Source: Verrucomicrobiia bacterium
GTDB lineage: Bacteria > Verrucomicrobiota > Verrucomicrobiia > Limisphaerales > Pedosphaeraceae
Direction: 5' to 3'
Length of the DNA: 26,385 nt
Assembly (NCBI GenBank): GCA_035653495.1
Contig: DASRBR010000023.1
Coordinates: 1 to 26,385, forward strand
Shown here: positions 1 to 26,385 of the stretch, in pieces
Numbering within the stretch: the first letter of the stretch is position 1
How the letters are laid out: the number at the start of each line of letters is the position of its first letter
Program-made: the position numbers and the translations under genes
Notes under the pieces: generated by a model
What the model saw: the letters and a program-made list of their open reading frames with translations, nothing else
The model's database searches: none
What the model was told of the DNA's origin: nothing

Positions 1-233
1 CGAACCAGTTCAGGTGGAAAAAACCGAAGCCCCACTTTCTCGTTCTCAACCAGGAAGTCCTCCCCTCCGATCCGATACGGCCGAAAAAAGGTCGTCCGAT
101 AACCATAGCCGCCCAACCGCAACGCGATTTCCAGAGCCCCGAGCATTAGCATCGGGAGTAGGACTGCTGCTGCTATGCGGAAAAGCCACAGCCGACCTGA
201 TGTCCCCGTGCGTTTCTGTGTTCCTGTGTTCAT
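1..233 (-). CDS. 5' part of a membrane-anchored protein, probably of the SGNH/TPR-containing type common in Verrucomicrobia; runs off the window and is not in the ORF track
   Basis: Manual translation from ATG at 233 gives MNTGTQKRTGTSGRLWLFRIAAAVLLPMLMLGALEIALRLGGYGYRTTFFRPYRIGGEDFLVENEKVGLRFFPPELVR, open to the edge. It has an N-terminal TM helix and an 'E-x-x-LRL-x-GYGY...GLRFFPP' pattern that I recall from this family. Confidence 0.7.
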   Translation of the reverse strand, partial: MNTGTQKRTGTSGRLWLFRIAAAVLLPMLMLGALEIALRLGGYGYRTTFFRPYRIGGEDFLVENEKVGLRFFPPELV

Positions 234-335
234 GTCGTGCTCTCTGCGTACCGCTCTCGCGAGGCAAGGAACTCGCAGACCCAACCGTGTTTTGCTACAC
301 TGTTACTGCACTGATTTGCAAACGGCTGGTAATGA

Positions 336-409
336 TGGAGCGGGTGAAGGGAATCGAACCCTCGTTTCAGGCTTGGGAAGCCCACGTTCTACCATTGAAC
401 CACACCCGC
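336..409 (-). tRNA. tRNA-Gly (anticodon CCC), CCA encoded
   Basis: Reverse complement is GCGGGTG TG GTTC AATGGTA GAAC G TGGGC TTCCCAA GCCTG AAAC GAGGG TTCGATT CCCTT CACCCGC TCCA. This is a full cloverleaf; the anticodon stem has two G:U pairs. Confidence 0.97.
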
Positions 410-487
410 GTCCCTCTTTCATTGGTATCAAATCATGCGCTTGCGCGCAAGGAAGGATTCGGCGCAGCGAAAAAGTTTGGCGCTCCC

Positions 488-1801
488 TTATGTCAGCGTG
501 TGCTCCAATTCTTTTCGGTGTTCAGACGACTTCGTCCTCGGATGTTCGCGCACCCAAACGTAACGGAACATCAATGTGCGCAGCGCGGCCGTCAATGGAA
601 TCGCCAGCAGCGCGCCGATGAATCCGCCCAGCAGCGTGGTGCCGATGAGCACCGCGAGAATGATGGTCAACGGATGCAGCCCCGAGCGTTCGCCGATGAT
701 GCGCGGGCTGATGATGAAATCTTCCAGCAACTTCACCGCCGCAGCCAGCGCAAGAACGCAGAGCGGATGCGTCCAATCCTGGAACTGCACGCCCGCCACC
801 GTCAGCGCGAGCACAAGACTCGTGATGGTCCCCAGATATGGCACAATGCCCAGCACAGCGGCGACCAGCCCGAGCAACACCGCGTAATTCAATCCCATGA
901 ACGTGTATCCGGCGGCGAGCAACGCCCCCACGCACAACGCGACCAGCACCTGACCACGAAAAAAGACGATCATGCAATTATTGATCTCGCGCAGTACGAA
1001 AACGGTTTCATCCTTCGCCCGCGATGGACGAAGCGGCAGATAATTCGTCCAACGGTTCGTGATGGCTTCCTTTTCCAGCAGGAAATAAAAAAGATAAACG
1101 GGCACCAGGATGAAACCGATCAGAAATTCCGCCCAGGTGGAAATCTTGCTCAATTGCGCGTAAAACCATTTCGTGACGAAAACCAGCGCGCCGGTCAGCC
1201 CAGGCAGAACGGTCTTGTTCGAAAGCGCCGGTTCTGTTCCGCTCGTAGCAATCGGCGCGCTCACGTCATTTGTGTTTGGCGTGGCATTGGCGACCGCATT
1301 GGTGTCCGGCACAAGTTCGGGAGGTTTGGCGCTGGATGCGGAGTTCGGCGGTGTTTGCGCGGTTTGACGAGCGGCGAAAGAAAGCGCGTCGCGAAATTCC
1401 TTGCCCAACGTGGTGCTGTTGAGAAAAGCGTCCACCTTGCCGCGAATCACGGCGCTGGTTTTGGGCAAATCGTCGATCAATTTCCGGCTTTCGTGTTTCA
1501 AACCCGGCAGGACCGAGCCGAGCACCGCCGACAGCATCAATGCGGCGAGCACGAAAACCAGGCACACCGACCAGAGACGCGGCAGGTGTTTGCGTTCGAA
1601 AAAACCCACTACGGGATCAAGGATGTAGGCCAGAATCAAAGCGAGAGCCATCGGCATGAGGATTGCCGAAAGTTTGTGCAACACCCAGCCGAGTCCCCAA
1701 ACGAAAAGCCCGGCCAACACCAGCAGGATGGCCAGCGCCAGCGACGTGAGACAAAACCAGAGCACGCGCGCCTGCTTGGGAGTGGGTGACGGGAAGCTCA
1801 T
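488..1801 (-). CDS. AI-2E (PerM/YhhT) family transporter
   Basis: 437 aa with multiple TM segments and the motifs 'AYILDPVVGFFE', 'FFRGQVLVAL', 'IVPYLG' and 'PRIIGERSGLHPLTIILAVLIG...GFIGALLAIP'. Confidence 0.93.
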   Translation of the reverse strand: MSFPSPTPKQARVLWFCLTSLALAILLVLAGLFVWGLGWVLHKLSAILMPMALALILAYILDPVVGFFERKHLPRLWSVCLVFVLAALMLSAVLGSVLPGLKHESRKLIDDLPKTSAVIRGKVDAFLNSTTLGKEFRDALSFAARQTAQTPPNSASSAKPPELVPDTNAVANATPNTNDVSAPIATSGTEPALSNKTVLPGLTGALVFVTKWFYAQLSKISTWAEFLIGFILVPVYLFYFLLEKEAITNRWTNYLPLRPSRAKDETVFVLREINNCMIVFFRGQVLVALCVGALLAAGYTFMGLNYAVLLGLVAAVLGIVPYLGTITSLVLALTVAGVQFQDWTHPLCVLALAAAVKLLEDFIISPRIIGERSGLHPLTIILAVLIGTTLLGGFIGALLAIPLTAALRTLMFRYVWVREHPRTKSSEHRKELEHTLT

Positions 1802-1826
1802 GGTTTGTTGGTTTCCAGTTGCAAAT

Positions 1827-2330
1827 TCATTCGCTGGCGTTTTTGCGCAAAGGATGGTCGGCGGGAAGCATGGCCAGCAATCGTTTTTGCAATGCCGCGG
1901 CTTTTTCCTTTTGTTCCTTTGCCTTCAGCGCCGCGCGGTTCAGGTGTCGCACACCTTTGATTTCCGAGTCCTGCAGTGAAGCCGCCCAGCCGCGCAATTG
2001 GCGCGAGCAGGCTTCAGCCGTCGATTTCAAATTTGAGATTTGAGATCTGAAATTCTGAAATGCCTTGCGCCGTTCCATGAAGCAAAGCATCGAACGCACC
2101 TCGCCGGCACTGCCGCGCGCCACATAGAGAAACGCGAGCAACTCGTTCGTCGTGCCGCGTTCAAATCCTTCGGCGATATTATTCGACACTGAAATAGCTG
2201 CGCGTTCGATTTGGTCGCGCAAGCTGTAGGAACACTTAAACCCATCCGATTCAGTCAGATCATAGACCTGCTCCGCCAGTTCGATGGCCTTTTGCCACAC
2301 AGGCAAATCTTCGAAGCGTTGATAGGTCAT
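1827..2330 (-). CDS. Four-helix-bundle protein (23S rRNA IVP / Avd-like, TIGR02436-type) with C-terminal extension
   Basis: 'RFEDLPVWQKAIEL...LRDQIERAAISVSNNIAEGFERGTTNELLAFLYVARGSAGEVRSML' matches the family signature. Confidence 0.92.
   Translation of the reverse strand: MTYQRFEDLPVWQKAIELAEQVYDLTESDGFKCSYSLRDQIERAAISVSNNIAEGFERGTTNELLAFLYVARGSAGEVRSMLCFMERRKAFQNFRSQISNLKSTAEACSRQLRGWAASLQDSEIKGVRHLNRAALKAKEQKEKAAALQKRLLAMLPADHPLRKNASE
2026..2061. repeat. Heptamer tandem array inside the four-helix-bundle CDS
   Basis: ttcaaat ttgagat ttgagat ctgaaat t ctgaaat; translated as FQNFRSQISNLKS. Confidence 0.8.
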
Positions 2331-2424
2331 AAGCGTGTTCCTTTCTATATTGGTTACGATTTTGTTGATTTAGTTTGTTTGCTTGCCTCTGATTCCCGCA
2401 ACAACTTCATGACTCCATGCGGTT

Positions 2425-2508
2425 TCCAAATCTGAGATCTCAAATCTGAAATTTCAAATTTCAAATTTCAAATTTTAAATTTTAAATTTCAAATCTGAAA
2501 TCTCAAAT
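2425..2508. repeat. 12-unit heptamer tandem array, consensus YT(C/G/T)ARAT
   Basis: tccaaat ctgagat ctcaaat ctgaaat ttcaaat ttcaaat ttcaaat tttaaat tttaaat ttcaaat ctgaaat ctcaaat; lies 7 nt beyond the proC stop. Confidence 0.95.
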
Positions 2509-2515
2509 CGCATCA

Positions 2516-3331
2516 TCACGACTGTCCCAATTTCTTCGATTTTTCCGTTGCGGCGCGGACAGCGTTCATCAACGAGCCGCGCACTTTGCCTTTTTCCAAT
2601 TCATGCAATCCTTCAATCGTCGTTCCCCCCGGGCTGGTCACCATGTCCTTCAACGCGCCGGGATGCTGGCCCGTCTCAAGCACCATCTTCGCGCTGCCCA
2701 ACACGGTTTGCGCCGCCAATTTCGTCGCCACATCGCGCGGCAATCCCGCCGCCACGCCGCCGTCGCTCAGCCCCTCGATCATCAAATAGACATACGCCGG
2801 TCCGCTGCCGCTCAATCCCGTCACTGCATCCAGCAGCGATTCCTTCACCGAAAACGAAATGCCCACCGCGGAAAAAAGTTTCTGCGCAAGCTGCGCGTCT
2901 TCGGGCAACGTGGCTTTGCCCATCGCATACGCCGTCGCCGATTCTCCCACCAACGCAGGCGTGTTGGGCATGACGCGGATCACGCGCGCGCCCGGCGGAA
3001 GTCCTCCTTCCAACTTCGCCAGCGGAACTCCCGCAGCGATTGAAATCAACAGATGCTTCTCCGTGAACTGCCCGCGAATTTCCCCCAGCACTCCGGCAAC
3101 CTGGTCGGGCTTGACCGCCAGCAACAGCACTTTGGCGAACTTCACCACGTCCAGATTGGAGGCGCTGATCTTCGCGCCGCAATCTCGCCCAAAGGCCGTG
3201 CGCGCATTTTCATACGGATCGCTGGCGATGATCTGTTCCGCCGTGACCAATCCTGCATGGATGAACCCGCGGGCCAGCGCTGTTCCCATTTTGCCGGCGC
3301 CCAGGAATCCGATGGTGAGTTTTTCAGACAT
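2516..3331 (-). CDS. proC: Pyrroline-5-carboxylate reductase
   Basis: Rossmann 'IGFLGAGKMG', 'VIRVMPNTP', 'VTGLSGSGPAY' and 'VTSPGGTT'. Start moved to the ATG at 3331 (MSEKL). Confidence 0.97.
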   Translation of the reverse strand: MSEKLTIGFLGAGKMGTALARGFIHAGLVTAEQIIASDPYENARTAFGRDCGAKISASNLDVVKFAKVLLLAVKPDQVAGVLGEIRGQFTEKHLLISIAAGVPLAKLEGGLPPGARVIRVMPNTPALVGESATAYAMGKATLPEDAQLAQKLFSAVGISFSVKESLLDAVTGLSGSGPAYVYLMIEGLSDGGVAAGLPRDVATKLAAQTVLGSAKMVLETGQHPGALKDMVTSPGGTTIEGLHELEKGKVRGSLMNAVRAATEKSKKLGQS

Positions 3332-3391
3332 GGCGGGTTTGTAGCAGGTCAGCGACGCAAGCGAAAGCCAAAAGGCTGCCACGCTCGCAAC

Positions 3392-4612
3392 TCATTTCGC
3401 GACGGAATGCCTGGCGCTTTTTACAGGTTTACCATTCGCTCCGTGAGCCGGCGTGAGTGGCGAGACGGCGCGCAATTTGGCGATGATCGGCGGAAGATGC
3501 GCGAGCAAATAATCCACTTCCTCGGCCGTGTTGTAAACGCTCAAGCTGAGCCGGATGGAAGCGCGCGCGCGCGCAGCGCTCAGACCCATCGCGGTCAAAA
3601 CATGAGAAGGATCGAGCGAACCCGTTGTGCAAGCCGAGCCGCTGGATGCGCAAATCCCGGCCTGGTCAAGCAGCAGCAAAATCGCTTCCGCCTCGACGAA
3701 ATCAAAAACGATGTTGCTCGTATTGGGCAGGCGCGCATCGCGATTGCCGTTGCGCAACGTGTTTGGAATCGTGCTGAGAATGCCTTTTTCCATGCGATCG
3801 CGCAACGCACGCACGCGCGTGTTTTCCTCGGCCACGCTCTCCATCGCCAGCTCCGCCGCCCGCCCGAATCCCACGATGTACGGCACGTTCTCCGTGCCGC
3901 CGCGGCGTCCCTGTTCCTGTCCGCCGCCCACGACATAGGGTTGATATTTCACGCGCTTTTTCACGTAAAGCAACCCGATGCCTTTTGGCGCGTGAAGCTT
4001 GTGCGCTGAAAGCGAAAGGAAATCCACACCCAATTCGCCGACGTCCAGCTTGAGCTTGCCGGGCGTCTGAACGGCGTCCGTGTGGCAAAGGACGCCTTTG
4101 CTGCGGCAAATCGCGGCGATTTCTTCGACCGGAAAAATCACGCCCGTTTCGTTGTTCGCCAGCATCACGGAAACAATCGCGGTGTCCGGGCGGATGGATT
4201 TTTCCAGCAGATGAATGTCCAGCGAACCATCTGGTTCAACTGGCAAAAAGGTGACTTCATAACCGCGCTTTTGCAGAAAATTGCAGAACTTGATGTTGGC
4301 CGAATGCTCGACCTTCGTCGTGATGACATGCCGTTTGCCGGGTTGCGTCATCAGCGCGGTATGTATGGCGGAGTTGTTGCTCTCCGTGCCGCAACTGGTG
4401 AAAATGATCTCCCGCGGGTCGGCATGGATGAGCGCGGCGACTTTTTCGCGCGCCAGTTTGATGTCGTTTGCGACCGATTTTCCAAACGTGTAAGCGCTCG
4501 ACGGATTGCCCCACATCTCGCTGAAAAACGGGGCCATCGCCGCGATCACTTCCGGCGCGACCCGCGTGGTGGCGTTGTTGTCGAAGTAATAAATCTTCCG
4601 CTTCTCGGTCAT
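3392..4612 (-). CDS. nifS: Cysteine desulfurase, NifS/IscS type
   Basis: 'YFDNNATT', PLP lysine in 'SAHKLHAPKG' and catalytic 'SSGSACT'. Start placed at MTEKR (4612). Confidence 0.93.
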   Translation of the reverse strand: MTEKRKIYYFDNNATTRVAPEVIAAMAPFFSEMWGNPSSAYTFGKSVANDIKLAREKVAALIHADPREIIFTSCGTESNNSAIHTALMTQPGKRHVITTKVEHSANIKFCNFLQKRGYEVTFLPVEPDGSLDIHLLEKSIRPDTAIVSVMLANNETGVIFPVEEIAAICRSKGVLCHTDAVQTPGKLKLDVGELGVDFLSLSAHKLHAPKGIGLLYVKKRVKYQPYVVGGGQEQGRRGGTENVPYIVGFGRAAELAMESVAEENTRVRALRDRMEKGILSTIPNTLRNGNRDARLPNTSNIVFDFVEAEAILLLLDQAGICASSGSACTTGSLDPSHVLTAMGLSAARARASIRLSLSVYNTAEEVDYLLAHLPPIIAKLRAVSPLTPAHGANGKPVKSARHSVAK

Positions 4613-4679
4613 GTTATGGTGGACCAAGCATCAGTTTAAACTGGCCCATCCAAAGAGCAAGGCGATTTGGGTGGAGGAT

Positions 4680-4784
4680 GGTTACAAAGTTACATGGTTA
4701 CAAGGGTTACATGGCCGAAAAAATAGCAACGCTCCCGTTTTGGAACAGCGTCCAATGTAACTTTTAACTATTTGACCATATAAC
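4680..4784. repeat. Two short tandem arrays in opposite orientation in the nifS/ispA divergent gap
   Basis: ggttacaa agttacat ggttacaa gggttacat (4680-4712), then atgtaac ttttaac tatttgac catataac (4755-4784). Confidence 0.65.
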
Positions 4785-4830
4785 GAACAATCCCCTTGCC
4801 TCCGGGCGCAGGTTCTTTTACAAACCGCGC

Positions 4831-5760
4831 ATGTCCGTTGCCAACGCGAAACACAGGAAGACCGCGCCGCAAAAGCCGTTCGATTTGACTGCGTTTCTGG
4901 CCGCCAGCACCGACGCCGTCAACCAGGCGCTTGACCGTTTTCTTCCGCCGGAAACAACCGCGCCCGCAACCATCCACAAGGCGATGCGTTACTCGCTTTT
5001 CGCCGGCGGCAAGCGGATGCGTCCCGCGCTTTGCCTCGCGGCGGCTGCGGCTTGCGGCGGCAAGCAGGCCGATGCCCTGCCGCTCGCCTGCGCGGTCGAA
5101 TGCATCCACACTTATTCGCTCATCCACGACGATTTGCCCGCGATGGACGACGATGATTATCGCCGCGGCAAGCTCACCAATCACAAAGTTTTCGGCGAAG
5201 GCATCGCCGTGCTTGCAGGCGATGCGCTCCTGACGCAGGCGTTCGAAATCGCGGCGCAATGCCGTTCCTGGCCGCGTTATTCGCATCAGGATGTCATCCT
5301 TGAAATCGCGCGCGCGTCCGGTTCGTTGCAGCTTATTGCCGGGCAGGTCGCCGACCTCGAAGGCGAGGGCAAAAAGATTTCCGCGGACCAGCTCAAATAC
5401 ATCCACGAACGCAAAACTTCTGCGTTGCTCTGCTGCTCGGTCAGGTTGGGCGGCATGAGCGCTAATTGCACCGCCGCGCAACTCAAGGCCCTCACCGAAT
5501 TCGGCTACAACGTCGGCCTTGCGTTCCAGATCATCGACGACATCCTCGACGTCACGCAAACGAGCGAGCAACTCGGCAAAACGGCCGGCAAGGACACTGC
5601 CGCCCAAAAAGCCACCTATCCGTCCATCGTCGGCTTGGAAAAATCGCGCAAGATCGCCGGTCAACTCACCAACCGCGCGTTTGCTGCGTTGAAAATATTC
5701 GGCAATCGCGCCGCTGCGCTGCATGGATTGGCGACATTTCTATTGCAGAGAGACAGGTAA
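4831..5760 (+). CDS. ispA: Polyprenyl (FPP/GGPP) synthase
   Basis: 'GGKRMRP', FARM 'SLIHDDLPAMDDDDYRRGK' and SARM 'FQIIDDILD...GKTAGKD'. Confidence 0.93.
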   Translation: MSVANAKHRKTAPQKPFDLTAFLAASTDAVNQALDRFLPPETTAPATIHKAMRYSLFAGGKRMRPALCLAAAAACGGKQADALPLACAVECIHTYSLIHDDLPAMDDDDYRRGKLTNHKVFGEGIAVLAGDALLTQAFEIAAQCRSWPRYSHQDVILEIARASGSLQLIAGQVADLEGEGKKISADQLKYIHERKTSALLCCSVRLGGMSANCTAAQLKALTEFGYNVGLAFQIIDDILDVTQTSEQLGKTAGKDTAAQKATYPSIVGLEKSRKIAGQLTNRAFAALKIFGNRAAALHGLATFLLQRDR

Positions 5761-5787
5761 TGGGGAGCCGGCGGGTAAGATTGGCGT

Positions 5788-6054
5788 GTGAGCATAGAAG
5801 CTTTGAAACGCGAAATTTCTGCTCTGAACGATGAGCAAAGACGGCATCTGGCTGCATTCATTGTATCCCTTCACGATTCGAAGGACCCGCAGTATCGCGA
5901 AAAGCTCACGCAAAAGATCAACAAGCCAGCCTCACAGTTCGCCACCTTGGAAGAGATGGACCGTCGGGTTGAATCTCTGATTACCGTTGCCCGCTCAACA
6001 AATCCCCGAACGCCGGCAGCAATCCATATTTGCGCGTCCAAGGCGTGTACATGA
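5788..6054 (+). CDS. Small hypothetical protein, possibly an addiction-module antitoxin-like component
   Basis: GTG start; helical 'MSIEALKREISALNDEQRRHLAAFIVSL...TLEEMDRR'. The last ~25 codons overlap the convergent hydrolase gene. Confidence 0.45.
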   Translation: MSIEALKREISALNDEQRRHLAAFIVSLHDSKDPQYREKLTQKINKPASQFATLEEMDRRVESLITVARSTNPRTPAAIHICASKACT

Positions 6055-7645
6055 ATCCTTGCACGTTGGACATCGGGCGCACGATTTGCAACCAGCCTTT
6101 CACGTCGTTCAGATTGTCGGCATCGTAATAACACGCGACCAGCACGGGAAAACCTTGCTGCTCGAAAAATTGCAGGCTCTTTTCGCGCGGTGCGCCGCCC
6201 CAAACTGCCATCACCAAATCCTTCGGCACATGCTCCCATGAACCGGTGAAATCACCGTTCACCAGATAATAATTGCCGTGCGCGTTGTGGTTCGGATCGA
6301 ACATGTCCGACCAAACGTAAATTTTTTCATCCGGCAAATATTTGCGGATGATCTGCATCTGTTTGGTGACGCATTCGCCGAGCAACTCGCCCATGTTGCG
6401 CCCGGCGCACGCGCGGCATGTCCCGCCCATCCGCACTTCATCCATGCCCAGCAAAAACTTTTTCGGATGCAGCCGGTCCGCAACGACTTTCATCTCCTGG
6501 CCCATGATTTCGTAAACCTCCGGCTCAGCCATGCAAACCGTCACCTGCCCGTCATTGATGTTTTGCGAATGATACCAGCTCACGCGCAACCGGTCGCCAT
6601 TATGGATGCGCCCGCTCGGAATAATTTTCAGCGGCAATGCGTCGCCGTCCTCGCGCCAAGGCTGCAAATGCGGATCCATCAATGGCGCGTAATCTTTTCC
6701 TTCCGCGTAAGTCGTCGCGCCATCTTCGCTGCGAACAGTGACCGGCGTGCCCGGCCGATGCAACACATTCACCGGCCCAATTTCTTCAACGCGCCAGTCA
6801 TCCAGCCATATTTTTCCCGCCTTGCCGTCCCAAACGCCCGCGTAAAGCAGCACCTTCGCGTTGGTCATGCTGTTGAACATCATCGTGAGCTGACGCCAGT
6901 CGGTGGTGGATGGAAGATTATATTCGCGGGGCGCAAGGTCGCGATCATGGGGCGCAAGCGCGAGCAAACGGAATGCGCCCGTCGGTTGAAATCCTTCCGT
7001 CTTCACCCAAATCGTGACGCGATAACAACGATGCGGATGCACCTTGATTTCCTGCATCACGCGCCCGTGGCCATAAGGATTCGCCGTGAAATGTTCGAGC
7101 CGCAACGACGCAGTGCCGCTGTGCTTGATTTCACGGTCAGCGAAACTGATTTCTCCGGGCTGATCGTGAAAATTAAAACCTTTCAGGTTATTGCCGTTGA
7201 AATCTTCAAAGCCACCGTTTTTCAGCCGAACGGTTTCGTCCGGAACCAATCGCCCCACGCCATCGCGCACAACAAACGGCGCGTCCTCGACGGGCAAGCC
7301 TTCGGCAAGATTCGGATTATGCGCGAGAAAGCAACTGCCATAACCAATGGAAAAACCCGCCGGAATCAATTCAACATGATTGCTCTCGCAAATTTGCTTG
7401 ATCGCATCCAGTCCCCGAAAATATTCCGGCGTTTTCAACGACATCGTGTCAATTCCCGCGGCGAGCACCGCGCCATTGAGGCCGTGTTTTGCGCCCGTCT
7501 CAATCACGTGCGAAATGTCCGTGACATCACTGTCCTTGTTCAGGCCCCAACCAAAAATCCAGACCCAGCGTTCTGGATAAATTTCAGCCGCGTGAATTTT
7601 AAGAAGAAAACAAAAGATGCAGGCAAGAACCAGGCGCGCTTTCAT
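5981..7645 (-). CDS. Secreted GH20-like glycoside hydrolase with an inserted CBM4/9-like module
   Basis: Signal peptide MKARLVLACIFCFLLKIHA; 'LKNGGFE...KHSGTASLRL...YRVTIWVKTE' CBM-like segment; 'FLLGMDEV' acid pair; 'YVWSDMFDPNHNA'. Confidence 0.7.
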   Translation of the reverse strand: MKARLVLACIFCFLLKIHAAEIYPERWVWIFGWGLNKDSDVTDISHVIETGAKHGLNGAVLAAGIDTMSLKTPEYFRGLDAIKQICESNHVELIPAGFSIGYGSCFLAHNPNLAEGLPVEDAPFVVRDGVGRLVPDETVRLKNGGFEDFNGNNLKGFNFHDQPGEISFADREIKHSGTASLRLEHFTANPYGHGRVMQEIKVHPHRCYRVTIWVKTEGFQPTGAFRLLALAPHDRDLAPREYNLPSTTDWRQLTMMFNSMTNAKVLLYAGVWDGKAGKIWLDDWRVEEIGPVNVLHRPGTPVTVRSEDGATTYAEGKDYAPLMDPHLQPWREDGDALPLKIIPSGRIHNGDRLRVSWYHSQNINDGQVTVCMAEPEVYEIMGQEMKVVADRLHPKKFLLGMDEVRMGGTCRACAGRNMGELLGECVTKQMQIIRKYLPDEKIYVWSDMFDPNHNAHGNYYLVNGDFTGSWEHVPKDLVMAVWGGAPREKSLQFFEQQGFPVLVACYYDADNLNDVKGWLQIVRPMSNVQGFMYTPWTRKYGLLPAFGDLLSGQR

Positions 7646-7735
7646 GACCGGATTAAAGGACAATCCGATTCAGTTGTCTATAAATTGAAAGATACTGGGA
7701 ACCTTCATTGTGCCCGGCTGGTGGGCACGCATCCT

Positions 7736-7960
7736 TGCACGGCGAAGCCGTGCAAGAAATTAGCCGGGGGTTGAACGAAGTGACACCCCCGGTTTTAGCG
7801 AATCGGGATTTGCACCCTGAAAGGGTGCAAGAAAACTGACTGGTCCAGACATGCTTTCTTCCACCCTTTCAGGGTGGAAAATTATCAACTCATTTTCCGG
7901 GTATCGTTCCGCTGCGCTTCGCTCAACCCCCGGCTAATTTCTGGCAACCCTCCGGGTTGC
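7736..7960. repeat. ~225-bp multi-hairpin REP/BIME- or MITE-like element
   Basis: Perfect 20-bp inverted repeat agaaattagccgggggttga (7755-7774 / 7923-7942). Two internal hairpins (7810-7830 and 7859-7879) are inverted copies of caccctgaaagggtg. Flanking hairpins lie at 7736-7754 and 7944-7960. Confidence 0.85.
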
Positions 7961-7987
7961 TCAAAGCCGGAAATAGTAGCGCGCGTC

Positions 7988-8022
7988 AATCGACAATCAA
8001 AAATCGCAAATCAAAAATCAAA
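7988..8022. repeat. 5-unit heptamer array, AATC(G/A)(A/C)(A/C)
   Basis: aatcgac aatcaaa aatcgca aatcaaa aatcaaa; lies 5 nt beyond the TPR gene stop. Confidence 0.85.
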
Positions 8023-8027
8023 AATTT

Positions 8028-9428
8028 TCACGTTCCTCCGGCAGCGTAATGATCTTCCACGCGCTTGGCGACGTCCTTGTAGCCCATGTCGGTTTCGTAG
8101 ATGATCTTGAACTGCTCGATGGCTTCATCCTTTTTGCCCATTTTGTCGAAAACACAACCGAGCGTGTAAACCAAATCCTTTTTCTCCTCGTCGAACACCA
8201 GCTTTTCCTTGAGCACTTCCTGCAAACGGCGCGCGGCCAGGTCAAACATGTTTTTCTTTTCAAAACATTTCGCCATGTACGTGATGGCCTGGATTTTCTT
8301 GTTCGGGTTGGCCTGCGCCTTCTGGAATTCCGCCTGTGCTTCGCTGATCTTTCCGGTCTCGAAATACAATTTCCCCAAATCAAACCTAAGCTGCAAATCC
8401 GTGGGGTAACGTTCAACGAGTTGTTTCGCGCTTTCCACGCGGAAATTATCGCGGTCCGCCTTGATCTGCGCGGACTTCTCGGCGTAATCCTCCGCGGCTG
8501 GATCAAGTTGCGCGAGCGCGTGATCGAACTTCTTCACCTTCACCTCGGCAATTTTCGTCTGCAACGAAGAATCCGCGCCACCATCCACCGCCGCCATGCG
8601 CTCGTAATAGGTGAGCGATTTGTCGAACTGTTTCCTCTCCGCCCACACTTCGGCGAGATTGCGCAACATCTTCAAATTGTTCGGCTCAATTTTCAGCCGG
8701 TCTTCCCAGTCCTTGATCAAGCCATCAGCCGAATCATCCGTTTTCACCTGGCGATTTTGCTGCTCCAGCGCGACCGCCTCGGCCTTGTTTTTCAAGACAT
8801 CGCGATACGATCCACCGCCGCCTGCAAGCGCGCCATAGCCGCCTTCGTCGAGCGTCTTGCGCGCCGAAAGGTCCTTGAGCCGCTGCGAAACCTCGCCGTC
8901 GTTGGGATATTCGCGTTGCAAATTGGCAAGCACTTCTTCGCCCTTGGTTTTCTCGCCAATTTGCGCATAAGCCTCGGCGAGCTGATACGATAAATCCTTG
9001 TCCTTGGGCGCATTTTTCACGAGGATTTCCAGCGACATGACCGCCTCGCGCGGCATCTGCGCGGCCATGGCGGCCTCGGCCATCAACTTGTGCCCGGAAG
9101 AACTGTTCGCGTCTGAATTGAGGATTTCCTCGGCCACCTGCATCGCTTCCAATGGATTCCGGCGCAACGCCATTTGTCCCTTGGCAACGAGAGGGGACGA
9201 ACTCGCGCCGCTGGTGAGCTTTTTGAACCAACCGCCGCCCTTGCCGGTCTTGGCCATTTGCGCGCCGCGCAGTGTCTTGCGGATTTCGAACACGGAAGGT
9301 TCGCGCGCCAGGACTTGTGTGAACATCTCAATCGCGTAATCGAAATTATCGCGCTGAAGCGCTTCCATCCCCCTTTGATAAAGCAGCCGCAAGTCCCGCG
9401 GCAGTTCATTTACTGATTTCTCTGGCAT
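8028..9428 (-). CDS. Tetratricopeptide-repeat protein
   Basis: Repeated TPR-like helices ('YQRGMEALQRDNFDYAIEMFTQVL', 'YQLAEAYAQIGEKTKG', 'FDLGKLYFETGKISEAQAEFQKA', 'YTLGCVFDKMGKKDEAIEQFKII'). Start placed at MPEKS (9428). Confidence 0.88.
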   Translation of the reverse strand: MPEKSVNELPRDLRLLYQRGMEALQRDNFDYAIEMFTQVLAREPSVFEIRKTLRGAQMAKTGKGGGWFKKLTSGASSSPLVAKGQMALRRNPLEAMQVAEEILNSDANSSSGHKLMAEAAMAAQMPREAVMSLEILVKNAPKDKDLSYQLAEAYAQIGEKTKGEEVLANLQREYPNDGEVSQRLKDLSARKTLDEGGYGALAGGGGSYRDVLKNKAEAVALEQQNRQVKTDDSADGLIKDWEDRLKIEPNNLKMLRNLAEVWAERKQFDKSLTYYERMAAVDGGADSSLQTKIAEVKVKKFDHALAQLDPAAEDYAEKSAQIKADRDNFRVESAKQLVERYPTDLQLRFDLGKLYFETGKISEAQAEFQKAQANPNKKIQAITYMAKCFEKKNMFDLAARRLQEVLKEKLVFDEEKKDLVYTLGCVFDKMGKKDEAIEQFKIIYETDMGYKDVAKRVEDHYAAGGT

Positions 9429-9695
9429 ACCAAGACTGTGCCAGAACTCGCGAAAAAATCCAGACCAAACGTGCGAGTCCTTTTCAACACACGGGAAGAA
9501 AGCTGCCCTGAATTTAGAAGGTGCATGGCCTTGAAAGATCGAGATTTTCCACTGAATGTTTGGCTTTCGTAAAAACATCCCGCTGAGAATTCATGAAAAA
9601 TGTCGAAGCCCGCCCAGCTTTTCCTTTTTCCGCTTGCAAAACGGGAGTGAAGGAAGAAAACTACCTTTTCCGGGAATCCAAATTCCCGAAGGGTT

Positions 9696-9770
9696 GCGCG
9701 GTTAGCTCAGTGGTAGAGCATTACCTTGACACGGTAGGGGTCACAGGTTCGAACCCTGTATCGCGCACCA
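9696..9770 (+). tRNA. tRNA-Val (anticodon GAC), CCA encoded
   Basis: GCGCGGT TA GCTC AGTGGTA GAGC A TTACC TTGACAC GGTAG GGGTC ACAGG TTCGAAC CCTGT ATCGCGC ACCA. Confidence 0.97.
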
Positions 9771-9839
9771 TTCCATAACCAGCGGCCGCTGCAAAAAATT
9801 CATGAATCGCGAAGCTGATTCAACTCCTCCGCAGGAAAA

Positions 9840-10616
9840 TCACGGCAGGAACTCCGCGCTCACCAATTTTTGGAAATCCGCCTGCTGCCCCGCGCCATTG
9901 GGTGTGACGTTGTAGCCCATATCTGTGGTGATGCCCTGCCACTTCCATTTTTCGACGTGCCCGTCAGCGAAGGAGAACGTCGCGCCATTAGAATGACGGG
10001 CCGTGGGTGAGTTTTTGAAATATGTCCAGGTCAACCCGTAGATGCTGTCGTCCACAGTTTGCTCGCCTTCGTCCACAAACACGACGGCCACTGAGGGATC
10101 GGGATTGTTGATGTCGGACGGTTTCTTGCGCATCGGGTAGGCTGCGCCAAAATCGCCGCTCGCGGAGTAAAGGCCGAATTCCGCGGCGTCGGCGTCATCA
10201 GCGCCGCCCATGCGCTCCATCATGGAAACGGTGCGGATGGGCACACTGCCGTTGACTTTTTTCGCATCAGGGCAGACATCGAGCGCCAGCGAGTTGTAAT
10301 ACGGATACAACGTGCCTTCCTGCAAGTCGGTGATGGCGGATGATCTCTGCACATTACCCAATGCCCATGAACCCGGTGGAGAAACGCCGGAGCCAAGCAC
10401 CCAGTTGCGGACCAGGTTGTCATTATTGTCCCCGTAGTAAGTGGTCCAGGCGAGGGTCAATTGTTTCATGTTGTTCAGGCACTGGATGACTCGCGCCTTC
10501 TCTTTGGCCTTCGCGAGCGCTGGCAACAGCAAGCCGGCAAGGATCGCGATGATGGCGATGACCACCAGCAATTGAATCAAGGTAAAACCGCTTGCTGTAT
10601 GACCTGCCTTGCTCAT
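9840..10616 (-). CDS. Prepilin-type N-terminal cleavage / H-X9-DG domain protein (DUF1559-like)
   Basis: 'G|[28 protein letters not shown]...CLNNMKQL' and C-terminal '[14 protein letters not shown]'. Confidence 0.9.
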
Positions 10617-10946
10617 GCTAAAATTGGACGATGCCTGCAGGCTCCTGATTCACATTGCAGCTTGATTGCCTGCTCCTAAATCTCCAAGGGCGCACTATAG
10701 CGCATCACCTTAAAAAAGGAAGTTTTTTATCAACCGCAGCGTTCCTTATTTCGGCGCCGCCAAGCTGGGGCGTTCCACGCCACAGCCAAAGCCTGAAGTC
10801 CGGCGCGGACTTTCGCGATGGCTTCGTCGAGCGGAAATTGGCACGCTATCTAAGATGCCTGCATTACCCAAACGCCGCGGCTTCTGCTTCGCACTAATTA
10901 GGCCTATTGAGACAGCAAAGCAAATTTAAAAGCTTTTGCCCAACAG

Positions 10947-11852
10947 TCATGCCGCGGTTCTGGCATCGTCGGCAGCAATTTTCACATCTTGCGTCGCTTG
11001 TTCGGTCGCACGAGCCCGCGCCAGTTTCTGAGCTTCGGCGTCACTGAATGTTCGCAGTCGACCATAAGCCGCACTGAATGCAGCATTAGCATCCGAAGCA
11101 GCATCGCTTGAGGAGCCTGCTTTGGTTAATATATGGCGAATCGGACCTGCCATGTCTAAAAGTATTCTAGCGCATTCAGGAGAAGGGGGGGATGTGTAGG
11201 CAAGCTGAACAAGCGCGGAATAGTGCCTTGCTAAATCATTAAGCGCAACAGGATGGATTGATCCTACGGATCCGCCCCGCTCAACCGCGTTATGTGTGCG
11301 TCGGGAGAGAAGGACTAGCTCCTCCAACATATCCATTTCTGAACGTTTTGGTTCACTATTAGGTCGGCTGTCCGTCTTCAAGATAGCAAAAACCTCCGTC
11401 TCGAGCTTGGGCCACCACATTTCAAAAACGCTCTCCAGAACTGCCGGATCGAGTCCGGAATCACCCAACCCGGCATTAATCGATTTTAATAATTTACGAA
11501 TTTCTTCTTTCGAAAATGAGCTGCATTGAAACTGCTCTAGAGGACCTTTAACATCTGTCGGAGAAATCCCAAAGAGAAGAGGGCAAACTCGGGCAGAATC
11601 TAACTGTTTCGAAATTGCGCCTGCTTCAAAAATAATCCACGGAGCTGTTAGGTTTTCCAACGTAAGAATAAAAATTCCAACCTTGGAATCAGAGAGTTCT
11701 TTCGCAATTTCAGTCGCCCACCTTGCGCCTTTCGCTATATCGTCAGGTGTAAAGTATGGTCTCACGGCTTGAATTACTCCGGGGATCCATTTGCGAAATA
11801 TCTCTGCGATTTTCTTGCTTCTTTCGCCCGACCAACTAATAAATACCTTCAT
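10947..11852 (-). CDS. TIR-domain protein (TIR_2-like) with a helical C-terminal extension
   Basis: 'KVFISWS', 'DIAKGARWATEIAKEL' and 'PWIIFEAGA' (WxxxE catalytic motif). AAGGA RBS upstream; visibly AT-richer than its neighbours. Confidence 0.88.
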   Translation of the reverse strand: MKVFISWSGERSKKIAEIFRKWIPGVIQAVRPYFTPDDIAKGARWATEIAKELSDSKVGIFILTLENLTAPWIIFEAGAISKQLDSARVCPLLFGISPTDVKGPLEQFQCSSFSKEEIRKLLKSINAGLGDSGLDPAVLESVFEMWWPKLETEVFAILKTDSRPNSEPKRSEMDMLEELVLLSRRTHNAVERGGSVGSIHPVALNDLARHYSALVQLAYTSPPSPECARILLDMAGPIRHILTKAGSSSDAASDANAAFSAAYGRLRTFSDAEAQKLARARATEQATQDVKIAADDARTAA

Positions 11853-11861
11853 AGAAATTCC

Positions 11862-11880
11862 TTATTAACGTTCTTAATAA
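11862..11880. promoter_or_regulatory. AT-rich inverted repeat next to the TIR gene RBS (possible operator)
   Basis: TTATTAA-cgttc-TTAATAA, a perfect 7-bp inverted repeat. Confidence 0.3.
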
Positions 11881-12053
11881 TGAAAGCAAGCGGATTCTTA
11901 GCCCCGTACGGCATTTAAGCATGAAAACATTGAGCGAGAGAAACCAATTGCCGCATTTATTTGGCTATATCTTTCTTTAGCGAGCGTTGTGCGTAGCTGA
12001 TGTTCCCGAAATGCCACTCGTCTTATCGAGCGATTGAAGATCTGTTCTTTCGC

Positions 12054-13016
12054 CTACGCCCCCACCTCCAACGGCCTTGCGAACATCACGCCAGTCAAGC
12101 GCCGCGACCAGTTCAAGGTCTCGCTGATTTCGCGCTCAAAGGTGACCTTCATGTTCCGGCGCGATGACGATGCGTCCATGAAATGCACCACGCCCTGCTC
12201 GTCTTTGATGCACAAACCGGTGTGCGCGATGTCGATGCCCGGCTGCGTGGTGCAGACGCCCACAATGTCGCCGGTGGCCAGCAAATGTTCGTCGTCTTTC
12301 AGCTTCGCCATCGGCAAATATTTCAACGAACGCGCGTTGATGATTTCTTCGTAGTGGCGTATGACCGGGAGGAATTCCGGATGCGCCTTGAGCTGACGAT
12401 AATTTTCTGGATGTTCGGACATGATGCCGACCTTTTGCGTGAACGGCTCCGCACCGGGCAATTCGGGCGTGAGATTTTTGACGACGCCCTTTTGCGCGTT
12501 GTCCACGAACCAGTCGGTCGTGTAATGCAGGCGCGTGGTGTAGTCGCCCATCTTTCCGCCGCGATAACGGGTGTATTGCACCTCGCTGATGAGGTCTTCG
12601 GGCGAGCTTTTGCCCTTCTTGAGCATGCGCGCCATGCAAAGTGAGTCCTCAAAAAACGTGACGCAATCGAGCCCTTTCAAATTGATGACGCAAAATTCCT
12701 GGTTGGGCGAAACTTCGAGCGTGAAGCCGACGTAGGGCGTCCCCTTTAGTTCCATCGCGATCTTGCCGATCAATTCGCCGATGGGCAGGCTCTTCCAATT
12801 CTCGGCTTGCGCCTTACTGACGATATGTTCGAAAACTTCCTGTCCCTGGAAATGTTTCATCTGGTCTTCCATCGCGCCAGCGGCGCGGGCGATGGCAGAC
12901 GAAGCGAGAAAACCAAGCGTTCCGAGCGCACCAAGCCGAATCGCTTCGCGACGATTGATGCGAATTTGAGTGATAGACGATGTGGAATTGGATGGGTGAA
13001 TTGTTGGTGAAAGCAT
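12054..13016 (-). CDS. DUF1460 family N-acetylmuramoyl-L-alanine amidase-like protein with Tat signal
   Basis: 'NRREAIRLGALGTLGFLASSAIARA' Tat-like leader; 'GTPYVGFTLE...NLKGLDCVTF' (Cys) and 'DIAHTGL' (His). Start position uncertain. Confidence 0.85.
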   Translation of the reverse strand: MLSPTIHPSNSTSSITQIRINRREAIRLGALGTLGFLASSAIARAAGAMEDQMKHFQGQEVFEHIVSKAQAENWKSLPIGELIGKIAMELKGTPYVGFTLEVSPNQEFCVINLKGLDCVTFFEDSLCMARMLKKGKSSPEDLISEVQYTRYRGGKMGDYTTRLHYTTDWFVDNAQKGVVKNLTPELPGAEPFTQKVGIMSEHPENYRQLKAHPEFLPVIRHYEEIINARSLKYLPMAKLKDDEHLLATGDIVGVCTTQPGIDIAHTGLCIKDEQGVVHFMDASSSRRNMKVTFEREISETLNWSRRLTGVMFARPLEVGA

Positions 13017-13085
13017 AGCGGCAATAGAATAGCAGAGCCGGGATGCGGATTTCAAGAATCCGCTGCTGAAGTCGCGCCGGGAAAC

Positions 13086-13526
13086 TCAGACCGAATCGAA
13101 CAGGTTGAATTCAAGCCAGTAGGACTTCACGGCTTGGACAAGTTCACGTAGCCGATCTGTCGTAGAAGGTTTGACGAGGTAAGAATTGGCGCCAAGCCGA
13201 TAAGCCTGATGCAAGTCTGAAGGCTCCTGGGATGAAGTGAGGATGACCACCACCACACTGCGCAAATGTTCCTGCTCGCGCAACCATGCAAGGACGTCCA
13301 AGCCTTTCTTTCCGGGCATTTTGAGGTCAAGGAACATCAGCGCCGGAATAGGAAACATCGTTCGATCACTGAATTGCGCCCTGCCGGCGAGATAATCGAC
13401 GGCTTTCAACCCATCTTCAGCGACAAAGATGGGATTGGGCAACGCAGCCTCTTTGAGGGCGCGTCGCATGAGGAAAACGTCATCCTCGCTATCATCTACC
13501 AAAAGAATTGGCTTAGTGGGTCGCAT
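13086..13526 (-). CDS. Single-domain response regulator (Rcp1/CheY-like)
   Basis: 'ILLVDDSEDD', phospho-acceptor 'FLDLKMP', 'ILTSS' and 'GANSYLVKP'. Confidence 0.93.
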   Translation of the reverse strand: MRPTKPILLVDDSEDDVFLMRRALKEAALPNPIFVAEDGLKAVDYLAGRAQFSDRTMFPIPALMFLDLKMPGKKGLDVLAWLREQEHLRSVVVVILTSSQEPSDLHQAYRLGANSYLVKPSTTDRLRELVQAVKSYWLEFNLFDSV

Positions 13527-14706
13527 TTGCTTTTTTGAGACTCAACCAGAAGCGGCTCCCTTTGCCAACCTCCGAAGTCAGGCCGACGGAGCCGCCCATC
13601 CGTTCGGCGGCTTTGCGCACGATGGCAAGGCCGATTCCCGTGCCTTCGTACTGTTTGTCCGAGTGGACGCGACCGAATATTTGGAAGATTTCCTGAAAGT
13701 GTTCGGGCGCTATGCCGATGCCATTGTCCTCGAACCAGATTTTGACATTATCCGTATTCGGGTCTTCCTCCGCGCGAATTGTGACGAGGGGAGGCACATC
13801 AGGCCGCGCAAATTTCAGCCCATTGCCCAGCAGATTGGAGACGCACTGAATAAGATAGGCCGGGTGTGCGCGGACGACCGGCAAAGGCTCCTTGACGATG
13901 ATCGAGCCGTTTCGGAATTGTGGATAGGTTTCAACCGCTTCTTGTACCAGCTTGGCAAGATTGACATCCTGAAGGTGGATTTCGCCTTTGGCGATCCGGC
14001 TGTAAGCGAGGACATCCTGGACCAGAAGATCCAAACGGGCAGCGGCGGCGCTGATTTTCGCGAGAAACACTTTTCCTCCCGCGTCCAGTTTCGCGCCGTA
14101 GTCATCCGCGAGTGCGCGGGCATAACCCTCGATAGCGCGAAGTGGGGCGCGCAAGTCGTGAGACACGGTGTAGGAAAACGCTTCGAGTTCACTGACGGTT
14201 TCCTGAAGTTTCTGTGTGCGTTCACGCACGCGCATCTCCAAGTCCTGATTGGCGCTTTCGAGCTCCCGATGCGCCTGGGTGAGCTGCAGCAGAGTATCAC
14301 GAATCTGATATTGCTGCCGGCGATGGCGCAGGGCCGCTTCCACCACGCTTCGCAGTGTCACAAAGCGGACCGGCCGCTCTATGAGGGTCACATTGAGCAT
14401 CTGCGCGGCGGAAAGGCGGCCTGAGTTCTGCCCAGAATGGACAAGGACAATCAATGGAAAGTTCGACCATGAAGGTTCCTGGCGCAAGGTGGCGGCCAGG
14501 CATTGCTCCCGATCCTGAAGAATGGCTTCTTCAGTAAGCAGGGCGGCGCCAGCTCCTCTGGCAATCTCGCGGCAAAGCGCCGGAAGGTCAGGGCAGGCAA
14601 GGCAATGGAAGTTTGCATCTGACAGAAAAGCAATGGTCCTTTCGGAGTCTTTACGTGTTGGCATTAGCACCAGCACGCGCTCCCGCTGGGCTGTTTCGTC
14701 ATTCAT
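13513..14706 (-). CDS. Cytoplasmic histidine kinase with an N-terminal degenerate receiver-like domain
   Basis: H-box 'VSHDLRAPLRAI', 'NLLGNGLKF', 'DNGIGI' and 'GTGIGLA'. No TM segment; the N-terminal REC-like fold lacks the acidic pocket. Confidence 0.9.
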   Translation of the reverse strand: MNDETAQRERVLVLMPTRKDSERTIAFLSDANFHCLACPDLPALCREIARGAGAALLTEEAILQDREQCLAATLRQEPSWSNFPLIVLVHSGQNSGRLSAAQMLNVTLIERPVRFVTLRSVVEAALRHRRQQYQIRDTLLQLTQAHRELESANQDLEMRVRERTQKLQETVSELEAFSYTVSHDLRAPLRAIEGYARALADDYGAKLDAGGKVFLAKISAAAARLDLLVQDVLAYSRIAKGEIHLQDVNLAKLVQEAVETYPQFRNGSIIVKEPLPVVRAHPAYLIQCVSNLLGNGLKFARPDVPPLVTIRAEEDPNTDNVKIWFEDNGIGIAPEHFQEIFQIFGRVHSDKQYEGTGIGLAIVRKAAERMGGSVGLTSEVGKGSRFWLSLKKANATH

Positions 14707-16199
14707 CGGTGTTCAGTTTCCATCGCAGTGGAACCGCGGTATTCCGGCACACCGGTCATGATGCCGAAGAAGCCTTTGAGAGGCTCACCAACTTTTATCC
14801 CGTCCTCTTGAATGACTAATTGCCGGATCGAACGTTCGTGCTTGCCGGTCCGTTTCTTGAGGATGCTGATGGCCTGCTTGATCTCCGCCTCGGCCTCGAA
14901 ATAGCGCAACAATAAAACAGTATCGGCCAAATAGCTGACATCGATATCACTGGCCCGGCCCGCGGCTGTGAGCATCAGACCGTGCTGGGCGACAATCAGG
15001 ATAGTGGTGACGCCTTTCTGGTTGAGGTAAGCAAACATCTCGTGAAGGTGGGAGGTGAGAAAGCGTTCCTCCGGCATGGCATTGAGATAGCCATTCAGGC
15101 TGTCAATGACGATCACCTTTGCGCCGGCATCGACGGCTCTCCGAACTTCGTGGGAGAATGCGCCTGCGGACATTTCCGCAGGATCAATCTGCTGCGCGTG
15201 AAGTTTGCCCTCCTTGATGTAGGCGCGGACACCTCCTTCTTTGGCCAGGCAAAGCTTCTCCGTGCGCTCAATCATCGTTCCCAAGACTTCATCAAAAACA
15301 TATACGGCGCCTTTGTGTCCACGCTTAAGGGCTGAGACGACGAACTGCATGGCGACAGTGGATTTACCCACTCCGGCGGGGCCGAGCAGAAGGGTCGTCG
15401 TGCCGGCCGACAGTCCGCCGTTGAGCATCTCGTCCAGGTGAGGAATGCCACTGGCAGTGACGTCCTGCGAGAAGCGGTCGTGATGTTCCGCGGCAACCAA
15501 GCGCGGATGAACAAGTATGCCGCCCTGGACGATTTCATAATCGTGATAACCTTCGCGGAAGTCGGCGCCACGAACCTTGGTTACGAACAGCCGACGGCGC
15601 GAGCGGCCATAGTTGGGCAAAATGCGTTCGAGAATAAGGTTGCCCCCCACGAGACTTTCCGGCTGGATCGCACCCATTTGAAATGTTCGATCGTCAAGGG
15701 CCACAACAGTGATGTCACGGTCACTAAAGTAGCCCTTGAGTGAAAGGAGTTGCCGCCGGTAACGCAGGGGGTCACCCGCCAGGAGACGTAGTTCAGAAAG
15801 ACCATCGAAAACAACGTGTTTCGGCTGCACCTTGTCCACTTCCGCGATGATCGCCTGAGTGGTCTCACCAAGCTCCGTTTCCGATGGATGAAAAACGGAA
15901 ACCTCGGGTTGCCCGGCGAGGTTGCCTGCCGAGCGAGACAGGTCGCAGACGTGAATGCCGTCGAGGTTCCACTGATGGCTGGCGGCGGCATTTTTGAGGT
16001 CAGCGTGAGTTTCAGTAAGCGACACATACAGGACTTTTTCATTCGCGGCGGCGCGGGCAAGTGAGTACTGCAATGCCATGGTCGTCTTGCCAGCTCCTGG
16101 ATCACCCTGAATAAGATAGAAACCGCCTCGGACCAATCCGCCCAGCAGAATATTATCCAGTCCTACGATGCCAGTCGAGATTTTCGTTAGGTTACTCAT
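14703..16199 (-). CDS. Double-domain KaiC-like ATPase
   Basis: Two P-loops (GDPGAGKT and GPAGVGKS), 'VVFDGLSE' and 'IVIDSLNG' Walker B, Arg fingers 'TKVRG' and 'LKKRTG', and 'VSYLADTVLLLRY' at the KaiC phosphosite position. Confidence 0.9.
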   Translation of the reverse strand: MSNLTKISTGIVGLDNILLGGLVRGGFYLIQGDPGAGKTTMALQYSLARAAANEKVLYVSLTETHADLKNAAASHQWNLDGIHVCDLSRSAGNLAGQPEVSVFHPSETELGETTQAIIAEVDKVQPKHVVFDGLSELRLLAGDPLRYRRQLLSLKGYFSDRDITVVALDDRTFQMGAIQPESLVGGNLILERILPNYGRSRRRLFVTKVRGADFREGYHDYEIVQGGILVHPRLVAAEHHDRFSQDVTASGIPHLDEMLNGGLSAGTTTLLLGPAGVGKSTVAMQFVVSALKRGHKGAVYVFDEVLGTMIERTEKLCLAKEGGVRAYIKEGKLHAQQIDPAEMSAGAFSHEVRRAVDAGAKVIVIDSLNGYLNAMPEERFLTSHLHEMFAYLNQKGVTTILIVAQHGLMLTAAGRASDIDVSYLADTVLLLRYFEAEAEIKQAISILKKRTGKHERSIRQLVIQEDGIKVGEPLKGFFGIMTGVPEYRGSTAMETEHR

Positions 16200-16444
16200 T
16201 TAGTTATAACAATGTTCACCAGGTACTTAAATACCCAAAAAAACATCAACCAAGGCCATATTCATGTCCAATTCAAACGTGGCCCGCGAGTAAGGCCCAC
16301 TATGTCATTAGCCTTGTTCAAGGCCGCACCGGTAAATCTTTCATTGACTAATTGCAGCCAATCGGCATGGCGAATCGTCAGTGCCCACTAAAACCGGGAA
16401 ATTGCCATGGATTGACTGGCTTTGCTTAGCGCCCATATTGATGC

Positions 16445-16966
16445 ATGAAAGAAATGCGTTTTTCTGATTTTGTCAAACGCGCCGGTCCTCCGAAAACCGC
16501 CTCGCTTTGGACCGACCCAGCGAAGGACAAGGAATTCATGAGAGCGGTGAAGGAAAACCGCGTGTTGACGATTGTCCGCGACCCGCATGGGAAGCACAAG
16601 GATTTCGGCGAGATCGGTTTTCACGAGCAGCCGCTGGCGTTGTACATGATTTTCCCAAAGCCGTTGCCAAAGAAAACCGACGCGCGCGTCATCGGCGTGA
16701 AATACGATTTGATCGAAGAGCCCGAAGTCAAAAATCCGGTGCGCAATGTGAAGCCGCAGTCGCCGAAATCAGCCGCTCCAAAACAAATTGAAAACGAATA
16801 CAAAGTCGTCATCCGACGCACCGCAACCACCACATTCACTCTCGATTTAACTGCAAAGAACGAGCGCGAAGCGAAAAAGCAGGCGTTGGCAGCGGTCAAG
16901 GAGCAATCGTTCGAATTGAACAACGCGAAAATCGAGAACGAGATTCAGTCCGTCAGGAAAACTTGA
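16445..16966 (+). CDS. Hypothetical protein
   Basis: 173-aa ORF with host-like codon usage filling the gap; no motif recognised with confidence. Confidence 0.7.
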   Translation: MKEMRFSDFVKRAGPPKTASLWTDPAKDKEFMRAVKENRVLTIVRDPHGKHKDFGEIGFHEQPLALYMIFPKPLPKKTDARVIGVKYDLIEEPEVKNPVRNVKPQSPKSAAPKQIENEYKVVIRRTATTTFTLDLTAKNEREAKKQALAAVKEQSFELNNAKIENEIQSVRKT

Positions 16967-16982
16967 GCCATGCATTCCCGTG

Positions 16983-17050
16983 CAGGCGACGGGAAAGTCG
17001 CCTGAACCCACAGGCTGGCAAGTCGCGCCACGTAGCGCAGACATTCTTGT
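16983..17050. repeat. REP-like unit(s)
   Basis: Hairpin caggcgac-gggaaa-gtcgcctg (16983-17004) and a back-to-back CCAC|GTAG junction at 17028-17035. Confidence 0.5.
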
Positions 17051-17112
17051 TGCTTTGTTAAAAGCATATTTGCCCGTTGTAAAAAAGATGGAGCTGTCGC
17101 GGGAAAGTTTTC

Positions 17113-17198
17113 TTTGGAGTGCGCGGACATGTCCGCGCTTTGGGACCGGGCGACATGTCGCCCGGAAGAAAAGCGGTGTCATGCCACCGCACTCCAAA
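17113..17198. repeat. 86-bp palindromic element with terminal inverted repeats and three CATG-centred palindromes
   Basis: tttggagtgcg ... cgcactccaaa (11-bp IR); gcgcggacatgtccgcgc (17121-17138); ccgggcgacatgtcgcccgg (17146-17165); gcggtg-tcatgc-caccgc (17173-17190). Confidence 0.85.
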
Positions 17199-17274
17199 AT
17201 CGCCGTAACACGATTTTTCGACCGCTGACAAATCAGATTGAACCTTTTGCCCGCGAGCGGCACTTATACTGTGA

Positions 17275-17847
17275 ATGGCCGAGGCCCCGAGTTGTTCCGC
17301 CCAAAAACGTGCGGATTCCTTCGATGTCCAGGAGTTCCTTGACTCCCATGGAGATCGTCTGCTCCGTTCCGCTTATCTGCTGTGCGGCGATGAAACCGAA
17401 GCGCAAGATTTGGTCCAGGAAACATTCATGCAGGCAATCAAGTCCTGGCGCAGATTTCGTGGAGAGGCGGCGACTTATACCTGGCTTCATGGAATCCTGC
17501 GCAACTTGTGCCGCCGGCATCAACGCAAACAAAAACGCATTGTTTACGATGAGGAATTGGTTCTGAAGGAAACCTGCCAGGCTGACCATCCCAGCGGTCT
17601 GGACCAGGATTTCTGCGCGACCAGACTCACGCAGGCCCTACGGCAACTTTCCCACGAACATCGAGAAGTCATTGTCCTCCGGTTTTATGAACGGATGAAA
17701 ATTGAGGAAATCGCGCGCCAGCAGGGCGTTTCCAGTGGCACGGTTAAATCGCGCCTGCATTATGCCCTGCGTTGTCTCGGACAATTGATCCCGCGCGAAA
17801 TGAACTTTTTTGCCGCCAGTGGCACTCATTCCATGGAGACGCGATGA
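17275..17847 (+). CDS. ECF RNA polymerase sigma factor
   Basis: Region 2 'EAQDLVQETFMQA...TWLHGILRN'; region 4 'REVIVLRFYERMKIEEIA...GTVKSRLHYA'. Confidence 0.93.
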   Translation: MAEAPSCSAQKRADSFDVQEFLDSHGDRLLRSAYLLCGDETEAQDLVQETFMQAIKSWRRFRGEAATYTWLHGILRNLCRRHQRKQKRIVYDEELVLKETCQADHPSGLDQDFCATRLTQALRQLSHEHREVIVLRFYERMKIEEIARQQGVSSGTVKSRLHYALRCLGQLIPREMNFFAASGTHSMETR

Positions 17848-18425
17848 ATTGCGAACAGTTTAAGGACCGATTGCCGGAGTATCTGGACGAAACGTTGTCC
17901 GCCGCTGAACAAACCGCTGCGAATGACCATGTCCAGAATTGCGTTGCATGCCGGCAGGCCCTTGCCCGTGAACAAGCCCTTGCGAAATCCTTCCAGCTTT
18001 CATTTGACCGCGAAACCCAACGGCTTTCGTTGGGCGCGGAAGCCCGGCAAAATATTTTAAAGGCATGGAAACAAAGGGAGCTTCGGTCGGCATCCACTTG
18101 GGGAAGCGTTCGGGCGTTCTTCACGGAGACGCCATGGAAACCCGCCTGGGCGGGATTGGGCTTTGGCTGCATTTTGCTGTTCATTTCCGCCAGCCTTTTA
18201 TTGCAGCGCAAGCCGGTCGAACGCGCTTCTCTGCAACCGGCTCAGCGAGAATCTGCTGACAATTACGTCGTGGACGTTCCGATAGAGACTGAAGTGCATT
18301 TGTATCGCAGAGAGGGCAACAGCGTGGTTGATGCTGTCGTCAAAGGAGCCACAATCATCAACGCCACTTTCTCAGAAAACCCAAGTCGAGCCAGTTCATT
18401 GAAACGACACATCCGCCAAAACTAA
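17844..18425 (+). CDS. Zinc-binding (ZAS, zf-HC2) transmembrane anti-sigma factor
   Basis: Start at 17844 (ATGA overlap with the sigma stop); 'MNCEQF...HVQNCVAC' HxxxCxxC motif; one TM segment 'WAGLGFGCILLFISASLLL'. Confidence 0.88.
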   Translation: MNCEQFKDRLPEYLDETLSAAEQTAANDHVQNCVACRQALAREQALAKSFQLSFDRETQRLSLGAEARQNILKAWKQRELRSASTWGSVRAFFTETPWKPAWAGLGFGCILLFISASLLLQRKPVERASLQPAQRESADNYVVDVPIETEVHLYRREGNSVVDAVVKGATIINATFSENPSRASSLKRHIRQN

Positions 18426-18432
18426 GACGATC

Positions 18433-19383
18433 ATGAAACCAAACATACGCGCACTCCATCTAATCTTTGCCGCGACTTTCGTAGCCATGTTCCTGGTCTA
18501 CTTCTCCCGCTTGGGCGCTAATGGCGCCGATGAACCAGTCGATCCGAAGTTTTCGTATGTTATTCCGCATGAATTGGGAGCCAGTGGATTTTTTGCCGGG
18601 GATCAAATCACCATCACCGAGGTGCGCGGAGATAAAAAACACATTGAACCTGGTGGCAGCTATCTGGTGGAAGGGACTTACACGCTGGCTTCGGCAGACA
18701 GCGCGGATCTTGCGCTTTTCTGCACCAGCCGCGGCCCCAGCGGTCCCACGCCAGTCCAGGCCGGGCAAACCGTTAAAATAAGCCGGGGAACGGGAAAATT
18801 TCATCTATACGAAACGAATGTTCCTGGCGGCTGGCTGCACGTTTCCTTTTATGCGAACAATTCCAGCCATGGCGGGGTCTATTTTGGAGAAAAGGACAGG
18901 GAAAATACCATCATGCGAAACCAGGGATGGTTTCATAACGTTGGTGACAAACAGCACGAGACCGAGACTGGTCCCGAAAACAAAGCCAACCTTGCCTTGA
19001 TGGCTTATCTTGGCCATCCCGTGCCGCCGCCGTCTGACATGGACGCGCGCTATGACAAGGAGAATCTGCTCAAGGCCTTCACCGCATTGTGCAGGAACGC
19101 AAATTTGGTCATCACCAAACTCGCGGTGGACGATTCGGAATTTCCTTTCCTGGTCTATGGCACGTTGGAGGGAATACATTCATTGCCGGAGAAATCAGCG
19201 TTTGAGGAGCAAAAAGGCTACACCTATGGCGGTTCGGTGAGAGGAAGCGATGGCGAAGGAACCTACTTCGCGGTGAACATGGTTCCTTCGGACAAGTATC
19301 CAGAAGGCCAGCAGAAAGCCTGTCAACGACGATTGATGCTCCGTCTTCAGATGCTGGCCGATAAAGCCCAGCAGGCGCAATGA
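18433..19383 (+). CDS. Exported or membrane-anchored hypothetical protein, third gene of the ECF operon
   Basis: 316 aa with an N-terminal hydrophobic segment; starts 7 nt after the anti-sigma stop. Confidence 0.75.
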   Translation: MKPNIRALHLIFAATFVAMFLVYFSRLGANGADEPVDPKFSYVIPHELGASGFFAGDQITITEVRGDKKHIEPGGSYLVEGTYTLASADSADLALFCTSRGPSGPTPVQAGQTVKISRGTGKFHLYETNVPGGWLHVSFYANNSSHGGVYFGEKDRENTIMRNQGWFHNVGDKQHETETGPENKANLALMAYLGHPVPPPSDMDARYDKENLLKAFTALCRNANLVITKLAVDDSEFPFLVYGTLEGIHSLPEKSAFEEQKGYTYGGSVRGSDGEGTYFAVNMVPSDKYPEGQQKACQRRLMLRLQMLADKAQQAQ

Positions 19384-19405
19384 GGTCGGCTTTTGAGCGA
19401 ACGCT

Positions 19406-21652
19406 TTAATTCGCCTTGAGCACTTGGTCGATGGCGGAGCGAAATTCAACCAGCGTAAACGGCTTGGACAGACAGACCTTGTTGCGCGCGCGGAGAAATT
19501 CCTGCACCTTTTCATTCACCACGTCGCCGGTGATGAAGATGATCCGCTTGGACATTTCCGGGTTGCTGGCATGCAACCGTTCATAAATCTGCTGGCCGCT
19601 GAGCCCCGGCATTTTCCAATCGCATAAGGCAAGGTCGTAATGATATTGCGTGAGGCGGCGCAGCGCGGATTCACCGTCATGGGCAATATCCACCTTGTAA
19701 CCGTTGCGCGTGAGGATTTCGCGCACCATTTGCAGAATCAAATCTTCATCGTCCACGACCAGCACGCGTTTGCCCAGGCCCTCCTCGGCATTGTCATTTG
19801 CGGACGGCGCGGCTTTCTTTTCAGCCACCTGCGGCAACTGATGAGTGATGGGCAGTTCGACGACGAATGTCGCGCCTTCGCCGTATGTGCTGTAAGGCGT
19901 GATGGTGCCGCCATGTTCGCTGATGATGCCGTAGCAAAGGCTTAACCCAAGCCCGGTGCCCTTGCCGACTTCCTTCGTGGTGAAAAACGGATTGAAGATG
20001 CGCTTCAGGTTTTCCGGCGGGATGCCCGGCCCGTTGTCCTGGAAGATGATGCGCACATAGTTTTCGACCGCTTCACTCGAAACGCGTAACCGGCCCGCAA
20101 CCGGCCGGCCTTCCATCGCCTGCCTAGCGTTGTTGATGATGTTCAAAAAAACCTGCTGCATCTGGTGCGGGTCCAATTCTGTCGCGGGCAGGTGTGGATC
20201 AAGCTGCGTCACCACCTCGATGTTGCTGGTGCGCATCTGGTATTGCAAAATCTCGATGGCGGACTCCACGATTTCATTCACGCAAACCACCTTGCGCTCG
20301 GGCGCATGACGCCGCGCGAAGCTCAACAAGCTCTGCACAATCTTCTGGCAACGCTTGGCGCTCTTGAAAATCACGTCCAGATAACGCCGCTGCTGTTCCG
20401 GCAAATCCGATTGCTGGAGCAGTTCGGAAAAACCCATCACTGACGTGAGTGGATTGTTCAATTCATGCGCCACGCCCGCGACGAATTCGCCGATGCCGGA
20501 TAATTTTTCGCTCTGGATCAACTGATGCTGGGTTGACTTGAGCGTCTCGACCGTCTTTTCCAGTTCATCGCGCGAGTTCTTGACGTTCTGGGTCATCTTG
20601 TTGAAGGCAGTCGCGAGTTCGCCGCATTCATCACGCGAAAACACCTCCACGCGCCGCGAATAATCGCCACGGCCGACCGCTTCCGCGCAATTGCGCAAAT
20701 GGCGCAACGGCCAGGTGATGCGCCGCAACAAAAGCCAGACGATCACTCCGCTGATGCCGATGCCGAGAACGCCGGCTGCCAGCAGCATCTGTTGCGTCGC
20801 GCGCAAGGCGATCCAGGAATCCTCGTAGGACGAAAGCAGCAGATAACCCATCGCTTTGTCGCCGTTCAGCGAGGAGAAATGTCCGGCGCGGCAAAGGTAA
20901 TGTTCATCATTCAACATCAGTTCCGGGCCGGCGGCATCATTTGCGGTCAATGCGTTGAACCGATCGATGAAAACCGGGAACAAACCAGCGTCTTTGATGC
21001 TGGATGCCGCCACATGGCCGTCGGCTATCAGCACAATCTGGCTGCGCGTGATCTGGCGGGTTTCGAGCGCCTGCTCCGACCCGATGCGCAGCCCAAACGT
21101 CAGCACGCCGGCGATGTCATCGCCCGTTCCGACCGGAAAGGAAGCGATGTCCAGCAGGTTGGTTCCCACGCGGATGGTGTCCACGGCGGCATTGCCTTGC
21201 GCGGCGCGTGCGATGGTTGGCATGGCCTTCGCCTGAAAATTGCTGACGTTCAGTTCGATGTTTGCGTTCGAACTGACCAACTGCGGCTCGTCCTGTTTGA
21301 GCAGCGTGAACACGGCCACATTGGCTTCGTTGTCCAGGAGCATTTCCTGCATGACTTCATCGAGCGTGTGCTTGATGGTCGGGAGGTCGGCGCTTTGCGT
21401 GACGGCTTTTATCCGCGGCTCATTAAGGGCGTTGCGATTCTTGGAGAGCAAGGTTGCGGTCTGATGCAGGTGCAGTTGCTTGAAAATCACGTCCGCAGTC
21501 GCGAGCTGGCTGGCGGCATTTTGATGCATCTGCTCGCTGATGCGGGCATCCACCAGCCAGATGGTCACCGCCATGAGCAGCATCATGACCGTGAGCACCG
21601 GCAACAGCACTTTCAACTGGAAACTGAAGCGTATTTTGGAAATGGCTTTCAT
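19406..21652 (-). CDS. Membrane hybrid sensor kinase (TM, periplasmic sensor, TM, HAMP, HisKA, HATPase, REC)
   Basis: Two TM segments, HAMP 'ITWPLRHL...RDECGELATAFNKM', 'VAHELNNPL', 'DNGPGI', 'PFFTTK', 'GTGLGL', and REC 'VVDDE...CDWKMP'. Confidence 0.94.
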   Translation of the reverse strand: MKAISKIRFSFQLKVLLPVLTVMMLLMAVTIWLVDARISEQMHQNAASQLATADVIFKQLHLHQTATLLSKNRNALNEPRIKAVTQSADLPTIKHTLDEVMQEMLLDNEANVAVFTLLKQDEPQLVSSNANIELNVSNFQAKAMPTIARAAQGNAAVDTIRVGTNLLDIASFPVGTGDDIAGVLTFGLRIGSEQALETRQITRSQIVLIADGHVAASSIKDAGLFPVFIDRFNALTANDAAGPELMLNDEHYLCRAGHFSSLNGDKAMGYLLLSSYEDSWIALRATQQMLLAAGVLGIGISGVIVWLLLRRITWPLRHLRNCAEAVGRGDYSRRVEVFSRDECGELATAFNKMTQNVKNSRDELEKTVETLKSTQHQLIQSEKLSGIGEFVAGVAHELNNPLTSVMGFSELLQQSDLPEQQRRYLDVIFKSAKRCQKIVQSLLSFARRHAPERKVVCVNEIVESAIEILQYQMRTSNIEVVTQLDPHLPATELDPHQMQQVFLNIINNARQAMEGRPVAGRLRVSSEAVENYVRIIFQDNGPGIPPENLKRIFNPFFTTKEVGKGTGLGLSLCYGIISEHGGTITPYSTYGEGATFVVELPITHQLPQVAEKKAAPSANDNAEEGLGKRVLVVDDEDLILQMVREILTRNGYKVDIAHDGESALRRLTQYHYDLALCDWKMPGLSGQQIYERLHASNPEMSKRIIFITGDVVNEKVQEFLRARNKVCLSKPFTLVEFRSAIDQVLKAN

Positions 21653-21656
21653 CGAC

Positions 21657-22490
21657 TTACAATTTCGGCAGACCGGTGATGCCGAGGGTGAAGTCCGCCT
21701 TCACCTCGCCCTTTTCCGGCACGACGATCTCCCGGCTTTGCGCGGGCAACCGCTCGTGCCAGGCTTTCAAATGGTAAGTGCCCGCAGGGACGTCTTTGAT
21801 CGTATAAACGTCCTTGCTGTCGGTGCGGGCGAAATAAGGATTTTCCAAAACCAGCACCACGCAGCTCATGCTTGAATGAATGGAGCAAAAGACATCCACG
21901 CGCCCCGGCTTGTCGAAAAGCACCTTCTTCACCGTGGGCGCCTTGTATAGATCAAGATCAAACGGCTTCACTTCCGAATACGAGAAAACGTTGTGATAAA
22001 TGTCATCGTTGTTCGGCCATTCGACTGTCGTGCCCACAACAATCGGCATGATATGCGGTTCGAACGTCGCGTGCTTTTGGTTCACCTGCCGGACGGTCAA
22101 CACCTGCACCGGCTTGCCGGGCGCGACCAGCTTGTTCGTGCCGACCGGCCCTTCGATATAAACGATGAAATCATGCATCGCGCCGTAATCCACGCGCGTG
22201 GCGAACTTGAGCGCGCGGCTCTCGTAATTCACGCTGCCGCATTGCGCGTCCTGTGCCGCACCCGCCTTTCCTTCGGCATGAACGCGACCCGTGATGGTTC
22301 CCGCATGGGCAGTAGTCAGTGTTAATGCAGTAAAAAAGCCAAAAAGTAATTTAGAGATTTTGCCCGCATAGTGGCGTGGTAGGGACGGCGCGCTGCGCCG
22401 TCCGCGGATCCCGCATGCGGGACAGCGCGATGTCCCTACCTTGGATAGGAACATTGAAGGCAGTCTTGAAAATGTAGTTGAATTTTTCAT
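21657..22490 (-). CDS. Exported cupredoxin-domain protein with a C-terminal beta-sandwich (CarboxypepD_reg-like)
   Basis: h-region/cleavage 'LLFGFFTALTLTTAHA|G'; type-1 Cu ligand pattern 'HNVFS' ... 'CSIHSSM'; 'VPAGTYHLKAWHERL'. Confidence 0.82.
   Translation of the reverse strand: MKNSTTFSRLPSMFLSKVGTSRCPACGIRGRRSAPSLPRHYAGKISKLLFGFFTALTLTTAHAGTITGRVHAEGKAGAAQDAQCGSVNYESRALKFATRVDYGAMHDFIVYIEGPVGTNKLVAPGKPVQVLTVRQVNQKHATFEPHIMPIVVGTTVEWPNNDDIYHNVFSYSEVKPFDLDLYKAPTVKKVLFDKPGRVDVFCSIHSSMSCVVLVLENPYFARTDSKDVYTIKDVPAGTYHLKAWHERLPAQSREIVVPEKGEVKADFTLGITGLPKL
22378..22440. repeat. 63-bp REP-doublet (REPIN-like) palindrome inside the cupredoxin ORF
   Basis: ggtagggac ... gtccctacc (9-bp IR carrying GTAG); inner stems ggacggcgc-gct-gcgccgtcc (22383-22403) and tcccgcatgcggga (22409-22422). 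Confidence 0.85.
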
Positions 22491-22492
22491 GG

Positions 22493-23869
22493 TCAGAATT
22501 TGAATGCCGCCTCGAGGGCGAATTGGTTTTCTTCGTCGCGGAAAGTGCCGTCAATTTCGCTGCCCTGGTTGAAGCTGTATTCGCCCTTGACGACCATGTT
22601 CTGGCTGAACCGGTAACCGAGGCCCAAACTCAATCGCCAATAATCCTTCGTGAGTTCCTGAAAGCCATATTCCGCCATGTTGCCCGCGCCCACGATGGTG
22701 TAGCCCTTGTGCGCGAGCACCTGGCTCCAGCGCACCGCCGAATACAAACTGTGCGTCCAATCGTGCGTGGCTTCGAGATAGTAATAGTAGATGTCGCGAT
22801 TGTTGTTCGCGAGCGGGTCGTTATCGTTGTAATTCACGTAACCGCCCGCAGCCCTGATCAACGTGGACGGCAGCCGAAACACCGCGTCGCCTTCGACCAA
22901 ATTGGCATGAAAGGAAGTCGTGCTGTGTGAACCGATGGAATGAAACCAGCCGTTGCCGAACCAGATCGCCGACGTTCCATTTTTTACGTTCAACTCGCCG
23001 GTGCGCATCGCGCTTGCGCTCACGTGCAGCCATTTGGTTGGGTCGGCCCCGATTCTACCCGAAACACTTTTGTCGCCTTGCAACGACTGGCTGGTGACCT
23101 CGCCGCCGTTTTGCACCGCCACCGCGTAATGCGCCGGGCCGAGCTTGCCGTAAATCTCCACTCCATCGTCCGTGCCCCAGATATCGCTCACCGAATGCGA
23201 GATGAGCGGGTTGTCGATCGCGAAGCGGTATTGGTACTCCTCGCCGAACGGAATGTAAAAACGCCCCGCGCGCGCGTTGAGCATCTCTTCGTTGCCCCAA
23301 AGCTTGGAAATGCTTTCGAAATCCAGGTAAAGCTCGCCGACGTTCAACGCCAGGCTTGTGGTTTCGCGTTGGGCAAGGTCCAGTTCCGAATAAAAATAAA
23401 TGTCGCCCCAGATGGGCGCATCCAAAAACAAACGCGCTTCATCGATCCGAAACGTGCTGTGCGGAAACTGGCCTGACGGAGGCGACTTGAAAAACGCCAC
23501 ACCACCTTCGCCGCCGATGTCCAGCTTGCCGAAATGGAAAGTCGAACTGCTGGTCGTGTCCGGCAAAGGCTGTTCCTCCGGCCTCGTAGAAGCCGCTGTT
23601 TGCGGCGAAGGGTTGCCCGTCGTTTGAGCGTTCCTTGATTCCAGGGCCGAAACCTTCTTGCTGAGCGATTCGATGGTTTGTTGCTGCTGCTGCACCTGCT
23701 GCTGCAACTGCTGGTTCTGCTGCAAGAGTTGAAGGAATTCCTTGCGCGTCATGGGAGCCGAATCGGCGTCTTCCCTTGCCAGCGCGAATGGCCCGGGAAG
23801 AACCAGAAGAGCGAATGCACAACCCAGCAGGGCCGTTCGCTTGTATGGCATTCCCATCATATATGCCAT
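22493..23869 (-). CDS. Outer-membrane beta-barrel/porin (OprO/P-like) with an N-terminal coiled coil
   Basis: Signal peptide '...KRTALLGCAFALLVLPGPFALA', Gln-rich coiled coil, amphipathic strands, 'AGRFYIPFG', and terminal '...AAFKF'. Start lies among Mets at 23869-23851. Confidence 0.8.
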   Translation of the reverse strand: MAYMMGMPYKRTALLGCAFALLVLPGPFALAREDADSAPMTRKEFLQLLQQNQQLQQQVQQQQQTIESLSKKVSALESRNAQTTGNPSPQTAASTRPEEQPLPDTTSSSTFHFGKLDIGGEGGVAFFKSPPSGQFPHSTFRIDEARLFLDAPIWGDIYFYSELDLAQRETTSLALNVGELYLDFESISKLWGNEEMLNARAGRFYIPFGEEYQYRFAIDNPLISHSVSDIWGTDDGVEIYGKLGPAHYAVAVQNGGEVTSQSLQGDKSVSGRIGADPTKWLHVSASAMRTGELNVKNGTSAIWFGNGWFHSIGSHSTTSFHANLVEGDAVFRLPSTLIRAAGGYVNYNDNDPLANNNRDIYYYYLEATHDWTHSLYSAVRWSQVLAHKGYTIVGAGNMAEYGFQELTKDYWRLSLGLGYRFSQNMVVKGEYSFNQGSEIDGTFRDEENQFALEAAFKF

Positions 23870-24105
23870 TGAGCAACAACCATGCCCGCCCGCTCTGGTG
23901 GAAGCGTTCCCAACCTGAAAAAATCGCCGCGAAAAGTCCTCCAAATTTTCCGCCCAATTCTGTCCATCAATCGGTCATTGTGCGGCGTGTCCCGGACAAA
24001 ACTCTGGCACTTTGGCGGCGCTCTGATTCAATTGCCCACAATCAGGACAGTTGTTCCGGCGCAAGAGGCGTTGGAACCGCTGCCGATGACTGCCAAAATT
24101 TTTGC

Positions 24106-25302
24106 ATGCGGGTTCCAAAATCATACTTCGCGCTGACACTATATTGTTTGTGCCCGCTGACCGGCGTTCTCGCGCAGGAATTGACATCGGCCGAAACCCA
24201 AGCCTTGCGCTCCGCGCCGCAAGGCAGCGTGCTGACTTTAAGCAACATCTGGTCGCATCAACGCGATTTGCCGCGGATTCCGCTCGAAATCAGCGATGTC
24301 CATGGCCCGCAATTGCTGCTCTCCGATAAACCGGAGTATTTCCAGACCGGCAATGGCATTTCGCTGCAGGAAGAAGCCAAACCGGGTCTGGTGCGCCTTT
24401 ACATCTATCATGTCCCGCAGCCGGACGCCGGGCCAAAAACCATTTCCGCCGTCATTCAAAATCTTGGCAAACATCCCTTGAAGTTCCGGTTCCTTCGCCG
24501 CGCTTTTCCCAAACCCAGCCGCGACTATCATCTTATCGGCAAGACCGGCCTCATCCAATTTTTCGATTCGCATCCCGATAAAACATTTCGGCGGATCCCG
24601 CCCGGCGGCCGGATGGTCATTGATCCGGACATGGACGCCACCACCGTCACAACCGATGAACTCGTTCACGGCCTTTATGAATTCAAGATCAATCAACCGG
24701 CGCGCATCAGCGTTTTCGAACGCGACCCTGGCCAATCGAGCATCGCCGTTCTCGATCAACTTCCCAAACTGCCGCGCGATTTGCCCGGCTACGAAGGCTC
24801 CGGCGCAGGACGCGGATTGTTTTTGACCAGCGATTATGACGTCAGCGGCGAAAATGGTTTTGCGATCGACACCATCAACGGCCCGATGCGCCTGTTGCTG
24901 GCAGACGGCAGAAAAGATGCATGGGTCCGCGGACGCGACAGCATCGCCGGTCTTGAGGATGGCAGGGACAGCGGCAATTACGGTGTCATTTACCGCGTGC
25001 GCCTGAAATATCGTTCCGGCGACGGACGCGGCCTCGCGTTATTCATCACCAAGCCGGGTCGCGGCGGCAGATGGTGCGGCGGACAGGCCGGCGCGGTGAA
25101 GGTCAGCCGCGGAACATGGCCGGAAGGAACCGTCGCCGTTCCAACTGGCCGCGTCGCTTTTGGAAATCCCGGCGAAATGGTGTTCATCCAAAAATTTCCG
25201 CCCTTGCGCAAAGGAAAAACCGGCACATTGGAAATCGTCTATTCACCCCCCGGCGCATCCTGCATCCCCACACCCATGCTGCTGGTGCCCTTTCAGCCTT
25301 GA
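24106..25302 (+). CDS. Secreted uncharacterised protein resembling the C-terminal domain of Firmicutes proteins often labelled 'copper amine oxidase'
   Basis: Start moved to ATG 24106 (signal MRVPKSYFALTLYCLCPLTGVLA); motifs 'LLLSDKPEY', 'RLYIYH', 'GRGLF', 'GNYGVIY' and 'YSPPGAS' recalled from that family. Confidence 0.65.
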   Translation: MRVPKSYFALTLYCLCPLTGVLAQELTSAETQALRSAPQGSVLTLSNIWSHQRDLPRIPLEISDVHGPQLLLSDKPEYFQTGNGISLQEEAKPGLVRLYIYHVPQPDAGPKTISAVIQNLGKHPLKFRFLRRAFPKPSRDYHLIGKTGLIQFFDSHPDKTFRRIPPGGRMVIDPDMDATTVTTDELVHGLYEFKINQPARISVFERDPGQSSIAVLDQLPKLPRDLPGYEGSGAGRGLFLTSDYDVSGENGFAIDTINGPMRLLLADGRKDAWVRGRDSIAGLEDGRDSGNYGVIYRVRLKYRSGDGRGLALFITKPGRGGRWCGGQAGAVKVSRGTWPEGTVAVPTGRVAFGNPGEMVFIQKFPPLRKGKTGTLEIVYSPPGASCIPTPMLLVPFQP

Positions 25303-25314
25303 ATGTCGCAGGCA

Positions 25315-25349
25315 ACTTTAAACTTCAAACCTTAAACTTTAAACTTGAG
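25315..25349. repeat. 5-unit heptamer array, AAC(T/C)T(T/C/G)A
   Basis: aacttta aacttca aacctta aacttta aacttga; starts 12 nt after the stop at 25302. Confidence 0.85.
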
Positions 25350-25354
25350 ACGTG

Positions 25355-25606
25355 CGCGAAGCGCGGTGGGGCGATGATGCCCGTGCGGAAGCACCGCGAG
25401 CCGACAGGCGAAGCCTGCAGCCATCCATCAACTCTCAACGATCCACAATCAACCTCAACAATCAACCATCAACCATTTCTCAACCACGGATGAACACCGA
25501 TGCACACTAATAATCACAAACGGCAAAAGAACCTTACGCGGGTGGGGCGAGCGTACTCGCGAGCAGACAGGCGAAGCCTGCACCCATCCATCAACCATCA
25601 ACCATT
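25355..25606. repeat. Repeat mosaic: duplicated 38-bp unit, GCGAAGC hairpins, TCAACCA heptamers and a 10-nt-period triplet
   Basis: 25395-25432 vs 25558-25595 (36/38 identical); TCAACCA-type units 25428-25487 and 25591-25604; cacggat/caccgat/cactaat at 25485, 25495 and 25505. Confidence 0.8.
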
Positions 25607-25833
25607 TCCCGAGCTTGAGTGATCTCCGTTTTGTGGACCGGCCGGATTTGCCCGGCTTCCACCGTCACAACTGCGGCCGTGCTTCCTTCCAATGTGGTAA
25701 ATTCGACCTCATAGGCGAGACCATCGCGATACACGTGTATGACGGTGCCCACGTCCCCGGCTTCCAATTTTTCGGCCGGCACCGGGGCCGTCAACACCAC
25801 TCGCTCATGTTCTTTGATCATAACGCTTTTCAT
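25591..25833 (-). CDS. DUF4926 domain protein
   Basis: 'IKEHERVVLTAPVP...LEAGDVGTVIHVY...AYEVEF...AVVTV' matches the DUF4926 pattern as I recall it. Confidence 0.85.
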   Translation of the reverse strand: MKSVMIKEHERVVLTAPVPAEKLEAGDVGTVIHVYRDGLAYEVEFTTLEGSTAAVVTVEAGQIRPVHKTEITQAREMVDG

Positions 25834-25862
25834 GGCTTGCGCGGATAAGCCGTAACCAATCT
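25830..25862 (-). pseudogene. C-terminal stub of the usual DUF4926 partner (DUF6883-like)
   Basis: Reads RLVTAYPRKP*, with the TGA overlapping the DUF4926 ATG (ATGA). Upstream the frame runs into repeat DNA. Confidence 0.55.
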
Positions 25863-25880
25863 AGCCACTTCCAAGATTCG

Positions 25881-25961
25881 CCACAAAAGGCACAAAAGCC
25901 ACAAAATTTGTCGCGCGAAAACCGCGAAGCAGACGAAGGTTTTTCACTCAACTTTCAACAT
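25881..25961. repeat. 9-nt-period triplets followed by heptamers
   Basis: ccacaaaag gcacaaaag ccacaaaat (25881-25907); cgcgaaaac cgcgaagca gacgaaggt (25914-25940); tcaactt tcaacat (25948-25961). Confidence 0.7.
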
Positions 25962-26044
25962 CCACCCACTCGGGATTGTGACGCAGTGAACTGCTTCCTC
26001 GCAAGGGGTTCCGACCTCAACCTACAACATCTTGTATATTTCTA

Positions 26045-26073
26045 TTGACAGCACCATACAAATTGTGTAGGAT
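26045..26073 (+). promoter_or_regulatory. Sigma70-type promoter for the DUF2188 gene
   Basis: TTGACA (26045-26050), 17-nt spacer, TAGGAT (26068-26073). Confidence 0.6.
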
Positions 26074-26083
26074 GCCCGCCATT

Positions 26084-26290
26084 ATGTCAGACAAACGAAT
26101 ATATGTTGAACGGCGCAACGAAGGCGATTACGCGGTCAGACGCCCAGGAGCAGAAAGAGCAAGCGCGGTTGAGTCCACTCAATCACAGGCAATTGAACGG
26201 GCTCGCGAGCTAAATCCCGGCGTGGCGCCGCATGTTGAGCGGGTACGAAACACGAATGTTGGCCACCGAGACAAATGGCGCAAACCTTAA
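26084..26290 (+). CDS. DUF2188 family protein
   Basis: Start moved to ATG 26084; 'IYVERRNEGDYAVRRPGAERASAVESTQSQAIERAREL'. Confidence 0.75.
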   Translation: MSDKRIYVERRNEGDYAVRRPGAERASAVESTQSQAIERARELNPGVAPHVERVRNTNVGHRDKWRKP

Positions 26291-26310
26291 AGGACAACGC
26301 AATGAAGCAA

Positions 26311-26385
26311 TGATATTCCCCTGATTTAGTGGACACGAAAGGGTAAGCTGGTAAATCAAAGACCAGCATATGAGAAAACCGATAA
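26311..26385 (+). mobile_element. Left end (IRL) and OrfA start of an IS3-family insertion sequence, truncated by the window end
   Basis: TGATATTCCCCTGATTTAGTGGACAC aligns with the IS3 left end as I recall it (TGATCTTACCCAGCAATAGTGGACAC). ATG at 26370 opens MRKPI... Confidence 0.75.

What the first reader, a model, noticed from the sequence alone, without database searches (positions are those of the whole stretch)
19406..23869. Porin, type-1 copper protein and membrane hybrid kinase operon: candidate undescribed trans-envelope redox/ligand sensing system
Seen: three co-oriented genes separated by only 2 nt and 4 nt. They encode an outer-membrane beta-barrel with a periplasmic coiled coil, an exported cupredoxin with a complete His...Cys-x2-His-x2-Met ligand set, and an inner-membrane kinase with a periplasmic sensor of about 250 aa, HAMP and REC. 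That is one component per envelope layer. No oxidase, amine dehydrogenase or copper-efflux gene is adjacent, so a catabolic electron-transfer role is not evident. From memory, similar barrel + cupredoxin + HAMP-signalling triads recur in other phyla with interchangeable outputs. Inference: the barrel admits or presents a signal, the blue-copper protein reads it (redox, Cu, NO/O2 or an amine), and it relays to the kinase sensor domain.
Basis: partly seen in the sequence, partly recalled or inferred. Interest (0 to 1): 0.72.

Follow-up and report, generated by a model that had tools for sequence, protein, structure and literature searches.

The report
Porin, blue-copper protein, membrane sensor module
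Three neighbouring genes for an outer-membrane pore, an exported blue-copper protein and a membrane-spanning sensor kinase form a unit kept together in many bacterial phyla, which suggests an undescribed way of sensing a redox or metal signal across the cell envelope.

Summary
On the minus strand lie a porin-like barrel with an N-terminal coiled coil (22493-23869), an exported cupredoxin joined to a beta-sandwich (21657-22490) and a dCache_3-HAMP-HisKA-HATPase-REC hybrid kinase (19406-21652). One caveat: about 40 codons at the 5' end of the cupredoxin frame run through a dispersed 63-nt inverted repeat.

The unit is conserved. Barrel, cupredoxin and sensor lie in that order in 49 of 49 close loci whose records are mostly titled Verrucomicrobia. 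A sensor-domain homologue lies beside the cupredoxin in 29 of 30 more distant loci, and a barrel homologue in 23 of 30. In five genomes, 9 of 9 sensor-domain matches and 7 of 7 strong barrel matches lie beside a cupredoxin gene.

The sensor's cytoplasmic output varies: kinase, hybrid kinase, kinase with a sigma-54 regulator, GGDEF-HD, nucleotide cyclase, Ser/Thr kinase. Cys, His and Met of the copper site are kept in 94 of 94 cupredoxins.

My best reading is a dedicated three-part envelope sensor with the copper protein as co-sensor. Binding and the signal are untested, because the complex predictor never ran. Seven literature searches found no description.

The parts
22493..23869 (-). Outer-membrane porin-like beta-barrel gene (458 aa from the ATG at 23869; the longest ORF starts with TTG at 23944)
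   Evidence: ORF. Signal-like hydrophobic segment at residues 12-32. AlphaFold2 model with pLDDT 86.7. Foldseek top matches are DcaP 6eus, OmpT, Omp32 and OprP/OprO, E 7e-13 to 2e-11. No Pfam or NCBIfam family reaches its cut-off.
23618..23746 (-). Periplasmic N-terminal coiled-coil segment of the barrel protein (residues 42-84, Gln-rich)
   Evidence: Single helix 42-84 in the model; block pLDDT 88-94 over residues 41-80, falling to 60 for 81-90. The top fold match, DcaP, is a porin with such an extension; that property of DcaP is recalled, not from a call.
21657..22490 (-). Cupredoxin / beta-sandwich protein, 277-aa frame as read; the mature protein probably starts at Gly64 (coordinate 22301 downwards)
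22378..22440 (.). 63-nt inverted repeat (30-nt arms, 77% complementary) inside the 5' end of the cupredoxin frame; a copy of a dispersed element
   Evidence: arms; core motif found 3 times, 0.04 expected. In one search, 36 other places in the genome match only the N-terminal part of the frame (residues 3-94, mostly about 15-42).
21846..22103 (-). Type-1 copper cupredoxin domain (about residues 130-215) with His166, Cys202, His205 and Met208
   Evidence: Pfam Copper-bind match. PDB profile hits to the NirK C-terminal cupredoxin at 1.9e-9 and to amicyanin. Foldseek to amicyanin gives rmsd 1.7 A over 85 columns. pLDDT is 97-98. Ligand conservation.
21681..21836 (-). C-terminal CarboxypepD_reg-like beta-sandwich (residues 219-270)
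   Evidence: Pfam PF13620 and PF14686 matches below their cut-offs. PDB profile hits to NOMO and EMC7. Strands in the model.
19406..21652 (-). Hybrid sensor histidine kinase, 748 aa
   Evidence: Pfam HAMP, HisKA, HATPase_c, Response_reg and dCache_3 all above their cut-offs.
20789..21547 (-). Periplasmic sensor region of the kinase (about residues 36-288), dCache_3-like
   Evidence: Pfam dCache_3 at residues 51-224, 26.9 bits against a cut-off of 25.7. Flanking hydrophobic segments. Homologues of this region lie only beside cupredoxin genes in five genomes.
20579..20734 (-). HAMP domain (residues 307-358)
19430..19765 (-). C-terminal receiver (REC) domain (residues 630-741)

Best explanation
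The three genes encode one dedicated envelope-spanning sensory module.

A trimeric-porin-like outer-membrane barrel with a periplasmic coiled coil is made only for this system. An exported type-1 copper protein (a cupredoxin joined to a small beta-sandwich) is the periplasmic co-sensor. A membrane receptor with a dCache_3-like periplasmic domain and a HAMP domain reads the state of the copper protein and passes it to whatever cytoplasmic output it carries. Here that output is a hybrid histidine kinase.

The most likely signal is the redox state, Cu(I) or Cu(II), of the copper protein. That state would be set either by a redox-active solute entering through the barrel or by the periplasmic electron-carrier pool.

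Shown here: gene content, folds, the ligand set, tight and exclusive genomic coupling of the three parts, and swapping of outputs.

Inferred, not shown: physical binding of the copper protein to the sensor domain or to the barrel, copper binding itself, and the nature of the signal.
For: (1) Order and presence. Barrel, cupredoxin and sensor lie in that order in 49 of 49 loci L009-L057.

(2) Sensor beside the cupredoxin in distant loci. A sensor profile built from the window plus 33 close relatives (loci L009-L056) finds a homologue beside the cupredoxin in 29 of 30 other loci. The one miss, L073, is a 2,151-nt contig.

(3) Barrel in distant loci. A barrel profile built from the window and the 50 loci with a BLAST match (L009-L057, L059) finds a neighbour in 16 of those 30 loci at E<1e-3. 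After one iteration it finds 23 of 30, never more than one per locus. The gene order varies: BCS 14, CBS 4, CSB 4, CB 1.

(4) Unbiased sample of the phylum. The cupredoxin occurs in 9 of 150 other genomes. Of 13 places there, 12 have the sensor adjacent and 8 have the barrel.

(5) Exclusivity in five genomes. 9 of 9 sensor-domain matches and 7 of 7 strong barrel matches (E<=4e-42) lie beside a cupredoxin gene. Genomes with 2-3 cupredoxin copies have one sensor beside each.

(6) Variable output behind a conserved dCache_3-like/HAMP input: hybrid kinase, PAS-kinase, kinase followed by or fused to a sigma-54 regulator, HAMP-GGDEF-HD, HAMP-Pkinase, HAMP-nucleotide cyclase. This is the pattern expected if the barrel and cupredoxin belong to signal input.

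(7) Copper site. Cys202, His205 and Met208 are kept in 94 of 94 cupredoxins from these loci, and His166 in 93 of 94. The fold is amicyanin-like.

(8) Flanking genes vary and include no copper-homeostasis or oxidase genes in the scanned loci.
Against: No direct evidence of any protein contact was obtained.

The barrel was not detected in 7 of 30 distant loci. Two of these are cut by contig ends; five are not (L071, L083, L086, L087, L088). It was also not detected in 5 of the 13 sampled places: four cyclase-linked loci and one short contig. The barrel may therefore be dispensable or replaced.

A paralogue with the same two-domain build and all four ligands sits beside ctaA, ctaB and COX1 in the same genome. 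The family's default job may therefore be electron transfer.

Operon co-inheritance alone can produce all the co-occurrence counts.

His166, Asn160 and Asp162 were part of the search pattern that collected 80 of the loci, so their conservation in those loci is by construction.

The 80 loci are the best of 588 confirmed matches. The other 508 were not examined.
Confidence: 0.5

Rival explanations
1. Metabolic pair plus regulator. The barrel and the copper protein form an electron-transfer or uptake route for an outside substrate, in the manner of the Cyc2-rusticyanin logic. The neighbouring sensor merely regulates their expression after binding its own small ligand in its Cache-like domain.
For: The complete type-1 site is conserved. 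A paralogue lies in a cytochrome-oxidase cluster. A PQQ-type sugar dehydrogenase (GSDH) gene lies directly downstream in 5 of the 21 downstream (+2) genes scanned from the 49 close loci.
Against: No haem motif (CxxCH) occurs in any of the three proteins. No oxidase or reductase is conserved nearby. Outputs include nucleotide cyclases, a GGDEF-HD protein and a Ser/Thr kinase, which are unusual as dedicated operon regulators. This sensor domain occurs only beside cupredoxins in five genomes.
Confidence: 0.2
2. Copper-availability sensor. The copper protein switches between empty and copper-loaded forms, the barrel lets copper in, and the receptor reports periplasmic copper supply.
For: The protein has a high-affinity copper-site ligand set. 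Porin-like proteins can carry copper: the search listing holds a paper titled for a porin-like protein involved in copper transit in Rhizobium etli, of which I saw title and abstract only. A copper-responsive kinase with a sigma-54 regulator and a cupredoxin-type neighbour exists in Myxococcus (CorSR, PMC3707914, passages read).
Against: No CopA, Cus, multicopper-oxidase or CopC/D genes were found among the neighbours scanned. The varied global outputs do not look like a metal-homeostasis circuit. The CorSR cupredoxin belongs to another family (Cupredoxin_1, His-rich).
Confidence: 0.15
3. Envelope-state sensor. The barrel's coiled coil, the copper protein and the sensor form a physical bridge between the outer and inner membranes. 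The bridge reports envelope spacing or damage, and the copper site is only structural.
For: A 43-residue periplasmic helix is predicted on the barrel. There is one component per envelope layer. YfiBNR and Rcs give precedent for outer-membrane partners in signalling; this is recalled, not from a call.
Against: Strict conservation of a redox-competent ligand set is not needed for a purely structural role. The barrel is missing from several loci.
Confidence: 0.1
4. The adjacency carries no functional link.
For: None beyond the general caveat that neighbours need not interact.
Against: The conservation and exclusivity counts.
Confidence: 0.02

Closest known systems
Amicyanin / plastocyanin / pseudoazurin (single-domain type-1 copper electron carriers)
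   Same: The fold is the same cupredoxin fold: Foldseek to amicyanin gives rmsd 1.7 A over 85 columns. The ligand pattern is the same, His...Cys-x2-His-x2-Met, with the short amicyanin-type loop.
   Different: The protein carries an added CarboxypepD_reg-like beta-sandwich and a conserved N-terminal strand. It falls far below the amicyanin equivalog cut-off, 20.5 bits against 110.2. No methylamine dehydrogenase genes lie nearby. It is coupled to a receptor and a barrel rather than to a redox enzyme.
DcaP of Acinetobacter baumannii and the 16-stranded trimeric porins (OmpT, Omp32, OprP/OprO)
   Same: These are the best fold matches, E 7e-13 to 2e-11. DcaP likewise has an N-terminal periplasmic coiled coil; that property is recalled, not from a call.
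   Different: No sequence family match was found: only a sub-threshold OMP_b-brl hit. Identity in the fold alignments is 9-15%. The model has 18 DSSP strand segments. Strong homologues occur only beside cupredoxin genes, so this is a dedicated partner, not a general porin.
Kinases that signal through a periplasmic partner protein: LuxP-LuxQ, TorT-TorS, CpxP-CpxA, ExoR-ExoS, DbfQ-DbfS, PlrP-PlrS
   Same: The logic is the same: a separately encoded periplasmic protein next to a membrane kinase acts as its co-sensor. Listings and abstracts for CpxP, ExoR, DbfQ and PlrP were seen. LuxPQ and TorTS are recalled.
   Different: Here the partner is a metalloprotein of the cupredoxin fold, there is a third outer-membrane component, and the module is joined to many output types.
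YfiBNR (outer-membrane YfiB, periplasmic YfiR, HAMP-GGDEF YfiN) and HbpS-SenS-SenR of Streptomyces
   Same: Both are three-part designs. YfiBNR has one part in each envelope layer. Both have a redox-sensitive accessory protein controlling a membrane receptor. All of this is recalled, not from a call.
   Different: There is no homology. YfiB is a Pal-like lipoprotein, not a barrel porin. YfiR and HbpS are not cupredoxins. Redox sensing there goes through disulfides or haem, not copper.
CorSR / curA cluster of Myxococcus xanthus
   Same: It combines a periplasm-facing HAMP kinase, a sigma-54 response regulator and a cupredoxin-type exported protein in one cluster (PMC3707914, passages read). The loci titled Acidobacteria here also carry a sigma-54 regulator.
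   Different: The CorSR neighbour is a His-rich Cupredoxin_1 protein. The cluster also holds a multicopper oxidase and a CopA ATPase. No barrel or dCache_3-like sensor is reported in the passages I read.

Membership tests
Type-1 copper cupredoxins (Pfam PF00127 Copper-bind) | Greek-key cupredoxin fold | tested here: met
   The model has pLDDT 97-98 over residues 131-230. Foldseek matches amicyanin, plastocyanin and pseudoazurin with probability 1.00, and rmsd 1.7-2.2 A for most amicyanin entries.
Type-1 copper cupredoxins (Pfam PF00127 Copper-bind) | Ligand set His, Cys, His, Met | tested here: met
   The ligands are His166, Cys202, His205 and Met208. They are invariant in A1 (14 sequences). 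In A2 (30 distant sequences) His166 and Cys202 are invariant and His205 and Met208 are at 90% or more. In one search, 93 of 94 cupredoxins keep all four.
Type-1 copper cupredoxins (Pfam PF00127 Copper-bind) | Score at or above Pfam's gathering cut-off | tested here: met
   21.5 bits against 21.2, so only just met.
Type-1 copper cupredoxins (Pfam PF00127 Copper-bind) | Binds copper, with blue colour and type-1 EPR signal | not testable with these tools
   Needs purified protein.
Amicyanin (NCBIfam TIGR02657); 'methylamine utilization protein' label | Equivalog score cut-off and methylamine dehydrogenase (mau) gene context | tested here: not met
   20.5 bits against a cut-off of 110.2. No mau genes lie in the window. 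The label appears only as an automatic cluster name in the Atlas.
DcaP-like / general trimeric porins | 16-stranded barrel fold with a periplasmic N-terminal coiled coil | tested here: inconclusive
   Fold matches have TM-score normalised to the target of 0.57-0.73. The helix 42-84 is present, but there are 18 DSSP strand segments. Strand number and trimer state are not settled.
DcaP-like / general trimeric porins | Sequence membership in a curated porin family | tested here: not met
   Only OMP_b-brl at 18.3 bits against 28.7. The single NCBIfam row is a TraB equivalog at 29.1 bits against 504, matching residues 67-134 of the longest ORF, i.e. the Gln-rich coiled-coil stretch.
dCache_3-HAMP hybrid histidine kinases | dCache_3, HAMP, HisKA, HATPase_c and REC domains above cut-off; two membrane segments around the sensor | tested here: met
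   26.9/25.7, 41.9/25, 76.2/26.9, 91.2/26.4 and 83.7/30.2 bits. Hydrophobic segments.
Accessory-protein-dependent (three-component) sensing systems | Conserved, exclusive genomic pairing of the accessory protein with the receptor | tested here: met
Accessory-protein-dependent (three-component) sensing systems | Physical binding of the accessory protein to the receptor's sensor domain, changing its output | not tested
   The complex predictor was never available.

The most novel reading that the evidence does not exclude
A blue copper protein serves as the signal-reading subunit of a membrane receptor. Its Cu(I)/Cu(II) state is set by an outside redox-active solute admitted through a dedicated porin, or by the periplasmic electron-carrier pool. 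A dCache_3-like domain reads that state and routes it to kinases, cyclic-nucleotide enzymes or Ser/Thr kinases in many phyla. This would be a first signalling role for a cupredoxin and a new way to sense periplasmic redox poise.
Probability: 0.35. Interest if true: 0.85.

Novelty: new variant of a known kind. Interest (0 to 1): 0.7.

Why it matters
Cupredoxins are textbook electron carriers, and a conserved role as receptor partners would widen what this fold is known to do.

How bacteria sense the redox state of the periplasm, as opposed to the quinone pool or the cytoplasm, is poorly understood. This module offers a concrete, widely distributed candidate that can be purified and tested.

The module is joined to at least six output types. 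It also occurs in soil lineages with few studied signalling systems, whose records are titled Verrucomicrobia, Acidobacteria, Gemmatimonadales, Omnitrophota and others. Knowing its signal would therefore annotate many receptors at once.

The barrel and the copper protein both lack a curated family, so the work also defines two unannotated families and their partner.

Tried and rejected
The queue was full, then the tool was declared unavailable. Nothing was folded, so there is no result either way.
- The first scan of genome contigs with the broad alignment A2 failed for lack of a conserved stretch. The narrower A3 worked.
- Sequencing runs: no RNA holder was listed for the stretch. The best holders are soil-metagenome DNA contigs.
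- The promoter and terminator scan of 19100-24300 gave counts at chance level: 1 promoter-like site against 2.5 expected, and 9 terminator-like sites against 7.6 expected.
- Rosetta-stone fusions were looked for. Of 14 long family members, most are tandem duplications of the cupredoxin module. One, P0249, carries pieces of barrel, cupredoxin and sensor in one frame and looks like a read-through or a gene-calling artefact. No clean fusion to barrel or sensor was found.
- Cluster look-up of 10 distant representatives gave no informative names.
- Literature: seven full-text searches found no description of this triad. One search was poorly chosen, since 'MauL' matched bear-maul papers. The B. fragilis paper (PMC11402942, passages) concerns MauG and is unrelated.
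- The amicyanin / methylamine-utilisation reading was rejected.
- A fourth conserved gene was rejected: the genes flanking the triad differ between loci.
- Small ORFs upstream of the cupredoxin in two cyclase-linked loci (L100, L101) resemble each other (23% identity, E 1.5e-6). One ends in Phe like an outer-membrane protein, but they match the barrel profile only marginally (full-sequence E 1.6e-4 and 0.016 in a search of seven ORFs). This is left open.

Full report
**1. What is in the window**

Three co-oriented ORFs lie on the minus strand:
- 22493..23944.
- 21657..22490, 277 aa.
- 19406..21652, 748 aa.

The junctions read TGA-cc-ATG and TAA-gtcg-ATG, so the gaps are 2 nt and 4 nt.

Pfam places dCache_3 (residues 51-224), HAMP (307-358), HisKA, HATPase_c and a receiver domain (630-741) on the third protein, all above their cut-offs. 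Two hydrophobic segments, at about 9-39 and 287-313, bracket about 250 residues that should face the periplasm.

The middle protein reaches the Copper-bind cut-off only just, 21.5 bits against 21.2, over residues 136-210. It then matches CarboxypepD_reg and fn3_3 over residues 219-269, below their cut-offs.

The first protein has no family. It gives only a sub-threshold OMP_b-brl match, plus a low-scoring NCBIfam TraB row on its Gln-rich helix.

The rest of the window holds none of the following: an oxidase, an amine dehydrogenase or a copper-efflux gene. The nearest neighbours are an ECF sigma factor, a zf-HC2 anti-sigma factor and proteins without a family.

**2. A caveat on the 2-nt gap**

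The N-terminal part of the 277-aa frame (residues 3-94, mostly about 15-42) matches 36 other places in the same genome. The DNA there is a 63-nt inverted repeat at 22378-22440, with 30-nt arms that are 77% complementary. Its core motif occurs 3 times in the window against 0.04 expected.

Homologues are about 232 aa and start just before the signal peptide. Reading, no ATG, GTG or TTG lies in frame between codon 13 and the signal peptide. Translation here therefore either reads through the repeat or uses an unusual start.

In relatives the barrel-cupredoxin and cupredoxin-sensor junctions range from a 4-nt overlap to about 10 nt of gap in the ORF coordinates I read (for example L009, L010, L011, L013, L015, L017). 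The operon reading is therefore unaffected.

**3. The parts**

*Cupredoxin.*
- The model has mean pLDDT 81.4, with blocks of 94-98 from residue 131 to 270.
- Foldseek places the core with amicyanin (rmsd 1.7 A over 85 columns), plastocyanin, pseudoazurin and the C-terminal cupredoxin of a Thermus NirK.
- A profile search of PDB sequences agrees: NirK 9cck at 1.9e-9, 5fc9, then amicyanins. It matches the C-terminal part to NOMO and EMC7 sandwiches.
- The ligands His166, Cys202, His205 and Met208 are invariant in 14 close sequences.
- In 30 distant representatives, His166 and Cys202 are invariant and His205 and Met208 are at 90% or more.
- Across 94 cupredoxins from all loci, Cys, His and Met are kept in 94 of 94 and His166 in 93 of 94.
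- For the 80 loci, His166, Asn160 and Asp162 were part of the search pattern, so only Cys202, His205 and Met208 are independent there.
- An N-terminal strand (residues 64-73) and a low-confidence but conserved loop around Tyr89 precede the cupredoxin. I infer, but did not test, that the strand completes the C-terminal sandwich.

*Barrel.*
- The model has pLDDT 86.7, a single helix at residues 42-84 and a barrel of 18 DSSP strand segments.
- The best fold matches are DcaP of A. baumannii, Vibrio OmpT, Omp32 and OprP/OprO, with E 7e-13 to 2e-11 and 9-15% identity.
- None of the three proteins has a CxxCH haem motif.

**4. Is the triad conserved?**

The cupredoxin family is large. There are 2,887 hits at E<=1e-3 among 90%-identity clusters. 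Among 50%-identity representatives there are 10,482 at E<=1e-3 and 4,448 at E<=1e-10.

A pattern scan of one genome per species confirmed 588 relatives, and the best 80 loci were kept. One of them, L085, gave no cupredoxin ORF in my ORF set, which leaves 79.

*Close loci L009-L057.* Their records are mostly titled Verrucomicrobia, and some bin labels look doubtful. Barrel, cupredoxin and sensor occur in that order in 49 of 49.

*The other 30 loci.* Their titles name Omnitrophota, Acidobacteria, KSB1, Eisenbacteria, Gemmatimonadales, Ignavibacteria, Latescibacteria, Gammaproteobacteria and others.
- A sensor profile built from the window plus 33 close relatives (loci L009-L056) finds a homologue next to the cupredoxin in 29 of 30. 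The miss, L073, is a 2,151-nt contig that ends in the barrel gene.
- A barrel profile built from the window and the 50 loci with a BLAST match (L009-L057, L059) finds a neighbour in 16 of the 30 at E<1e-3.
- After adding those sequences it finds 23 of 30, never more than one per locus.
- Gene order varies: BCS 14, CBS 4, CSB 4, CB 1, and CS without a barrel 7.
- Of the seven without a barrel, L058 and L078 are cut by contig ends. L071, L083, L086, L087 and L088 are not.

**5. An unbiased sample and exclusivity**

In 150 other genomes drawn evenly from the phylum, 9 carry the cupredoxin at E<=1e-10. It is concentrated in one family, with 6 of 8 genomes.

I fetched all 13 places in those nine genomes.
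- 12 have the sensor-domain homologue adjacent and 8 have the barrel.
- The remaining place, L102, is a 4,401-nt contig.

In five genomes (G000, G012, G060, G108, G117):
- All 7 strong barrel matches (E<=4e-42) lie beside a cupredoxin gene. Two weak matches (E 4e-8 and 1e-7) lie elsewhere.
- All 9 sensor-domain matches at E<=1e-5 lie beside a cupredoxin gene.
- These genomes hold 10 cupredoxin genes at E<=1e-10. Nine have their own sensor.
- The tenth is a paralogue in the window's own genome (L089:3437-4189). It is 32% identical over 145 columns with all four ligands. It lies directly upstream of ctaA, a UbiA-type ctaB and COX1.

**6. Outputs**

Behind the conserved periplasmic domain and HAMP, the cytoplasmic part differs between loci:
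- HisKA-HATPase-REC, as in the window.
- PAS-HisKA-HATPase-REC (L039, L041, L049, L055-L057).
- A plain kinase followed by a sigma-54 activator (for example L062, L064, L067, L074, L075), or one long frame spanning both (L061, L076).
- HAMP-GGDEF-HD (L087).
- HAMP-Pkinase (L088).
- HAMP plus a class III nucleotide cyclase (L094, L098-L101).

Genes flanking the triad are unrelated from locus to locus. The only recurrence is a GSDH-type PQQ dehydrogenase directly downstream in 5 of the 21 downstream (+2) genes scanned (L012, L013, L015, L019, L024).

**7. Reading**

The genomic evidence has four strands:
- One sensor beside each cupredoxin.
- A sensor domain and a barrel family that occur, in the genomes checked, only in this company.
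- Gene order that shuffles while the content stays.
- Outputs that swap.

This is what is expected when the barrel and the copper protein belong to the input side of a receptor. I therefore read the three genes as one envelope-spanning sensory module, with the copper protein as co-sensor.

The strict conservation of a redox-competent type-1 site, the absence of copper-homeostasis neighbours, and the oxidase-linked paralogue together make the Cu(I)/Cu(II) state the most likely signal. That state would be set by an incoming redox-active solute or by the periplasmic electron-carrier pool.

This last step, and any protein contact, are inference. The complex predictor never ran. The rival readings are scored in their own section:
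- A metabolic pair regulated by its neighbour.
- Copper-supply sensing.
- A mechanical envelope bridge.

**8. Comparison with what is known**

The copper domain meets the tests for a type-1 cupredoxin but fails those for amicyanin, at 20.5 bits against a cut-off of 110.2 and with no mau genes. The 'methylamine utilization protein' label seen as an automatic Atlas cluster name is not supported.

The barrel works like a DcaP-type porin by fold, but it belongs to no curated family.

The design resembles kinases with periplasmic partners (LuxPQ, TorTS, CpxP-CpxA, ExoR-ExoS, DbfQ, PlrP) and the three-layer YfiBNR system, but shares no homologous accessory parts with them. CorSR of Myxococcus pairs a HAMP kinase and a sigma-54 regulator with a different, His-rich cupredoxin in a copper-resistance cluster (PMC3707914, passages).

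Seven full-text searches found no description of this triad. The library lacks most subscription journals, so earlier description elsewhere cannot be excluded.

**9. Verdict**

- The recalled cross-phylum conservation and the interchangeable outputs are confirmed by test.
- The mechanism is plausible but unproven.
- I rate this a new variant of accessory-protein-dependent sensing.
- There is a realistic chance, about one in three, that it is the first case of a cupredoxin used as a signalling subunit.

Noticed in passing
window 22378-22440; G000 contigs listed: A 63-nt GC-rich inverted repeat sits between the barrel stop codon and the cupredoxin signal peptide and is read in frame. 36 other places in the 4.4-Mb assembly match only the N-terminal part of the frame (residues 3-94, mostly about 15-42), so it is a dispersed REP- or MITE-like element. 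Its effect on translation of the cupredoxin is unknown.
   Followed up: partly
L089 (G000 contig C527) 3437-7729: A paralogue of the cupredoxin/beta-sandwich protein, with all four copper ligands, lies directly upstream of ctaA, a UbiA-type ctaB and COX1. No barrel or sensor is nearby. It is a likely electron donor or assembly factor for a haem-copper oxidase. No subunit II gene was seen before the contig ends.
   Followed up: partly
L012, L013, L015, L019, L024, gene directly downstream of the sensor kinase: A GSDH-type (PQQ-dependent glucose/sorbosone dehydrogenase) gene follows the triad on the same strand in 5 of the 21 downstream genes scanned. Such periplasmic dehydrogenases need an electron acceptor, so this may hint at what reduces the copper protein.
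   Followed up: no
window 13513-16199, minus strand: A KaiC-family double-ATPase gene (498 aa) overlaps by 4 nt a HisKA-HATPase kinase gene with no recognised sensor domain (397 aa). This is a KaiC-kinase pair of the kind seen in non-cyanobacterial timing or stress systems.
   Followed up: no
window 10947-11852, minus strand: A 301-aa protein has an N-terminal TIR_2 domain (E 3.9e-7) and an unassigned C-terminal half. It is possibly a defence gene.
   Followed up: no
window 16847-17600: Several overlapping short ORFs on both strands, upstream of the ECF sigma gene, look like translated repeat DNA rather than genes.
   Followed up: no
L100:5246-6352 and L101:5395-6282: In two cyclase-linked loci that lack a match to the barrel profile, the gene upstream of the cupredoxin encodes a 295-368 aa protein without a family. 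The two are 23% identical, and one ends in Phe like an outer-membrane protein. They may be a smaller replacement barrel.
   Followed up: partly
P0249 (503 aa): One database protein carries the end of the barrel, part of the cupredoxin and the start of the sensor in a single frame. It is most likely a gene-calling or assembly artefact rather than a true fusion.
   Followed up: partly
record titles of L012, L015, L021, L026, L032, L050, L065, L080, L081: Loci with 47-61% identity to the window's cupredoxin carry titles such as Methylomirabilota, Bifidobacteriaceae, Saccharimonadales or Patescibacteria. These bin labels look doubtful and were not used for claims about phyla.
   Followed up: no
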